Of a stretch of DNA of 64,000 bases, positions 1 through 64,000 are shown piece by piece. Numbering within the stretch: position 1 is the stretch's first letter; the number at the start of each line of letters is the position of its first letter. The DNA lies in contig CAVTZS010000010.1 of the NCBI GenBank assembly GCA_963739295.1, positions 42,931-106,930 on the forward strand, given 5' to 3'. The position numbers and the translations under genes are program-made. The stretch comes from an uncultured delta proteobacterium (GTDB taxonomy: Bacteria > Desulfobacterota > Desulfobaccia > Desulfobaccales > 0-14-0-80-60-11). The notes below the pieces were generated by a model. That model did not search any database and had not been told where the DNA came from. It worked only from the letters and a program-made list of their open reading frames with translations.

Positions 1-2
1 AG

Positions 3-278
3 CTGCAAGATAACGGGGCCGATACGGTGGAAGCCAACGAGGCCCTGGGTTTCAAGGCGGACCTGCGGGATTACGGCATCGGCGCCCAGATCCTCAGGGA
101 TCTGGGGGTTAAGCAGATGCGCCTGATGACCAATAATCCCAAAAAGATTATCGGCCTGGAAGGCTATGGCATGAAGGTGGTGGAGCGGGTGGCCCTGGAG
201 ATCCCTCCCAACCGGGTGAATCGCAATTACCTCAAGACCAAGTGCCTGAAGATGGGGCATATGCTAAAGCTGGTGTAA
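3..278 (+). CDS. ribBA: GTP cyclohydrolase II / RibBA, C-terminal part (5' truncated by window edge)
   Basis: [25 protein letters not shown]...LMTNNPKK...YLKTK..KMGH motifs; directly upstream of ribH. Confidence 0.9.
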
Positions 279-287
279 GGGGGGCTG

Positions 288-755
288 ATGCGTACCGTGG
301 AAGGCAAGCTCATTGGCGAAGGCCTGAAGTTCGCCCTGGTGGTGAGTCGTTTCAACTCCTTTGTTACCGACCGCTTACTGGATGGCGCCTTGGATTCGCT
401 TAAGCGCCGGGGAGTTAAGGAGGGGGATATCACGGTGGTGCGGGTACCCGGGTCCTGGGAGATTCCCCTGGTGGCCAAGCGCTTGTCCCTTTCCAAGGCC
501 CATGACGCGGTCATCTGTCTGGGCGCGGTGATTCGGGGAGCCACGCCTCACTTCGACTATGTGGCCGCCGAGGTCAGCAAAGGGATCGCCCAGGTGTCCC
601 TGGAGACCGGGGTGCCGGTTCTCTTCGGGATCTTGACCACCGATACCCTGGAGCAGGCCATCGAGCGGGCCGGCAGCAAGGCGGGCAATAAAGGCGCGGC
701 CGCGGCCGAAGCCGCCATCGAGATGGTCAATCTCCTGAAAGATTTGGGGGTCTGA
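288..755 (+). CDS. ribH: 6,7-dimethyl-8-ribityllumazine synthase
   Basis: [30 protein letters not shown] motifs. Confidence 0.97.
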
Positions 756-760
756 ACTTT

Positions 761-1180
761 TTGTCGCCTTATTCCCGCAGCCGCTGCCGGGAATGGGCCC
801 TGCAAGTTCTCTATCAGGCCGAGTTTGCCGGGCAGCGCCGCCAGGAAGATGTTAACCGCTTCTGGAGCCATTTTCATCAAGGGGATAAAACCCCCAACTA
901 TCTCAGGGAACTGGTGGATGGGGTGACCTCCCATCTGGAAGAGTTGGACGCCCTCATCGTTAAGTATTCGGAGCATTGGCGTCTGGAGCGCATGACCTCG
1001 GTGGACCGTAACCTCCTGCGTCTGGCTACTTATGAGCTTCTCTATCAACCCGACATCCCTCCCAAGGTCATCATTAATGAAGCGGTGGAGTTGGCCAAGC
1101 GCTACGGCACCGAATTCTCGGGGGCTTTTGTCAATGGACTTCTGGACCGTATCCGGGTGGCGGTGGGCCGGGAAGTCTAA
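761..1180 (+). CDS. nusB: Transcription antitermination factor NusB
   Basis: RSRCREWALQVLYQ, DRNLLRLA, INEAVELAKRYG, FVNGLLD; follows ribH. Confidence 0.95.
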   Translation: MSPYSRSRCREWALQVLYQAEFAGQRRQEDVNRFWSHFHQGDKTPNYLRELVDGVTSHLEELDALIVKYSEHWRLERMTSVDRNLLRLATYELLYQPDIPPKVIINEAVELAKRYGTEFSGAFVNGLLDRIRVAVGREV

Positions 1181-1369
1181 TGGGAGAAATTCTTTGGGGT
1201 GGAAAATGACTGGCACCGGAGGGCGAGCCTGCCCGTCGCCTGGGTGAGGCCTTGATTATCGGCGGGAAAGGCTTATATTAAAATTTGTATTTTCATCCCA
1301 AGACGCAAAGATTTCTGGCTCGATCAGCATTGCGGTTAATAAAGCCTTAGGGGTGAGGAGGAAGACTTT

Positions 1370-2008
1370 ATGCCCAGAAAAATTTTGGCAGTTGCCTTGG
1401 TGATCGTCTTTGGAGTGGCTTTGGCCGGCTGCGCCACTGAAAGCGGCTACTATGACCCGGGCCGGTCCGCCGGCGCGGGCGCTTTGGGAGGTGCGGCGGT
1501 GGGGGCGGCCCTGGGATCCATCATCGGGGTGGCCGCCGGCTCGCCCGCCACCGGCGCCTGGGTGGGGGCCGCGGCAGGAGGCGTGCTGGGCGGGGTAGGG
1601 GGCTATCTCTATGCTGAGCACCGCAATAGCGAGGCCCGCTCCGCCGCCGTGGCGGCTCAGGCTTATAACTATACCCCGGCCCAGGGCAACGTGGTGAGCA
1701 TTGACAGGGTGGACGTTTATCCGGCCCGGATCCGTCCTGGCCAGCAAGTGACCCTGGCAATGAATTACACCATTCTCACCCCCTCCAATGCCTCGGTGCC
1801 GGTGACCCTGACCCGGGATGTGAGTTGGGGTGGGAATCCCGTGGGGAGCCCTTACCAGACCCAGGCCACCAATTATAATGGCTCTTATGTGGACCAGGTG
1901 GCTTATACCATACCCCGGAACGTCGCCCCTGGGACCTACACCGTCACCAGCCGGGTGATCAGCCCCTATGGTTCGGCCGAGAGAAATACTTATTTTATTG
2001 TGGATTGA
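1370..2008 (+). CDS. Glycine-zipper lipoprotein
   Basis: Lipobox LAGC after a signal peptide; GA-rich glycine-zipper segment; GAGGAGG SD. Confidence 0.75.
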   Translation: MPRKILAVALVIVFGVALAGCATESGYYDPGRSAGAGALGGAAVGAALGSIIGVAAGSPATGAWVGAAAGGVLGGVGGYLYAEHRNSEARSAAVAAQAYNYTPAQGNVVSIDRVDVYPARIRPGQQVTLAMNYTILTPSNASVPVTLTRDVSWGGNPVGSPYQTQATNYNGSYVDQVAYTIPRNVAPGTYTVTSRVISPYGSAERNTYFIVD

Positions 2009-2101
2009 GTCTCCTTGCCGGGCTTACTCTGAAGGGATCTTAGGGTATTGAGGGACCTGGGGTCGGGTCTTCGTAATAGCTTTACTTAATAAATCGGCTT
2101 T

Positions 2102-2137
2102 CCCCTTACCCCAGCCCCCTCCCCAAGGGGGAGGGGG
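2102..2137. repeat. Short palindromic repeat (CCCC..ACCCCAGCCCCCTCCC-n-GGGGAGGGGG type)
   Basis: Similar copies at ~36997-37036 and ~54768-54806. Confidence 0.6.
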
Positions 2138-2366
2138 TGCCACTAAAATTTGGTTAAGGTAATTCCGAGACCCGGCCCTGGCAGGAGGTTGAAAAATCGG
2201 ATTTTTGTGCCCAGGAGGATATCCAAAGGTCTCAACCACTTACAATCTTGAGCCTGCGCTCCGCTCGGAAGGACCAGAAAATCTGCAAGATTGTAGACAT
2301 CTCGAGCCCGTGCCTGGCCAGGATTGTTTGACAACTCTCTTTTTTATGATATAAATATAAAATTAT

Positions 2367-2418
2367 CTCTCCTTGCTCTGGGCCAGGGGGCCCAGGGCCA
2401 AATGACCATAAGGAGGAA
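2367..2418 (+). promoter_or_regulatory. Probable S6:S18-binding rpsF leader
   Basis: CTCCTTGCTC-hairpin-GGGCCA...AAGGAGG stem that sequesters the rpsF SD, resembling the known rpsF leader. Confidence 0.55.
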
Positions 2419-2420
2419 GA

Positions 2421-2879
2421 ATGCGCCGCTATGAGTCGGTCTGGGTGGTTAATGGCGACCTCCCGGACGAGGAAGTAAAAGCCACAGTTGACAAGTTCAC
2501 CCGGATTATCTCCAGCCAAGGCGGGCTGTTGGTGGGGGTGGATGAATGGGGCCGGCGCAAGCTGGCCTACAGGGTCCAAGGCACCACCCGGGGCTATTAT
2601 GTATTGGCCGATTTTGCCGGGTTGCCAGCCGCCGTCAAGGAATTGGAGCGCAACTACCGCATTGACGACCGCATCATCCGCTATCACACTGTAAAGAAAT
2701 CAGACAAGGTGAACCTGGAAGCCCTGCAGGCGGAGATAGCCGCCAGGGCCAAGGCGGTAGCACCGGCACCGGAAGCTGAAGCCGCGCCGCCGGGAGAGGA
2801 AGCCGTCACCGCGGGGCCAGCCCCCGAGCCCGTGGCCGCCCCTCCCGGGGAAGTAGAATCACCCGCGGAGGAGGAATAA
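2421..2879 (+). CDS. rpsF: 30S ribosomal protein S6
   Basis: MRRYE, WGRRKLAY, GYY motifs; acidic Pro/Ala tail. Confidence 0.97.
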   Translation: MRRYESVWVVNGDLPDEEVKATVDKFTRIISSQGGLLVGVDEWGRRKLAYRVQGTTRGYYVLADFAGLPAAVKELERNYRIDDRIIRYHTVKKSDKVNLEALQAEIAARAKAVAPAPEAEAAPPGEEAVTAGPAPEPVAAPPGEVESPAEEE

Positions 2880-2882
2880 CCG

Positions 2883-3140
2883 ATGCCTGTCATGCCTCGC
2901 CGCAAACGGAAACAGTTCTACGTCCGGCGCAAAGTCTGCCGCTTTTGCGTGGATGCCGAACTGGCCATCGATTATAAAGACTTCAATACCCTGAAGCAAT
3001 TTGTGACGGAGCGGGGAAAGATCATCCCCCGGCGCATCTCGGGGAATTGCGCCCGCCATCAGCGGCGGGTCACCCGAGCCATCAAACAGGCTCGGATTTT
3101 GGCCCTGCTGCCCTACGTTCCTTCTTTGCCGGCTCCTTGA
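2883..3140 (+). CDS. rpsR: 30S ribosomal protein S18
   Basis: [27 protein letters not shown]. Confidence 0.97.
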
Positions 3141-3157
3141 GGGTGGGGAGGAACCCC

Positions 3158-4102
3158 TTGATTAAGGGCCGGGGTTTCCGCATCTGGTTCCTCTGCCTGG
3201 GTGCCCTGCTGCTGCTTTATCTCGGGGGGCACCTAAATCCCTTGGGCTTCGTGCTGGCGGGAGTCCTGATCCCGCTACCGGTGCTCCTGGTGGGCTGGCG
3301 TTTGGGGGAGCGGGTTGCCCTCCTCCTGGCGGTGGCCGCGGCCCTGGTCATCTTCTCCCTGAAACCTGGATGGGCCATCATCACCCAGAACCTGGGTTTC
3401 GGGGAACTGTTGCTCATGGGGGTACTGCTGGGGGGCCTGTTGTACCGAGGCTGGTTCCCTCCTCGAGCCATCATCCTCACCGTGGTGGCCCTGAACCTGG
3501 TGGCCCTGCTCTTCTTATCAGGACAGGCCTTCTTCCTGGGAATGCCCCTTAAAGAACTTCTGGCCCAGAAGAGCGGGGAGATCATGCAGACGTTAAATCA
3601 GCTTCTGAGCCAGACGGGAAACGGCTCTGCGGGTCTGTTGCCTTCGGGGTTTTCCCAGGTGGATCTGGAAGCCCTGCTGCAGCGCCTTTTGCCCGGCCTG
3701 GTGGTCATCAATACCGGGTTGGTGGCCTGGATCAATGTCATCCTGGCCCGGCAACTAGCCGTGCTCCTGGGGTGGGGGGAGCCGGTTCCCCCGCTCTATT
3801 ATTGGGCTACCCCCGAGTGGCTCATTTTTGTGGTCCTGGGGGCCGGGTTTCTGCTGCTGGTACCGGTGAGCGGGTTGCGCCTCTTTTGCCTGAACTTGCT
3901 GCTGGTGCTGGCCCTGTTCTATTTTTGCCAGGGCGTGGCCGTGATCTCCGCCTGGTTTCACCGGTTCCAACTCCCCCGATTCTTGCGGCTGCTGGGTTAC
4001 CCCCTGTTGTTCTTAAATCCGTTGTTTGTCTTGATCGTTACCCTGGGGCTGATGGACCTTTGGCTCGATTTTCGGCGTCTGCATCAGCCCAAAGATGCCT
4101 GA
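3158..4102 (+). CDS. DUF2232/YybS family membrane protein
   Basis: Multi-TM protein ending QGVAV...GLMDLWLDFRR; conserved position between rpsR and rplI; TTG start after GGGGAGG. Confidence 0.85.
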   Translation: MIKGRGFRIWFLCLGALLLLYLGGHLNPLGFVLAGVLIPLPVLLVGWRLGERVALLLAVAAALVIFSLKPGWAIITQNLGFGELLLMGVLLGGLLYRGWFPPRAIILTVVALNLVALLFLSGQAFFLGMPLKELLAQKSGEIMQTLNQLLSQTGNGSAGLLPSGFSQVDLEALLQRLLPGLVVINTGLVAWINVILARQLAVLLGWGEPVPPLYYWATPEWLIFVVLGAGFLLLVPVSGLRLFCLNLLLVLALFYFCQGVAVISAWFHRFQLPRFLRLLGYPLLFLNPLFVLIVTLGLMDLWLDFRRLHQPKDA

Positions 4103-4116
4103 GGAGGAGATAAACC

Positions 4117-4566
4117 TTGAAGGTCATTTTGACAGAAGATTTAGCCGCCCTGGGGGCTGCTGGCTCAGTGGTGGAGGTGGCCAAGGGCTATGCCCGTAAC
4201 TTTCTCATTCCCCAGGGCAAGGCCCTGGAGGCTACTCCCGGGAACCTGGCCAAATTTGCCCAGGCCCAAACCAAGAGCACCCAGGCCCAGGCCCGGGAGG
4301 AGGCTACGGCCCAGGCCCAGGCTGCCCGCCTGGAAGGAGTGAACCTCATCATTACCCAACGGGTGGGGGAGGCCGAGCGCCTCTACGGTTCCGTCACTGC
4401 GGCCATGATCGCCGAGGCCCTGGCGGCCCAGGGCCTCGAAGTAGAGCGCAAACAGCTGGAACTCTCTGAGCCCATCAAGAAATTGGGCACCTACGAGGTC
4501 ACGGTGCGCCTGGGGCCGGGAGTTAAGGCCCAGATCCAGGTGGAAGTGGTCCCCGAGAAGGTTTGA
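4117..4566 (+). CDS. rplI: 50S ribosomal protein L9
   Basis: MKVIL, GYARNFLIP, LYGSVT, PIKKLG. Confidence 0.97.
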   Translation: MKVILTEDLAALGAAGSVVEVAKGYARNFLIPQGKALEATPGNLAKFAQAQTKSTQAQAREEATAQAQAARLEGVNLIITQRVGEAERLYGSVTAAMIAEALAAQGLEVERKQLELSEPIKKLGTYEVTVRLGPGVKAQIQVEVVPEKV

Positions 4567-4784
4567 CCGTCTTTCCGGGGAGGGGGCTAAGGGCTTCCAC
4601 AGGCGAGACTTCTAAAGCCAACAGCCCTTACCCTCACTTCTGGCCCCCCAATTCCACATTTATATGCTGAACAATTATTGAAACTCAAATTTGCCATTTC
4701 GATTTTGCTCGCCGGGTATGGTATAATACAGCAGTCCCCTTCCTTCTTTAAAATTAAATAATTTTAAATAGTTACGGAGATTTT

Positions 4785-6180
4785 ATGGCCAGGAATAGCA
4801 GGCGTCTCGCGGCGGCCTCTCCCCCGGCTCCCGCCCCCCCCGGCTATACTCCCCCCGCCAACCCCGAGGCGGAGCAGTCGGTGCTGGGAGCCATTCTGCT
4901 GCGCCCCCAGGTGCTGGACCAGATAAGCGATATCCTGGAGCCAGAGGACTTTTACCGGGAGGCCCACGCCCGTATCTACCAGGCCATGATGGACCTGTAC
5001 AAACGGGGGGAGCCGGTGGATCTGGTGTCGGTAAATGCCTTGCTGAAAGAGCGGGGGCAACTGGAGGAGGTGGGGGGACCGGTCTTCCTGGTCAGCTTGA
5101 GCGAACAGGTGGGGTTCGCCACCAACGCCGACTATTACGCCCGGCTGGTGCACGATAAGGCGGTGCTGCGCCGCCTGCTGAATTGCTCTCAGGAGATCGC
5201 CGGCGCCTGTCTGGCCCCGGTGGAAGACGTGGCGGAGTTCCTGGACGACGTGGAGCAACGGGTCTTCCAGATCGCCGAAGCGAAAATCCGCCCCGGCTTC
5301 AACCCCTTGGGGGAGCTGGTGGAAAAAGAAATCGCCACCCTGGAGGCTATCTGGCACCGGGAAGCGGGCCGGATCACCGGGGTGCCCAGCGGCTTTATCG
5401 ACCTGGATAACAAGACCGCCGGCTTCCAGAAGGGAGACCTGATCATCATCGCCGCTCGCCCCAGCATGGGGAAGACCGCCCTGGCCCTCAACATTGCCTA
5501 CCACGCGGCCTATCAGGCTCAGGTGCCAGTGGCCTTCTTTTCCCTGGAGATGTCCAAGGAGCAGTTGGTAAGGAGGCTGCTCAGCAGCGTGGGCGAGGTG
5601 GACGCCTCCAACTTAAGGCGGGCCTTTCTGAGCACCCAGGAATGGGCCAATCTCCAGACCGCGGCGGGCTATCTGCTGGATTGCCCCATTTCCATCGACG
5701 ACAGCCCCGCGGCCACCGTCCTGGAAATCCGGGCCAAAGCCCGGCGCCTCAAGGCGGAAGGCAAGCTGGGGTTGCTAATCCTTGACTACCTGCAGCTCAT
5801 GCGGGGGCGGCGACGCTCCCAGCCGGGAACAGGAGATTTCCGAGATTTCCCGGTCTCTGAAGGCCCTGGCCAAGGAAGTTAATGTGCCGGTTATCGCCCT
5901 ATCCCAGCTAAGCCGGGAGCCCGAAAAAACGAGCGAAGATAAACGCCCACAATTATCAGACTTGCGTGAATCAGGGGCCATCGAGCAGGATGCAGATGTA
6001 GTTTTATTCATATACCGGGACGAAATTTACCGGGAAGACTCTCCCGACAAGGGCATCGCTGAAGTAAGCATCGGAAAGCAAAGAAACGGCCCAAGCGGGC
6101 ATACCGTTAAGCTGGCCTTCCGGGATAAATTCACCCGCTTCGACCCCCTGGCCGCAGAAGAAGCCAGGATAGACTTTTGA
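4785..6180 (+). CDS. dnaB: Replicative DNA helicase (one frameshift near 5805-5812)
   Basis: AEQSVLG, Walker A ARPSMGKT and DYLQLM in one frame; [37 protein letters not shown] in a second frame. Confidence 0.93.
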
Positions 6181-6187
6181 ATAATGA

Positions 6188-6294
6188 GGGATTAAGGGGT
6201 TGGGGGAGAGGAGTTTGAGGGGAGGGGCAGGGGTCAGTGGCGCAGGCGTCTCGTCTGCGGAACCCCTGGCCCCCTTCCCTCAACTATATTCCCT
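6188..6294. repeat. Composite G/C-rich palindromic intergenic repeat
   Basis: GGGGTTGGGGGAG lead; GAGGGGAGGGGCAGGGG...CCCCTGGCCCCCTTCCCTC stem with GTGGCGCAGGCGTCTCGTCTGCG in the loop. Confidence 0.75.
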
Positions 6295-6301
6295 AACTCC
6301 C

Positions 6302-6703
6302 TCAGCCGGTTTTTACCTCGATCTTCCGGGGTTTGGCTTTTTCTGATTTAGGCAGCAGCAGCTTGAGCACCCCATCCTTCATGGTGGCTTCGATGCGGGA
6401 CTGATCGATAATCGCCCCCAGGTGAAATTCCCGTTGAAAATCGCCGGTATAGTATTCCTGCACCGCCAGGGTTTCGTTGGGGCCCATGGGGGGGACGATT
6501 TCGCCGTGGATGATGAGATGGTTTTCCCGCAGGTCCACCGTGACTTTTTCACCGGGCACCCCGGGCATATCGGCCACCACGGTGATGGCCTCGGGAGTTT
6601 CAAAGATATCCACGGCCGGCAGGAAGACGCGGCCCGGCCGGACCCGTTCGGCTTTGGCCGGGACCTCTTCTTTGGCTTTAGGTTTCAGCTCTTTTTCAGG
6701 CAT
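6302..6703 (-). CDS. Hsp20/alpha-crystallin small heat shock protein
   Basis: PAVDIFET, ADMPGV, FQREF, DGVLKLLLPK, PRKIEV. Confidence 0.93.
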   Translation of the reverse strand: MPEKELKPKAKEEVPAKAERVRPGRVFLPAVDIFETPEAITVVADMPGVPGEKVTVDLRENHLIIHGEIVPPMGPNETLAVQEYYTGDFQREFHLGAIIDQSRIEATMKDGVLKLLLPKSEKAKPRKIEVKTG

Positions 6704-6716
6704 GGGTATTCTCCTT

Positions 6717-6863
6717 CTAGGCGGACTTCACCTGAATTTTCCGGGGTTTGACCTCCTCCGGCTTGGCCAATTTGATGGTCAGGATGCCATCCTTACAAGA
6801 GGCCTCTACTTTTTCCGGGTTTACCGGCGTCGGCAGGGCCACCACCCGGCGGAGGCTGGTCAA
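6717..6863 (-). pseudogene. C-terminal fragment of a second Hsp20
   Basis: Own translation: LTSLRRVVALPTPVNPEKVEASCKDGILTIKLAKPEEVKPRKIQVKSA*; N-terminal half absent. Confidence 0.7.
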
Positions 6864-6937
6864 GGGGCTTAAGGGTTGAAAAATAAACACAAAATTTCTA
6901 TAAAAAGGTATATCGACACCTCTGGCTGGAAGGATAA

Positions 6938-7594
6938 ATGATGGTTTTTCCCTGGGATGAGGTTCACTGGGTGCTCCTGGATATGGATGGCACCCTTTTG
7001 GACAAACATTTCGACGATTATTTCTGGGAGACCCTGGTGCCTCAGGAGTATGCCCGCAGACAGGGCTTACCCCTGGCCCAGGCCCGGGAGGTGGTGTTCG
7101 CCCGCTACCAGCGGGAGGAGGGCACCCTCAACTGGACCGACATCGATTTCTGGTCCCGGGAGTTGGACCTGGATATCCCGGCCCTGAAGGAAAGCATCCG
7201 GCACCTCATCGAGGCGCATCCGGACGCGGAGGCCTTTTTACAGTTTTTAAGGCAAAAGGGGAAGCGGGTGGCCCTGGTGACCAATGCCCATTACAAGACC
7301 CTGGATTTAAAGATGAACGAGACGGGCCTCTGGGGCTATTTTGACGAGGTGATCGCGTCCTTCGACCTCGGCATGCCCAAGGAAGAGGAGCGCTTCTGGG
7401 CAATCCTCCAAGACCGCCTGGGCTTCGACCCTCAGCATACCCTGCTGGTGGACGATAATGCCGAGGTTTTGAGCGCAGCCCGCCGCTTCGGGATAAGATA
7501 CCTGCTCTTCAAGGCCAAATCCAGCTCTCAGGCTGCCCCCGAAAACCCCTCCGACTTCCCCTCGCTGGTGAGCTTTTATGAGTTGATGGAGTGA
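6938..7594 (+). CDS. HAD-family hydrolase (YrfG-like nucleotidase)
   Basis: DMDGTLLD motif I, VTNAH, PKEE, LVDDN. Confidence 0.88.
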   Translation: MMVFPWDEVHWVLLDMDGTLLDKHFDDYFWETLVPQEYARRQGLPLAQAREVVFARYQREEGTLNWTDIDFWSRELDLDIPALKESIRHLIEAHPDAEAFLQFLRQKGKRVALVTNAHYKTLDLKMNETGLWGYFDEVIASFDLGMPKEEERFWAILQDRLGFDPQHTLLVDDNAEVLSAARRFGIRYLLFKAKSSSQAAPENPSDFPSLVSFYELME

Positions 7595-7596
7595 TT

Positions 7597-7724
7597 TTGG
7601 GGGGAGGGCCAGGGACCTGAGGTCCCTGCCCTCCCCGGCCTAAAATTAAACTTAAGGGATTGGGCGTGGGGGTTTGGGGGAGGATTGTAATTGGGCCTGC
7701 GGCCCTTAGCCCCCTCCCCCAAAT
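7597..7724. repeat. Composite G/C-rich palindromic intergenic repeat
   Basis: GGGGAGGGCCAGGGACCTGAGGTCCCTGCCCTCCCC plus GGGGGAGG...GGGCCTGCGGCCCTTAGCCCCCTCCCCC. Confidence 0.85.
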
Positions 7725-7733
7725 CATCCTGCC

Positions 7734-8984
7734 TCACGCCGGCAATCTCTTAATATTGGCGCCCAGTTGGGAGAGTTTTTCCACCAGGTGGGCGTAGCCC
7801 CGGTCCAGGTGGTAGACGCGGTGGATTTCGGTGAGGCCTTCGGCGGCCAGGCCAGCGATGACCAGGGAAGCGCTGGCCCGGAGGTCCGTGGCCATGAGGG
7901 GCGCACCCTTAAGTTGGCGCCGGCCCCGGACAATGGCGTGGTTGCCGGAGACGGTGATATCCGCTCCCAGGCGCCGGAGTTCGCTGACGTGCATGAAGCG
8001 GTTTTCGAAAATGGTCTCGGTGATCACGCTGGCGCCCCGGGCCACGGCCATCAGGGCCATGAATTGGGCCTGCATGTCAGTGGGAAAGCCCGGGTAGGGC
8101 AGGGTGCGGACATCCACGCCCATGAGGGTGCCGCCGGGATGCACGGTGATACAGCCCGGTTCCGCGGTGAGGCGCACCCCGGCCTCGGTGAATTTGCCCA
8201 TGACCGCGGTAAGATGCGGCACCGGGGCGTTCACCAGGGTGACTTGGCCTCTGGTGATGGCCGCGGCGGCCAGGTAAGTGCCCGCCTCAATCCGGTCGGG
8301 CATGATGGTGTAGGAGGCGGGCGACAGTTCCCGAACGCCTTCAATGGTGAGCACCTCGGTGTCGATACCCTCAATTTTGGCCCCCATGGCCACGAGATAG
8401 CGGGCCAGGTCCCCCACCTCCGGCTCCATGGCCGCGTTCTTGATAACGGTGGTGCCCCGGGCTAAGGTGGCGGCCATCATCAGGTTCTCGGTGCCGGTGA
8501 CCGTGGCGGTTTCCAGGATGATTTCGGCCCCGTGCAGGCGCGGGGCGGTGGCCTCCACGTAGCCCTGGTGCAGGTTGATGTGCACCCCCATGGCCTCGAG
8601 GCCTTTGAGGTGCAGGTTGATGGGCCGGGCGCCGATGGCGCAGCCCCCGGGCAGGGAGACCCTGGCCTGGCGGGCCCGGGCCACCAGGGGACCCAGGACC
8701 AGGACCGCGGCCCGCATGGTCTTCACCAGCTCATAGGGGGCCTCGAAACTCCTTAAATCGGTGGTATCCGCCCTCAGGGGCTCGCCTTCGGTGAAGCGCA
8801 CCCCCATTTTCTTAAGAAGTCTTTTGGCGGTGCGGAGGTCCGCCAGGGGCGGCACATTAAAGAGGCGGTGCTCTCCCGGGGCCAGCAAGGTGGCGGCCAG
8901 AATGGGGAGCGCGGCGTTCTTGGCCCCGCTGATGGCCACTTCCCCCTCCAGGGGGATGCCACCTTCAATGACGATTTTGTCCAT
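7734..8984 (-). CDS. murA: UDP-N-acetylglucosamine 1-carboxyvinyltransferase
   Basis: [42 protein letters not shown]. Confidence 0.98.
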
Positions 8985-8995
8985 ATTTATCTTTC

Positions 8996-9895
8996 TTATA
9001 AAAGGTTATGCTTGTTTAAGCTTATCCGCTCTTCCGCCAGCCTGACATATTCCGGCGACTTTTCGTAACCCAGGAAATGGCGCCCGGCCTTAAGCGCGGC
9101 AATGGCCGTGCTCCCGCTGCCCATGAAGGGGTCCAGCACGACTTCGCCTTCATAAGTGTAAAGTTGGATGAGGCGATAAGGCAGGTCTACCGGGAAGGGG
9201 GCGGGGTGGTCCACCTTACGTGCCGATTCCGCCGGAAAGGTCCACACACTCCGAGTAAATTCCAGAAACTCCTCCCGGGAGATGGTGGCCTGCCTACCCA
9301 AGTTGTTGGGCCGGGCGAACCTCAGTTTGCAAAAGATGAGAATGTATTCATGCACGTCCCTGAGTGTCGGATTGGCGGGGGAGCGCCAACTGCCCCAGGC
9401 GGTGGAGCCCGCGGCGCTGGCGGCCTTGTTCCAGATGATCTCGCCCCGCATCAAAAAACCCTGAGCCAACAGACCCTCGGTAACATAGGAGCGCACTGGA
9501 ATATAAGGCTTGCGCCCCAGGTTGGCCACATTGATACAGGCCCGGCCGCCGGGGACCAGCACCCGGTACACCTCCCGCCATACCCGGCTCAAGAGTTCCA
9601 GGTATTCCTTCAGGGTGAAATCCTGGTCATAAACCTTGCCCACATTATAGGGCGGGGAAGTCACCATCAGATGCACGCTACTGTCCGGGAGCTCCGCCAT
9701 GTCCTCAGAGGACTTGCAGAAGATCTTATCCAGGTAGTGAGCCGGGATTTCCTGCTCAACGTAGGCGGTTTCTTGTTCCTGGGGAATCTGGGAATAGAGC
9801 TTGCTCCCGTAAAAGGCCGAGGCATCGTGGGAGATGCGGCCCGGAGTGCCAAAGGCGCTGGTGCGGGTCTTTTTTTTCGGGGGCCCGGTCTTCAT
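8996..9895 (-). CDS. Site-specific DNA methyltransferase (N4-C/N6-A, beta class), orphan
   Basis: Catalytic TSPPY precedes HPAPFP and SAM-binding VLDPFMGSG; no adjacent endonuclease. Confidence 0.9.
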
Positions 9896-10048
9896 TTAAT
9901 CCTGCCAGAAGGTTTTTGATTCAGCTCCAGGGGAAACGGGACAGCGCTATTTTACTCTAAGAGTAAAGAACATTCTAGGAAATTTAGCCGCAGGCTTTTA
10001 TATAAAAATAGCTATCAGCGGTCAGCTTTCAGAAAAGACCCAGGAACC

Positions 10049-10143
10049 GGTGGGGCGGGCCTCTGTGCCCGTCTCTCCAATAACTGTCGCATAAAGAGTG
10101 GCGGCCAGGGACGGCCGCCCCACCACGAGACGCCTGGGCCACC
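10049..10143. repeat. REP doublet (REPIN-like)
   Basis: GTGGGGCGGGCCTCTGTGCCCGTC ... GGCGGCCAGGGACGGCCGCCCCAC inverted pair. Confidence 0.6.
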
Positions 10144-10153
10144 TGTAAGCCCT

Positions 10154-10771
10154 TCAGGATTTTTGGCGGAATAACGCCTGAAACTTCTCTATTTCCGCCT
10201 TTACCTCGCTCTGGGTAAGGACCGCGGAGATGGCGCATAAGCCGTCGGCACCGGCCCGGATGACCTCTCGGGCATTTTCCAGGGTGATGCCGCCGATGGC
10301 AATCAGGGGGAGGGCCACCCGCTTTCTGATCTCCCTGATTAGCTTGACGCCTCCAGGTTCTCCTGAGTCCGTCTTGGTGGAGGTGGTGAAAATGGGTGAC
10401 ACCCCCAGATAATCCGCCCCCAACCTTGCCGCTTCCAGGGCTTCCCCAATATTATGAACCGTAATACCGATTATCTTATTTTTCCCCAATAATTTTCTGG
10501 CCAGGTCATGAGGCAGGTCATCCTGGCCCAGGTGCACCCCGTCCGCCTCCACGCTGAGCGCCAGGTCCACCCGGTCGTTGACCAGGAAAATCACCTGTCC
10601 CGGGCGGCAGATCGCCCTTAACTGGCGAGCCTCCTCCAACATTTCCCTGGTGCTGGCCTGCTTTTCTCGATACTGCACCACCTTCACCCCGGCGGCCACG
10701 GCATTTTTAACATCGCTGAGATTGCCGGCGCGGCTCAGCATAGCGTCGGTGATAAAATAGTAACCTCTCAC
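10154..10771 (-). CDS. thiE: Thiamine-phosphate synthase
   Basis: VQYREK, VNDRVDLA, DGVHLGQDD, PIFTTSTK, AIGGI. Confidence 0.96.
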   Translation of the reverse strand: MRGYYFITDAMLSRAGNLSDVKNAVAAGVKVVQYREKQASTREMLEEARQLRAICRPGQVIFLVNDRVDLALSVEADGVHLGQDDLPHDLARKLLGKNKIIGITVHNIGEALEAARLGADYLGVSPIFTTSTKTDSGEPGGVKLIREIRKRVALPLIAIGGITLENAREVIRAGADGLCAISAVLTQSEVKAEIEKFQALFRQKS

Positions 10772-11580
10772 CCTTCCACCTTTTGCATCCGGTCAAGGGT
10801 CTTTTTATTTAGATGGAAAAGAGAGTCATACATTTTTTCTTTGAAGGTGCCCGGCCCCGAGGATGCTTGGGCGGCGACTTCTGCGGCAATGCCAAAGGTG
10901 ACCAGGGCGGCGGCCGCGGCCAGGGCCAGGTCCGGTTCCACCGCGGCAAAGGTCCCGATCATGGAGGTAGCCATGCAGCCGGTGCCGACAATCCGGCTCA
11001 TCAGGGGATGCCCATTTTTTATTATATAAAGCGAGAAACCATCAGTAACAATGTCTTCTTTGCCCGTTACCACTACGGTGGCGTGGCGCTTTTGGGCCAG
11101 TTGCCGGGCCATTTCTTTCAGATTCTTGTTGACCCGGGAGGCATCCACCCCCTTGGTCTTGACCTCTTCGCCGCTAATCCGGGCGATTTCGGAAGTATTG
11201 CCCTTGATGAGGTCGATCCTCACTTCCTCCAGCAATTCCCAGCACTTCCGGTCCCGCAAGTCGGTGGCCCCGGCCCCGCAGGCGTCCAGGACCACGGGAA
11301 TGCCCTTGTCATTAGCACTCCGGGCCGCCACCTTCATGGCTTCGACGAAATCCACCGTCAGGGTGCCGATATTCAGAACCAGCGCGGCGGCGATTGCCGT
11401 CATCTGCGCCACTTCTTCGGGGGCATGGGCCATAACCGGGGAAGCGCCCAGCACTTTAACAATATTGGCGCAGTCATAAATGGTGACCCAATTCGTCAAA
11501 TGATGGATAACCGGCTTTTGCGTCCTGATTTTTTTCAGCAAGCCGTAGGCGTCAATTTTTATTTTAGTCATTACGCCCAA
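10768..11580 (-). CDS. thiM: Hydroxyethylthiazole kinase
   Basis: HHLTNWVT, GASPVMA, NIGTL, KGNTSEI, GTGC. Confidence 0.96.
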   Translation of the reverse strand: MGVMTKIKIDAYGLLKKIRTQKPVIHHLTNWVTIYDCANIVKVLGASPVMAHAPEEVAQMTAIAAALVLNIGTLTVDFVEAMKVAARSANDKGIPVVLDACGAGATDLRDRKCWELLEEVRIDLIKGNTSEIARISGEEVKTKGVDASRVNKNLKEMARQLAQKRHATVVVTGKEDIVTDGFSLYIIKNGHPLMSRIVGTGCMATSMIGTFAAVEPDLALAAAAALVTFGIAAEVAAQASSGPGTFKEKMYDSLFHLNKKTLDRMQKVEG

Positions 11581-11793
11581 AAGGATCTCCTGGGTAAACA
11601 GAACGCTCCAATGGTCTCAAGGTATAAGCCGGGGTTAAAGGGACATGGGCCTGGTTTTGTCCTAAGGTGGGGCCTCAGAAAGTGGCGGGGCAACCCAGGC
11701 CGGTCCTTATTTCCTGATTTTCCCTTGGTTTATCAGGGGGCTATATGTTAGGATAAATTATATTTAGGGGCACGGGGAAAAGAAAGGGATTTT

Positions 11794-12438
11794 ATGGAAG
11801 TCTGGGTGTTGGTCGGTATAGCCACCACCTCTTTTATCGTGGCCCTGTCCGGGGCCTTGATGCCGGGCCCGTTGCTCACGGTGACGGTGGGCGAGGCGGC
11901 CCGGCGGGGGTTCTGGGCCGGCCCCCTGATCATCGTGGGCCATGCCTTGCTGGAGTTGGCCTTAGTATTGCTATTATTGATAGGTTTGGGGGCCTGGCTC
12001 CACCGGCCCCTGATCCTGGGGACCGTGGGAATCGTGGGGGCCGCACTGTTGGGGTGGATGGGCCTGACCCTACTCAAAGCCTCCCGTAACAGTCACCTGG
12101 AGTTCGATCCCCAAGGCCACTCTGGCCTGCACCCGGTCCTGGCCGGGGTCTTGATGAGCGTCGCCAACCCCTACTGGCTCATCTGGTGGCTCACCATCGG
12201 CCTGGGCTACGTGATGTTTGCCACCAAATACGGCCTGCTGGGAGTGGGCCTCTTTTTTGTGGGCCACATCCTGGCCGACTTTGCCTGGTACAGCCTGGTG
12301 GCCGGCGCGGTGGCCCAGGGACGGCGCTTCCTCTCCGACCAACTCTATCGCGGCTTTCTGGCCGCTTGCGGCCTCTTTCTGTTTGTCTTCGGAGGTTACT
12401 TCGGCATCCAAGGGGTGAAATTTTTCCTGAATTCTTGA
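11794..12438 (+). CDS. LysE family translocator
   Basis: SGALMPGP, GHALLE, NPYW..WW, GHILADFAWY. Confidence 0.88.
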   Translation: MEVWVLVGIATTSFIVALSGALMPGPLLTVTVGEAARRGFWAGPLIIVGHALLELALVLLLLIGLGAWLHRPLILGTVGIVGAALLGWMGLTLLKASRNSHLEFDPQGHSGLHPVLAGVLMSVANPYWLIWWLTIGLGYVMFATKYGLLGVGLFFVGHILADFAWYSLVAGAVAQGRRFLSDQLYRGFLAACGLFLFVFGGYFGIQGVKFFLNS

Positions 12439-12456
12439 ACTTGGGAGCAGGCGGAA

Positions 12457-13080
12457 ATGATCCAAAAGGCTCTGCTGGTGGGATTGCTGGAAGTCAATTG
12501 CTATATTTTGGGGGATGAAGAGTCCAAGGAAGCTGTGGTCATCGACCCCGGCGGCAACGAGGAAGATATCCTGGAGGGCCTCCGGTACCACGACTTGCAC
12601 CTTAAGCTGATCATCGACACTCACGGTCATTTTGACCATGTGGACGCCAACCAGCCCGTAAAAGAGGCTACTGGGGCCCAAATCGCCATCCATGCGCTGG
12701 ACGCCCATATGTTGACCGTGCCTTCCAAGGATGCCCTCTTCTTCACCGGGAACCGGGCGCGCACCTCCCAGGCGGATGTCCTGCTGAAAGAAGGCGATGT
12801 CATCACCTTCGGTAATTACCACTTAAAAGTGCTCCACACCCCGGGACACACGCCTGGACACATCAGCCTGGTGCTGGAAAACCATACCCTGGTCTATGTG
12901 GGGGACCTGCTTTTTGCCGGCTCCATCGGCCGCACCGACTTTCCCGGGGGCTCCTTTGAGGCCCTGATTAACGCGGTGAAAACCAAAATCTTTCCTCTGG
13001 GGGACCAATATACCGTTTTCCCAGGACACGGACCGGTCACCACCGTGGGCCATGAACGGAAGTATAACCCGTTTTTTTAG
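12457..13080 (+). CDS. MBL-fold metallo-hydrolase (glyoxalase II-like)
   Basis: THGHFDH, HTPGHTPG, GDLLFAGSIGRTD, PGHG. Confidence 0.92.
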   Translation: MIQKALLVGLLEVNCYILGDEESKEAVVIDPGGNEEDILEGLRYHDLHLKLIIDTHGHFDHVDANQPVKEATGAQIAIHALDAHMLTVPSKDALFFTGNRARTSQADVLLKEGDVITFGNYHLKVLHTPGHTPGHISLVLENHTLVYVGDLLFAGSIGRTDFPGGSFEALINAVKTKIFPLGDQYTVFPGHGPVTTVGHERKYNPFF

Positions 13081-13091
13081 GGGAGGATGTT

Positions 13092-13133
13092 AGGGGAGGG
13101 GGCCAGGGGCCGCAGGCCCCTGGCCCTCCCTCC
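13092..13133. repeat. Single G/C-rich palindromic repeat module
   Basis: GGGGAGGGGGCCAGGGGCCGCAGGCCCCTGGCCCTCCC. Confidence 0.75.
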
Positions 13134-13144
13134 AGATACTGTGT

Positions 13145-14362
13145 ATGATTTACAACGGGAAGCGGATATTATTGGGTATAAGTGGTGGGATTGCCGCGTA
13201 CAAGGCGGCGGAGGTAGCCCGGCGTCTGGTGAGTTGCGGCGCCAGGGTCAAGGTGGTGATGACCCGGGCGGCCCAGGAGTTCGTCACACCCCTCACCTTT
13301 CAGGCCTTGACCGGCGAGAAGGTGGGAACCGCCTTGTTTGGTCCGGAAAGTGACCCCCTGGAGCATGTGGCCCTGGGGCAGGAAGTTGACGCCATTATCC
13401 TGGCGCCGGCCACCGCCAATCTCATCGGCAAGATGGCCGCGGGCCTCGGCGACGATTTGCTGAGCACGCTTATGCTGGCAGCTACCAGGCCAACCCTGGT
13501 CTGCCCGGCCATGAACGTGGAAATGTGGGGCAATGCGGCGGTGCAGGAAAACCTGGCCCGCCTCAAGGCCCGGGGGATGGAGGTGATGGAGCCGGAGTCC
13601 GGGCTCTTGGCCTGCGGCGCGGTGGGGCTGGGCCGGCTGCCGGAGCCGGAGGCGATTATCGAGGCCGGGGCGCGGCTACTTAGCCCCCAGGACCTGGCGG
13701 GCCAGCGTCTCCTGGTCACCGGCGGCCCCACTAATGAAGACCTGGACCCGGTAAGGTTTTTAACCAACCGTTCCAGCGGCAAGATGGGCTATGCCCTGGC
13801 CCGGGTGGCCTGGCGCCGAGGGGCCGAAGTCTGCCTGGTGAGCGGCCCTTCGGCCCTCTCCGCCCCCTACGGGGTGAAGCTTAAAAAGGTGCGGTCCGCC
13901 CTGGACATGCATCAAGCGGTGGCGGAACGCTTTCACCAGGTGGATGCCTTGTTGATGGCCGCGGCGGTGAGCGACTATCGGCCTGCCGCCTCTGAGGCCC
14001 AGAAGATCAAGCGGGGGCCACAGGAGGTGCAGCTGCCGCTCACCCAGAATCCAGATATTTTGAAGGAAATTAGCCTCCTCAAGAAAGGGCAGATAGTGGT
14101 GGGCTTCGCGGCGGAGACCCACGACCTGGAGGCCGAGGCCCAGCGCAAAATGGAGGAAAAGAAGCTGGACCTCATCGTGGCCAATGACGTCAACCGGCCC
14201 GATTCCGGTTTCCAGGTGGACACCAATGAGGTTACCATTATCGACCGGGAGGGCGGGATAGTTCGTCTGCCCCTGCTCACCAAGGAAGAGGTGGCCGAAA
14301 AGGTCCTGGATCGGGTGGTGGAGCTGCTGGCAGCCCGGGCCCGAGAGGGTGAAGGTGCCTGA
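13145..14362 (+). CDS. coaBC: Phosphopantothenoylcysteine decarboxylase/ligase
   Basis: GGIAAYK, APATAN, PAMN, DPVRFLTNRSSGKMG, AAAVSDY, GFAAET. Confidence 0.97.
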   Translation: MIYNGKRILLGISGGIAAYKAAEVARRLVSCGARVKVVMTRAAQEFVTPLTFQALTGEKVGTALFGPESDPLEHVALGQEVDAIILAPATANLIGKMAAGLGDDLLSTLMLAATRPTLVCPAMNVEMWGNAAVQENLARLKARGMEVMEPESGLLACGAVGLGRLPEPEAIIEAGARLLSPQDLAGQRLLVTGGPTNEDLDPVRFLTNRSSGKMGYALARVAWRRGAEVCLVSGPSALSAPYGVKLKKVRSALDMHQAVAERFHQVDALLMAAAVSDYRPAASEAQKIKRGPQEVQLPLTQNPDILKEISLLKKGQIVVGFAAETHDLEAEAQRKMEEKKLDLIVANDVNRPDSGFQVDTNEVTIIDREGGIVRLPLLTKEEVAEKVLDRVVELLAARAREGEGA

Positions 14363-15056
14363 AGATCCAGTACAGGAACTGCGGGAGCTAGTGGTGGGCC
14401 TGTCGGGCTGGCTCCGCTATCAACGGCGTTTGGGGCGGCTGGGTTTGCCGGGAGAAGTGGTGCGCCCCCCGGAGCAGCAGACTGAAAAGGAAGAATTCCC
14501 CACCCTGGAGGGAATCCGGGCGGAGATGGGGAACTGCCGGCGGTGCAAGCTCTACCCCGGGGCCACTCACTTAGTCTTTGGCGACGGCCCTCCGGACGCG
14601 GATTTGATGTTCATCGGAGAGGCCCCCGGCGAGGAGGAAGACCGCCAGGGGCTGCCCTTTGTGGGCCCGGCGGGACAACTCTTGAACAACCTGCTAAATA
14701 AACTGGGGCTGCGCCGGGAAGAGGTTTATATCACCAACGTGGTCAAGAGCCGTCCGCCAGGGAACCGGGAACCCGAACCCGATGAAATTGCGGCCTGTAT
14801 CCCTTTCCTGAAAAGGCAAATCCAGGCCGTACGGCCCCGGGTGATCGTTACCCTGGGAAGGGTGGCGACCCAGGCCCTCCTGGGCACCAAGGAGCCCTTG
14901 ACCAAGTTGCGGGGCCGTTGGCAAAGGTACAACCATATCCGGGTGATGCCGACGTTTCACCCCTCGTATCTCCTTCGCTTTCCCCAGGAGCGGCATAAGA
15001 CCTGGGGGGACATGCAGCAGGTGATGGAGTCTTTAGCGGGCCATGAAGAAATTTAG
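14349..15056 (+). CDS. Uracil-DNA glycosylase, family 4
   Basis: CRRCKL, GEAPG, PFVG.AG, RPPGNR, FHPSYLLR. Confidence 0.93.
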   Translation: MKVPEDPVQELRELVVGLSGWLRYQRRLGRLGLPGEVVRPPEQQTEKEEFPTLEGIRAEMGNCRRCKLYPGATHLVFGDGPPDADLMFIGEAPGEEEDRQGLPFVGPAGQLLNNLLNKLGLRREEVYITNVVKSRPPGNREPEPDEIAACIPFLKRQIQAVRPRVIVTLGRVATQALLGTKEPLTKLRGRWQRYNHIRVMPTFHPSYLLRFPQERHKTWGDMQQVMESLAGHEEI

Positions 15057-16335
15057 ACCTTATCTTTTCCTTCCTTTGATCCTGCTGTGGCTGTCTGGGG
15101 TTAATCCCGGGATGGCGGCGACCCGGGCGGTTTACGTGCTGCCCGCGGTGGGCTCCATTAATCCGGGCTTGGGGGATTTTATTATAGGGGGTATCCGCAC
15201 CGCGGAAAAGGAACAAGCCGAAGCCCTGGTGATCCAATTAGACACCCCCGGAGGGTTGGATACCTCCATGCGGCAGATCTGCCAGGCAATTATCAATGCC
15301 AAAGTTCCGGTGATCGTCTACGTTTTCCCCCGGGGAGCCCGGGCCGCCTCTGCCGGGGTGATGGTTACGGAATCAGCCAATATTGCCGCCATGTCTCCGG
15401 GCACCAATATCGGCGCGGCCCATCCCGTATCCGTGGGAATGGGCCAGATGAGCAAGACCATGGAACAGAAGATGGTCAACGATATGGCGGCCTATGGCCG
15501 CGCCCTGGCCATCGAGCGGGGCCGCAATGCCGAATGGGTGGAAAAAGCCATCCGACAAAGCGTCTCTATTACCGCCAGCGAAGCGCTGAAGCTTAAAGTC
15601 ATCGATGTGATGGCGGACGATCTGGAAGATTTGCTGAAAAAGGTCGATGGCCGCACGGTAGAGGTGGCCGGGAAAAAGCGCCAACTGCGCACCTTAGGAG
15701 TGCCGGTGCGGGAGATTCCCGAGGGCCTGCGCACCAAGATCCTCAAGACCATCGCTGATCCCAATATTGCCTTTATTCTGATGATGCTGGGATTGGCCGG
15801 AATCTACTTCGAACTGGCCCACCCGGGGGCAGTCCTCCCCGGGGTAGTGGGAGCCATCTGCCTACTCCTGGCCTTCTTCGCCTTCCAGACCTTGCCAGTC
15901 AACTACATTGGCATCCTTTTGATTTTGCTGGCATTTGTTTTCTTCATCCTGGAATTTAAGCTCACCAGCTACGGATTGCTGTCATTGGCAGGAATAGCCT
16001 CACTTTTCTTCGGGTCCATGATGCTGTTTCGGGGGGGAGAAACGGGAATGGGTATTGCCTGGGGGGTCTTGATTCCCACAGTGGCCATTATTTCTCTGTT
16101 TTTCATCGTAATAGCCGGGATAGTCTTCCGGGTTCACCTGCGACGGTCCATGACCGGCAGTGCCGGGATGGTGGGGGAAAGGGGAGTGGCCCATACCCGC
16201 CTGGCTCCGGAAGGCAGGGTCTTCGTCCACGGGGAGTACTGGCAGGCCATGAGTGAGGAGCCCATTGAGGCCGGGGAACCCATTGAGGTGGTGAAAGTCA
16301 TAAGTTTGAAACTCCTGGTGCGCCGGGGGAGATAA
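15043..16335 (+). CDS. nfeD: NfeD family membrane-bound serine protease (ClpP-class)
   Basis: LDTPGG, RAASAG, GAAHPV, TM block, C-terminal OB domain G.V.VHGEYW; precedes a slipin. Confidence 0.9.
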   Translation: MKKFRPYLFLPLILLWLSGVNPGMAATRAVYVLPAVGSINPGLGDFIIGGIRTAEKEQAEALVIQLDTPGGLDTSMRQICQAIINAKVPVIVYVFPRGARAASAGVMVTESANIAAMSPGTNIGAAHPVSVGMGQMSKTMEQKMVNDMAAYGRALAIERGRNAEWVEKAIRQSVSITASEALKLKVIDVMADDLEDLLKKVDGRTVEVAGKKRQLRTLGVPVREIPEGLRTKILKTIADPNIAFILMMLGLAGIYFELAHPGAVLPGVVGAICLLLAFFAFQTLPVNYIGILLILLAFVFFILEFKLTSYGLLSLAGIASLFFGSMMLFRGGETGMGIAWGVLIPTVAIISLFFIVIAGIVFRVHLRRSMTGSAGMVGERGVAHTRLAPEGRVFVHGEYWQAMSEEPIEAGEPIEVVKVISLKLLVRRGR

Positions 16336-16353
16336 ATTTTTAAGGAGGCGGGC

Positions 16354-17133
16354 ATGCCTACGTTTGCCATAGTGATTGTCGTGCTGGTGGTGTTCTTCCT
16401 GATGAGCGCCATTAAGATCCTGAACGAGTACGAACGGGGGGTCATTTTCCGGCTGGGCCGGGCCCTGGAGTGGGCCAAAGGCCCGGGCCTGATCATCCTC
16501 ATCCCCATCGTGGATAGGATGGCTAAGGTCAACCTGCAGTTGGTCACCTACGATGTCCCTTCCCAGGACATCATTACCCGGGACAACGTGACGATGAAGG
16601 TGAATGCGGTGGTCTATTTCCGGGTGATCGATCCCTTGAAGGCCGTGATCGAGGTGCGAGACTACTATAGCGCCACCCAACTCCTGGCCCAGACCACCTT
16701 ACGGAGCGTCTGCGGCCAGGTGGACCTGGACGATTTGCTCTCCGCCCGGGATAAGGTCAACGCCCAACTGGCGGAGATCCTGGACAAGCACACCGATCCC
16801 TGGGGCATCAAAGTGAGCCTGGTGGAACTGCGGGCCATTGACCTGCCCATCGAGATGCAGCGGGCCATGGCCAAACAGGCGGAGGCGGAACGGGAACGCC
16901 GGGCCAAGATCATCAATGCCGAAGGGGAATTCCAGGCCGCCGCCAAGATGGCCGACGCCGCCCGGGTGCTGGCCACCGAACCCATGTCCCTGACCCTGCG
17001 CTACCTGCAGACCCTGAGGGAAATCGCCGCGGAAAAGAACTCCACCACCCTGTTCCCCATCCCCATCGACCTGATCAAACCATTCCTCCAGATCGCCGAA
17101 AGGCTGGAAGTACAGGGGGAAAAGAAGGGATAA
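16354..17133 (+). CDS. Slipin / stomatin (SPFH) family protein
   Basis: [43 protein letters not shown]. Confidence 0.95.
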
Positions 17134-17141
17134 GAGTTGAT

Positions 17142-17348
17142 TTGGGGGGAGGGCCAGGGAGCCGAGCTCCCTGCCCTCCCCCCAAGCCCCCCTCCCAACC
17201 CGCGTAAGTGGCTAGGGGAGGCGGGGCCAAAGGCCCCGCCTCCCCCTATCTAACAACGCTTAAGGGAGTTGGGTGGGGGCTTGGGGGATGGGGTAAGGGC
17301 CGGTGGCACAGGCGTCCCGCCTGTGGAAGCCCTTAGCCCCCTCCCCCA
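17142..17348. repeat. Composite G/C-rich palindromic intergenic repeat
   Basis: Several hairpin modules, one carrying GGTGGCACAGGCGTCCCGCCTGTG in its loop. Confidence 0.8.
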
Positions 17349-17373
17349 GACAAACCATCACGGGAGAAGAAGC

Positions 17374-17706
17374 ATGGCCAAGAAGGAGCGCAAAGAGAAG
17401 AAGGAGAAGCCCCTGGAGAAGATGACCGCCACGGAGCTGCGCAAATATGCCCTGGACCTGGGGGAGATCGAAGGGGTGCACGGCATGAATAAAGAGGAGT
17501 TGCTGGCGGCCATCAAGAAGGTGAAGGGCATCGCCGAGGTGGGGAAACAGGCCGAAAAAGTCAGTATGCGGGACTTAAAAGAAAAGGCCAAAGAGATGCG
17601 GGCCCAGAAGGTGACGGCTATTGCCGCGGCAGAGCCCCGGAAGAAGATCGACATCCTGCGCCGCCGGGCCAACCGCTTGAAAAAACGAACCCGCAAAGCG
17701 GCTTAA
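17374..17706 (+). CDS. Small basic protein with Rho N-terminal-like domain
   Basis: LEKMTATELRKYA...GMNKEELLAAI; ATG after GGGAG SD (ORF-track start lies inside the repeat). Confidence 0.75.
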   Translation: MAKKERKEKKEKPLEKMTATELRKYALDLGEIEGVHGMNKEELLAAIKKVKGIAEVGKQAEKVSMRDLKEKAKEMRAQKVTAIAAAEPRKKIDILRRRANRLKKRTRKAA

Positions 17707-17795
17707 CGGACCGGATTTAATAAGGGCTGGGGCGAAGGCGGCCAGTTAAGGCTGGACCAGTCTCTCCCGCCCGACTCCAGGTCATGGAAATCAAA

Positions 17796-17839
17796 GGCCC
17801 CGCTCATCCTGGCCGGATGAACGGGGCCGCGGCTTTTTT
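17796..17839 (+). terminator. Probable intrinsic terminator
   Basis: GGCCCCGCTCATCC/GGATGAACGGGGCC stem with a T run 5 nt downstream. Confidence 0.5.
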
Positions 17840-17932
17840 AAGAGGGGGCATTCGGCTGGCGGGTCAGTCGGGAAGGGTCCGGCGACGGCGCTCTCGCCCC
17901 AGACCCGGCCACCCTGAGCCGAAAAGTTGAGT

Positions 17933-18517
17933 TCACTTTGAGCCGCGATCCCGCCGGCCCAGGGCGCGCTGGCCCAAGACTTTGAGCCAGGCGCCTCCTT
18001 CCCTCAGGGCCATTTTGCTCAGCCACAAGTAGCGGCGCTGGCCCCAGTAATGCCTGAGGAGCCCGGGAACCGGGAGCGGATGGATATTGATGCGGTGGGG
18101 GGCAAAGTGGCGCCTAAACAGGTAACAGGCCCGGTGGATATGAAGGGAGTCGCTCACCAGGCCCACCTCTTGCAACTCCAGGCTTTTTATCAGGGGCAGG
18201 GTGTTTACCACGGAGGCGGCGGTGTTGCGGCTGGCCTCCTCCAGAACCAGGAAAGGAGCCAGGCGTTCCCGGATTTCGGAGCCCCACTGAGACTCCAGCC
18301 AATCCAGGGCCCAGTGGGCCATGGCCCGGGCCTCGGAGATAGGGGCGCGGCCGGTTAAGCCACCGGTAATGAGGATATATCTATCGAGATAATACTCCCG
18401 CCACAGCTCAAGGGCGTGCACCAGCCGCAGCCGGGCCACCCGTCCAGGTTTCCCTTCCCGATTGAGGCGGGCTCCCAGTACGATGAGGCCGTCCAGAGGC
18501 AGGTGTTCGGAGGGCAT
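17933..18517 (-). CDS. YdcF/DUF218 family protein
   Basis: IVLGA, LITGG, SEARAM, EEASRNT, VSDSLH..RA. Confidence 0.88.
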   Translation of the reverse strand: MPSEHLPLDGLIVLGARLNREGKPGRVARLRLVHALELWREYYLDRYILITGGLTGRAPISEARAMAHWALDWLESQWGSEIRERLAPFLVLEEASRNTAASVVNTLPLIKSLELQEVGLVSDSLHIHRACYLFRRHFAPHRINIHPLPVPGLLRHYWGQRRYLWLSKMALREGGAWLKVLGQRALGRRDRGSK

Positions 18518-18545
18518 AAAGGCTTCTCGTAGTTTTTATTGGCCT

Positions 18546-18672
18546 GGGAAGCGGGGCCTATTAGCCCCGCTTCCCAGGCCCAGCCCTTGTGTGGGTTGGG
18601 AGGGGGGCTTGGGGGGAGGGCAGGTAGGGGCGGTTCGCGAACCGCCCCTACGCCCCTGGCCCTCCCCCCAAC
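18546..18672. repeat. Composite repeat with nested GTAG-type REP
   Basis: GGGGGAGGGCAG-GTAGGGGCGGTTCGCGAACCGCCCCTAC-GCCCCTGGCCCTCCCCC. Confidence 0.8.
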
Positions 18673-18675
18673 ACC

Positions 18676-19413
18676 TTATCTATCCCCTCGCCGTTTCTTC
18701 CGCAGGGCCCGGGCGCCGGCCTTCCAGGGCGGTTCCCCTTTTTTACCGCGAAATTTAGGGGTCTCTTGGAGCAGGCTGGGTATATCCAGGATCAAGGCGC
18801 CGGGGGCGGGCAGGGGCCGAGGCGGCCGCTCCGGTTTAGGTTTATCCCGCCTTTCTGGCGGCGGCGGCAGCTGCAAGAATTCCCGGGGCAGGGCCGGGGC
18901 CAGGAAGAGCTCGTCGCCGTACCCCGTAAAGATGAGGCCAGACCGAGCCGCGCCCTGAGCCTGGACGGTGATGAGGACCGGCTCCGGGGACCGGCGCCGC
19001 CCCAATCTCAGGGCCAGCTCCGGGGTGGTGGCCAAAACCAGTTCCTGGCCGGGGGGAGGCCTTAACCCCTCCTCCCACACCCGACCCTGGGCCTTGGGCG
19101 GGATGGTTGCATAAAGCAAAGATGGCGGGGTTTCCCCAGGTGGACGGCGCAGCCGGGCCGGTCCTGGAGTAAGCCCCCGGATTTGCTCGCCCTTCACCTC
19201 CAAGCGGGGCGGTTGGGAGAGAGCCGCCACTTCCTCTAAATGATGGCGCCGCACAAAACCCCAGCCTGGCTCCGCCCCCAGGACCTGGAGCACTTGCTTG
19301 ATGGGGACAAAACCTTCTTCGGAGAGCACCAGCCCGAACTCATCTGGGCGGTGGCATAGCATGTAGGTGAGCATGCGAGCCAGGGCCTCCGATTGCCGGG
19401 GCAGGCGGGACAT
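18676..19413 (-). CDS. RNA 2'-phosphotransferase (KptA/Tpt1)-like protein, degenerate motifs
   Basis: LTYMLCHRPDEFGLVLSEEGFVPI, EEGLRP, ALRLGRRR..PVLITV pattern. Confidence 0.7.
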   Translation of the reverse strand: MSRLPRQSEALARMLTYMLCHRPDEFGLVLSEEGFVPIKQVLQVLGAEPGWGFVRRHHLEEVAALSQPPRLEVKGEQIRGLTPGPARLRRPPGETPPSLLYATIPPKAQGRVWEEGLRPPPGQELVLATTPELALRLGRRRSPEPVLITVQAQGAARSGLIFTGYGDELFLAPALPREFLQLPPPPERRDKPKPERPPRPLPAPGALILDIPSLLQETPKFRGKKGEPPWKAGARALRKKRRGDR

Positions 19414-19434
19414 GACGATCTCCGACGAGTAATT

Positions 19435-19492
19435 GGGGGGGCAGGTAGGGGCGGTTCGCGAACCGCCCCTACGATCCTGGCCCCTCCCCCTA
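19435..19492. repeat. Repeat module with nested GTAG-type REP
   Basis: GTAGGGGCGGTTCGCGAACCGCCCCTAC inside GGGGGGCAG...CTGGCCCCTCCCCC. Confidence 0.8.
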
Positions 19493-19563
19493 AAACCCTT
19501 TTACCAGAAGGATATTGACAAGGCAATCGCATATGGTAATTTTATAAAGATAGGATTATTCTA

Positions 19564-20058
19564 ATGCCCCAACTACATTTTCACCCGCATCACAAGAAAC
19601 TCTTGCAGGAGGCGGTGGTCATCGCCGAGGAGATGACCTCCGACTTCTTTAAACTCACCCCCAGCCACTGGCGGCGGTATGACATCGCCACCCTGGAGGC
19701 TTTGGAGCAGGAAGAGATTTCCCCTCACGCCCTGGCCTTGGTGGCCAAATATGACGTCCGTCCCCAGGACCGTCATCTGCCCTCAGCCTTTTTTGATTTT
19801 TATCGCATCTGCCTTCAGGACCATAACATCCTCAAGGCCCTGGAGGCCTGGCGGGGCATTACCCTGTTTCCGCTCTTGGTCTATATCCTGACCCATGAGC
19901 TGGTGCACATTGTGCGCTTCAGCCAGTTCTTGGCCCGGTTTGAGGCTTCGGAAGGGGAAAAACTCCAGGAGGAAAGAAAGGTGCACCTGCTGACCCAAAA
20001 GATCATGGCTCCCCTTAATTTTGTCGATTTGCCGCCGGTAATCGGCTATTATATATAG
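19564..20058 (+). CDS. Hypothetical protein with HExxH motif (possible metallopeptidase)
   Basis: LTHELVHIVRF. Confidence 0.7.
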   Translation: MPQLHFHPHHKKLLQEAVVIAEEMTSDFFKLTPSHWRRYDIATLEALEQEEISPHALALVAKYDVRPQDRHLPSAFFDFYRICLQDHNILKALEAWRGITLFPLLVYILTHELVHIVRFSQFLARFEASEGEKLQEERKVHLLTQKIMAPLNFVDLPPVIGYYI

Positions 20059-20078
20059 TTGGCAAGGAGATTGGCAGT

Positions 20079-20369
20079 ATGCCGATTTACGAGTATCAAT
20101 GTGCCGCTTGTGGTCGAATCGTGGAAAAGTGGCAGAAGTTTTCTGAAGAGCCGCTCACGGTTTGCCCCCACTGCGGCGGCAACCTTAGCAAAATCATCAG
20201 TTCGTGCGCCTTCCATCTCAAAGGCAGCGGCTGGTATGTGAGGGATTATGGCGGAAGCCACTCTGCTTCCGGCCAGGCGGAAAAATCCGAAGAGGGCAAA
20301 GAGGCCAAAGGAGCCGAAGAGTCCAAGAAACCGGAACCATCTGACTCCTCCCCACCCAAGATTAAGTGA
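20079..20369 (+). CDS. FmdB family zinc-ribbon protein
   Basis: MPIYEYQC..CG, CPHCGG, FHLKGSGWY..DY. Confidence 0.92.
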   Translation: MPIYEYQCAACGRIVEKWQKFSEEPLTVCPHCGGNLSKIISSCAFHLKGSGWYVRDYGGSHSASGQAEKSEEGKEAKGAEESKKPEPSDSSPPKIK

Positions 20370-20414
20370 GGGACCTGCTAAGGCTCTCCGGGCGAGAGAG
20401 AAAGCGAGAACCTG

Positions 20415-20993
20415 GTGGCAGAAATCAAGAGCGCCTTAGAGTTGGCCTTGGAAAAGGCGGAGCGGATGGGCAAGGCCACTCAAGAGGAAGTCGCCGAAAC
20501 CCAATATAAGGAGCGGTGCCGCCAGTTGGCGGTCCACTATCTGAAGGGGGAAGGCGACCTGGAGGAGGAACTCAACCGCCTCCCGGCCCAGGTCCAGCCT
20601 GCGGTCCGGGTAGCGATCAAGGAAGTATTTCTTCGCAACATTAGCCTGCCCCGGAATGGCGAGGTGGATCCCCGCCTGGAGCGGGCCGTGGAGGGGATGC
20701 TCCTGGTGGCCAGCAACAAAAAGGCCATGTCCCGCCTGAAGGCGGATCTGGACCAGCTCCTGCAAAATTTCCTCCAGGTGCGAAACAGCGCCTATCAACA
20801 GCTCAAGGCCAGATTCGGGGCATCCCTGGGCAATATGCAGCGGGCCCTGGAGGCCCAGCTCCGGCAGAAGGTACGGGTGGAGGTGGAACAACTGCCCCAA
20901 TTCCTGGAGGAGTGGCGGCGGTTCCAGGGCAGCCTCTGCGATCAGTTTGAACCTCTCCTGGAAGACTTAAAAGCCAAGATGTTGAATTTTTAG
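20415..20993 (+). CDS. Hypothetical helical protein
   Basis: MAEIKSALELALEK start; host-like codon usage. Confidence 0.8.
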   Translation: MAEIKSALELALEKAERMGKATQEEVAETQYKERCRQLAVHYLKGEGDLEEELNRLPAQVQPAVRVAIKEVFLRNISLPRNGEVDPRLERAVEGMLLVASNKKAMSRLKADLDQLLQNFLQVRNSAYQQLKARFGASLGNMQRALEAQLRQKVRVEVEQLPQFLEEWRRFQGSLCDQFEPLLEDLKAKMLNF

Positions 20994-21049
20994 GAGTGGG
21001 CCAAAAGGTTAAATCTTTCTCCTTTTATCTTTGGCCCACATGAAAAGGG

Positions 21050-21165
21050 CGTGGTAAGCCGGGGCCCAACGCCCCGGCTTACCACGCCCTTTAAACTTAA
21101 GGGGTTGGGGGAGGGGGTGAGGGGGAGGGGGCAGGGGCCCACCGGCCCCTGGCCCCTCCCCCCTC
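21050..21165. repeat. Composite G/C-rich palindromic intergenic repeat
   Basis: CTTAAGGGGTTGGGGGAGGGGGTGAGGGGGAGGGGCAGGGG...CCCCTGGCCCCTCCCCC. Confidence 0.8.
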
Positions 21166-21175
21166 ATCATCCTTG

Positions 21176-21931
21176 TCAACCAGCACTTGCCTTCCGGCCG
21201 CATAGGCGCCGGAAATTATTTGCCAAAATATCCTGGGTGGGCTCTTCTGGCAACCCCAAACTCAGGATTTTCCCTAACTCCGAGCCCGGATGGCCAAAAG
21301 GATAGTCGCTGCCAAAGAACAGGCGGGCGCTGCCATACCGGCTCAGGTAATCTTCGATTTCCCCAGGCCCGGCGATGGCGGTGTCCGCGTAAACCCATGG
21401 GTGCTCAAAGACCCCGGCCCGCCTTAAGGGACCGTAACCGCCGCTCAAGCCCCCCAGGTGGGGAATGATCACCTTGAGGCCATGGGCCAGCTTTTCCAGA
21501 AAGAACAAAGTGTTCTGGAAAGACTCTTCCAGGAGAATGGGGAGGTTGCGGGAGCGCACCACTTCCAGGAACTCCAGGCAGCGGGGATCATTATAGTGGT
21601 ATTCCGGCTCATCCGGGTGGCGGTGCCATTTGACGGCCACGTACTGGGGTCCCAGGTCTTCCCAGGCAAAGTCGTTCCACACGAAAAAATAGGGGAAGAT
21701 CTCGATCTCCGGGTCCTTAAGACCTAGCAGATAACGATGCGCCTGGCGGCGGCAGGCCTGCCACTGGGGGGTATCCTTAAAGTAATAATTGTAGCGGTCG
21801 TAGATGTCCTCCACCGGCGGGATGACTCCGGCCCCGGTAATTCCCGCAGCCACAAGCAGCGGCCGGATATCCTCCCAGCGCCAGAAGACATTCTGAATGC
21901 CGCTGTGGATATGGCAGTCGATGGCCTGCAT
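21176..21931 (-). CDS. Amidohydrolase family protein
   Basis: IDCHIH, IIPHLGG, ADTA, LFFGSDYPF. Confidence 0.88.
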   Translation of the reverse strand: MQAIDCHIHSGIQNVFWRWEDIRPLLVAAGITGAGVIPPVEDIYDRYNYYFKDTPQWQACRRQAHRYLLGLKDPEIEIFPYFFVWNDFAWEDLGPQYVAVKWHRHPDEPEYHYNDPRCLEFLEVVRSRNLPILLEESFQNTLFFLEKLAHGLKVIIPHLGGLSGGYGPLRRAGVFEHPWVYADTAIAGPGEIEDYLSRYGSARLFFGSDYPFGHPGSELGKILSLGLPEEPTQDILANNFRRLCGRKASAG

Positions 21932-21950
21932 TGATTACACCCTCACCTGC

Positions 21951-22292
21951 TCAGCAAGTTAAGTGCAATGCCGCGGCCAGGCGGCGCTTTCCGGCCAGAG
22001 CATTGATGGCCTGGCAGGCCTCTGGAGTGGGTAGGGTCAGCAGATCGATGCGCTTGGCCTTAAGATGGGCCGCCAGGGCGTGGTCCACCTGCATCCTCCC
22101 CGGCTGGCCCATGCCCACCACCAAAACCTCAGGAGCCGCGTCCAGGGCCTCGGTCACGTCCTCCAGTTGCAGCAGATGCCCCTCCCGCCGCCACCAATCG
22201 CTCTTGATGTGGCCCGGCCAGATGAGCAGGTCCTGGCGGTATGGATGGCCGTCTATCACTATCAGCCCGAATTCGTATTTATCGATGTGCAT
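21951..22292 (-). CDS. Mth938-like domain protein
   Basis: FGLIVIDG, WWRREGH, LVVGMG, AAALHLTC. Confidence 0.88.
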   Translation of the reverse strand: MHIDKYEFGLIVIDGHPYRQDLLIWPGHIKSDWWRREGHLLQLEDVTEALDAAPEVLVVGMGQPGRMQVDHALAAHLKAKRIDLLTLPTPEACQAINALAGKRRLAAALHLTC

Positions 22293-22342
22293 CTTTCGTC
22301 CTTTAGCGCCGGCCCGGCCTTACGGCTGTTTGGATGAGAATT

Positions 22343-22530
22343 TGGGGGAGGAGGCTAAGGGCCGCAGGCCCACTTACAATCCTCCCCCAAACCCCCGCCC
22401 CCAATCCCTTAAGGTTTTTTCCTGGTTTAGGCCGTGGCCTTTGGGCCACGGCCTAAACCAGAAACTTACGCGGGTTGGGAGGGGGTGCGGGGGAGGGCAG
22501 GGGCCTCAGGCCCCTGGCCCTCCCCCGCAA
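22343..22530. repeat. Composite G/C-rich palindromic intergenic repeat
   Basis: Flanking modules around the perfect palindrome CTGGTTTAGGCCGTGGCC/GGCCACGGCCTAAACCAG. Confidence 0.85.
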
Positions 22531-22605
22531 TATAATAATTATTTTCGAGAGAGACAAGGGGAGGCCGGAGTTTCCTGAAAATCTGGTTTATGTTACATTT
22601 TCCCT

Positions 22606-23367
22606 ATGAAGCGGCGAAGTGCGTCAGTCTCAGAAGTTAGGGTCTGCCTGGAGCGGGTGGCCATTGTGCTTTTCCGGCCGCGCCTGCCCGAGAACATCGG
22701 TGCGGTGGCCCGGGCCGCCTGTAACATGGGCTTGAGCCGCCTGGTGGTGGTGCAGCCGGAGAATTTGGACGAAGAGCGCATGCTCAAGATGGCCACCGCC
22801 CCGGCCGCCCCTTTGCTGGCCCAAATGACCGTCTCCCACGACCTGGCCCAGGCCCTGGGGCCCTTTCAGTATATCGTGGGCACCACCGCCCGCCGGGGCG
22901 GAGTGCGCCAGGAACTCCTCACCCCCCGGGAAATGGCCGCCCGAATCATCGACCTTTCTTTACACAACGACGTGGCCCTGCTCTTCGGGCCGGAGAACTG
23001 GGGCCTCACCAACGACGAGCTTCCCTTCTGCCACGCCCTGGTGACCATCCCCACCGCCGAGTGCTCCTCTCTGAACCTGGCCCAGGCGGTCATGGTCCTG
23101 GCCTATGAACTCTTCACCGCGGTCAGCGCCACCCCCCGCTTTGAGCCCCGCCTGGCCAACTCCCAGGAACTGGAGTCCATGTATGCCATGCTTCAGGAAA
23201 CGTTAGTGAAGATCAACTTCATCTCCCACCAGAACCCGGAACACTGGATGTTCAACGTGCGCCGCCTCTTTTCCCGCCACGGCCTCCGGGCCCGGGAAGC
23301 CCAGGTGATCAAAGGCATCTGCCGCCAGATCGACTGGTACGTGCGGAGTAGGTTGGAGAAGAAGTAA
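22606..23367 (+). CDS. trmJ: SPOUT RNA methyltransferase, TrmJ/LasT family
   Basis: PENIGAVARA..NMG, GTTAR, LFGPENWGLTNDEL, SLNLAQAV. Confidence 0.85.
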   Translation: MKRRSASVSEVRVCLERVAIVLFRPRLPENIGAVARAACNMGLSRLVVVQPENLDEERMLKMATAPAAPLLAQMTVSHDLAQALGPFQYIVGTTARRGGVRQELLTPREMAARIIDLSLHNDVALLFGPENWGLTNDELPFCHALVTIPTAECSSLNLAQAVMVLAYELFTAVSATPRFEPRLANSQELESMYAMLQETLVKINFISHQNPEHWMFNVRRLFSRHGLRAREAQVIKGICRQIDWYVRSRLEKK

Positions 23368-23369
23368 GT

Positions 23370-23512
23370 TGAGGGGAGGGCCGGGGGAATTTTTGTAAGG
23401 GTTCCCCCGCCCTCCCCTCAAACTCCCCTCCCAACCCCCCTGTCAGGAGCTTCGAAAAGAAGTTTGGGGGAGGAGGCTAAGGGCCATTGGCCCAACCCAC
23501 CCCCCACTCCCT
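23370..23512. repeat. Composite G/C-rich palindromic intergenic repeat
   Basis: TTGAGGGGAGGGC...GCCCTCCCCTCAA, CCCCTCCCAACCCC and GGGGGAGGAGGCTAAGGGCC modules. Confidence 0.75.
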
Positions 23513-23522
23513 TATATAAAAA

Positions 23523-24350
23523 TTAAGGCTTATAGTACATAAGGCGCCGGGCGTAAGGGGCCACGGCGGCTTCCAGGCGGCGCTGGGACTCGGGGAGCAG
23601 AAATTGGAAGTCTTGGGCCGCGGCCGCCAATTCCTGCACCTGGGTGGCGGAGTCCGCGCCGATGACCACCAGGTTCACGGCCTGGCTCAGGGCATAAGAC
23701 ACGAAGTCCTGGACCGTGGTTCCCGGGATTCGGGTCAGCATCCCCCGGCACAGCGCCTTCATGCCGATGACCCCCACGCCCCGCTCAAAGGCCTGGGCCG
23801 CGATTGGCAGAAAACTTTGATAATGCGCCTCCGCCGGGTTCACCGGCAGGAGCACCGTGTCAAACTCATAAAGTTCCAGGGCCCGGCGGAGCACCGCGGG
23901 ATCGTGGTGGCCGGTCACGCCGACAAAGCGCGTCCAGCCCTTTTCCTTGGCTTCCCGGAAGGCCTCCAGGGCCCCGCCCGCCGCGCCAATGGCCTCCACT
24001 TCCTCCAGGGTGCGGATATCGTGCACCTGCCACAGGTCCAGGTGGTCGGAGTCGAGATTCTTCAAGGTAATGATGAGATGGGCCATGGCCTCTTTATAGG
24101 TGCGCCCGTGTGACTTGCTGGTCAGGAAGATCCGGTCCCGGTGGCCTTCGAGGCCCCGGCCCAGGTAAGCTTCGCTGCCGGAATAGGCCCGGGCCGTCTC
24201 GAAGTAGTTGATGCCGGCCTCCAAAGCCGCCTCAATGACCGCCTGGGCCTCCCGTTCCTCCCCGTAAGTGCGCAATACCCCTTCACCCCCCAACCCCAGG
24301 ATGGTGGCGAGCTGTCCAGTCCGGCCCAAAGGGCGCTGCGGCAGGGTCAT
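23523..24350 (-). CDS. Aldo/keto reductase
   Basis: RPLGRTG, GINYFETARAY, FLTSK, DLWQVH, GVTGH; ATG after AAGGAG. Confidence 0.9.
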   Translation of the reverse strand: MTLPQRPLGRTGQLATILGLGGEGVLRTYGEEREAQAVIEAALEAGINYFETARAYSGSEAYLGRGLEGHRDRIFLTSKSHGRTYKEAMAHLIITLKNLDSDHLDLWQVHDIRTLEEVEAIGAAGGALEAFREAKEKGWTRFVGVTGHHDPAVLRRALELYEFDTVLLPVNPAEAHYQSFLPIAAQAFERGVGVIGMKALCRGMLTRIPGTTVQDFVSYALSQAVNLVVIGADSATQVQELAAAAQDFQFLLPESQRRLEAAVAPYARRLMYYKP

Positions 24351-24376
24351 GGTGAAGCTCCTTTTGATTGGTTTTG

Positions 24377-24565
24377 TGGGGGGAGGGCCAGGGACTTGAA
24401 GTCCCTGCCCTCCCCCCACGCCCCCCACCCAACCCGCGTAAGTTTACCGGAGGAGCCGGGGCCATTGGCCCCGGCTCCTCCGGCTATTTTAACTCAAGGG
24501 GTTGGGGGAGGGGGTTTGGGGGAGGATTGTAAGTGGGTCTGCGACCCCTGGCCCCCTCCCCCAAT
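24377..24565. repeat. Composite G/C-rich palindromic intergenic repeat
   Basis: Loop ACTTGAAGT module, central palindrome CCGGAGGAGCCGGGGCC/GGCCCCGGCTCCTCCGG, right module. Confidence 0.85.
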
Positions 24566-24622
24566 TTCCTTCAGCCCCTCCGCCTTGACAGGGTGGGGGG
24601 TGTTGATATTCTAAAGGATAAG

Positions 24623-26464
24623 ATGTCTGAGCTCAAAGTAAAGTCTGCTTCGCCCTATCCGGCCCTGGCCGCGGCCATGTCCGGGATTCCCTCGGCCTGC
24701 GGGGTCTATCTCTTTAAGGACGTGGGCGGCCGGGTGCTTTATGTGGGCAAGGCCCTCAACCTGAAGCATCGTCTGGGTTCTTATTTGAAGACCCCGGAGA
24801 AGCACGATCCCAAAACCGCCTTGATGTTGCGAAAACTCGCCCGGGTGGATTTTCTCCTCACTGCCACGGAGCGGGAAGCCCTTATTTTAGAGCGCAATCT
24901 CATCAAGGAGCACCGCCCCAGGTATAACGTGATGCTCCGGGATGACAAGAATTACCTCTGTTTGCGCCTGGACTTGCGGGAGACCTTTCCCGGGCTCTCC
25001 TTTGTCCGGCGGTTCAGCCCGGATGGGGCGCTGTATTTCGGCCCCTATGCCTCCGCGGGCATGGCCCGGGAGACCCTCAAGGTGATGAAGCGGGCCTTTG
25101 GGGTGCGCACCTGCAAGGAGCGCCGGCTGCAGGCCCGGTCCCGGCCTTGCTTGGAGTATCAATTGGGGCAGTGTTTGGGGCCCTGCGCGAATCTGGTGGA
25201 CTCCGAAGCTTACAGCCAGGCGGTGGCTGAGGCGGTGCTCTTTTTGAAAGGCCGGGGAGGCAGTCTCCTGAAAAAGCTCAAAGGGCAGATGGAGAGGGCC
25301 GCGGCCAGCCTGGATTTTGAACGGGCTGCGCTCCTCAGGGACCGGATCACTGCCATCAAGGGCACCCTGGAGCGTCAGGACATGGCCCGGCCCAGCTTCA
25401 AGGACCAGGATGTCCTGGGCCTGGCCCAGGAGGACGGACGGGCCTTGATCCTGGTGCTCATGATCCGCAGCGGCCTGGTCACCGGCAGCCGGGAATATTA
25501 CTTTCCCGAACCCGTGCCCGGTGGCGACCTCTTACAAGCCTTCGTGAAGCAGTATTATGGCGAGGGGCGGCCGCTGCCGGAGGAGATCCTGCTGCCCCGG
25601 GCCCTGCCGGATGGGCGGCTCCTGGCTGAGGTGCTGAGCGAGCAGAAGGGAGCCCCGGTGCGCCTGCGGGGGGCTCAAGGGGCGGATCGGAGCCGGCTCC
25701 TGTCCCTGGCCGGGGAGAATGCCCGGGCTGCCTTGGAGCGGCACCAGGCGCGGCCTATCCCCGGCGATCCCCTCGTCGACCTCCAAGAACGCCTCCATCT
25801 CCCCCACCTTCCCAGGCGCCTGGAATGCGTGGATATCTCCGCCCTCCAGGGCAGCCAGGCGGTGGGGGCCCTGGTGACTTTTACTGAAGGGGCGCCGGAT
25901 AAATCCTGTTATCGCCGCTTCCGCATCAAAGGAGTTCCCGGCCCGGACGATTATGCCATGCTCCGGGAAGTGGTCAAGCGCCATTATGGCCGGGAAGGGC
26001 AGATTCTCCCCGATTTGCTGGTGGTGGACGGCGGCCGGGGCCAACTGGCCGTAGTCCAGCAGGCCCTCAACGAGTTAAGCCTGGCCCTCTTTCCGGTGGT
26101 GGCCCTGGCCAAGGCCGGGGAACAAGCCGGGCGCCCGGTGCGGGACCGGCTCTTTCTGCCGGGAAGGAAGAACCCTTTACTTTTGCCGGCTGCTTCTCCA
26201 GGATGGCTGCTGCTCCTCAGGCTCCGGGATGAGGCGCACCGGTTCGCCCTCGCTTACCACCGGGGCCGGGCCCGGAAAGAAATGCTGGCCTCAGGCCTGA
26301 GCCAGGTCCCCGGCATCGGGCCGGTCAGGCGCAAACAGCTTTTCCAGCATTATTCCAACCTGGAGGCCCTGAAGGGGGCGACCCTGGAAGAGCTGGCGGC
26401 CCTGCCGGGCTTCACTCGCAAGGTGGCGCAAAGTTTGAAGGAATGGATTGCGAGGAATATTTGA
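24623..26464 (+). CDS. uvrC: Excinuclease ABC subunit C
   Basis: GIY-YIG GVY..YVGKA, PRYN..LRDDK, DISAL, DDYA, DGGRGQ, RDEAHRFA, HhH GIG. Confidence 0.97.
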   Translation: MSELKVKSASPYPALAAAMSGIPSACGVYLFKDVGGRVLYVGKALNLKHRLGSYLKTPEKHDPKTALMLRKLARVDFLLTATEREALILERNLIKEHRPRYNVMLRDDKNYLCLRLDLRETFPGLSFVRRFSPDGALYFGPYASAGMARETLKVMKRAFGVRTCKERRLQARSRPCLEYQLGQCLGPCANLVDSEAYSQAVAEAVLFLKGRGGSLLKKLKGQMERAAASLDFERAALLRDRITAIKGTLERQDMARPSFKDQDVLGLAQEDGRALILVLMIRSGLVTGSREYYFPEPVPGGDLLQAFVKQYYGEGRPLPEEILLPRALPDGRLLAEVLSEQKGAPVRLRGAQGADRSRLLSLAGENARAALERHQARPIPGDPLVDLQERLHLPHLPRRLECVDISALQGSQAVGALVTFTEGAPDKSCYRRFRIKGVPGPDDYAMLREVVKRHYGREGQILPDLLVVDGGRGQLAVVQQALNELSLALFPVVALAKAGEQAGRPVRDRLFLPGRKNPLLLPAASPGWLLLLRLRDEAHRFALAYHRGRARKEMLASGLSQVPGIGPVRRKQLFQHYSNLEALKGATLEELAALPGFTRKVAQSLKEWIARNI

Positions 26465-26630
26465 GGGGAGGGCGGGGGACCACAGGCTCCCCGCCCTCCC
26501 CTCAAACTCCCCTCCCAACCCCCCTTATGAAGGCTGGGGGAGTGGGGGCCATAGGCCCCGACTCCCCCAGCCTAAAAAGGTATAAGGGATTGGGGGAGGG
26601 GGAGGCCCACTGGCCCGCCCCTCCCCCATA
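26462..26630. repeat. Composite G/C-rich palindromic intergenic repeat
   Basis: Flanking modules around AGGCTGGGGGAGTGGGGGCC/GGCCCCGACTCCCCCAGCCT. Confidence 0.85.
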
Positions 26631-26636
26631 ATCTTC

Positions 26637-27410
26637 TTACGCTTCCAGGGCCGCGATCTGCTCCGGGGTGAGGCCATAGCGGCGTTCCCGCTGTTGATAG
26701 GCCACCAGGGCCTTAAGGAACTCCTCTTCCCGGAAATCGGGCCACAGGGTATCGGTAATATAAAGCTCGGTGTAAGCCGACTGCCACAGCAGAAAATTGC
26801 TCATGCGGTACTCGCCGCTGGTGCGGATGAGCAGGTCCGGGTCGGGCATGGCCGCGGTATAAAGATAGCGGGAGAAGAGGGCGGAGTCTATCTCTTCGGC
26901 ACGGATGCGGCCGGCCTGAAGGTCCTGGGCCAGGTGGCGCGCCGCCTGGACGATCTCAGTGCGCCCGCCGTAGCTGAGGGCCAGGGTCAGGACCATCTGG
27001 GCGCCCGCCGCAGTGGCGGCCATAGTCTGGGCCAGATCCTGCTGCACCGCCCGGGGCAGTCGCTCAAGGTCGCCGATGGCCCGGAGGGAAATCTGATTCT
27101 CCTGCATCTCGGCTAATTCCTGATGCAGGTAACGCCGGAGCAGACCCATCAGGGCCCGGATCTCCATGGAAGGGCGTTGCCAGTTCTCTTCCGAAAAGGC
27201 GAACAGGGTAAGGTAAGAGATGCCCAATTGGCGGGCCTGGCGCACCACCACCCGCACCGACTCCGCCCCGGACACGTGGCCGCGGATGCGGCGCAGTCCC
27301 CGGCTCTGGGCCCAGCGGCCGTTACCATCCATGATAATGGCCACATGACGGGGGAGGCGCTGGGGGTCCAGAAGAAGGCTTACTTCAGACAAGTTTGCCC
27401 TCCGGACCAT
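26637..27410 (-). CDS. uppS: Undecaprenyl diphosphate synthase
   Basis: HVAIIMDGNGRWA, FSEENW.RP, SYGGR, LIRTSGE.R.SNF. Confidence 0.97.
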   Translation of the reverse strand: MVRRANLSEVSLLLDPQRLPRHVAIIMDGNGRWAQSRGLRRIRGHVSGAESVRVVVRQARQLGISYLTLFAFSEENWQRPSMEIRALMGLLRRYLHQELAEMQENQISLRAIGDLERLPRAVQQDLAQTMAATAAGAQMVLTLALSYGGRTEIVQAARHLAQDLQAGRIRAEEIDSALFSRYLYTAAMPDPDLLIRTSGEYRMSNFLLWQSAYTELYITDTLWPDFREEEFLKALVAYQQRERRYGLTPEQIAALEA

Positions 27411-27967
27411 TAAAAGGACATGATTTCCTTTTCTTTTTCGGCAGTCTGGGTATCAACCTTTTTAATAAATTCATCCGTGACTTTCTGGACTTCTTCCTGA
27501 GCCCGGTGGGCCTCATCTTCGGAGAGGAGCTTTTCTTTTTTCATCTCCTTCAGATCTTCATTGGCCTCCCGGCGGAGGTTTCTTAAAGCCACCTTGCCCT
27601 CTTCCCCCATCTTTTTCACCAACTTTACCAGTTCCTTCCGGCGCTCGGTGGTGAGGGGCGGAATGGGCAACCGGATCAACTTGCCGTCATTGACGGGATT
27701 AAGCCCCAGATCGGATTTGAGGATGGCCTTTTCAATATCCGCCAGGATGGAGGGGTCCCAGGGCTGCACCGTAAGCAGCCGGCTCTCCGGGGCCGCCAGG
27801 GAGGCAACCTGGGGCAGGGGCATATTGGTGCCATAACAATCTACTTTGATGCCTTCCAGCAGGGCCACCGAGGCGCGGCCGGTGCGGATGCGGGACAGAT
27901 CCCGGGCCATCAACTCCAGCACCTTGTCCATCTTGCGTTTCGCTTCCTTCAGAACCTCATCTTTCAT
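27410..27967 (-). CDS. frr: Ribosome recycling factor
   Basis: [28 protein letters not shown]. Confidence 0.97.
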
Positions 27968-28694
27968 GGCCGCGGCTCTCCACGATGGTGCCCACGTCCT
28001 GTCCCAGCACCACTTTTTTCATATTTCCCGGTTCCAGCAGTTTGAAGACGATGATGGGGATATTCTGTTCCATGGACATAGTCACGGCGGTAGAGTCCAT
28101 CACTTTGAGGGCTTTTTCCAGGATGTCGAAATAGGTGAGGCGGGTCAGCAGGCGGGCCTGGTGGTCTTTTTCCGGGTCCCGGTCATAGATCCCTGCCACC
28201 TTGGTGCCTTTGAGAATGGCCTGGGCCCCGATCTCCGTGGCCCGCAAGGCCGCGGCGGTGTCGGTGGTAAAATAAGGGCTGCCGGTGCCGGCGGCAAAGA
28301 TGACCACCCGCCCCTTCTCCAGATGGCGGATGGCCCGGCGGCGGATATAAGGTTCCGCCACTTCGTGCATGGCGATGGCCGTCATCACCCGGGTGGGCAT
28401 CCTGGCCTTCTCTAACACGTCCTGCAGGGCCAGGGCATTGATCACCGTGGCCAGCATGCCCATGTAATCCCCCACCGCCCGGTCGATTCCCTGGGCGCTG
28501 GCCGCCAGCCCCCGGAAAATATTGCCGCCCCCCACCACCACCCCCACCTCTACCTTAAGGTCCACCACCTCTTTGATTTCCCGGGCAATGTCCTTCAAGG
28601 TGTCGGGGCACAGGCCGAATCGCTTCTCTCCGGCCAGGGTCTCGCCGCTCACCTTAAGCAGGATGCGGCGGTATTTGGGGAGATCCGGGGTCAT
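27957..28694 (-). CDS. pyrH: Uridylate kinase
   Basis: [42 protein letters not shown]. Confidence 0.98.
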
Positions 28695-28702
28695 GCAGTC
28701 CC

Positions 28703-29569
28703 TCAGGCGGCTCCCACCTGATAGCGGGCAAAACGTCGCACCTTAATCTCCTTACCGCCTAACTCGGCCCCCACCTCCTTAAGGTGTTGGGCCACGGTAA
28801 GATCCGGGTTTTTCACAAAGGGCTGCTCCAGGAGACAGGCTTCTTTATAGAACTTCTCCAGGCGGCCCGCCACCATGCGCTCGATGATCTTCTCCGGTTT
28901 GCCGCTCTCCCGGGCCTGGGCCTGGTAAATGGCCACCTCTTGGGCCACCAACTCAGGGGGCAAATCCTCCCGGGTAACCGCCAGGGGATTGGCGGCGGCC
29001 ACCTGCATGGCCAGGTCTTTGGCCGCGGCCCGGGCTACGGGCGCAGCCTCCGCACCGCCCAGCTCCAGGAGCACCCCCAGGCGCCCGCCATGGTGGATGT
29101 AAGCGGCCACCAGGCCGTCACCGCTATACCGGGTAAAGTGCCGCACCCGGATGGATTCGCCGGTTTTGGCAATCACGTTATTGAGATATTCGGTTACCGT
29201 TAGCCCGGGCAGATGGGGACAGGGCTGAGCCAGAAGCTCCGCCACGGTCTCCAAGGCCACGGCCCCCAGGTGCTCCACCAATTTGGCGCCCAGGTCCATA
29301 AAGGCCTGGGTCTTGGCCACGAAATCGCTTTCACAGTTCACTTCCAGGAGCACGCCGGAGTGGTGGTCCGGGCTGAGGTAGGCCCAGACCGCCCCCTCGC
29401 TGGTGGTTCGTCCGGCCCGTTTGTGGGCCACCGCCAACCCTTTCTGGCGCAGGTAGGCCACGGCCTTTTCCAGGTCGGCGCCCGTTTCTTGCAAAGCCTT
29501 TTTACAATCCATCATCCCCGCGTTGGTCTTGTCACGCAGGGTTTTGACCATCTCTGCGGTAATTTCCAA
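28703..29569 (-). CDS. tsf: Elongation factor Ts
   Basis: [32 protein letters not shown]; TTG start after GAGGAG. Confidence 0.97.
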
Positions 29570-29595
29570 TCTAACTCCTCCCAGTTTTGAAGATT

Positions 29596-29632
29596 GAGGG
29601 GCAGGGTAAGGGTCCGAGCCCCGACCCCCCAA
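29596..29632. repeat. Degenerate single repeat module
   Basis: GAGGGGCAGGGTAAGGGTCCGAGCCCCGACCCCCC. Confidence 0.45.
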
Positions 29633-29686
29633 ATAGTGCAAAGAGATTAATGACTAAAGAGGGTAAGGTGCGGCAAGGTGGAATAC

Positions 29687-30505
29687 TTACTCTTCATACC
29701 GGTCCTCGATATCCTCGGGCAGAGCCGATCCTTCCGGGGTTGGGACTTCCACTTCTTCGGCTGCCGCCTCCTCCACCGGGAGGGAAATTTCCTTATCAGT
29801 CAGGCCCTGGAGCCGTTCCTCTGCAAGTTTCTTACCTTCCAGAGCCGCGTCGGCCACGCGGGCGGTGAGCAAGCGAATGGCCCGGATGGCGTCGTCATTG
29901 CCCGGAATGGGAAAATCGATCTCCGTGGGGTCACAGTTACTGTCCACGATGGCTAGGAGGGGAATTTGCATCTTGCGGGCTTCCTTTATGGCAATGGCTT
30001 CCTTGCGGGGATCGACCACATAGACAATGTCCGGCAGGCGCCCCATTTCCTTAATGCCACCCAAGGCCCGCGCCAATTTGGCGGCCCTTTTTTCCATCAT
30101 CAACACTTCTTTTTTGGGGAATTTTTTCAGGGTGCCGTCTTCTTTCATGGCCTCAAAATCCTTGAGGCGCTTAATGGAGCGACTGATGGTTTGGAAGTTG
30201 GTCAGCATCCCCCCTAACCACCGATGGTTGACATAGAACATGTGGCAGCGCTTGGCCTCTTCGGAAATGGCGTCCTGGGCCTGTTTCTTGGTGCCCACGA
30301 AGAGGACGAGGCTGCCCTCGGCCACCTTTTCCACTACGAAGTTGTAAGCGGTCTTAAAGTACTGGACGGTTTTTTGCAGGTCGATGATGTGGATACCATT
30401 TCTGGCCCCGAAGATGTAGGGCTCCATCTTGGGGTTCCAGCGGCGGGTTTGGTGGCCGAAGTGTACCCCCGCCTCCAACAGCTCTTTCATAGTGACATAA
30501 GGCAT
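29687..30505 (-). CDS. rpsB: 30S ribosomal protein S2
   Basis: [44 protein letters not shown]. Confidence 0.98.
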
Positions 30506-30618
30506 AACGGTTTCCTCCTGGTTAGGCCGCCGCTCCGCCGCCGGCGGGGCCACCCGCCGGCAAACCCTCCTCAAGGGTGCCGGCCGGCACCAGCCCGCCC
30601 TGGCGGGGCGTGAGTAGT
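30506..30618 (-). promoter_or_regulatory. Probable rpsB (S2) autoregulatory leader
   Basis: ACTCACGC...GGTGCC...GC-rich hairpins...TAACCAGGAGG directly upstream of rpsB. Confidence 0.45.
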
Positions 30619-30721
30619 TGTTTTCAAATCAAAAAATTATACCAAAAAAATCTGGGCCCCACAATGATTTTTGGGCAACCTGGCCAGGAGCGGGCCGAAG
30701 GCCCCCTCCTGCCTTTCCTGC

Positions 30722-32002
30722 TTAACCTCTAAAGGGAGGGGGGGTGGGGGGAAGTGAGGCGGCCTCCGGGGATTCCAGTTCGGTGAAGGTAAAATGTCGC
30801 AATTCCGGATGCCTGAGCAATATCAGGCCGACGCTGAGGGCCGCGAGCAAGCTGCCCAGGGCTATGGTCGGCCCCGGTCCCAGGTAATGGGCCACCCCGC
30901 CGTAGAGCAGGCTACCTATGGGAGCCAAACCCATGACGATCAACCCGAACAGGCTCATGATGCGGCCCCGCAGTTCATCCGGCACGTTGAGCTGCAGCAG
31001 GCTGTTGCCGGTGGAGAGCTGGGTCACTATGCCAAATCCGGCCAGGAAGATAAAGATCAGGGCCAACAGGTAATTGCGGCATAAACTCAAACCTATTAGC
31101 CCCACGAAGAACAAGGCCAGGCCGACTAAAAAGGAGGGCATGGGAGGCCGGCGCGTCAGGCGGTAGGCCAGGGTGAGGCCTCCCAGCAGGGCCCCCAGGC
31201 CGCCGGTGGCGGTAAGGAGGCCGAAGCCCCGGGGGCCCACCCCCAGGGTGTCCCGGGCCAGAATGGGCAGCAGCACAAAGTAGGGCATGCCCAGGATCGC
31301 CACCACGCTCATGATTATTAGGATCAGCTTCAGTTCCTGGCGCTCCAGTAGATGATCCAGCATCTCCCGCCAGGCCTGCCGGAAGGGAGTCCAGGGCGCG
31401 GGTTGATAAGATGGCAAATGGACCAGGGCCAGGGCCAGGAGGACCGCCAGAAAGGAGGCGGCGTTCAGGAAGAAGCAATTGGCTAGGCCCACCTCGGCAA
31501 TGAGGATTCCCGCCACCGCCGGGCCCACCACCCGGGTGGCGTTGAACAGGGTGGAATTGAGGGCAATGGCGTTGGGCAGATCCGGTTTGCCCACCAGCTC
31601 CACGATAAAGGCCTGACGCACCGGGATATCGAAGGCCATGACCGTGCCCGCCAGAAAGACGATTACGCACAGCAGCCAGATATAGAGGACTTGCTCCACC
31701 ACCAGTACCCCCAGCACCAGGGCCAGGAGCATCAAGGCGCTCTGGGTAATAAAGAGCAAGCGCAGCTTGTGGGTATTGTCCGCCACTACCCCGGCCAGAA
31801 AGGAAAAGAGGAGCACCGGGAGGGTTTGCAAGGCCCCCACCAGTCCCAGATAAAAAGAGGAGTTGGTGAGCATCAGGACCAGCCAGCTGAAGGCCAGGGA
31901 CTGCATCCAGGAGCCGGTCAGGGAGATGGCCTGGCCGGCGTAAAAGAGGCGGAAATTGCGGTGGCGCAGGGCGGCAAAAGTCCCGAAGAGAAAGAAGTCC
32001 AT
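30722..32002 (-). CDS. MFS transporter
   Basis: ALRHRNFRLF, G.WMQ, ~12 TM, LRGRIMS. Confidence 0.92.
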   Translation of the reverse strand: MDFFLFGTFAALRHRNFRLFYAGQAISLTGSWMQSLAFSWLVLMLTNSSFYLGLVGALQTLPVLLFSFLAGVVADNTHKLRLLFITQSALMLLALVLGVLVVEQVLYIWLLCVIVFLAGTVMAFDIPVRQAFIVELVGKPDLPNAIALNSTLFNATRVVGPAVAGILIAEVGLANCFFLNAASFLAVLLALALVHLPSYQPAPWTPFRQAWREMLDHLLERQELKLILIIMSVVAILGMPYFVLLPILARDTLGVGPRGFGLLTATGGLGALLGGLTLAYRLTRRPPMPSFLVGLALFFVGLIGLSLCRNYLLALIFIFLAGFGIVTQLSTGNSLLQLNVPDELRGRIMSLFGLIVMGLAPIGSLLYGGVAHYLGPGPTIALGSLLAALSVGLILLRHPELRHFTFTELESPEAASLPPTPPPFRG

Positions 32003-32184
32003 GTCAGTGGCCGCAAAGTAAAAAATGTATAAAGTATTATTTTAAATAAAAGCTTGGACTGGTGCAATGTCTCCTTCCCCTGGAGCCGGGGGCAAGATGT
32101 TAGCTGCCCCACAGGGTTAAGACTTGACAAGGGCAGATGCCCGGCCTAATATTGTAGGGAATTTCTTGACTGCGAGCCGGAAAG

Positions 32185-32499
32185 GTGGCGATGATAGCCC
32201 TCAGCAACTTGCTCTCCGCGGTGGCCCAGATCTTACATCTGGCCTTACAGATCTATATGTGGCTCATCATTGCCCGGGCGCTGATCTCCTGGGTCAACCC
32301 CGACCCTTACAATCCCATTGTGAGGTTCTTATACAACGTCACCGAGCCGGTGTTGGGTTATATCAGGCGGTCTTTGCCCTCAGTCTTTGGCGGCCTGGAC
32401 CTTTCGCCCCTGGTGGTGCTGGCGGCCATCTTGTTGCTGGATTATTTCTTGGTTCAGACCCTCTTAGACTGGTCTTATAGTTTAAAGCAAGCCAGGTAG
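32185..32499 (+). CDS. yggT: YggT family membrane protein
   Basis: ISWVNPDPYNPIVRFL..VTEP, LDLSP. Confidence 0.9.
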   Translation: MAMIALSNLLSAVAQILHLALQIYMWLIIARALISWVNPDPYNPIVRFLYNVTEPVLGYIRRSLPSVFGGLDLSPLVVLAAILLLDYFLVQTLLDWSYSLKQAR

Positions 32500-32509
32500 C
32501 TCGCCTCCA

Positions 32510-32806
32510 GTGTCCACCTTTTTCCAGCCCACCTGCCAGGGGTATGTGCTGCGCCTGACGGTCGTGCCGGGGGCGCCGCGCACCGAGGTGGTGGGGCTCC
32601 ATGGCGATCGCCTCAAGGTCCGTCTGGCGGCTCCGCCGCAAAAGGGGGCTGCCAACCGGGAGATCCTTTCCTTCCTGGCCCGGCTCCTGAAGCTGCCCCA
32701 AAGTTCTCTCAGGCTCCTGGGCGGGGGCCGGAGCCGGGCCAAGGTGGTGGAAGTCCTGGACCTTTCCCCGGACCTGGGGGCCCGCCTTCAGAATCTGATT
32801 CCCTAA
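32510..32806 (+). CDS. DUF167/YggU family protein
   Basis: V.PGA, LKVRLAAPP.KGAAN, G..SR.K. Confidence 0.9.
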   Translation: MSTFFQPTCQGYVLRLTVVPGAPRTEVVGLHGDRLKVRLAAPPQKGAANREILSFLARLLKLPQSSLRLLGGGRSRAKVVEVLDLSPDLGARLQNLIP

Positions 32807-32935
32807 CCCCCCTAGACTACCCGGCCGGCTCATCCTTCTTACCCTGGCAGTGCCTTGACAAGAGGAGGATGGATGATAACTATTATGTCCAAATGATGCA
32901 GAGCATGGGTATCGGGATTCTCAGGGGAGTGGGTT

Positions 32936-33994
32936 TTGGGGATGGATGACTACTATGAGACCCTAGGAGTCCCCCGGAACGCCATCCTGGAGGAAATCAA
33001 AAGCGCCTATCGGCGGCTGGCCTTAAAGTACCATCCTGACAAGAACCCCGGAGATAAGGTGGCAGAGGAAGAGTTCAAGCGGGTCTCCGAAGCCTACCAG
33101 GTCTTATCCGATTCCGAAAAACGGCAACTCTATGACCTTTACGGCCATGCCGGTCTGGCCGGCCTGGACGTGGGGGGCTTTAGCGGCTTTGAGGATATCT
33201 TCGGCAGTTTCGGAGAGGTCTTTGAAGATTTCTTCGGCTTCGGGCGGCCACGGAGCCGCCGCAGCTGGGCCCAGCCCGGAGCCGACCTGCGCCACCGGGT
33301 AGTCCTGACCCTGGAACAGGTATTCCTGGGAGTGGACGCCGCCATCGACGTGGAACGCCGGGTCGGTTGCCCCCGGTGCGGCGGCCAAGGCCTGGAGCCC
33401 GGCACCCAGCCTCAGACCTGCCCGCGTTGCGGCGGTCGGGGTCAGGTGAGCCAGAGTAGAGGGCCCCTCAGGATCTTCACCACCTGCCCCGAGTGCCGGG
33501 GGGCCGGCAGCGTCATCTCCTCCCCCTGCATTACCTGCGGTGGCGCCGGCATGGTAAGGGAAAAGAAACAGGTGCAGGTGCGCATCCCCCCAGGGGTGGA
33601 TAGTGGCACCCGCCTGCGCCTCCGGGGGGAGGGAGAGGCGGGGAAATCGGGAGGTCCACCCGGCGATCTCTATATCGAAGTGCAGATGGCCCCGCACCCT
33701 CTCTTTACCCGCCATGGCCAAGACCTTTATTACCGGGCCCAACTTTCCTTCGTGGAATCCGCCCTGGGCAAGGAAATCCAAATTCCCACCCTTTCCTCCC
33801 CAACCCGCCTGCAAGTTCCTCCCGGAACCCAACCCGGGGCCAATTTTCGGCTTCCCGGAGAAGGCTTGCCCGGCCTGCGGGGCAAGGAGCGGGGCGACCT
33901 GGTGGTGGAAGTGGCCCTCAAGACCCCCACGCATCTTTCTCCCCAACAGGAAGAGCTTCTCAGGGAATTCCTCAAGCTGGAAGCAGCCGAGTAA
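32936..33994 (+). CDS. dnaJ: Chaperone DnaJ
   Basis: J domain HPD, G/F region, four CxxCxGxG repeats, C-terminal GDL motifs. Confidence 0.95.
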
Positions 33995-34312
33995 AGGACG
34001 GTTTTCAAAGGACAGTTTTTTGTTTTCTGTTTTCGTGTAAAAAGACAGCAAAAATATAGAAATATTTGCCCTTGGGGCTATCTCTGTCCTTAATCTCATG
34101 AGTCAGTCCAGTAAAAGTGATAAGCCGGGGCCCGTAGCCCCGAGCTAAAGGAAGGTTTTCGGTTTTCGGTTTTCAGTTTTCGGTAAAAAAACCAGCAAGA
34201 ATATAGAGATATTTGCCCTTGGGGCTATCTCTGTCCTTAATCTCAGAGTCAGTCCATTAAAAGTGACCTAAGCCGGGGCCCAGCTAGCCGAGTAAAGGAC
34301 GGTTTTCGGTTT
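33985..34312. repeat. ~150-bp tandem direct repeat (2 units plus start of a third)
   Basis: AGCCGAGTAAAGGACGGTTTTC at 33985 and 34286 (variant ~34137); ATATTTGCCCTTGGGGCTATCTCTGTCCTTAATCTCA present twice. Confidence 0.85.
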
Positions 34313-34514
34313 GTCAGGTTTCGGTCTTCGGCCTAAACACCCAGCCCAAAAATCATTTTTGGCAATAATGTCAAGGCGGGCCACTCTAAATTAATAGTAA
34401 AGAAGCGGGGTTGTGCCGCAACTGTGCCGCTTCGGACCGCGGCTGATTTAGATTTAAGATGCTGTTTTTTCAGATTATTTCGCCAAAGGGCGGCGAAGTT
34501 GCGGAACATTGAGG

Positions 34515-34871
34515 TCAAGGCTTGTCGTTTAAGGAGAGGCGGAATCTCTCCTGGAGGGAGAGGAGGCGGATGGACTCGCGGAGGCAGCCGAGAGCGACGT
34601 GGAGGGAACGGGAATCGGCGGCGGTGTGGTAGAGACGGTCCAGGCGGACGGACAAGAGTTCCAGGTGGTCCAGGAGGGCTTGCTGTTGGGCCTGATGGGC
34701 ACGGTATTCCTGGATAGCCAACTCCTGCTTAAGGTGGCGGGTGTGGCGGCTGAGGGCCGAGGGGGAAAGGCCATATTGGGCGGCCAGGGGACGGTAAGAG
34801 AACCCGGCCAGGAGGGCGCGGTCGATCTCGGCGCGGGAGGGGTGGTTGCAGACGGAACAGCGTTGGTCCAT
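34515..34871 (-). CDS. Hypothetical CxxC-H / HTH protein (phage- or element-like)
   Basis: RCSVCNHPSRAEIDRAL..G.SYRPLAAQYGLSPSALSRH..H. Confidence 0.7.
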   Translation of the reverse strand: MDQRCSVCNHPSRAEIDRALLAGFSYRPLAAQYGLSPSALSRHTRHLKQELAIQEYRAHQAQQQALLDHLELLSVRLDRLYHTAADSRSLHVALGCLRESIRLLSLQERFRLSLNDKP

Positions 34872-35085
34872 TTAGAGGCGGTTTTCGGTTTTCAGTTTGC
34901 GGTTTTCGGTAAAAGAATAGGGTGAAAGGTTATCAGGAGAGGGGGCGGGGGGCCAGCACGGGTGGTATGGTTGGCAGTGAAAAAGGGGAAAAGGAAAAAG
35001 AGAAGTAATAATTGTAAATTTTTGACAATGGGTCGAATATTAAATAACATGGGGCTAATTTGAAGTTTTAGATGGGTGAAGAAGA

Positions 35086-35107
35086 CGGCGGGCAATGCCC
35101 GCCCTAC
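35086..35107. repeat. GTAG-type REP
   Basis: Reverse complement GTAGGGCGGGCATTGCCCGCCG. Confidence 0.65.
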
Positions 35108-35124
35108 GCTGGCTTGCTATCAAT

Positions 35125-35874
35125 TTATTCTCCTAATAATGCGAGGCCGATATGGATCAATCGGAAGGCAATAATGATAAGGCCAAAGCCACAAAGCAAG
35201 GAGATAATAATCCGCAACCACCCACCACTTGTAAAAAGAATAATAAAATAACCGATTGCAATGAAGACAAAAGCCATCAAAAACAAAAGATAGCCTGGCC
35301 ATCTCGGCTTCAAGCTTTCTGTACCCTGGCCATTGTTTTCATAACTGGCTTTTATACTTACTATGCACGAGAACAAGTTGGACAAATGAAAGAGGCGGTC
35401 AGGATAACAGGCGATCAATTTAGATTGGATCAACGGGCATGGATGGGGATCACTATCATGTCTGGACAATTCGAGGTTGGAAAACCAATGACTATCACTA
35501 TAAATTTTCAAAATACTGGCAAGACTCCAGCCAAAGAAATAACTAACGTTATGGTTGTTGAGCCATTGGAAGGAAATGCCGCTCCTGACTTTACTAGAGA
35601 ACAAATTGCATTTAAAGAAGGCAAGGGGCTTGCTACCCCCCAACAGAAAATTCATTCTTCTATGAAAGCCCCCGAGGAAAAACCTCTCACTGATGTTGGG
35701 TTTAAGAACGTCATTAATGGTAAAGTACGTATTTATATTCATGGTATTCTTGAGTATGACGACATATTTGGACATCATCATTGGATTACGTATTGTCATT
35801 ACCTCGCCACGGATGGAGAAAATTTTAATGCATACAAAGAACACAATGATACAGATAATAATTAGACGTCTCAT
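35125..35874 (-). CDS. Candidate antisense overlapping gene (249 aa)
   Basis: Stop-free across the whole sense gene; AAGGGGG-AAGAA-ATG; MRR plus hydrophobic N-terminus. Confidence 0.35.
   Translation of the reverse strand: MRRLIIICIIVFFVCIKIFSIRGEVMTIRNPMMMSKYVVILKNTMNINTYFTINDVLKPNISERFFLGGFHRRMNFLLGGSKPLAFFKCNLFSSKVRSGISFQWLNNHNVSYFFGWSLASILKIYSDSHWFSNLELSRHDSDPHPCPLIQSKLIACYPDRLFHLSNLFSCIVSIKASYENNGQGTESLKPRWPGYLLFLMAFVFIAIGYFIILFTSGGWLRIIISLLCGFGLIIIAFRLIHIGLALLGE
35152..35865 (+). CDS. Hypothetical membrane-anchored protein (AT-rich islet, paralog 1)
   Basis: One TM, then QRAWMGI, NTGKTPA, G.L.YDDIFG..H motifs shared with the neighbour; GAGG SD. Confidence 0.8.
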   Translation: MDQSEGNNDKAKATKQGDNNPQPPTTCKKNNKITDCNEDKSHQKQKIAWPSRLQAFCTLAIVFITGFYTYYAREQVGQMKEAVRITGDQFRLDQRAWMGITIMSGQFEVGKPMTITINFQNTGKTPAKEITNVMVVEPLEGNAAPDFTREQIAFKEGKGLATPQQKIHSSMKAPEEKPLTDVGFKNVINGKVRIYIHGILEYDDIFGHHHWITYCHYLATDGENFNAYKEHNDTDNN

Positions 35875-35903
35875 TTCTTCCCCCTTTTCGGGGGGATAGC
35901 ATC

Positions 35904-36752
35904 ATGCTGGAAAAAAGAACATTTTTCACTTTAATGGTCGTAGTCGCCGTAACGTTTTGCTATGTGCCACAATCAGAACCAAATGCCCAAGAGACCATGA
36001 CTTATGGTAAAAGCGAAGAGTTGCCCACAAATAATCGCACCCGCCAAGAAAATCCATCCGAGCAGGTTGGAACCATTCAACAGGTAGTTGATGCCGCTTC
36101 TCGCGCAAAGGAGGCAAGCACCGAGAAAACAAAGGCTAGCCAAAACTCTTCCCCACCAAATGATGCGCCGTGGTTGTTTCAGCTTCTTCTCACTATATTT
36201 ACTGGCGGCTTGGTGGTCGTTGGTGCGGTTCAATGCTATATTATTTTTAAAACCCTCAAGGAAACACAAAAGTCTGCTGATGCTGCTAAAGCAAGTGCTG
36301 ATGCCCTTCCAATTATGGAAAGGGCTTATATTTTCGTCGAAGTACGCCGCAAAGAAGAACTGAAAGAATTTGTTATTGGTCAAAACTTCTGTGAAATTGT
36401 GGTAATGAATGAAGGGAAAACTCCGGCCATTCGGAAATATATCAATAAATTTGCCAAGGTATTTGTATTGCCCTACACCATTCCGAAAATTCCATGCGTG
36501 CCTTATCCAAATATGCCGAGGATAGAAGAAATAATAGCTAGTAGAGACATAAGATTTATTGATGTCGAATTTACGCTCACTAAAGAAGAATTGGAGCATA
36601 TTAAATCCCGTAGAGCAACGCTGATTTGTATGGGGTGTATCCATTATGAGGATATTTTTGGAAAGCCCCATGAAACAGGTTTTTGTTGGTGGTATGAAGT
36701 TACCACTAATAATTTTTATTTCCTTGACGATCCCAATAATTACCGCACATAA
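35904..36752 (+). CDS. Hypothetical membrane-anchored protein (AT-rich islet, paralog 2)
   Basis: Signal-like N-terminus, TM, ERAYIFV, NEGKTPA, GCIHYEDIFGKPH. Confidence 0.8.
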   Translation: MLEKRTFFTLMVVVAVTFCYVPQSEPNAQETMTYGKSEELPTNNRTRQENPSEQVGTIQQVVDAASRAKEASTEKTKASQNSSPPNDAPWLFQLLLTIFTGGLVVVGAVQCYIIFKTLKETQKSADAAKASADALPIMERAYIFVEVRRKEELKEFVIGQNFCEIVVMNEGKTPAIRKYINKFAKVFVLPYTIPKIPCVPYPNMPRIEEIIASRDIRFIDVEFTLTKEELEHIKSRRATLICMGCIHYEDIFGKPHETGFCWWYEVTTNNFYFLDDPNNYRT

Positions 36753-36782
36753 AAGTATTATGAAAATAAATTGCCGCTTCAT
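35973..36782 (-). CDS. Candidate antisense overlapping gene (269 aa)
   Basis: Stop-free over ~260 codons of the sense gene; AAGGGGG-CAAAA-ATG; MKR plus hydrophobic N-terminus. Confidence 0.35.
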   Translation of the reverse strand: MKRQFIFIILLCAVIIGIVKEIKIISGNFIPPTKTCFMGLSKNILIMDTPHTNQRCSTGFNMLQFFFSERKFDINKSYVSTSYYFFYPRHIWIRHAWNFRNGVGQYKYLGKFIDIFPNGRSFPFIHYHNFTEVLTNNKFFQFFFAAYFDENISPFHNWKGISTCFSSISRLLCFLEGFKNNIALNRTNDHQAASKYSEKKLKQPRRIIWWGRVLASLCFLGACLLCARSGINYLLNGSNLLGWIFLAGAIICGQLFAFTISHGLLGIWF

Positions 36783-36837
36783 TTTTGCCCCCTTTTCGGA
36801 GGCGATTTCCCAAAAACCTTTATGTCAAGTTCTGGAT

Positions 36838-37225
36838 AATCCCTTTAGAAAAGGGGGGGATAAGAGGATGGCGGGCACTGAGGCCCGCCCCACCTGCACT
36901 AAGGCCTGCCCCACCCATGGTCTTAGCCCCACCATAGTCATGCCTTTGGCAGTCGTTCATGAGTCCTGCGGCTCTCCCGAACCTATGAAAAGTTCTCCCC
37001 CTCACCCCAGGCCTCTCCCCCGCGGGGAGAGGGGGCTAGGAACAAGGATTAAGATTCTTCGCTGCGCTCAGAATGACAAGAAAGACGGGGGAAGTCGGGG
37101 CTGAAGGCCCCGCCTTCCCCGGAAGCTTATGCGGGTTGGGAGGGGGGCTTGGGGGGAGGGCAGGGACCTCAGGTCCCTGGCCCTCCCCCCACACAATTAT
37201 CTAACTCTCCTGGCCCTCCCCCAAA
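36838..37225. repeat. Cluster of several palindromic repeat types
   Basis: GGCGGGCACTGAGGCCCGCCCCAC, CCCTCACCCCAGGCCTCTCCC..GGGGAGAGGG, GATTCTTCGCTGCGCTCAGAATGAC and GGGGGAGGGCAGGGACCTCAGGTCCC modules. Confidence 0.75.
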
Positions 37226-37237
37226 TCATTCTCATTC

Positions 37238-39232
37238 TCACCCAAACTTCAATTGCGCCTTTTCCAGGGTGCGGATCTGGTCCCGCAGGGAGGCGGCGCG
37301 TTCGAAGTCCAGCTTCCTGGCTGCGGCCTGCATCTCCTTTTTCAGGCGGGCGATTTGGGCCGGGGCGTCCTCCACCAGGTAGGGGAGTTGTTCCTCCGCG
37401 GCCAGGGGGATAGTGACGTAATCCTGCTCGTAGACCGAGGCCAGGATGTCTTTGATCTTGCTCTTTATGGTCTCCGGGGTGATGCCGTGGCGCTGGTTGT
37501 AGGCCTCCTGGAGGAGGCGGCGCCGGTTGGTTTCCCGAATGGCCGCGGCCATGGACGGGGTCACGTGGTCGGCGTAGAACAACACCTCCCCATGCAGGTT
37601 CCGGGCGGCCCGGCCGCAGGTCTGGATCAGGGAGCGCTCCGAGCGCAAAAAGCCTTCCTTGTCGGCATCCAACACGGCCACCAGGGAGACCTCCGGCAAG
37701 TCCAGGCCCTCCCGCAGGAGATTGATGCCGATGAGGACCTCGAAGACCCCCAGGCGCAGGTCCCGGATGATCTCCATGCGCTCCAGGGTGGTGATGTCGG
37801 AATGGAGGTAACGGACTTTCAGGCCCAGGTCCTGGTAATACTCGGTGAGGTCTTCGGCCATGCGCTTGGTGAGGGTGGTGACCAGGACCCGTTGGCCCTG
37901 CTCCAGGCGGGCCCGGATCTCGCCCAACAGATCGTCCACCTGGTGGGTGGCGGGTTTGACGCTGATTTGAGGATCCATCAGGCCGGTGGGCCGCACAATC
38001 TGCTGCACCACCCGGCCCCCGGCCTTTTCCATCTCGTAGGGCCCCGGAGTGGCGGAGACATAAACGAGCCGGGACACCCGGGTCTGAAATTCTTCGAAGC
38101 TCCACGGCCGGTTATCCAGGGCCGAGGGCAACCGGAAGCCGTAGTCCACCAGGGTCTGCTTCCGGGACCGGTCCCCCCGGTACATGCCCTGGAGCTGGGG
38201 GATGGAGATGTGGCTTTCATCGATGACCATCAGGGACTCCCGGGGCAGGTAGTCCAGGAGCGTGGGGGGCGGCTCCCCGGGGGCCCGGCCGGTGAGGTGG
38301 CGGGAGTAGTTCTCGATGCCGTGGCAGTAACCCAATTCCTTGAGCATCTCCAGGTCGAAGCGGGTGCGCTCTTCCAGGCGCTGGGCCTCCAGCAGCTTGC
38401 CCTGGGCCCGGAACCAGGGCAACCTCTCCTCCAGTTCCGCCTCGATGGCGGCCAGGGCCTGGGTGCGGCGCCAGTCCGGGGTGACATAATGGCTGGCCGG
38501 GTAGACGGTCACCCGTTTGAGCTGGCGCAGGGTCTGGCCCCTTAAGGGATCGATCTCCCGGATGGCCTCCACCGTATCTCCCCAGAATTCCACCCGGATG
38601 GCCCGGTCCTCTTCATGGGCCGGGAAGATTTCCACCCGATCCCCCCGCACCCGGAAGGTGCCCCGGTGAAAATCGAGGTCATTGCGCTCATAAAGGATCT
38701 CCACCAGCTTGGCCAGCACCTCCCGGCGCTTCTTCTCCGCGCCTTCCTCCAGGTAGAGGAGCATGCCGTGGTAGGCCTCGGGGGAGCCCAGGCCATAGAT
38801 GCAGGACACCGAGGCCACGATGATCACGTCCTGGCGCTCGAAGAGCGACCGGGTGGCGGAGTGGCGCATCCGGTCAATGGCTTCGTTGATGGAGGCGTCC
38901 TTTTCGATGTAGAGGTCGGCCTGGGGCACGTAGGCCTCGGGCTGATAGTAATCGTAGTAGGAGACAAAATACTCCACCGCGTTTTCCGGGAAGAACTCCT
39001 TGAACTCGCCGTAGAGCTGGGCCGCCAGGGTCTTGTTGGGGGCCAGCACCAGGGTGGGCAGATTGATCCGGGCGATGACATTGGCCATGGTAAAGGTCTT
39101 GCCCGAACCGGTGACCCCCAGGAGGACCTGATGGGGGTAGCCGGCCTGCACCCCGGCCGCCAGCTTGCTTATGGCCTGGGGCTGGTCGCCTTTGGGCTTG
39201 AAGGACGTGACTAGATGGAAACGGTCAGACAT
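37238..39232 (-). CDS. uvrB: Excinuclease ABC subunit B
   Basis: [46 protein letters not shown] domain. Confidence 0.98.
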
Positions 39233-39275
39233 AATTATTAAATCGGCAGTTTATAAGATAACATTTTGGGGTAGT

Positions 39276-39505
39276 TTGGGGGAGGGGGAGAAGTAGGTTT
39301 GGGGGAGGGGGCTAAGGGCCGGTGGCCCTTACCCCCTCCCCCAAGCCCCCTCCCCCAAACCCATAAGGGGAAAAAGTTAGGCGGTGGGGCCAGGGCCAGC
39401 GGCCCTGCCCCCACCGCCCCATACCGGGTTGGGTGGGGGGTGTGGGGGGAGGGCAGGTAAGGGCGGTTCGCGAACCGCCCCTACGCCCCTGGCCCTCCCC
39501 CCACA
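39276..39505. repeat. Composite repeat with nested GTAG-like REP
   Basis: GGGGGAGGGGGCTAAGGGCC..GGCCCTTACCCCCTCCCC and GTAAGGGCGGTTCGCGAACCGCCCCTAC. Confidence 0.85.
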
Positions 39506-39514
39506 CTTAGCTTT

Positions 39515-39799
39515 CTACTTAGCCGCCATCAGTTTGTCGAATTCCTCCACGGTTACCGCGGGCGCGGTGCAGAAGGAGACGCCTGTCATTTTGCTCAGGC
39601 CCACCGAGGCCTGGATGGCCTGCTCCATCCCGGGCAGGTCCACGATGAGCAGCAGGTCGGCATGCCCTAGCATGGCGTACATGGCCGTGATTTTGCCGCC
39701 CAGGTTCTTGATGAAGTCCGCGGCCTTCTTGGTGCGCTGGGCGCTCATGCCCTTCAGGGCTTCCGCCGAGTATTTGCCGAACATCAAAAAGGTGGCCAT
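39515..39799 (-). CDS. GYD domain-containing protein
   Basis: MATFLMFGKYS, LGGKI..MYAMLGHAD. Confidence 0.85.
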   Translation of the reverse strand: MATFLMFGKYSAEALKGMSAQRTKKAADFIKNLGGKITAMYAMLGHADLLLIVDLPGMEQAIQASVGLSKMTGVSFCTAPAVTVEEFDKLMAAK

Positions 39800-39888
39800 A
39801 ATTAAATCCTCCTTTCCATTGGGTAATAGGTCTTTGGTTTACTACAAGAGGTTAAAGAAACTGTAATGGTACCGCCGGTTAAGGTTGG

Positions 39889-41365
39889 TCAGGTTTTAAC
39901 TCTCCAGATGGTGCCTTGGGGGGTATCCTCCAGCACGATGTCCATCTCCGCCAGTTGGTGGCGGACGGCGTCGGCCCTGGCCCAATCCTTGTTCTTCCGG
40001 GCCTGGGCCCTTTCCGCAATAAGGGCCTCAATTTCCTCAGGAGAAACTTTCAGGTCCAGGGGCTTCTGGCGCAGGGTGCGCACCATCTCCCGGGGGTCGG
40101 CCTGAAGCAGGTTCAACACCCGGCTCAATTCCAGCAAATCTTGATATACCTGCCCCAAAAAGGCCGGGTAGGCGGGCTCCGAGGTGGGCGACTCCAGGAG
40201 GCGGTTGGTGAGGCGCACCGCCTCAAAGAGATACCCCAGGGCCTGGGCGGAGTTGAAATCGTCCTCCATGGCGGCCGTAAATCTTTCCCGCAAGGACTGG
40301 AGGCGGGCCAGTTCTTCGCCGCTCAGGACCGAGGGAGTAAAATCCGGGGGAACGGGGCTGGGAGCAACTGGGCTTGGTGGTGGCAAATCCTTAAGGCGCG
40401 CCAGGGTAGTGTAAAGCCGTAGCAAGCCGGCCTCGGATTCCGCCAGGGCCACATCGGAGAAATCCAGAGGACTGCGGTAATGGCTGTTGATGAGGAAGAA
40501 GCGCACCACCTCCGCGGGAAAGCGCGCCAGGACTTCCTTAACCGTAAAGAAGTTTTTCAGGGATTTGGACATCTTCTCCTGGTTGAGGGTCAGCATGCCG
40601 TGGTGGATCCAGTAACGCGCAAAAGTCTTACCCGTGGCCGCCTCGGATTGGGCCAGCTCGTTTTCGTGATGGGGAAAGATGAGGTCCTGGCCGCCGCCAT
40701 GCAGGTCGAAGGTCTCACCCAGGTAGCGCATGCTCATGGCGGAGCACTCAATGTGCCAGCCCGGACGCCCCGGGCCCCAGGGGGACGCCCAGGTAGGCTC
40801 CCCGGGCTTGCTGGATTTCCACAGGACGAAATCCAGGGGGTCCTCCTTATTAGGGTCCACTTCCACCCGGGCTCCGGCCCGCATATCCTCCAGGCCCTGG
40901 CCGGAGAGCCGGCCGTACCCCGGGAAGCGCCGCACCCGGAAAAAGACATCCCCCCCGCCCTGATAGGTAAAGTTCTTCTCCTCCAGGCGGCGGATCAGGT
41001 CAATGATTTCCGGCAGGTGGTCCGTGGCCCGGGGTTCCATCTGGGCCGGCGGCACTCCCAGGGCCGCCATGTCTTCCCGGAAGGAGGCGATGTAGTGCTC
41101 CGCCACTTCGCTCCAGGATACCCCCATTTCCTGGGCCCGGCGCAAAATTTTGTCGTCAATGTCGGTGAAGTTACGGACCCAGGCGACCTCCAAGCCGCAC
41201 CAGCGCAGATACCGGACCATGACCTCGAAAACCACGGAGGAGCGGGCATGGCCCAGGTGAGCAGTCATCATACACTGTCACCCCGCAGGCGTAGAGACTC
41301 ACCTTTCCCGGCTCAAGGGGCTGAAAGATTTCTTTGCGTCTGGTTAAAGTATTATAGAGTTGCAT
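39889..41365 (-). CDS. cysS: Cysteine--tRNA ligase (one-base frameshift near 41260)
   Basis: YNTLTR, CGVTVYD.C in one frame; [30 protein letters not shown] in another. Confidence 0.95.
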
Positions 41366-41450
41366 ACGAAAAAGAAGTTGACAACCAAGGCAAGATAGGC
41401 GAAGTCATTTCCCAGCCTGGCTCTTGGAAGCCGGGAGGCCATGGGGGAGA

Positions 41451-41723
41451 ATGATGTCGGAAATCATCAGTAAAGTACCCAAAAACGCTCGGGAAGTCTT
41501 GTTTCTGTCCCTGTCTGAATTCAAGGGCCACCGCTTGATCGACCTCCGGGTCCATGTGCCCGGGGAGCGGGAAGGGGACTGGGTTCCCACTCGCAAAGGA
41601 ATTTCTCTGGCCGTGGGACTTTATCCCGCTTTCAGGCAGGCTCTGGCCCAATTGGAAAATGCCTTGCTGAAGCAGGGCCTGCTGGACCCGGAAGACCTGG
41701 AATCGCCGGAGCAAGCAGTTTGA
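41451..41723 (+). CDS. PC4/p15 (YdbC-like) ssDNA-binding protein
   Basis: SEFKGHRLIDLR, PTRKGISL. Confidence 0.85.
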   Translation: MMSEIISKVPKNAREVLFLSLSEFKGHRLIDLRVHVPGEREGDWVPTRKGISLAVGLYPAFRQALAQLENALLKQGLLDPEDLESPEQAV

Positions 41724-41735
41724 ATTTTTAATAAT

Positions 41736-41965
41736 GAGACTGTGGCAATTAGTTTTTGGGAGAGGGGGGCAGGGGCCGCAGACCCCCTTACAATCCTCTC
41801 CCAAACCCTCTCCCCCAACCCCTTAATATTATTTAAGGGCATCGAGGCCTTAAGGCCTCGACGCCCAAAGTCTCAAGGGGGGTTGGGAGGGGATTTTGAG
41901 GGGAGGGATTGTAAGTGGCCTGCGGTCCCCCGGTCCTCCCCTCAAAAGACTTTCGCAACGGTCTC
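41736..41965. mobile_element. MITE-like element (230 bp) carrying repeat modules
   Basis: Imperfect TIRs GAGACTGTGGCAA / TTCGCAACGGTCTC; ATAAT on both sides. Confidence 0.7.
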
Positions 41966-42154
41966 ATAATACCCCAGGAAAGCCGGCGAAGCAAGGCAAA
42001 ATGGCGCACCCTGAGGCCGGGGTTGGCCCGGGGATGTCCTTCCCTGCCCCTTTGGGTGGACTCTGGAAATTTTTCCGCCCGCCTTGATTTACCTTCCTCC
42101 ACCACTATATTCAGATAAAACCCCCGGTCCCAAGAGGGACGGAAAGGAGTGTTC

Positions 42155-42733
42155 ATGAGTTACACTGCCAAAGATTTTTCTTTTCTGCTGGGTATGCCAG
42201 GATTCAGTGATACGCTCCTCAAGAATCACTTCACCCTGTACCAGGGCTATGTGACCAACACCAACAAACTCACCGAGCTTTTGGGCGCCCTGTTGAAAGA
42301 AGGCAAGCAAGGGACCCCTGAATTTGCCGAACTGAAACGGCGTTTCGGCTGGGAATTCAACGGCATGCGGCTCCACGAGCTCTACTTCAGCAACCTGGGG
42401 GGCGACGGGGACCACTCCAAGGCCCCTACCCTGGTAAAGGCCCTGGGCGCCCAGTTTGGCTCCTTTGAGCAATGGGCCACGGATTTCCAGGCCACCGCGG
42501 CCATGCGGGGTATCGGTTGGGTTATTCTGTACCAGGATGTGGAGGCCGGCATCTTTTACAACCAATGGATCAATGAGCATGACGTGGCTCATCTGGCGGA
42601 CTGCAATCCCTTGCTGATCATCGACGTGTTCGAACACGCCTTCATTACCGATTACGGCCTAAAGCGGGCAGACTATATCGCCAACTTCATGAAGAACATC
42701 AAGTGGGACTTGGTGGAACAACGCTCGGTCTAG
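42155..42733 (+). CDS. Fe/Mn superoxide dismutase family protein
   Basis: H..LYQGYV, HELYF, GIGW, DVFEHAF metal-ligand pattern. Confidence 0.9.
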   Translation: MSYTAKDFSFLLGMPGFSDTLLKNHFTLYQGYVTNTNKLTELLGALLKEGKQGTPEFAELKRRFGWEFNGMRLHELYFSNLGGDGDHSKAPTLVKALGAQFGSFEQWATDFQATAAMRGIGWVILYQDVEAGIFYNQWINEHDVAHLADCNPLLIIDVFEHAFITDYGLKRADYIANFMKNIKWDLVEQRSV

Positions 42734-42919
42734 CAGGTGGGGGAAGGATGCCGAAGGGTGGTAATTAATTAGTCCGGCACGCCCTTCCCCCTTCCCCCTT
42801 ATCCCCCGGGGCCCTGGCCCCTGGCCCCTTTGGGCCGCAAATTTCCTTTACAACCGGGGCGCTTCAGGGTACGGTGTATCAGCCGTCCAGCCGGGCGGCA
42901 AATACCTCAGGAGTGAGAT

Positions 42920-43879
42920 ATGCCACCCCACACCGGTTATGTTTACGATGAGAGATACCTGCGGCATCAGGCGGGACCCTGGCACCCCGAGCGCCCGGAA
43001 CGCCTGGAGGCCATACATAAGCGGATTACCGAGACCGGCCTGTTGGAGCAGTTAAAACTCATCCCCCCTTATGAGGCGCCCCTAACTTGGGTGGAGAAAC
43101 TCCATGAGCCTGCCTATATCCGGCGTTTCCGGCAGGCCTGCGAGAGGGGGGACGATATCTTTGACACGCCGGATTGCGGCATCTGCCGGGAATCTTACGA
43201 GATCGCCCTGCTGGCGGTGGGGGGGGTAATGGCCGCGCTGGAGGCGATTATGGCCGGGGAGGTGCAGAACGCCGTGGCCCCGGTGCGGCCTCCGGGGCAC
43301 CACGCCGAGCGGGGCCGGGCCCAGGGCTTCTGCTTCTTTAACAATGTAGCCCTGGGTGCGGTTTACCTGCTGGAGCAATTTGCCCTGGAGCGGGTGGCCG
43401 TGGTGGATTGGGATTTGCACCACGGAAACGGCACCCAACACCTCTTTGAAGCCGACCCCCGGGTCTTTTACCTCTCCTTGCATGAGGACCCCATGTATTG
43501 TTATCCCGGCACCGGCTACCGCCGGGAGACGGGCAAGGGTCCGGGTGAGGGTTTTACCCTGAATTTGCCCATGCCCCCCGGCAGTGGCGACGCGGAGTAC
43601 CTGAAGGCCTTGACCGAGGAGGGGCTTCCCCGACTCCGGCAATTCGCCCCCCAATTTCTGATGATTTCCGCGGGGTTCGACGCCCACCGGGATGATCCGT
43701 TGGGTCACCAGAAAATGAGCCGGGAGGGTTATGGCGCCATGGGGCGCCTCCTTCTGGACCTGGCCCAGGAAACCGCCGCCGGCCGCGTCCTCACGGTGAT
43801 GGAGGGAGGTTATAGTTTGGCGGTATTGGCGGATTGCTGGGAGGATCAGGCCCGGTTGCTGTTGGGGCAGACGGTCTGA
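42920..43879 (+). CDS. Histone deacetylase family (acetylpolyamine/lysine deacetylase)
   Basis: HPERPERL, RPPGHHA, GFCFFNN, DWDLHHGNGT, SAGFDAH..DPL, EGGY. Confidence 0.94.
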   Translation: MPPHTGYVYDERYLRHQAGPWHPERPERLEAIHKRITETGLLEQLKLIPPYEAPLTWVEKLHEPAYIRRFRQACERGDDIFDTPDCGICRESYEIALLAVGGVMAALEAIMAGEVQNAVAPVRPPGHHAERGRAQGFCFFNNVALGAVYLLEQFALERVAVVDWDLHHGNGTQHLFEADPRVFYLSLHEDPMYCYPGTGYRRETGKGPGEGFTLNLPMPPGSGDAEYLKALTEEGLPRLRQFAPQFLMISAGFDAHRDDPLGHQKMSREGYGAMGRLLLDLAQETAAGRVLTVMEGGYSLAVLADCWEDQARLLLGQTV

Positions 43880-43915
43880 ATTAAGACACCGGCCTAAAGT
43901 TCGTTAAAAAATTTC

Positions 43916-44037
43916 TTGACAGCCTTTCCAGGCTGTGCTATGCAAAATTTTATCCTTTAGCAGGCAATGAAGCAGTGTTTCGGGGCGACACGGAAAGCAG
44001 ACAATGACGGTATGGCGGGAGCCGGCCGTTTTTTTTT
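43916..44037 (+). promoter_or_regulatory. sigma70-like promoter, leader and intrinsic terminator upstream of csp
   Basis: TTGACA-N17-TATGCA; GACGG..GGC-GGGA-GCC..CCGTT hairpin plus T9 before the gene. Confidence 0.5.
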
Positions 44038-44098
44038 GGCCTGCGCCCCCGCAGCTAAAGGCCGGCAAAGGACTCAAGCTTAAGAAGCAGGAGGATGT

Positions 44099-44302
44099 AT
44101 GGTCTATACCGGCACTGTCAAGTGGTTCAATGAAGCCAAGGGCTATGGCTTCATCAAGCGGGAGGACGGCCCCGACCTGTTCGTGCACTACACCAACATT
44201 GTGGGCCAGGGGTTTCGCACCTTGAAGGAGGACGACAAGGTGGAGTTCGAGGTGAGCGAGGGCCCCAAAGGACTGCAGGCGGTCAAGGTCAACAAGATTT
44301 GA
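44099..44302 (+). CDS. Cold-shock protein
   Basis: GTVKWFN, KGYGFI, LFVHY, GFRTL, GPKGLQA. Confidence 0.96.
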
Positions 44303-44312
44303 TGGTTGTTTG

Positions 44313-44532
44313 TGGGGGAGGGCCAGGGAGCTGAGCTCGAATGGGCCTTCGGCCCATTTTTATAATACGGGTCATTTGCTCCCGCAAATGCCCCCCTCCC
44401 AACCCGCTTATGGGCCGGGTTTTGCCGAGCTTAAGGCTCGGCAAAACCCGGCCTTTTTTCACTATAAGGGATTGGGGGAGGGGGTTTGGGGGCAGGGGGT
44501 AAGGGCCTGTGGCCCTTAGCCCCCTCCCCCAA
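44313..44532. repeat. Composite G/C-rich palindromic intergenic repeat
   Basis: Flanking modules around GGCCGGGTTTTGCCGAGC-TTAAG-GCTCGGCAAAACCCGGCC. Confidence 0.85.
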
Positions 44533-44535
44533 GAT

Positions 44536-45720
44536 TCAACTCAGCCCAATCTCTTCGTCCGTCAGATAGCAGGCGGGGTCTGGGGCCCAGAGGTCGCCGG
44601 TCAGGGCCTCGGCCCGGACCCGGAAGTTGCCGGCGCAGATGTCCAGCCAGCGGCAGCGGGCGCAGCGGCCGGTGACGTAGCGTTTCTTGTCCTTCAGCCG
44701 GGCCATGAGGGGGTGGCTAAGGTCGGTCCAGATCTCGCTGAAGGGGCGCTCTCTCACATTGCCGAAGGAATAATGACGCCAGAACTGATCCGCGTGGACC
44801 TCGCCGTTCCAACTGACGCAGCCGATGCCCCGGCCGGAGTTATTGCCTTCGTTCATCTTCAGGAGCTTAAGGACCTCTGCGGCCCGGGGCGGGTCTTCCT
44901 GAAGCAACTTGAGGTAGATATAAGGGCCGTCGGCATGGTTATCCACGGTGAGCACTTCCACCTCCCGGCCGGCCTCAAAGAGGCGGCGGGTGCGGGCGCA
45001 AATCAGGTCTACCAACTCCCGGGTCTGGCCGTGGCTCAGGGCCTCCTTAAGCAAGCGGCTGCCCCGTCCGGCATAGACCAGATGGTAAAAGCAGATGCGG
45101 GGGATGCCGTATTCCTCCACCAGGTCGAAGATGGCCGGCACTTCCTGGAAATTCAAGCGGCTGAGGGTGAAACGGAGGCCGACCTTGAGGCCCACCTCCT
45201 GGCAGTGGCGTACCCCGGCCATGGTGGCGGCAAAGGCCCCGGGCTGGCCCCGGAAGGCGTCGTGGGTGGCGGCGGTACCGTCCAGGCTGAGGCCCACGTA
45301 GGAGAGGCCCAGGTCTTTCAGGCGCCGGGCCGCCTCCCGGGTAATCAGGGTGCCATTGGTGGAGATCACCGCGCGCATGCCCGCGGCCACGGTCCAGGCC
45401 GCCAATTCCCACAGGTCTGGGCGCATCAAGGGTTCGCCCCCGGAAAACAAGACCACCGGGGTGCCGAAATCCTTCAGGTCCTGGAGCAGGGCCAGGCCTT
45501 CAGCGTGGCTCAGTTCGTCGGGCGCAGCCTTGGCGCCGGCCTGGGCATAGCAGTGGAGGCACTTGAGGTTGCACCGCCGGGTGACATTCCAGACTACCAC
45601 CGGCTTTTTGTCCCCGGCAAATTGCAGGAGATGGGCAGGCAGATCCTGGGCCCGGCGGCCGTAACGCAGCACGTCCGCGGCTTCCACCGCGCCGCAATAG
45701 AGCTTGGAGACCCCTACCAT
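44536..45720 (-). CDS. ahbC: Radical SAM protein, 12,18-didecarboxysiroheme deacetylase (alternative heme biosynthesis)
   Basis: MVGVSKLYCG, KKPVVVWN, CNLKCLHC, YHLVYAGRG, TVDNHADG, SPASM C-terminus. Confidence 0.85.
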   Translation of the reverse strand: MVGVSKLYCGAVEAADVLRYGRRAQDLPAHLLQFAGDKKPVVVWNVTRRCNLKCLHCYAQAGAKAAPDELSHAEGLALLQDLKDFGTPVVLFSGGEPLMRPDLWELAAWTVAAGMRAVISTNGTLITREAARRLKDLGLSYVGLSLDGTAATHDAFRGQPGAFAATMAGVRHCQEVGLKVGLRFTLSRLNFQEVPAIFDLVEEYGIPRICFYHLVYAGRGSRLLKEALSHGQTRELVDLICARTRRLFEAGREVEVLTVDNHADGPYIYLKLLQEDPPRAAEVLKLLKMNEGNNSGRGIGCVSWNGEVHADQFWRHYSFGNVRERPFSEIWTDLSHPLMARLKDKKRYVTGRCARCRWLDICAGNFRVRAEALTGDLWAPDPACYLTDEEIGLS

Positions 45721-45726
45721 TCGGCG

Positions 45727-47478
45727 TTACTCTCGAAACAGGGTCTTCTGGTAATAGTCCCGGATCATGCGGTTGAGAAAAGCGTCCAGGTCCAGGATGG
45801 CCTCCCGGGTGAGGAGAAAGGTGTCCTGGGAGGTGCGGTCCCGCACCAATTTCAAGGCGTATTCCAAATCCTTGGCCAGTTCCTGGCAGACGGAGAGGGC
45901 AGAAGTGTCCCGGGCCAGGGCCCGCCGCAGGATTTCGTCCGTGGCCTCGGGATCAAAATGGAGCTGGAGCTGATGGTCCTCGGAGAACTGGTCCTCAAAT
46001 CGGCGCACTTCTTCATAAAGACGCCGCATCTCCTCAAAGGCGGTTTGCAGGTCCGCGTCCCAGTTGAGGTACTGGTCCGCCATCAACTCCGCCCGGGTCT
46101 CGGTTAAAGGCAGGCTGTAGCGCTCCAGCAGCTCTTTTTCCCGGCGCCAGATGGCCTCCTTGAGAATCTCCCGTTCCCACAAGCGGGCCTGCTCAAACCG
46201 CGCCTTAAAGGCCGGGTCGTCCGGATAAGATAGCAGCTTTTCCAGCTCCTCTGGGGGATGGTGCACGACCTCCGGGGTGACCACCAATTCCCTGATCTCG
46301 GTGGACGGCAACCGTTTTTCGAACTGGATGAGGATGCGTTCGATGACGCTGACCAGGCCCCGGGCTCCGGTCTTCTCCAGGGCGGCCTGCTCCGCCAGGA
46401 TTTTCAGGGCTTCGTCCTCGAAAAAGATGTCGATCCCGTAAGCCAGGAAGTCCCGCTTTTTGCTGGTAATGATGGGGTTGTTAGGGTTCCGCAAAACCTC
46501 GTAGAGGTCCTCGGCCGTGAGTTCATCCAAAATGGCGATCACCGGCAGACGGCCGACGAATTCCGACTCAAAGCCATATTTAATCAGGTCATCTGCGCTA
46601 ACCTGCTTCAGGAAGATCTGGGTCTGGTCCTTGGAGGTCATGGTGCCCCGGAAACCGATTTCCTGTTTGCTGAGGCGCTCTTTCACAATCTTGTCCAGGT
46701 CATTGAAGGCGCCGCTGACGATGAAGAGGATATGGCGGGTATTGATGGTGCGCTTGTCTTTTTTGCCGGTGCGGCGGTAATGCTCGATGGCCTGGATCTG
46801 GGAAACCGGGTCATGGGCTACCTTCAGGTCCACCTCGGTCTCTTCCATGGGTTTCAGCAAGGTGCGCTGGACCCCGGTGCGGGAGACGTCCGGCCCCCAA
46901 ATATGGCCGGAGCTGGCGATCTTATCGATTTCGTCGATGTAAATAATGCCGTATTGAGCCAATTCCACGTCGTCGCCCGCCGCGTAGACCAGGTCTCGCA
47001 CCAGATCTTCCACATCGCCGCCCACATAACCGGTTTCGCTGAACTTGGTGGCATCGCCTTTAATGAAGGGCACGCCGATTTTTTTGGCGATCAGTTTTAA
47101 CAGGAAGGTCTTCCCCACCCCGGTGGGGCCGATGAGAATGATGTTGTTTTTAATGGAGCCCACCCCAGGTTCCGGCTCCCGGCCTAGCTCCAGGGAGTGG
47201 CGGATGCGGTTGAAATGGGTGCAAATCTTGGTGGCCAGGATACTTTTGGCCGTGTCCTGCTTGATGACATACTCGTTGAGGTAGGCCTCCAGCTCCTCCG
47301 GTTTCAGGTCAAAGTTGATCTTGCTGAGTTTGCCGGCTTTGCCTGAGGAGTCTTTCTCCGGTTTAGCCACCCAATGGGGGGCGTACACCCTGATGCGGCT
47401 CCCATATTTTCTACTGAGATATTCGCTCAGTTCTTTTTCCAATTCTTTCTGGTCGGGAATTTTATCCGTCGGTCCCAA
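45727..47478 (-). CDS. ClpX-like AAA+ ATPase lacking the zinc-binding domain, with C-terminal extension
   Basis: GPTGVGKT, DAT.FSETGYVG.DVE, IDEIDK, IGF loop, EFVGRLP, TGARGL. Confidence 0.85.
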   Translation of the reverse strand: MGPTDKIPDQKELEKELSEYLSRKYGSRIRVYAPHWVAKPEKDSSGKAGKLSKINFDLKPEELEAYLNEYVIKQDTAKSILATKICTHFNRIRHSLELGREPEPGVGSIKNNIILIGPTGVGKTFLLKLIAKKIGVPFIKGDATKFSETGYVGGDVEDLVRDLVYAAGDDVELAQYGIIYIDEIDKIASSGHIWGPDVSRTGVQRTLLKPMEETEVDLKVAHDPVSQIQAIEHYRRTGKKDKRTINTRHILFIVSGAFNDLDKIVKERLSKQEIGFRGTMTSKDQTQIFLKQVSADDLIKYGFESEFVGRLPVIAILDELTAEDLYEVLRNPNNPIITSKKRDFLAYGIDIFFEDEALKILAEQAALEKTGARGLVSVIERILIQFEKRLPSTEIRELVVTPEVVHHPPEELEKLLSYPDDPAFKARFEQARLWEREILKEAIWRREKELLERYSLPLTETRAELMADQYLNWDADLQTAFEEMRRLYEEVRRFEDQFSEDHQLQLHFDPEATDEILRRALARDTSALSVCQELAKDLEYALKLVRDRTSQDTFLLTREAILDLDAFLNRMIRDYYQKTLFRE

Positions 47479-47653
47479 GGTGTTATTCTTCCTAATTAAA
47501 ATTGGGGCGGATCAAAGAGGCCCCGTCTACATAAATTATAACCCTGCCCCGTCGCAGTTGCAAGGGAGGCGGAGAGCCAGAAGACTTGACTCCGTAATAA
47601 CAGGATTTATAATATTATTAAAAAGTTAGGGGTGCTACCCCAGGAGGCCGGGT

Positions 47654-47932
47654 ATGAAAGAGTTCGAAGACTTCAGCAAAAAGCTCCCCCGTGTGGGACA
47701 GATCGTCCGCAGTAAGAAGTATGGCACCCTGTGGCGGGTCATGGAAAAAAGAGAGGTGTGGCAAAACATCGAAGACGACCCAACCACCAGTGAACCCCGG
47801 ATCGTGCCGGCTATCTACCTTGCCTTCTGGCGGGTAAGAGAAGGGGTGCAGCCGGGCGTGGGAAGAATGTTGGGATACCTTTATACCCTCTACGACAATA
47901 CCTTTGTGGTCAACTGGGAAATCGTGTCCTAA
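47654..47932 (+). CDS. Hypothetical protein
   Basis: AGGAGG SD, upstream TTGACT/TATAAT-like promoter, intact ORF. Confidence 0.75.
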   Translation: MKEFEDFSKKLPRVGQIVRSKKYGTLWRVMEKREVWQNIEDDPTTSEPRIVPAIYLAFWRVREGVQPGVGRMLGYLYTLYDNTFVVNWEIVS

Positions 47933-48224
47933 CTTAGGGGGAGGGAAAAAGGCGGCAAGCCTCCCCCCCTTCCCCGGCCTGGAGATAAAGCCGTGCGTAT
48001 CTTTAAAAACCTTGTTGACCTGCGGGCCTAAGCATGGCTAGATTAGATTAATCAAGTCCAGGGATTCGCCTAAGGTCCCAAGGAAGTGAAAGCCAGCTAG
48101 GGTGGGCGCAGACTCAACCTAAGGGACCCGCGTTTGGTTGCGGCATAGCAGTCAGCCCGGCAGGGCCCGCGGGGGGTTAGTGACCCAGCGCCGGCCGCCT
48201 GAAGATGGCAGGGGTACCGGCTAG

Positions 48225-48977
48225 ATGGCCAAAAAAGAGTCCCAGAAAGATTTCTGGAAGCGCCTTTCCCTGAAACAGGGGCGGCCACGTGCCTTAAAGG
48301 GAAAACGCTGGCCGCTGCTATCCAAATTCATCAGCAACCTGGTCCGCAGATCCCCCAGTTTGGAAAATCACGCCTCTGCTACGAACCTGGCCATTTCTTC
48401 CTTCATTGAAGACTTGGCCCGGGCCCAACCTGATCCCGGGGGCGGGGCGGCGGCGGCTTATGGCATCTCCCTGTCCCTGGCCCTGGTGGAGAAGGTCGTG
48501 CGTCTGGAGCTGCAGCGGGCCGAGAGAAGTAGCGACCGCATCTACCTCTGGGAAAACAGTTTGGCCCAGTTGCGACAACTGAGAATAATTCTCTCCCAGC
48601 TTCAGGAAAGGGATGTCCAGGCTTACTTTAATCTGATGAAAGCCCGAGCCGAAGACACTTATGGCCAGGGAATGCTGGAGGCGGTTCATGAAGCCGCGAA
48701 CTGCCCGCTCCAGATCATGAAGCAGGCCCTGGTGGCCCTGGCCATGGTTTCCTGGATCGGAGGATACTGCCGGAAACATCTGGTTTCTGACCTGCTGGTA
48801 TCCTGTGAAATGATCCGGGCCGCGCTGCAAGGCGCTTACCACATTGCCGCCGCTAACCTCGACCTGTTGGATGAGCCCTCCTGGCGTGACCCCCTGGAGC
48901 AGGAACTCACCAAGACCTCCCAGGAGGGGCGGGAGCTCTTTCTTAGGGTGAGGGAAAAACTCGAAAGCCGGGAATAG
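48225..48977 (+). CDS. Formiminotransferase-cyclodeaminase/cyclohydrolase family protein (start uncertain)
   Basis: FIEDLA..PDPGGG.AAA, D..AY, P..I, SD, GA....N pattern. Confidence 0.75.
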   Translation: MAKKESQKDFWKRLSLKQGRPRALKGKRWPLLSKFISNLVRRSPSLENHASATNLAISSFIEDLARAQPDPGGGAAAAYGISLSLALVEKVVRLELQRAERSSDRIYLWENSLAQLRQLRIILSQLQERDVQAYFNLMKARAEDTYGQGMLEAVHEAANCPLQIMKQALVALAMVSWIGGYCRKHLVSDLLVSCEMIRAALQGAYHIAAANLDLLDEPSWRDPLEQELTKTSQEGRELFLRVREKLESRE

Positions 48978-49266
48978 GGAAGGTGCGGTGGCCGCCGCCC
49001 GAGAAAAGCCTTTAGGGGTCTGGGCCTTTTCCTGCCCAAGTTAGTTTAGCGGTTATTCACTGGAATTTAGTCACATTCCTTGAATCTAAACAACGGCGCC
49101 AAGCCTGCTAGCCCTAAGCGACCCGCCTTATTCGTCCTCCCTATTGGCCCTGTTGGCGGCCCACATGGTGCCACCCGCCGCCGGGATAATCAAATCGTCG
49201 GCCATTTGTATAAACGATCCTCGTCCCGTTGGGAAAATTCGGTAAAAGGGCGCTCCCAGGGCCCGC

Positions 49267-49728
49267 CTAACGCTTGCGCCAGGCCTCCCAGTGGGGACGC
49301 CCCTGGTCATCCCGCAGGTGCAAGGTGTACTCTCCCCGGCTCAATTCATAGGCGATCACCTGCAACCTTGCGTCCTTCTTTTCGCACATCCCTCTGACCC
49401 GCACCTTGTCTCCTGGCTTGAGTTCAAACTCCTGGCGCTCCAGGTACCAGACCGGGCCCAGGTGGACGTGCACCTGACCCTGGTTTTTGGTGTCCACTAC
49501 CACTGCCATGCCCGGATGCATGCCGTCTTCTAAAGTCTCGCTAAGCACTTGCACCACCTTGCCGCTCTCGTCAAAGGGCTTGCAGACGGCCTTCACCGGA
49601 CAAATATAAGGCGCATAGGGGCAGGGCCGGAAACCCTGACCCCGACCCTGCGCCCCGGCCTGGTGGGGCAGGGCCCAGCCCAACAGGGTTACCAGTATGA
49701 CGATAGTAATAAAATGCCACCTTTTCAT
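49267..49728 (-). CDS. Exported OB-fold-like protein
   Basis: Signal peptide ending AGA; VHLGPVWYL, GDKVRVRG, LRDDQGRP.W. Confidence 0.7.
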   Translation of the reverse strand: MKRWHFITIVILVTLLGWALPHQAGAQGRGQGFRPCPYAPYICPVKAVCKPFDESGKVVQVLSETLEDGMHPGMAVVVDTKNQGQVHVHLGPVWYLERQEFELKPGDKVRVRGMCEKKDARLQVIAYELSRGEYTLHLRDDQGRPHWEAWRKR

Positions 49729-49756
49729 CCGACACATCCTTTCTTCGGGAGAGGAG

Positions 49757-50842
49757 TTAAAAAGCGTACACCATTGAGAGCAATGGAGTTATATTGGCGT
49801 TGGTGTTTTTGCCGGCCAGGTCAATATTCACCCCTAAAGCCAGGGAGAATTTGTCCGTAACCATGTACTCGATGCCAGGTAACAGTGACAGCAGGGCAGT
49901 TGGCGCCGGGTTGGCTTTCGGCCCGATCATCCGCCCGGCATCCCAGGTGCTGGTTAGCTCCAGAAGCGCCACCCATTTCTTGGTGATGGGGTATTCACCT
50001 GCCAAGTTCACGGTGACAAAATCACGGGGATGATTACGTCTCTCGATGGGGTTGCCCTCTTCGTCCACCTCATTGGTGGAGAAATCGGTCTGGAAAGTGT
50101 ACCAGAAATTGCCATAGAAGATGAAGGGCCTCACGTACTTGGACAAATTAAACCCGGTGGTAAAGGCATGGGTGCCCCCGCCGATGGCGTCGGCGCCCAG
50201 CCGGCCGGGATTGAGGTGGCGAAAGTGGCCGCTGGGGAACGTGGTGGTAAACAAGGCGCTGACCGTGGGTACCAGTTGTGTTTCCTCCACCAGGCGATAC
50301 TTGAAGGTCAGACTGATATCACCAAGCCCCCCGAAATCGGCAGAGCGTTGTCCCTGCGGCCCTGGTTCATTGACATTGTTGGCCCAGTTGTGGATATAGG
50401 GAATCACCGTATAAACCTCCAGGTTATTTAAGAGGCCATAGGTAAACTTCACGCTCATGCCGAAAGACTTGAAATCTCCTCCCGCAGAGATGCGCCGCCA
50501 GCTTGGACTGAAGCTGTCGGTAATACAGCTCAGCCCCCAGGTAGGCTGGATGGCGAATTTACCCTTCTCAATGGGGATGGCGGTGTCGGTGATGATGGGC
50601 CCGAAGGTGGCGGGACACTCATCCCCTTTCGCCTGCTCTTTTCCCTCTTCTTTGGCTTCCTGGTTTCCTTTTTCCTTGGTTTGTTCTGTGGCTTGAGTTT
50701 TTCCCTCCTCATTCGATATTGTTTCGGAAACCGCTTTTTCTTCCTTCACCTGCCCCGCAGCTACAGAGTAAGGCTCCACTGCCGCCATGGGAGCCAAACA
50801 GAACATTGACAGTAAGCATAACCAGATGCGCACCGACCTCAT
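49757..50842 (-). CDS. Outer-membrane beta-barrel, MetA-pathway/phenol-degradation-like transporter family
   Basis: Signal peptide, GGLGDISLTFKY, alternating beta strands, C-terminal F; ATG after GAAGGAG. Confidence 0.7.
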   Translation of the reverse strand: MRSVRIWLCLLSMFCLAPMAAVEPYSVAAGQVKEEKAVSETISNEEGKTQATEQTKEKGNQEAKEEGKEQAKGDECPATFGPIITDTAIPIEKGKFAIQPTWGLSCITDSFSPSWRRISAGGDFKSFGMSVKFTYGLLNNLEVYTVIPYIHNWANNVNEPGPQGQRSADFGGLGDISLTFKYRLVEETQLVPTVSALFTTTFPSGHFRHLNPGRLGADAIGGGTHAFTTGFNLSKYVRPFIFYGNFWYTFQTDFSTNEVDEEGNPIERRNHPRDFVTVNLAGEYPITKKWVALLELTSTWDAGRMIGPKANPAPTALLSLLPGIEYMVTDKFSLALGVNIDLAGKNTNANITPLLSMVYAF

Positions 50843-50970
50843 TTCGCTTTCTCCTTCTCTTCTCGAACCGCATTCATCTGCCGATTGCCCTGCTGTCTTT
50901 AGGCCGTCGTAAACGGCACACTGCTCGGGGGCCGGACTCCATTTCCGTGCCTTAAGCCTTGCCAGGGGGC

Positions 50971-51110
50971 AAAATAAAAAGCCACGAAAACCAGGCACCT
51001 TCCGGCGCCCCAGCCTTCGTGGCTTTCCACTCAAGGTTGTTATGGTAAGGCCATCCGGGGTTCATTCCCGGACTTGGGGCCAATCTATGGCAAGGGGAAG
51101 AAAATGTCAA
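50971..51110 (-). promoter_or_regulatory. Promoter, structured leader and terminator (attenuator candidate)
   Basis: Minus strand TTGACA-N17-TAGATT; terminator AAGCCACGAA/TTCGTGGCTT plus T run about 130 nt before the gene. Confidence 0.55.
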
Positions 51111-51278
51111 GTTCTGTTGGAAATAAGTGCTGGCCATTTCTTCCAATGCCCTAAGACCACAGGTGAGCTGCCTTGCTAATGATTCCTTAGCCTTCAGTAC
51201 GTTGTCCATATGGCCAGGGACCTCACCATTGATCTTTTTTGGTTAGGGACTTGGTTCTTTCTTCCTTTTATTTCTTTG

Positions 51279-51536
51279 CTAGCCGCTAAGTCGGATCAGG
51301 GGGTGAAGAGGCTGTAAACAATTTTCTTCCGTTTGCGCCACTAAGAGTTTGATGTCCCCATAACCTTTGGTAAACAAGTAGTGCCAGGCATCATCCACGT
51401 TATAAAATCCCTGCCTGCAGCCCACCAGTTCCACCCGACCTGCGGGGCACCCTATTTCCTTACAGTGGCTTGCCAGATCAAAGCCTTCCGGCAACTCCGC
51501 ACCGCCCACCAGATAAACGATCAGCCCGCGCTTCAT
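51279..51536 (-). CDS. Small hypothetical protein
   Basis: MKRGLIVYLVGG after GGGG SD; appears fused to cbiK in the ORF track only through a frameshift. Confidence 0.6.
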   Translation of the reverse strand: MKRGLIVYLVGGAELPEGFDLASHCKEIGCPAGRVELVGCRQGFYNVDDAWHYLFTKGYGDIKLLVAQTEENCLQPLHPLIRLSG

Positions 51537-51544
51537 ATAACCCC

Positions 51545-52418
51545 CTATAAGCTCTTCAGGGCCTGGGCCAGATGGTCCAGATAGATATCTGTTATTTTCT
51601 TCTTGATAACCTAGCCCTTTGGTGATCCCCTCGATGCGATAGGCTTTTTGCTGAAGAAGCTCGGATTTCCAGCTCTCCGGATCAGCTCCCAAGATATCCT
51701 TGGCCACATGCTCGCCAGCCACAAATAAGAACGGCATCAGCACCACGGCGGAGGCCCCGGATTTCTTGACGGCCTCCAGGGTCTCTTGCCTGGTGGGTTT
51801 ACCTTCCACGGTGCCCAAAAAGACATTCTGGTGGGGGTAACGAGAGCGCAACAGCCGGTTAAAGGCCAGATAGGTCGCGGTCCCTTCGCGGCTGGGGCTG
51901 CCATGGGCCACCAGGACCACTGCATTATTCTTTAAGTCCTGGGGGAAAGTCTGGGCCAGGGCCTGGAGGACTTGCTCCTGATCTTTCTTGCTGCTCAGCA
52001 GAGGTTTTCCCAGGGCAACTTTCAGACCGGGGATATTCTGGCTCTCCTGCACGATTTTCTTCTCCCACTCCTCCCCCGGCACTAGATGAAGAGACTGGAC
52101 GGCCACCCGGGTGTATCCGGCAGCTTTTAATTCTCGCAAGGTCGTGGGCAGGTCATTGAGCTTTTGGCCCTTTTCCTGGGCCACTTTGTGCCGGACTTTA
52201 TGGGAGGTGAAGGCCCACCGGATTTCGTGATCCGGAAAACGCTTTTTTACTTGCAGTTCAAAGTGATGATACGTATCGAAGGCTTCGGTGCTGGTGCCAA
52301 AGGCCGCCAAAACGATGGCAGGCTTTGCAGTTGCTGCCGCGTTCAGGGTCCAAGGGGCACTTATCATGGAGAGGATAAGTACCAAAGATAACCACCCAAA
52401 CCTGATCTGCTTTACCAT
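51545..52418 (-). CDS. cbiK: Sirohydrochlorin cobaltochelatase, exported CbiK type (frameshift near 51595)
   Basis: Signal peptide, AIVLAAFGTS, WAFTS, QSLHLVPGEE, AHGS, GTVEG, VAGEH..DI, SWK; ...IYLDHLAQALKSL* in shifted frame. Confidence 0.88.
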
Positions 52419-52553
52419 GTCGTCCTCCTTTATGCGGTTTTTACTGCAAAAAAAAATCCTTAAGTCACAAAGACTTAAGGATTGCACCCAGCTTCTTTAT
52501 CCTTAATTAAGCTTACCGCCCACTATACCTCGTAGGGGCTTAAGCTTTTATTC

Positions 52554-52643
52554 GGGCATGTCTTCTGATATCTTCCGTTCTTCTCCTGGCTGCCTCGCTT
52601 CAGCGAGACAGTGGCCTGCTGCAGGGTTCGTCCCCGGTTACAA
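52554..52643 (-). promoter_or_regulatory. Partial/degenerate cobalamin riboswitch
   Basis: Minus strand TGTAACCGGGGACGAA...GCCACTG...TCAGAAGACATGCC (B12-box-like); 5' half not recognisable; upstream of cbiK. Confidence 0.5.
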
Positions 52644-52745
52644 TAACTTTTATCCTATCCCACGTTAGCTGAGGGCTCAGATAAAGGTGGCTGTCCTTGC
52701 AATTCAGGCCCGATTATCTTAAAATAATATAGAGAGGTAACTTCT

Positions 52746-54428
52746 ATTCATCGACCCTTAGGTAATCTGACAGGGCTGAAGCCCTATCAATATCGGCAGT
52801 TGGAGCGCCTGTACCGCCGCAAGGTGCCACCCGCGCAACTGCTCACTCCTGAATTGGCCCGGCAACTGGCGGAGATCTCCTGGGACCTGCACCGACAGGT
52901 GGGGGTCATGGTGGACCGCCAGGGGGCCGTCACCCAAGTCATCGTCGGAGACGCCCGGGGCCTGCTGATCCCGCCCTTAAAAAGGGAGCGGGGAGCCCGG
53001 GGCCGCCTCAAGGGCTTGCGCCTGATCCACACCCACCTGGATGCCCACCCTTTGAATCAAGATGATCTGATGGACCTGGCCCTGTTGCGCCTGGACGCGG
53101 TGGCCGCGCTCACCGTGGCCCAGGGCGGCAGCCCCGGCCCGATTCAGGTCGCCCACCTCTTGCCCCGGCAGGAAGATGGGCATAATTGGGCCATTCTGGA
53201 GGCGCCGCAGGTGGGATCTCTGACGGTGGATTTCGAGGCCCTGGTGTCCTCCCTGGAAGAGGAATTGGCCCGGGTGGGGACCGAGGGCGAAGGCCGGGGT
53301 AAAGAACGAGCCATATTGATCGGCGTGACCGGTCCCAGCCGGGTGGCCGGGGAAGATTCCCTGCTGGAACTCACCGAGCTGGCCCGCACTGCGGGTCTGA
53401 AAGTGGTGGCCAACCTGATCCAGCACCGCTCCCGGTTTGATCCCCGCTTTTTGATGGGTAAAGGCAAGCTCTCCGAGTTGGTCATCCAGGCCCTGCAACT
53501 GGGAGCGGACCTGCTGGTCTTCGACGCCGAGCTCAGCCCCTCCCAGGTGCGCTCCATCACGGACTTCAGCGAGCTCAAAGTCATTGACCGCACCCAGTTG
53601 ATCCTGGATATCTTTGCCCAGCGGGCCCGGAGCCGGGAAGGCAAGCTGCAGGTGGAGATGGCTCAGGTGAAGTATCTGCTGCCGCGCCTTAGGGGCCGGG
53701 ACGATTCACTGTCCCGGCTCACCGGCGGCATCGGCGGCCGGGGCCCGGGGGAGACCCGCCTGGAAATCGACCGTCGCCGGATGCAAGAGCGCCTCCATCG
53801 CCTCAACCAGGAGCTGGCCAAGGTGAGGGCCGAAAGGCGGGAGCGGCGGCAGCCCCGGCAGCGCCAGCGGCTGCCGATTTTGTCCATCATCGGCTATACC
53901 AATGCCGGCAAGTCCACCCTGTTCAATTCCCTGACCCATGCCACGGTGGCCGCGGCAGACATCCTCTTCGCCACCCTGGACCCCACCAGCCGCCGCCTCC
54001 GCTTCCCCCGGGAGCGGGAGGTGATCATCACCGATACCGTGGGGTTCATCCGGGACCTGCCCCGCAACCTGTTGGAGGCCTTCAAGGCCACCCTGGAGGA
54101 GCTGGAGGAAGCCGATCTGCTCATTCACATAGTTGATTTGAGCAACCCCCGTTTCCTGGAGCAGATGGCCGCGGTGGAGGACATCCTGGCTTCCCTGGGG
54201 CTCCAGGACAAGCCGGTTCTCAAGGTATTCAACAAGATGGACCTGGTGAGCCCAAATTTGGCGGCCTTGCAGCGCCGCATCCACCAGGGAGTGGCCGTCT
54301 CGGCCCTTAATCTGCGGACCTTGCCGCCCCTCATCGCCCGCCTGGAGGAGAAGGTGGAGGAGTTGGCGGCCCGGGATTCAGGCTTGCCAGAGGTAAGGCG
54401 GGAATTGCACGGCGCGGTTGTGGAGTGA
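52746..54428 (+). CDS. hflX: GTPase HflX with N-terminal extension (probable ATT start; first canonical start TTG 52800)
   Basis: VIDRTQLILDIF, GPGET.LE.DRR, GYTNAGKST, FATLD, DTVGFI, NKMD. Confidence 0.93.
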   Translation: MHRPLGNLTGLKPYQYRQLERLYRRKVPPAQLLTPELARQLAEISWDLHRQVGVMVDRQGAVTQVIVGDARGLLIPPLKRERGARGRLKGLRLIHTHLDAHPLNQDDLMDLALLRLDAVAALTVAQGGSPGPIQVAHLLPRQEDGHNWAILEAPQVGSLTVDFEALVSSLEEELARVGTEGEGRGKERAILIGVTGPSRVAGEDSLLELTELARTAGLKVVANLIQHRSRFDPRFLMGKGKLSELVIQALQLGADLLVFDAELSPSQVRSITDFSELKVIDRTQLILDIFAQRARSREGKLQVEMAQVKYLLPRLRGRDDSLSRLTGGIGGRGPGETRLEIDRRRMQERLHRLNQELAKVRAERRERRQPRQRQRLPILSIIGYTNAGKSTLFNSLTHATVAAADILFATLDPTSRRLRFPREREVIITDTVGFIRDLPRNLLEAFKATLEELEEADLLIHIVDLSNPRFLEQMAAVEDILASLGLQDKPVLKVFNKMDLVSPNLAALQRRIHQGVAVSALNLRTLPPLIARLEEKVEELAARDSGLPEVRRELHGAVVE

Positions 54429-54432
54429 GAAC

Positions 54433-54540
54433 GTGGGGGAGGGCCAGGGAGCTAAGCTCCCTGCCCTCCCCCACACCCCCTCCCCACCCGTGAAAGTTAT
54501 CTGGGGCAGGCTGGGCTTATGGCCCAGCCTGCCCCAGATA
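54433..54540. repeat. Composite G/C-rich palindromic intergenic repeat
   Basis: GGGGGAGGGCCAGGGAGCTAAGCTCCCTGCCCTCCCCC plus TATCTGGGGCAGGCTGGGC/GCCCAGCCTGCCCCAGATA. Confidence 0.85.
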
Positions 54541-54577
54541 TTTTTTTTCCGGCTTCTCCGAGATATTCCGGCCAAAG

Positions 54578-55519
54578 TTAGACCTGCCAGACCTGGGGGT
54601 GGAACTGGCAGGTTCCGGAGCTAATTGATACCAAACCCCAGCCGCAGCCTCTGGTTCCCAAGCCAGGGCTGAGCTCGGCCGGGGTTCCCTGGAGGGCCTG
54701 GGGCAGGGGCCAGGAGGTGGCCGGAAGGCCCTGGTGATTAATCAGGCCCGGGGCTGCCACCGCATTTTCCCCCTCCCCCCAGCCCCCTCCCACCAGGGGA
54801 GGGGGAGTATGGGGATGGGTAATAAGCGGCCTTACTGCAAATGGGTCATGACAGTGGACATGGCCATGAAGGCAAATCACCTGGTTAAACCGGGCCAACA
54901 GGGGGGTGACCAGGTGCGCGTCCGCGGTCCATTGCTGCCAGGGGAGATAGATTTGGGTCAGGGGCGCGTGGGACATAAGGATCAGGGGGGTAGCCGAATC
55001 GAGACGCTTAAGCTCCCGGGCCAGCCAGCTACTTTGGTTCTGGCCGAGACGAAAAGTAAGCCCCCCGGGGCCGGGCTGCAATACCGTGTCCAGGCCCAGC
55101 AGGTGGAAGCCCCTGAAGGAGTGGGAAAATCGGGGCGTTCCGAAATACTGGCCCCAGGGGCCCGGAGCCCCGGGCGGGCCGTCTCCTTCCCCCCTCACCA
55201 TCAGGAGCGGCGCGGGCAAATCCGCCAGGATTTCCTTCCCCAATTCCAGGGCCCGGGGGTCACCCGCATGGGCCAGGTCCCCCGCAAAGAGAATCAACTC
55301 CGGCGCAGGCGTAAGGGAACGGATCTCGGAGACCGCCCGGGCCAGGGCCAGGGCCTCGAATCTGGTGGGGTCGCCATCCTGGAGGTGCGCGTCGCTCAAA
55401 AGGGCCAGGCGCATCTGAGGACTGCCCGCCAGCGCCTTAAAAGGCCAGGCCAGCCGGCTCGCGGCCCAGCCCGCGGCCAGGACCAGCCCTATCTTCCTTA
55501 TAAATTCCCGCCTTTTCAT
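54578..55519 (-). CDS. Tat-exported calcineurin-like metallophosphoesterase
   Basis: MKRREF Tat signal; SDAH, AGDL, GEGD, SHAP, HGHVH. Confidence 0.82.
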   Translation of the reverse strand: MKRREFIRKIGLVLAAGWAASRLAWPFKALAGSPQMRLALLSDAHLQDGDPTRFEALALARAVSEIRSLTPAPELILFAGDLAHAGDPRALELGKEILADLPAPLLMVRGEGDGPPGAPGPWGQYFGTPRFSHSFRGFHLLGLDTVLQPGPGGLTFRLGQNQSSWLARELKRLDSATPLILMSHAPLTQIYLPWQQWTADAHLVTPLLARFNQVICLHGHVHCHDPFAVRPLITHPHTPPPLVGGGWGEGENAVAAPGLINHQGLPATSWPLPQALQGTPAELSPGLGTRGCGWGLVSISSGTCQFHPQVWQV

Positions 55520-55571
55520 AAAATCAACTTCCACTGTCTGGAGGGCGGGCCAGGCCCAAACTTCTAAATTT

Positions 55572-55630
55572 GCGGGTTGGGAGGGGGTGTGGGGGAGGGC
55601 AGGGACCTCAGGTCCCTGGCCCTCCCCCAC
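55572..55630. repeat. G/C-rich palindromic repeat module
   Basis: GCGGGTTGGGAGGGGGTGTGGGGGAGGGCAGGGACCTCAGGTCCCTGGCCCTCCCCC. Confidence 0.85.
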
Positions 55631-55635
55631 ATTAT

Positions 55636-56220
55636 CTACAAAACGCCCTTGGTGGATGGTACACTCTTAGCCCGGGGTTCTATTTGGGTGGCCAGGTCCA
55701 GGGCCCGGCCTGCGGCCTTGAAGATGGCCTCCATGATGTGATGGGTATTCTCCCCGTAAGGCACCTGGATATGGAGGGTGATACCCCCGTGCACGGCAAA
55801 AGCCCGCCAGAATTCCTGGACCAGTTGGGGGTCCAGGGCGGCTCCTCCCGGGGGAAATTGCACCTGAAACCGGAGGTACGGACGGTTGCTCAAATCCAGG
55901 GTCACCTGGGCCAGGGCTTCGTCCATGGGGACTCTGGCCTCGCCGTAGCGGCGCACTTGGGGGCGAGCCTGGAGGGCCTGCCTAAAGGCCTGGCCCAGAC
56001 AGATACCCAGGTCTTCCACCGTATGGTGCTGATCCACTTCCAGATCGCCTTGGGCCTTGATCTTTAAATTAAAATAGCCATGCGCGGCGAACAAATGGAG
56101 CATGTGGTCCAGAAAGGGGATGCCGGTACTGATGGCTGCTTCCCCCCGCCCATCCAGTTCCAGTTCCAATTCCACTTCCGTCTCCCGGGTCTGGCGTTGG
56201 ACCCGGATCCTGGCTGCCAT
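55636..56220 (-). CDS. hisB: Imidazoleglycerol-phosphate dehydratase
   Basis: TGIPFLDHML, GDLEVDQHHTVED, PMDEAL, NTHHIMEAIFKA, PSTKG. Confidence 0.97.
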   Translation of the reverse strand: MAARIRVQRQTRETEVELELELDGRGEAAISTGIPFLDHMLHLFAAHGYFNLKIKAQGDLEVDQHHTVEDLGICLGQAFRQALQARPQVRRYGEARVPMDEALAQVTLDLSNRPYLRFQVQFPPGGAALDPQLVQEFWRAFAVHGGITLHIQVPYGENTHHIMEAIFKAAGRALDLATQIEPRAKSVPSTKGVL

Positions 56221-56266
56221 AAGAGTACCCTCCCCAAACGATCTGGCTGAGCTTAAGGCCCATTAT

Positions 56267-56353
56267 AAGACTGTGGAAATTAGTATTTGGGAGAGGGGGC
56301 CAGGGGCCTGCGGTCCCCCGGTCCTCCCCTCAAAAGACTTTCGCAACGGTCTC
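56267..56353. mobile_element. MITE-like element (87 bp), shorter relative of 41736-41965
   Basis: Same ends AAGACTGTGG... / ...TTCGCAACGGTCTC; ATTAT on both sides. Confidence 0.7.
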
Positions 56354-56564
56354 ATTATAATAAATCTTTTCCAAAACACTGGCAAATATTTGTGGTAGTA
56401 TTATCATCTTAGGGAGAGAGGGTCAGGCAACAGGGGCATGAATGCAGCGTCCCTTACTTTTCGGTCCGCGGACCCTTTCACTTCCTTTCAGGAAGATCAG
56501 GGAGTTAGGGACAACTGCTCACTTTTCTCACCCAAATTATCGTCAAAACGGGATTTGAGTTCAG

Positions 56565-57302
56565 ATGCTTCCTTACCGAAATAACCGGCACTTTCTAAAA
56601 ATTATTACTTTGCTTTTTCTGGGGGCCGGATGGTTGGGCTTCCTGCTGGCCTCCGGGTCGGCGGCCTCTCCGGCGCCGCGCATCTCACTCACGGAAACCG
56701 CCCATGACTTCGGGAAGGTCTATGAGGATGCCCCCCTGACCTATACCTTTGTGATCCGGAATACCGGGGGCTCTCCTCTGGAAATCCAGGACGTGGACCC
56801 GGACTGCGCCTGTACCGTGGCCAGTTATGATCGGCTCATCCCCCCGGGAGGGGAGGGGAAAATCACCCTGACCATCAAACCCTACTCGGTGCTGCGGCAG
56901 TTTAAGAAAGAGACCGCGGTGCGGGTCAATGATCCGGAACACCCGGAGGTAGTTCTGACGCTTGAGGGGGTAGCCCAACCTTTTATTGAGATTCAGCCCA
57001 GTCATATTGTCCGACTGCGGGGTATAGCAAATGACGATTTGCGGGGCCAGGTGCGCTTAATTTCCCATCTGCCCACACCGTGGGAGATCAAGGAGTACCG
57101 CACCAATATCCCGGATAAAATCGAGGTGGATCTGAAGGCCGTGGAGCCGGGCCGGGTGTACGTCTTGGAAATCCGGAACAAACGTCACGAGGCGGGGCAT
57201 TATGTCGGTCTGGTGGAGCTCTTTACCACCTCTAAGCAGCGGCCCCGCCTGATCGTGCGGATCTTTGGCGACCTCTATGCGCCGGCGGCGGTTCCTCAGT
57301 GA
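56565..57302 (+). CDS. DUF1573 domain exported protein
   Basis: HDFG.V, F.IRNTG..PL.I, CACT, IPPGGEG.I. Confidence 0.82.
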   Translation: MLPYRNNRHFLKIITLLFLGAGWLGFLLASGSAASPAPRISLTETAHDFGKVYEDAPLTYTFVIRNTGGSPLEIQDVDPDCACTVASYDRLIPPGGEGKITLTIKPYSVLRQFKKETAVRVNDPEHPEVVLTLEGVAQPFIEIQPSHIVRLRGIANDDLRGQVRLISHLPTPWEIKEYRTNIPDKIEVDLKAVEPGRVYVLEIRNKRHEAGHYVGLVELFTTSKQRPRLIVRIFGDLYAPAAVPQ

Positions 57303-57853
57303 AGCAGGAGCTCGGTAAGCAGGTGCCCGGAAAAAATCCGGACCACCTGCTGCAGGAGAAGTTCAGTCTCCTTGGGGGCCGAAGGGCCGGGGTTAACTGG
57401 AGAAGCCAGGTGAATCCGGTCCTGGAAGGCAAAGAGAATTTGGTCCCCGCGGGTGAGGGCGCCGGAGACCAATAAATCGGCAGATATTCTACCTACCAGA
57501 AATCGAAGGCCTTTATTGACCCTCACCAGTTGGACCGTACCGGAAAAAACTACGTCCCCCTGGGGGGCCACTTTAAGGCCATTGGCCTCCCAGGCCCGGG
57601 CCAGCTCGGCCTGAAGCAGGGACCGGAAGGTGTCGGGCGCGATATTCTGGGCCTGCCCCACGGTGAAGGGGGCCAGAGAATAAGTGACCTGATCCGCCAC
57701 AAACCCGGGGGCAATATAGGATTTCTCCAGATAACGGCCCGGTTGCAGGGTTAGACCAGCCGGGACGGCTGGCAGGGGCCGGGGCAGGCAGCCCCCGCTT
57801 AAAGTAAGGACCAGGGCCAGGAGGCCCAAGGAGAAGGATTTCTTAGGGAACAT
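57296..57853 (-). CDS. Putative lipoprotein
   Basis: Signal peptide ending SGGC; AAGGAG SD. Confidence 0.65.
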   Translation of the reverse strand: MFPKKSFSLGLLALVLTLSGGCLPRPLPAVPAGLTLQPGRYLEKSYIAPGFVADQVTYSLAPFTVGQAQNIAPDTFRSLLQAELARAWEANGLKVAPQGDVVFSGTVQLVRVNKGLRFLVGRISADLLVSGALTRGDQILFAFQDRIHLASPVNPGPSAPKETELLLQQVVRIFSGHLLTELLLH

Positions 57854-57924
57854 GGTCCTCTCCTTACCATAATTCCCCAATCTCTAGCAAAAAAATTAAA
57901 AAATATTTATAGAAAGGAGAGTTT

Positions 57925-59841
57925 ATGGGAGCCGCGGAAAAAATCACCTTATCCGTAATTAAGGCTGATGTGGGTGGCTGGGTGGGACACAGCCACAGCC
58001 ATCCGGACATGTTGGCCCTGGCCCGAGGTATCGTCAAAGGGGCGGTGGAACGCGGCCTCCTGATAGACGGCCAGGTCTTGCACGTGGGCGATGACGTGGA
58101 ACTCATCATGACTCATCACCGGGGCGAAGAGGACTCGGAGATCCACCAGTTTGCCTGGAACACCTTTTTAGAGCTTACGGATCTGGCCAAGAAAATGAAG
58201 CTTTATGGAGCCGGACAGGACCTGCTGGCGGACTCCTTCTCCGGCAACGTCAAGGGCATGGGGCCGGGAGTGGCGGAACTGGTCTTTGTGGAGCGCCCCA
58301 GCGAGCCCGTAATTATCTTCATGGCCGACAAAACCTCTCCCGGGGCCTGGAATCTGCCTCTGTTTCGCATTTTCGGGGATCCCTTCAACACCACCGGGCT
58401 GGTAATCGACCCCTCCATGCACCGGGGCTTCCGGTTCCGGGTGCTGGATGTCATCGAGAGCAAAGAGTGGATCCTCTCCTGCCCGGAGGACATGTATGAT
58501 CTCCTGGTATTGATCGGGGCCTCGGGGAGATATGTCATCGAGAACATTTATCGCAAACGGGACAACGAGGTGGCGGCCGTGGCCTCCTCCCAGAAGCTGG
58601 GCCTCATTGCCGGGCGTTATGTGGGCAAGGACGATCCCGTGATGATCGTGCGGTGCCAGTCCGGGTTTCCCGCGGTGGGCGAGGCGCTGGAGCCCTTTGC
58701 CTTCCCCCACCTGGTGGAGGGCTGGATGCGGGGGTCGCATCACGGGCCCTTGATGCCGGTGGCCTTCAAGGACGCCAATCCCACCCGCTTTGACGGCCCG
58801 CCCCGGGTCATCGCCGCGGGCTACCAGCTGTGCCATGGAAAATTCATCGGGCCGGTGGATATGTTTGCGGACGTGGCCTTTGACGAGGCCCGGAAAGAGG
58901 CCAACCGCGTGGCCAATTACATCAGGCGCCACGGCCCCTTTGAGCCTCACCGCCTGGGCCTGCACGATATGGAATACACCACCCTGCCCCAGGTGATGGC
59001 CTTTATCTTTGAAAAATCAGCCATCCCCCGGCGGAGCGACCTGGAGGACCAGCTACAGAGTCTCTATCCCCACCTCAAAGAGGTGCGGGTGGTGGACCCT
59101 GGCCTTAAGGACTTTGACGCCATCCAGAAGACCATCGCCCGGGAGGCGGCCCATTATCTGGAGGAAATTGCCTGGGACGGCGCGAGCATCGGCCTCTCCT
59201 GCGGCAAGACCCTGTATTACCTCATCACTTATCTGGAGCCGGAGCGCATCGTGGCTCCGAAGCTCTATCCTTTGTCCCTGACCCGCATCTTCACCATGCC
59301 GGGGCTGACCTCCAACGCCCTGGTAGGGATGATGAGCACCAAATATCCTGACGCGGTGGCCTTCAACCTGCCCTCCTTCCCCGTGACTTCCCAGGAAGAG
59401 TATGAAAAGCAGATTGCCGCCAACCCGGAGTTGATGAAAATCTACCGGGATATTTGGGATGTGGACATCATGCTGCTGGCCATCGGTTACGTGGCCGAAG
59501 AGAAACCGGGCTTCATGGCCCTGGCCTCCCAGGAACTGGGATTGACCGCGGAGCACCTGACGGCGAAAGGGGTGGTGGCGGAGATCAACCATACCCCCAT
59601 CAACGCCAAGGGCGAGGCCATGGTGGACGACAAAGACCCGGAACTGGCTGCCCTGACCAGGCGGGTCATCGGGGTGGGGGCCCCGGAGCTAAAGGACCGG
59701 GCCGCCCGGGAAGAGCGTTATTTGATCGCGGTGGCCGGGGGCCTGGAGAAAATCGAGGCCATCCATGCCTGCCTTAAAGGCCGCTACTTTAACGTGCTGA
59801 TTACCGACGCCTATGTGGCCGAGGCCCTGGTGCAGGGATAA
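57925..59841 (+). CDS. fbp: Fructose-1,6-bisphosphate aldolase/phosphatase (class V FBPase) fused to a SorC/CggR-type sugar-binding domain
   Basis: KADVGG, LYGAGQDLL, YVGKDDP, GWMRGSH, RFDGPP, HGPFEPHRL; C-terminal IGLSCGKTL ... VAGGLEKIEAI...VLITD. Confidence 0.88.
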   Translation: MGAAEKITLSVIKADVGGWVGHSHSHPDMLALARGIVKGAVERGLLIDGQVLHVGDDVELIMTHHRGEEDSEIHQFAWNTFLELTDLAKKMKLYGAGQDLLADSFSGNVKGMGPGVAELVFVERPSEPVIIFMADKTSPGAWNLPLFRIFGDPFNTTGLVIDPSMHRGFRFRVLDVIESKEWILSCPEDMYDLLVLIGASGRYVIENIYRKRDNEVAAVASSQKLGLIAGRYVGKDDPVMIVRCQSGFPAVGEALEPFAFPHLVEGWMRGSHHGPLMPVAFKDANPTRFDGPPRVIAAGYQLCHGKFIGPVDMFADVAFDEARKEANRVANYIRRHGPFEPHRLGLHDMEYTTLPQVMAFIFEKSAIPRRSDLEDQLQSLYPHLKEVRVVDPGLKDFDAIQKTIAREAAHYLEEIAWDGASIGLSCGKTLYYLITYLEPERIVAPKLYPLSLTRIFTMPGLTSNALVGMMSTKYPDAVAFNLPSFPVTSQEEYEKQIAANPELMKIYRDIWDVDIMLLAIGYVAEEKPGFMALASQELGLTAEHLTAKGVVAEINHTPINAKGEAMVDDKDPELAALTRRVIGVGAPELKDRAAREERYLIAVAGGLEKIEAIHACLKGRYFNVLITDAYVAEALVQG

Positions 59842-60008
59842 GCGCGGGGAGGCAGGACCCCCGCCCGGCTTTAGAATAGAGGTGGAAAGAGAATTATCGA
59901 AAGTTTTCAACCGAAAGCCCTTTACCTGCAATGGTTCAATCTGCAAGGAAAGGGGCAATTTGCCATGGAGGTTAACCGGGTCTGGGAGCCTGCCTCCCCG
60001 CCGGTCTG

Positions 60009-61004
60009 ATGGTAACGTTTCGTAAAATCCTCCAGTTGGCCGCGATTCTTTCGGCCCTGCTGGTTTTAGGCAGCCTGGGCTTTGTCTGGCTGGAAGGCTG
60101 GAGCTTTTTTGACGCCCTGTACATGACGGTGACCACCCTGGCCACGGTGGGCTACAGAGAGGTACACCCTCTGTCAACCATCGGGCAGGCCTATAACATG
60201 ATCCTGATCATCACCGGCATGGGGATCATGCTCTATATCGTGAGCACGGTGGCCCGGGTGGTGGTGGAATGGGAGATCCGGGAGGCGTTGGGGAGGCGAA
60301 AATTGGCCAAAGGCATCCAAAAGCTCCATGATCACTATATCATTTGCGGTTTTGGCCGTATCGGGGAGATTATCAGCCGGCAACTGAAACAGAGGGGCTT
60401 TCCCCTGATAGTGGTAGATAAAGACCCGGACCTGCCCGCCCGGCTGGAGGAGTTGGGCTATTATTACGCGGTGGGTGACGCCACCAAAGAAGAGGTTCTG
60501 CTGGAGGCCGGCATTGAGCGGGCCAAGGGGTTGGTGGCGGTGGTTTCCAAGGATGCCGATAATGTCTATATTATCTTGACGGCCCGCAGTCTCAATCCCG
60601 AGCTATTCATCATGGCCCGGGCCGAGGAGTTGGGTGCCGAGCAGAAGCTATTCCGGGCTGGGGCTGACCGGGTGGTCTCTCCTTACGAAATCGGGGGCCG
60701 GGCCATGGCCCATAACATCGTGCATCCCACGGTGGTAGACTTCCTGGAACTGGCCCTGCGGGAAGAGGTGGAGCTTAGCATGGAGGAGGTGGCCGTGGGG
60801 ACCTCTTCCTCCTTGTTAGGCCTGCCCCTGAAAGACACGGGCATCCGCCAGCGCTTTGATCTGATCGTGGTGGCCATCAAACGGGCTGATGGCGAGATGC
60901 TCTTCAACCCTCAGCCCGAAACCCCGATTCTGGCGGGGGATACCCTCATCGCCGTGGGAAACCGGAAAAATCTGGATGCCTTAGAAGAGATGGTGCGTCA
61001 ATAA
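60009..61004 (+). CDS. Potassium channel protein with TrkA-N/TrkA-C (RCK) domains
   Basis: 2 TM with pore TVGY.E, ICGFGRIG, GDAT, GAD.VVSP. Confidence 0.92.
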   Translation: MVTFRKILQLAAILSALLVLGSLGFVWLEGWSFFDALYMTVTTLATVGYREVHPLSTIGQAYNMILIITGMGIMLYIVSTVARVVVEWEIREALGRRKLAKGIQKLHDHYIICGFGRIGEIISRQLKQRGFPLIVVDKDPDLPARLEELGYYYAVGDATKEEVLLEAGIERAKGLVAVVSKDADNVYIILTARSLNPELFIMARAEELGAEQKLFRAGADRVVSPYEIGGRAMAHNIVHPTVVDFLELALREEVELSMEEVAVGTSSSLLGLPLKDTGIRQRFDLIVVAIKRADGEMLFNPQPETPILAGDTLIAVGNRKNLDALEEMVRQ

Positions 61005-61050
61005 CTGAGGCTCGGGACGGCCCAGGCCCCAAGCCCCAAAGGAGAGCGAT

Positions 61051-61767
61051 ATGGCTCAAGCAACCATTGGCCGTGGCGTCAGCATCACCTTTTATGGCCA
61101 TGCGGCCTTCAAATTGACGGGCGCCGGAGTGACGGTGCTCATTGACCCCTGGCTCAGCAATCCCCTGCTCACCACCTCCGTGGAAAAGGTAGGGAAGGTG
61201 GATGTCATCCTGCTAACCCATGGGCACGGCGATCACGTGGGGGACACGGTGGCGGTGGCTAAAAAAACCGGGGCGCCGGTGGTGGCCATCCACGAATTGT
61301 CCGTAATCATGGCCCAGAAAGGCGTGCCCCAGGCGATCGGCATGAACAAAGGGGGCACCCTGGCCCTGGCCGGCCTCAAGATCACCATGACCCAGGCGGT
61401 GCACTCCTCCAGCGTGGAAGAGGAGGGGCAACTCATACCCGCGGGGGACCCGGGGGGATACGTGGTGGAGTTCCCCAACGGCTTCGTCGCTTACCATACG
61501 GGCGACACCGCGGTCTTTAAAGACATGGAACTCATCCGGGAGCTTTATCAGCCCGAACTGGTGATGCTCCCCATCGGCAGCCACTACGTCATGAACCCGA
61601 GGGAGGCGGCCCTGGCCTGCCGCCTGCTTAGGCCCAAATGGGTGATCCCCATGCATTACGAAACCTTCCCGGTGCTCACCGGCACTCCGGCGGAGTTGAT
61701 CAGCCTGCTCGGGGGGGAGCCCGACATCAAGGTTATTCCCCTGAAGCCGGGGGAGACGGTGGAGTAA
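61051..61767 (+). CDS. UPF0173 metal-dependent hydrolase (MBL fold)
   Basis: GHAAF, IDPW, THGHGDH, MNKGG, AVHSS, GDT, PMHY.TFP. Confidence 0.92.
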   Translation: MAQATIGRGVSITFYGHAAFKLTGAGVTVLIDPWLSNPLLTTSVEKVGKVDVILLTHGHGDHVGDTVAVAKKTGAPVVAIHELSVIMAQKGVPQAIGMNKGGTLALAGLKITMTQAVHSSSVEEEGQLIPAGDPGGYVVEFPNGFVAYHTGDTAVFKDMELIRELYQPELVMLPIGSHYVMNPREAALACRLLRPKWVIPMHYETFPVLTGTPAELISLLGGEPDIKVIPLKPGETVE

Positions 61768-61768
61768 T

Positions 61769-61889
61769 CAGTAGTCAGTTGTCAGTAGCCAGTAATTAAA
61801 TGCGGTCGTTGCAATTACGCTAGAAGCGTAGACTGCCAAACCTGATACCTGATACCTGATACCTGGAACCTGATAACTGACTACTGACA
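61769..61889. repeat. Heptamer tandem repeats in inverted arrangement
   Basis: TCAGTAG/TCAGTTG units facing CTGATAC/CTGATAA/CTGACTA units. Confidence 0.7.
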
Positions 61890-61902
61890 CCAGGAGCAAA
61901 TC

Positions 61903-63609
61903 ATGCGGCGGCAGAAGCGGTGGCAGGCTTATCCGGAGCAGCCGGACTTGGTCCGGGAAGTGAGCGCCCGTCACGGCCTGCCGCCCCTGGTGGCCCGGAT
62001 TCTGTTAAACCGGGGCTTGAGCACCCCGGATGAGATCCTGGCTTTTCTCGACCCCGCCCTGGAGCGCCTCTATCCCCCCTTCGGGCTGGCCGACATGGAG
62101 CCGGCCGCAGTGCGCCTGGGGCAGGCGGTGCGGCAGGGGGAGCCGGTGGCCATTTACGGCGATTATGATGCCGACGGACTCACCGCCACCTGCCTGCTGC
62201 ACCAATTCTTTCGAGAACTGGGCCTTTCTTGCTCTGCCTATATTCCTGACCGCCTCCGGGAAGGATATGGCCTCAAGGTCGCGGCCCTGAAGGAGCTGGC
62301 GGTCCAGGCCCGCCTGCTGGTGACCGTGGACTGCGGCATCAGCGATGCCCTGGAGGTGGCCTGGGCCCGGGACCAGGGGCTGGAGGTGATCATCACCGAC
62401 CACCACGAGGTTCCGGCGGAGCTGCCTCCGGCCCTGGCCGTGGTCAACCCCAAGCGCGGCGGCGAGAGCTATCCTTTCAGGGAGCTGGCCGGGGTGGGGG
62501 TGGCTTTACTATTGGCCCTGGGGGTGCGGGCGGAACTCAGGGCCCAGGGCTGGTTCGCAGCCCGGCCGGAGCCCAACCTCAGGGCTTACCTGGACCTGGT
62601 GGCCCTGGGCACCGCGGCTGATGTAGTACCGTTGGTGGGAGAGAACCGCATCCTGGTGAAAAACGGCCTCAAGGTCCTGGAGGAGAGCCGCCGGCCGGGG
62701 CTGATCGCCTTGAAGGAAGTGACGGGGTTAGAAGGGAAGCCCCTTTCTTTTAGGGACCTGGTTTTCCGTCTGGCGCCCCGTCTCAATGCCGCGGGGCGCC
62801 TGGGCCAGGCCCGGGGGGCCTTGGAGTTGCTCTTAAACGACGACCTGGCCCAGGCCCGCATCCAGGCCAGTTATCTGAACAATCTCAATCGGCAGCGTCA
62901 GGCCCTGGAAGAGGAAGTGCTGAGCCAGGCCGAGGCCTTGATCCGGCAGCAAGGTCTTACCAAGCGGCCGGTACTGGTCCTGGCCCGGGAGGGCTGGCAC
63001 CCCGGAGTGCTGGGTATTGTGGCGGCCCGGCTGGCGGAAGGGTACCACCGGCCAGTGGCCCTGGTGAGCCTGGCGGATGGCCTGGGCAGGGGTTCCGCCC
63101 GGTCCATCGAGGGCTTCCATCTCTTCCGCGGCCTCACTGCCTGCCGGGCTCTCCTCGGGAGATTCGGGGGGCATCAGGCGGCCGCGGGCTTCGAGGTAAC
63201 GGCCGCCAACCTGGCTCCCCTGCAGGAAGCCCTGGAGCGAGCCTTCCAGGAACAGATGGGACCCGAGCCTCCTGGGCCTATCTTGCGAGTGGACGCCCAG
63301 GTGGATATGACCGACTTAAACGAAGATTTTTTCCAGCACCTGGAGCGCCTGCGTCCTTTTGGCCCCGGCAACCCGGAACCGGTCTTTGTGTGCACCGGGG
63401 TTGAGTGCCTCACCTCCCGGGTGGTGGGAGAAAGACATCTGAAGGTCCAACTGGCCCAGGCGAATTTGATCCGGGAAGCCATCGCCTTTGATAAGGCCGC
63501 CTGCCACCCCCTCTCCGGCCCCCTGGAAGTGGCCTTCAGCACTCGCCTGGCCCACTTCCAGGGCCGCACCGCTCCAGAACTCCGACTGCTGGACTGGAAC
63601 CGGCCTTAG
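61903..63609 (+). CDS. recJ: Single-stranded-DNA-specific exonuclease RecJ
   Basis: GDYDADG, TVDCG, TDHH, GT.ADVVPL, PRLNAAGR, GSARS, GGH..AAG, PFG.GNP.P. Confidence 0.97.
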   Translation: MRRQKRWQAYPEQPDLVREVSARHGLPPLVARILLNRGLSTPDEILAFLDPALERLYPPFGLADMEPAAVRLGQAVRQGEPVAIYGDYDADGLTATCLLHQFFRELGLSCSAYIPDRLREGYGLKVAALKELAVQARLLVTVDCGISDALEVAWARDQGLEVIITDHHEVPAELPPALAVVNPKRGGESYPFRELAGVGVALLLALGVRAELRAQGWFAARPEPNLRAYLDLVALGTAADVVPLVGENRILVKNGLKVLEESRRPGLIALKEVTGLEGKPLSFRDLVFRLAPRLNAAGRLGQARGALELLLNDDLAQARIQASYLNNLNRQRQALEEEVLSQAEALIRQQGLTKRPVLVLAREGWHPGVLGIVAARLAEGYHRPVALVSLADGLGRGSARSIEGFHLFRGLTACRALLGRFGGHQAAAGFEVTAANLAPLQEALERAFQEQMGPEPPGPILRVDAQVDMTDLNEDFFQHLERLRPFGPGNPEPVFVCTGVECLTSRVVGERHLKVQLAQANLIREAIAFDKAACHPLSGPLEVAFSTRLAHFQGRTAPELRLLDWNRP

Positions 63610-63627
63610 AGGATCAGGGGGATGTTT

Positions 63628-63815
63628 TTGGGGAAGGGGGCTAAGGGCCACTGGCCCTTACCCCCTCCCCCAAACCCCCACCCCCAATCCCTTAAGTTTT
63701 CCATTTAGCAAGGGAAGGCGGGGCTTTTAGCCCCGCCTTCCCTTGCTACTTAAGCGGGTTGGGAGGGGGGTGCGGGGGGAGGGCAGGGAGCTCAGCTCCC
63801 TGGCCCTCCCCCCGC
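63628..63815. repeat. Composite G/C-rich palindromic intergenic repeat
   Basis: Flanking modules around TAGCAAGGGAAGGCGGGGCT/AGCCCCGCCTTCCCTTGCTA. Confidence 0.85.
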
Positions 63816-63822
63816 ATCTCAT

Positions 63823-63999
63823 TTATCCCCCCACCTCCTGCAACAGGCGCCGGGCCTCCTTCTGGTCTTCTGCCAGGCCGCGGGGATGGATGGCATGCCG
63901 GGTGGAGGTAAGGACGCGTTCCAATTCCCCCCGGGCCTGGTCTGGTTGCCCCCGGCGGATGAGGGTTTCGGCCAGAAAGAGGTGATTGGTGCTGACCTC
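63823..63999 (-). CDS. 3' end of a TPR-like protein (truncated by window edge)
   Basis: Own translation: EVSTNHLFLAETLIRRGQPDQARGELERVL...EARRLLQEVGG*. Confidence 0.6.
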   Translation of the reverse strand, partial: EVSTNHLFLAETLIRRGQPDQARGELERVLTSTRHAIHPRGLAEDQKEARRLLQEVGG

Positions 64000-64000
64000 A

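What the first reader, a model, noticed from the sequence alone, without database searches (positions are those of the whole stretch)
35125..36803. Two tandem cassettes that look coding on both strands, with a shared antisense translation signal
Seen: each AT-rich sense gene (35152-35865, 35904-36752) is covered by a codon-aligned antisense ORF (249 and 269 aa). The sense genes therefore avoid TTA, CTA and TCA over ~500 codons, although these are normally common in AT-rich genes. Both antisense ORFs begin just past the sense stop at the same motif, CCGAAAAGGGGG-N5-ATG (35874, 36782), although the genes themselves are highly diverged. Both start M-R/K-R plus a hydrophobic run and end in hydrophobic segments. 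The motif is a small hairpin (TCCCCC-TTTTC-GGGGGGA; GCCCCC-TTTTC-GGAGGC) whose other arm gives a plus-strand SD, used by gene 2 at the first junction and with no obvious gene after the second. Inference: a repeated unit of fully overlapping sense/antisense membrane-protein pairs (toxin/immunity, defence or receptor pair) joined by bidirectional RBS hairpins. Caveat: hydrophobicity in this frame partly mirrors hydrophilic sense codons.
Basis: partly seen in the sequence, partly recalled or inferred. Interest (0 to 1): 0.85.

Follow-up and report, generated by a model that had tools for sequence, protein, structure and literature searches.

The report
Gene family coding on both strands
Two neighbouring genes for membrane-anchored proteins, and their relatives in several bacterial phyla, keep the exactly opposite reading frame free of stop codons and hydrophobic, so the same DNA probably encodes a second, membrane protein on the other strand.

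Summary
g1 (35152-35865) and g2 (35904-36752) are diverged paralogs of a large uncharacterised family: a transmembrane helix plus an Ig-like beta-sandwich (AlphaFold pLDDT 87). Each is covered by a codon-aligned antisense ORF of 249 or 269 aa.

In 49 family genes from at least four phyla, the three sense codons that read as stops on the other strand (TTA, CTA, TCA) occur at 0.24 of expectation. Beyond codon 30 the ratio is 0.13, and 32 of 49 genes have none there. All other codon fractions match AT-rich control genes. Flanking genes and 2343 genes of the same genome show no such depletion.

Residual antisense stops cluster in the first 30 sense codons. In-frame starts lie just past the sense stop. 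Synonymous codon choice opposite the sense N-terminal tail raises antisense hydrophobicity in 35 of 43 genes (Stouffer Z 8.2; controls about 0).

Against a conventional second protein: the antisense middle part does not fold (pLDDT below 50), amino-acid conservation beyond that imposed by the sense gene is tiny, no free-standing homolog was found, and there are no expression data.

Best reading (0.62): a conserved, fully overlapping antisense gene for a membrane protein. Function is unknown.

The parts
35022..35050 (+). Sigma-70-like promoter (TTGACA-17-TAACAT, 10 of 12) upstream of g1; likely drives the sense g1-g2 operon
   Evidence: This is a consensus match only; 5 such sites were found against 4.1 expected in shuffles.
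35087..35103 (-). 7-bp all-GC hairpin with a T-rich tail on the minus strand, 22 nt after the antisense g1 stop; candidate terminator of a minus-strand transcript
   Evidence: -16.2 kcal/mol, z -1.2, not significant on its own
35152..35865 (+). g1, sense gene, 237 aa: disordered hydrophilic N-tail (1-49), transmembrane helix (50-93), Ig-like beta-sandwich (98-227)
   Evidence: 3748 cluster representatives at E<=1e-3; pLDDT 87.3
35125..35874 (-). Antisense ORF of g1, 249 aa, codon-aligned, enclosing the whole of g1. It has an N-terminal M-R-R plus a hydrophobic run, and a C-terminal hydrophobic pair of segments opposite the sense N-tail.
   Evidence: z +1.56
35879..35896 (.). Hairpin 1 (CCCCC-TTTTC-GGGGG). 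Its G-rich 3' arm on either strand sits 5-7 nt before a start codon: g2 on the plus strand, antisense g1 on the minus strand.
   Evidence: z -2.4 and -2.2
35904..36752 (+). g2, sense gene, 282 aa: signal-like N-terminus, hydrophilic linker, transmembrane helix, beta-sandwich with the NxGKTPA and YxDIFG motifs. It is a paralog of g1 (18% identity).
   Evidence: (57 homologs)
35973..36782 (-). Antisense ORF of g2, 269 aa, codon-aligned. It starts 28 nt past the g2 stop, so its first 10 codons (MKRQFIFIIL) lie outside g2, and it ends at the TCA of sense codon 24.
   Evidence: (z +2.89)
36785..36805 (.). Hairpin 2 (GCCCCC-TTTTC-GGAGGC). It carries the SD-like GGGGG of antisense g2 on the minus strand; no plus-strand gene follows it.
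   Evidence: not better than shuffles
36762..36802 (.). Second copy of the 41-nt direct repeat (first copy 35854-35894, 78% identical). It covers the antisense start, SD and hairpin. In g2 it lies wholly outside the sense ORF.
   Evidence: D3

Best explanation
Each cassette is a two-in-one gene. The plus strand encodes a single-pass membrane protein with an Ig-like beta-sandwich. The minus strand, read in the codon-aligned frame from a start just beyond the sense stop to a stop near or beyond the sense start, encodes a second membrane protein. That protein has an N-terminal signal-anchor helix, a long poorly structured middle, and a C-terminal pair of hydrophobic helices.

The hydrophobic modules of the antisense product lie opposite the disordered, hydrophilic N-tail and C-tail of the sense protein. 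The folded sense domain lies opposite the unstructured antisense middle. Each strand therefore carries its constrained part where the other is tolerant.

Shown here: selection keeps the antisense frame open and hydrophobic across the family. Inferred: the frame is translated; the sense operon is read from the promoter at 35022-35050, with the hairpin coupling g1 to g2; the minus strand is read convergently and ends at the hairpin at 35103-35087, so that the two products are probably expressed alternatively. The function of either protein is unknown.
For: 1. Codon-specific depletion. In 9 AT-rich family genes TTA, CTA and TCA make up 3%, 2% and 2% of Leu/Leu/Ser codons. In 128 AT-rich control ORFs of the same genome they make up 29%, 11% and 22%. 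Most other fractions match (ATA .32/.33, ACA .27/.26, GGA .31/.32, AGA .36/.32).

2. Family-wide depletion. The 49 distinct genes come from Desulfobacterota-like, Acidobacteriota, Verrucomicrobiota and Alphaproteobacteria records and from metagenomes. Observed/expected anti-stops are 104/432 = 0.24. For 70 flanking non-overlapping ORFs the ratio is 0.93-0.98 at GC3 below 0.5. For G000 genes it is 0.85-0.96 at GC3 below 0.5 and 0.75 at GC3 0.5-0.6. Ten of 26 family genes with GC3 0.3-0.5 have none, against 0 of 160 controls.

3. Boundaries. The ratio is 0.66 in the first 30 sense codons and 0.13 after them; 32 of 49 genes have none after codon 30. Of these 32, 29 have an in-frame ATG, GTG or TTG beyond the sense stop (19 ATG). 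An SD-like 4-mer lies upstream in 15 of the 29, against a background of 0.13.

4. N-termini outside the sense ORF. These read M-[KR]-[KR] plus a hydrophobic run, for example g2 MKRQFIFIIL, L026 MKKIIFVIIF and L010 MKNKWLFGIIIL.

5. Synonymous shuffles within each gene. Antisense hydropathy opposite the sense N-tail exceeds the shuffles in 35 of 43 genes (mean z 1.26, Stouffer 8.2). Five control sets give mean z from -0.38 to +0.11. The codon shifts favour antisense W, G, A and Y over R, P, N and S. Boxes where both alternatives are hydrophobic (AAT/AAC) do not shift.

6. Same gene pairs, two regions. In the N-tail, sense-synonymous differences are 25% and antisense-synonymous differences 34%. 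In the beta-sandwich part they are 46% and 18%.

7. The sense gene is real: pLDDT 87.3.
Against: There are no expression data; no RNA run holds the locus.

Antisense amino-acid identity among homologs is only 13.5% against 13.0% in synonymous shuffles. The z of 6.5 reflects a tiny effect, and relatedness is not controlled.

AlphaFold on 24 antisense sequences gives pLDDT 54.9 and pTM 0.26, with residues 50-162 below 50. The protein language model does not recognise the antisense product (1726, below 2300).

There is no Pfam match for 10 antisense proteins.

No free-standing copy of the antisense C-terminal module was found in 401 genomes; strong hits fell only at family loci. No database protein matches antisense g1.

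17 of 49 family genes have at least one antisense stop after codon 30. These include the third paralog in this genome (L003), so the frame is dispensable in some members.

The SD-hairpin start is seen only in close relatives.

The pairs are few (15) and not independent.
Confidence: 0.62

Rival explanations
1. The antisense frame must be translated, but the product itself is not the point. Ribosomes travelling the whole minus-strand RNA would protect it from Rho-dependent termination or decay. The RNA could then act as a full-length antisense regulator of the sense genes, or reach the downstream minus-strand HTH gene (34871-34515). Only 'no stops' and 'harmless, membrane-tolerated product' would be selected.
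For: There is almost no antisense amino-acid conservation beyond that imposed by the sense gene. The antisense middle is unfoldable and no free-standing homologs were found. The frame is lost in 17 of 49 members. This pattern matches the one reported for dnaK antisense ORFs, for which the authors suggested translation with a role other than an essential protein (Discussion section read).
Against: It does not explain the directional synonymous bias towards hydrophobic antisense residues at one end. It does not explain the signal-like N-terminus encoded outside the sense ORF. A terminator-like hairpin lies between the antisense ORF and the HTH gene.
Confidence: 0.17
2. There is no antisense function. 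The open frame is a by-product of constraints on the sense gene or of the codon habits of a donor lineage.
For: The codon-aligned antisense frame is known to hold more long ORFs than models predict, and codon optimisation has been offered as a cause. The family has few Leu codons (127 in 9 genes). Hydrophilic sense tails give hydrophobic antisense translations automatically.
Against: Expectations were conditioned on each gene's own Leu/Ser counts and third-base usage. Only the three anti-stop codons deviate strongly, while other rare A-ending codons (ATA, AGA, GGA, ACA) are normal. AT-rich neighbours in the same islands and genomes are not depleted. The first 30 codons are spared. Within-gene synonymous shuffles remove the mirror effect, yet the signal remains. 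Nearly all gene pairs are below 45% identity (1031 of 1035), so shared ancestry of synonymous sites cannot carry the pattern.
Confidence: 0.12
3. The cassette is an invertible or otherwise rearranging segment, so each strand is at times the sense strand behind a fixed outside promoter. This would be phase variation that yields two different proteins.
For: An 18-nt inverted repeat (16 of 18 matches) flanks the two-gene unit, at 35121-35138 and 36756-36773. Palindromic hairpins bound g2.
Against: By my own rough estimate (no tool run), an AT-rich repeat of this size is expected about 0.5 times by chance in this stretch. No recombinase gene lies nearby. Both strands carry their own starts. No relative in the opposite arrangement was looked for.
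Confidence: 0.04

Closest known systems
Antisense overlapping genes of bacteria, e.g. olg1 and olg2 of Pseudomonas aeruginosa (Kreitmeier et al. 2022, PMC8850804; abstract and section list read)
   Same: These are long antisense ORFs embedded in annotated genes. They are argued from stop-codon depletion and codon-position-specific constraint.
   Different: By their abstract those genes are taxonomically restricted (arisen within a genus), lie inside larger genes, and are backed by RNA-seq, Ribo-seq and mass spectrometry. Here the two ORFs cover each other completely and the open frame is shared by a family spanning several phyla. The genes are AT-rich, so codon bias cannot explain it. No expression evidence exists.
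Antisense ORFs opposite dnaK (Pfam PF10712, 'NAD-GH'), with stop-codon avoidance but no negative selection (Moshensky and Alexeevski 2019, bioRxiv 10.1101/724807; abstract and sections 16 and 17 read)
   Same: Both show the codon-aligned frame, widespread stop avoidance, no homolog away from the parent gene, and little constraint on the antisense amino-acid sequence.
   Different: For dnaK, avoidance of rare Leu/Ser codons in a highly expressed gene is a live alternative. Here matched controls exclude it, and a region-specific synonymous bias for antisense hydrophobicity is added.
'Membrane-sticky' antisense ORFs proposed for moonlighting genes (Thomas et al. 2023, PMC10400600; abstract read)
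   Same: Both concern antisense ORFs rich in non-polar residues and read as potential membrane proteins.
   Different: That proposal rests on codon metrics of single genomes. Here the evidence is comparative, with shuffles that remove the mirror effect.
Type I toxin-antitoxin loci such as hok/sok (recalled, no call)
   Same: A hydrophobic membrane product is encoded on DNA that is also transcribed from the other strand.
   Different: Those toxins are small peptides and the partner is a non-coding RNA. Here both strands carry ORFs of about 250-280 codons, and toxicity is untested.

Membership tests
Functional antisense overlapping gene (OLG) | Antisense ORF longer than chance allows | tested here: met
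   P = 6e-3 and 1.3e-4 for the two genes. No true control among the AT-rich genes of the genome has an open run of 200 codons or more.
Functional antisense overlapping gene (OLG) | ORF kept open in homologs (stop-codon depletion against matched controls) | tested here: met
   Observed/expected is 0.24 in 49 genes, and 0.13 after codon 30. Flanking ORFs give 0.93-0.98 (GC3 below 0.5) and genome controls 0.85-0.96 (GC3 below 0.5).
Functional antisense overlapping gene (OLG) | Purifying selection on the antisense protein sequence | tested here: inconclusive
   The identity excess is tiny (13.5% against 13.0%). The hydropathy-directed synonymous bias is strong (Stouffer 8.2). Synonymous differences favour the antisense frame in the N-tail (25% against 34%; few, dependent pairs). 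No OLGenie-type dN/dS was run.
Functional antisense overlapping gene (OLG) | Start codon with ribosome-binding site | tested here: met
   In the window, GGGGG-N5-ATG precedes both ORFs. Across the family, 29 of 32 open genes have a start beyond the sense stop and 15 of those 29 have an SD-like site.
Functional antisense overlapping gene (OLG) | Transcription and translation of the antisense strand | not testable with these tools
   No RNA holder was listed.
Sense protein: Ig-like beta-sandwich membrane protein family (no Pfam name) | Homology, with the conserved NxGKTPA and YxDIFG motifs behind a transmembrane helix | tested here: met
   Pfam gives only sub-threshold Ig-like hits. The fold matches generic sandwiches at Z 8.4 or less.
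Type I toxin-antitoxin | Small (under about 60 aa) hydrophobic toxin overlapped by a non-coding antisense RNA | tested here: not met
   The ORFs are 249 and 269 aa, and the opposite strand codes for a folded protein.
Integron gene cassette array | attC site (roughly 57-141 nt imperfect palindrome; size recalled) after each cassette | tested here: not met
   The g1-g2 spacer is 38 nt with an 18-nt hairpin. No attC model was run.

The most novel reading that the evidence does not exclude
An old, cross-phylum family of 'two-in-one' genes. Two membrane proteins would be encoded codon-for-codon on opposite strands of the same 0.7-0.9 kb, with the constrained module of each placed opposite the disordered tail or linker of the other. 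Convergent expression would make the two products alternatives. This would be the first antisense gene pair in bacteria conserved at the level of a whole protein family rather than a genus.
Probability: 0.5. Interest if true: 0.92.

Novelty: new variant of a known kind. Interest (0 to 1): 0.82.

Why it matters
Whether bacteria have long, functional antisense genes is a contested question. The known candidates are young, lineage-restricted and mostly in GC-rich DNA, where codon bias mimics the signal.

This family offers a cleaner case:
- The genes are AT-rich.
- The depletion affects only the three anti-stop codons.
- The antisense ORF has conserved boundaries.
- There is a hydrophobicity signal that synonymous shuffles cannot produce.
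- There are independent replicates across phyla.

The question therefore becomes directly testable, with thousands of natural replicates. It also shows that annotation pipelines, which forbid such overlaps, would miss one of the two products every time.

Tried and rejected
Host codon bias. Rejected: AT-rich genes of the same genome use TTA/CTA/TCA freely.

Antisense ORF as the only real gene. Rejected: the sense protein folds at pLDDT 87 and shows the sense codon-position pattern in its domain.

Integron cassettes. Rejected: the spacer is too short.

Phage origin. Two scans of viral contigs gave 0 and 2 relatives.

Function from fold. Foldseek gave no hit at E<=1e-3. VIA-align gave only generic Ig-like sandwiches (transglutaminase C-terminal domains, ApaG, HAP2 domain 3; Z 8.4 or less, which is the usual level for unmatched models) and archaellin-like helix-plus-sandwich matches (Z 7.4).

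Function from context. Neighbours are heterogeneous: IS1595 and IS1 transposases, a HEPN protein, a proteasome-like protein, PAS. The PADLOC defence library was not searched.

Expression. No RNA holder was listed; the only two DNA runs hold 5% of the words.

Antisense g1 against the protein collection: 276 candidates, none at E<=1e-3. This is uninformative, because gene callers do not emit both strands and word sharing is low.

ESM atlas for antisense g2: no usable hit.

Antisense C-terminal module in 401 genomes: strong hits only at family loci, plus 8 weak hits (E 8e-4 to 9e-3) that I did not inspect.

An OLGenie-type analysis was not feasible, since only one or two close pairs were in hand.

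Controls that were imperfect. The G000 control sets included the antisense ORF of g1 itself, which makes them conservative. One search listed and excluded it and the antisense ORF of g2 (one search was not checked for this).

Rows dropped before counts:
- Family genes are ORFs of 120 aa or more that do not touch a locus end, have no N, score HMM E<=1e-5, and are counted once if identical.
- and later used 46 of the 49 genes (E<1e-10).
- One search used 35 of 46 (11 lacked the anchor motif).
- One search used 43 of 46 (in 3 the region was under 25 codons).
- Searches used only the 15 pairs that passed a frame-neutral alignment score.
- One search left the near-identical pair L052/L053 out of its totals.
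- L014, a weak member (E 2e-6) with 13 antisense stops, is kept in the 49.
Full report
WHAT IS THERE. The stretch 35000-36800 is an island of about 40% GC in flanks of 60-66% GC; the genome as a whole is 56.6% GC. The island lies between a dnaJ-like gene plus a small HTH gene on one side and a uvrB-like gene on the other. These names are my reading of the translations; the HTH has a sub-threshold Pfam hit.

It holds two plus-strand genes, g1 (35152-35865, 237 aa) and g2 (35904-36752, 282 aa). On the minus strand, in the frame whose codons are in register with the sense codons, lie ORFs of 249 aa (35125-35874) and 269 aa (35973-36782).
- g1 contains no TTA, CTA or TCA.
- g2 contains one TTA and one TCA, both within its first 24 codons.
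- The other two antisense frames hold 13-22 stops each.

Both antisense ORFs start at CCGAAAAGGGGG-N5-ATG. This lies inside a 41-nt direct repeat that is 78% identical between the two copies. The motif folds into a small hairpin on either strand. Its G-rich 3' arm lies 5-7 nt before the g2 start on the plus strand and before the antisense starts on the minus strand.

THE SENSE GENES ARE REAL. g2 has 57 homologs at E<=1e-3. g1 has 3748 cluster representatives at E<=1e-3, of which 811 are at E<=1e-10. The two are paralogs (18% identity, both matched by one profile), and a third copy lies elsewhere in the genome.

There is no Pfam family, only sub-threshold Ig-like hits. With 102 sequences AlphaFold gives pLDDT 87.3:
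- a disordered hydrophilic tail (residues 1-49, pLDDT about 55);
- a long helix (50-93);
- a beta-sandwich (98-227, pLDDT above 95).

Fold searches find only generic Ig-like sandwiches. The function of the sense protein is therefore unknown. The family is patchy: 12 of 401 genomes of the phylum sample have it (G000 included), with up to 6 matches per genome, sometimes in tandem. It occurs in records labelled Smithellaceae, Acidobacteriota, Verrucomicrobiota and Alphaproteobacteria. It is rare in viral contigs.

IS THE OPEN ANTISENSE FRAME MORE THAN CHANCE? Within the window the evidence is moderate. With the codon habits of 191 AT-rich genes of the same genome, P is 6e-3 for g1 and 1.3e-4 for g2. 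Only three ORFs of that set had an open run of 150 codons or more: 152 (an ordinary gene), 169 (a poly-T artefact) and 241, which was the antisense ORF of g1 itself.

The decisive evidence is comparative. I collected 49 distinct family genes with their DNA.
- In the 9 AT-rich ones, codon usage is mostly the same as that of 128 AT-rich control ORFs of this genome. The large exceptions are TTA 3% against 29%, CTA 2% against 11% and TCA 2% against 22%. Smaller shifts in the Pro, Ala, Thr and Gln boxes are taken up below.
- Conditioning on each gene's own Leu/Ser boxes and third-base usage, the family has 104 anti-stop codons where 432 are expected (0.24).
- By the same measure, 70 flanking non-overlapping ORFs of the same loci give 0.93-0.98 at GC3 below 0.5. 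G000 genes give 0.85-0.96 at GC3 below 0.5 and 0.75 at GC3 0.5-0.6.
- Ten of 26 family genes with GC3 0.3-0.5 have none at all, against 0 of 160 controls.
- 1031 of 1035 gene pairs are below 45% identity, so synonymous sites are not shared by descent.

BOUNDARIES. The remaining anti-stop codons cluster in the first 30 sense codons, where the ratio is 0.66. After codon 30 it is 0.13, and 32 of 49 genes have none there.

The antisense frame thus ends around sense codon 20-30 in the g2 type, which has a signal-like N-terminus. In the g1 type it ends a few codons upstream of the sense start; 9 codons upstream recurs in five genes.

At the other end, 29 of the 32 open genes have an in-frame start beyond the sense stop (19 ATG), and 15 of the 29 have an SD-like site, against a background of 0.13. 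In close relatives the start sits in or next to a G-rich hairpin like the one in the window (L023, L006, L015, L003).

The encoded N-termini read M-[KR]-[KR] plus a hydrophobic run. In several genes this part lies outside the sense ORF (g2, L026, L010), so it cannot be a mirror of sense codons.

IS THE ANTISENSE PRODUCT ITSELF UNDER SELECTION? The evidence is mixed.

For selection:
- Shuffling synonymous codons within each gene shows that the real arrangement makes the antisense translation opposite the sense N-tail more hydrophobic than expected in 35 of 43 genes (mean z 1.26, Stouffer 8.2).
- Most genes with negative z have broken antisense frames (L025, L052, L053, L003, L039).
- The same test on G000 genes gives mean z of 0.00 and -0.01 (AT-rich, n=113, two regions), -0.07 and +0.11 (GC-rich, n=150) and -0.38 (hydrophilic N-termini, n=57).
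- The codon shifts are specific. CCA (antisense Trp) is .47 against .31, CCT (Arg) .11 against .22, CGC (Ala) .36 against .13, and GTA (Tyr) .35 against .21. AAT/AAC, whose antisense alternatives are both hydrophobic, do not shift.
- In the same 14 gene pairs, sense-synonymous differences are rarer than antisense-synonymous ones in the N-tail (25% against 34%). In the beta-sandwich part the reverse holds (46% against 18%). These pairs are few and not independent.

Against selection:
- Over the whole gene, antisense identity exceeds the shuffles by only half a percentage point.
- AlphaFold finds only an N-terminal helix (2-25) and two C-terminal helices (206-226, 231-268) of moderate confidence (pLDDT about 60-84), with residues 50-162 below pLDDT 50.
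- The language-model atlas does not recognise the antisense product, and there is no Pfam hit.
- No free-standing copy was found in 401 genomes, and no database protein matches.
- 17 of 49 members carry an antisense stop after codon 30.

HOW IT MOST LIKELY WORKS. Shown: selection keeps the frame open and its ends hydrophobic. Inferred: the minus strand is transcribed and translated into a membrane protein whose two hydrophobic modules lie opposite the disordered sense tails, while its unconstrained middle lies opposite the sense domain.

A sigma-70-like promoter (35022-35050) precedes g1. On the minus strand a GC hairpin with a T-rich tail (35103-35087) follows the antisense g1 stop. No convincing minus-strand promoter was found downstream of g2. 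Convergent transcription of the same DNA would make the sense and antisense products alternatives. This last step is speculation.

COMPARISON WITH WHAT IS KNOWN. Antisense overlapping genes are a known but disputed kind. The best-attested ones are genus-restricted (PMC8850804, abstract).

The dnaK antisense ORFs show stop avoidance without protein-level selection, and codon optimisation was offered as a cause (10.1101/724807, abstract and sections 16 and 17). The present case shares with dnaK the frame, the stop avoidance and the lack of free-standing homologs. It differs in that the codon-bias explanation is excluded by controls, a hydrophobicity-directed synonymous signal is present, the overlap is complete and reciprocal, and the feature is shared by a family across phyla.

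Two literature searches listed no paper describing such a family. I read only the listings plus the three papers named, and supplements were closed.

VERDICT. I rate it a new variant of a known kind. Interest is 0.82, limited by the absence of any expression evidence.

Noticed in passing
window 34007-34339 and 34880-34917: Arrays of the heptamer GGTTTTC/GGTTTTCA (4 copies of a 38-nt block) and an 84-nt direct repeat (34015-34098 and 34162-34245, 88% identical) flank the small HTH gene 34515-34871(-), just upstream of the island. They could be iterons or binding sites.
   Followed up: no
window 35074-35110 and 36857-36915: Similar GC-rich elements (GGCGGGCA.TG..CCCGCC; 24-nt direct repeat, 79% identical) sit at both edges of the AT-rich island. 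A 20-nt tandem pair follows at 36875-36915 (D7, D13, I13). These may be island boundaries.
   Followed up: no
window 35121-35138 and 36756-36773: An 18-nt inverted repeat (16 of 18 matches) brackets the two-gene unit (I6). It may be chance in AT-rich DNA.
   Followed up: partly
G000:C12:123288-123992(-) = L003: A third paralog lies in the same genome, also AT-rich (39% GC). It has a single antisense stop (CTA at codon 141) and no hydrophobicity signal (z -1.23), which looks like a copy that has lost the antisense frame.
   Followed up: partly
L015 (G373:C22), L036, L040: Where two family genes stand in tandem in the same frame, the antisense frame stays open across both genes and the spacer, giving ORFs of 556-610 aa.
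   Followed up: no
L030, L036, L040, L041, L043 (also L005, L012, L018): A shared motif, (T)TGCC-GTG-ACA-GGN-CGG, lies just past the sense stop on the antisense strand, with the GTG in the antisense frame but no SD before it. It could be a conserved antisense N-terminus or a DNA/RNA element.
   Followed up: no
L045:516-1691(-): A HEPN-domain ORF on the minus strand overlaps the first ~200 nt of the family gene, in a frame different from the antisense ORF. Its true start may be internal.
   Followed up: no
G000:C3:26689-27675: A run of several hundred T gives a poly-Phe ORF. It is probably an assembly artefact or a masked stretch.
   Followed up: no
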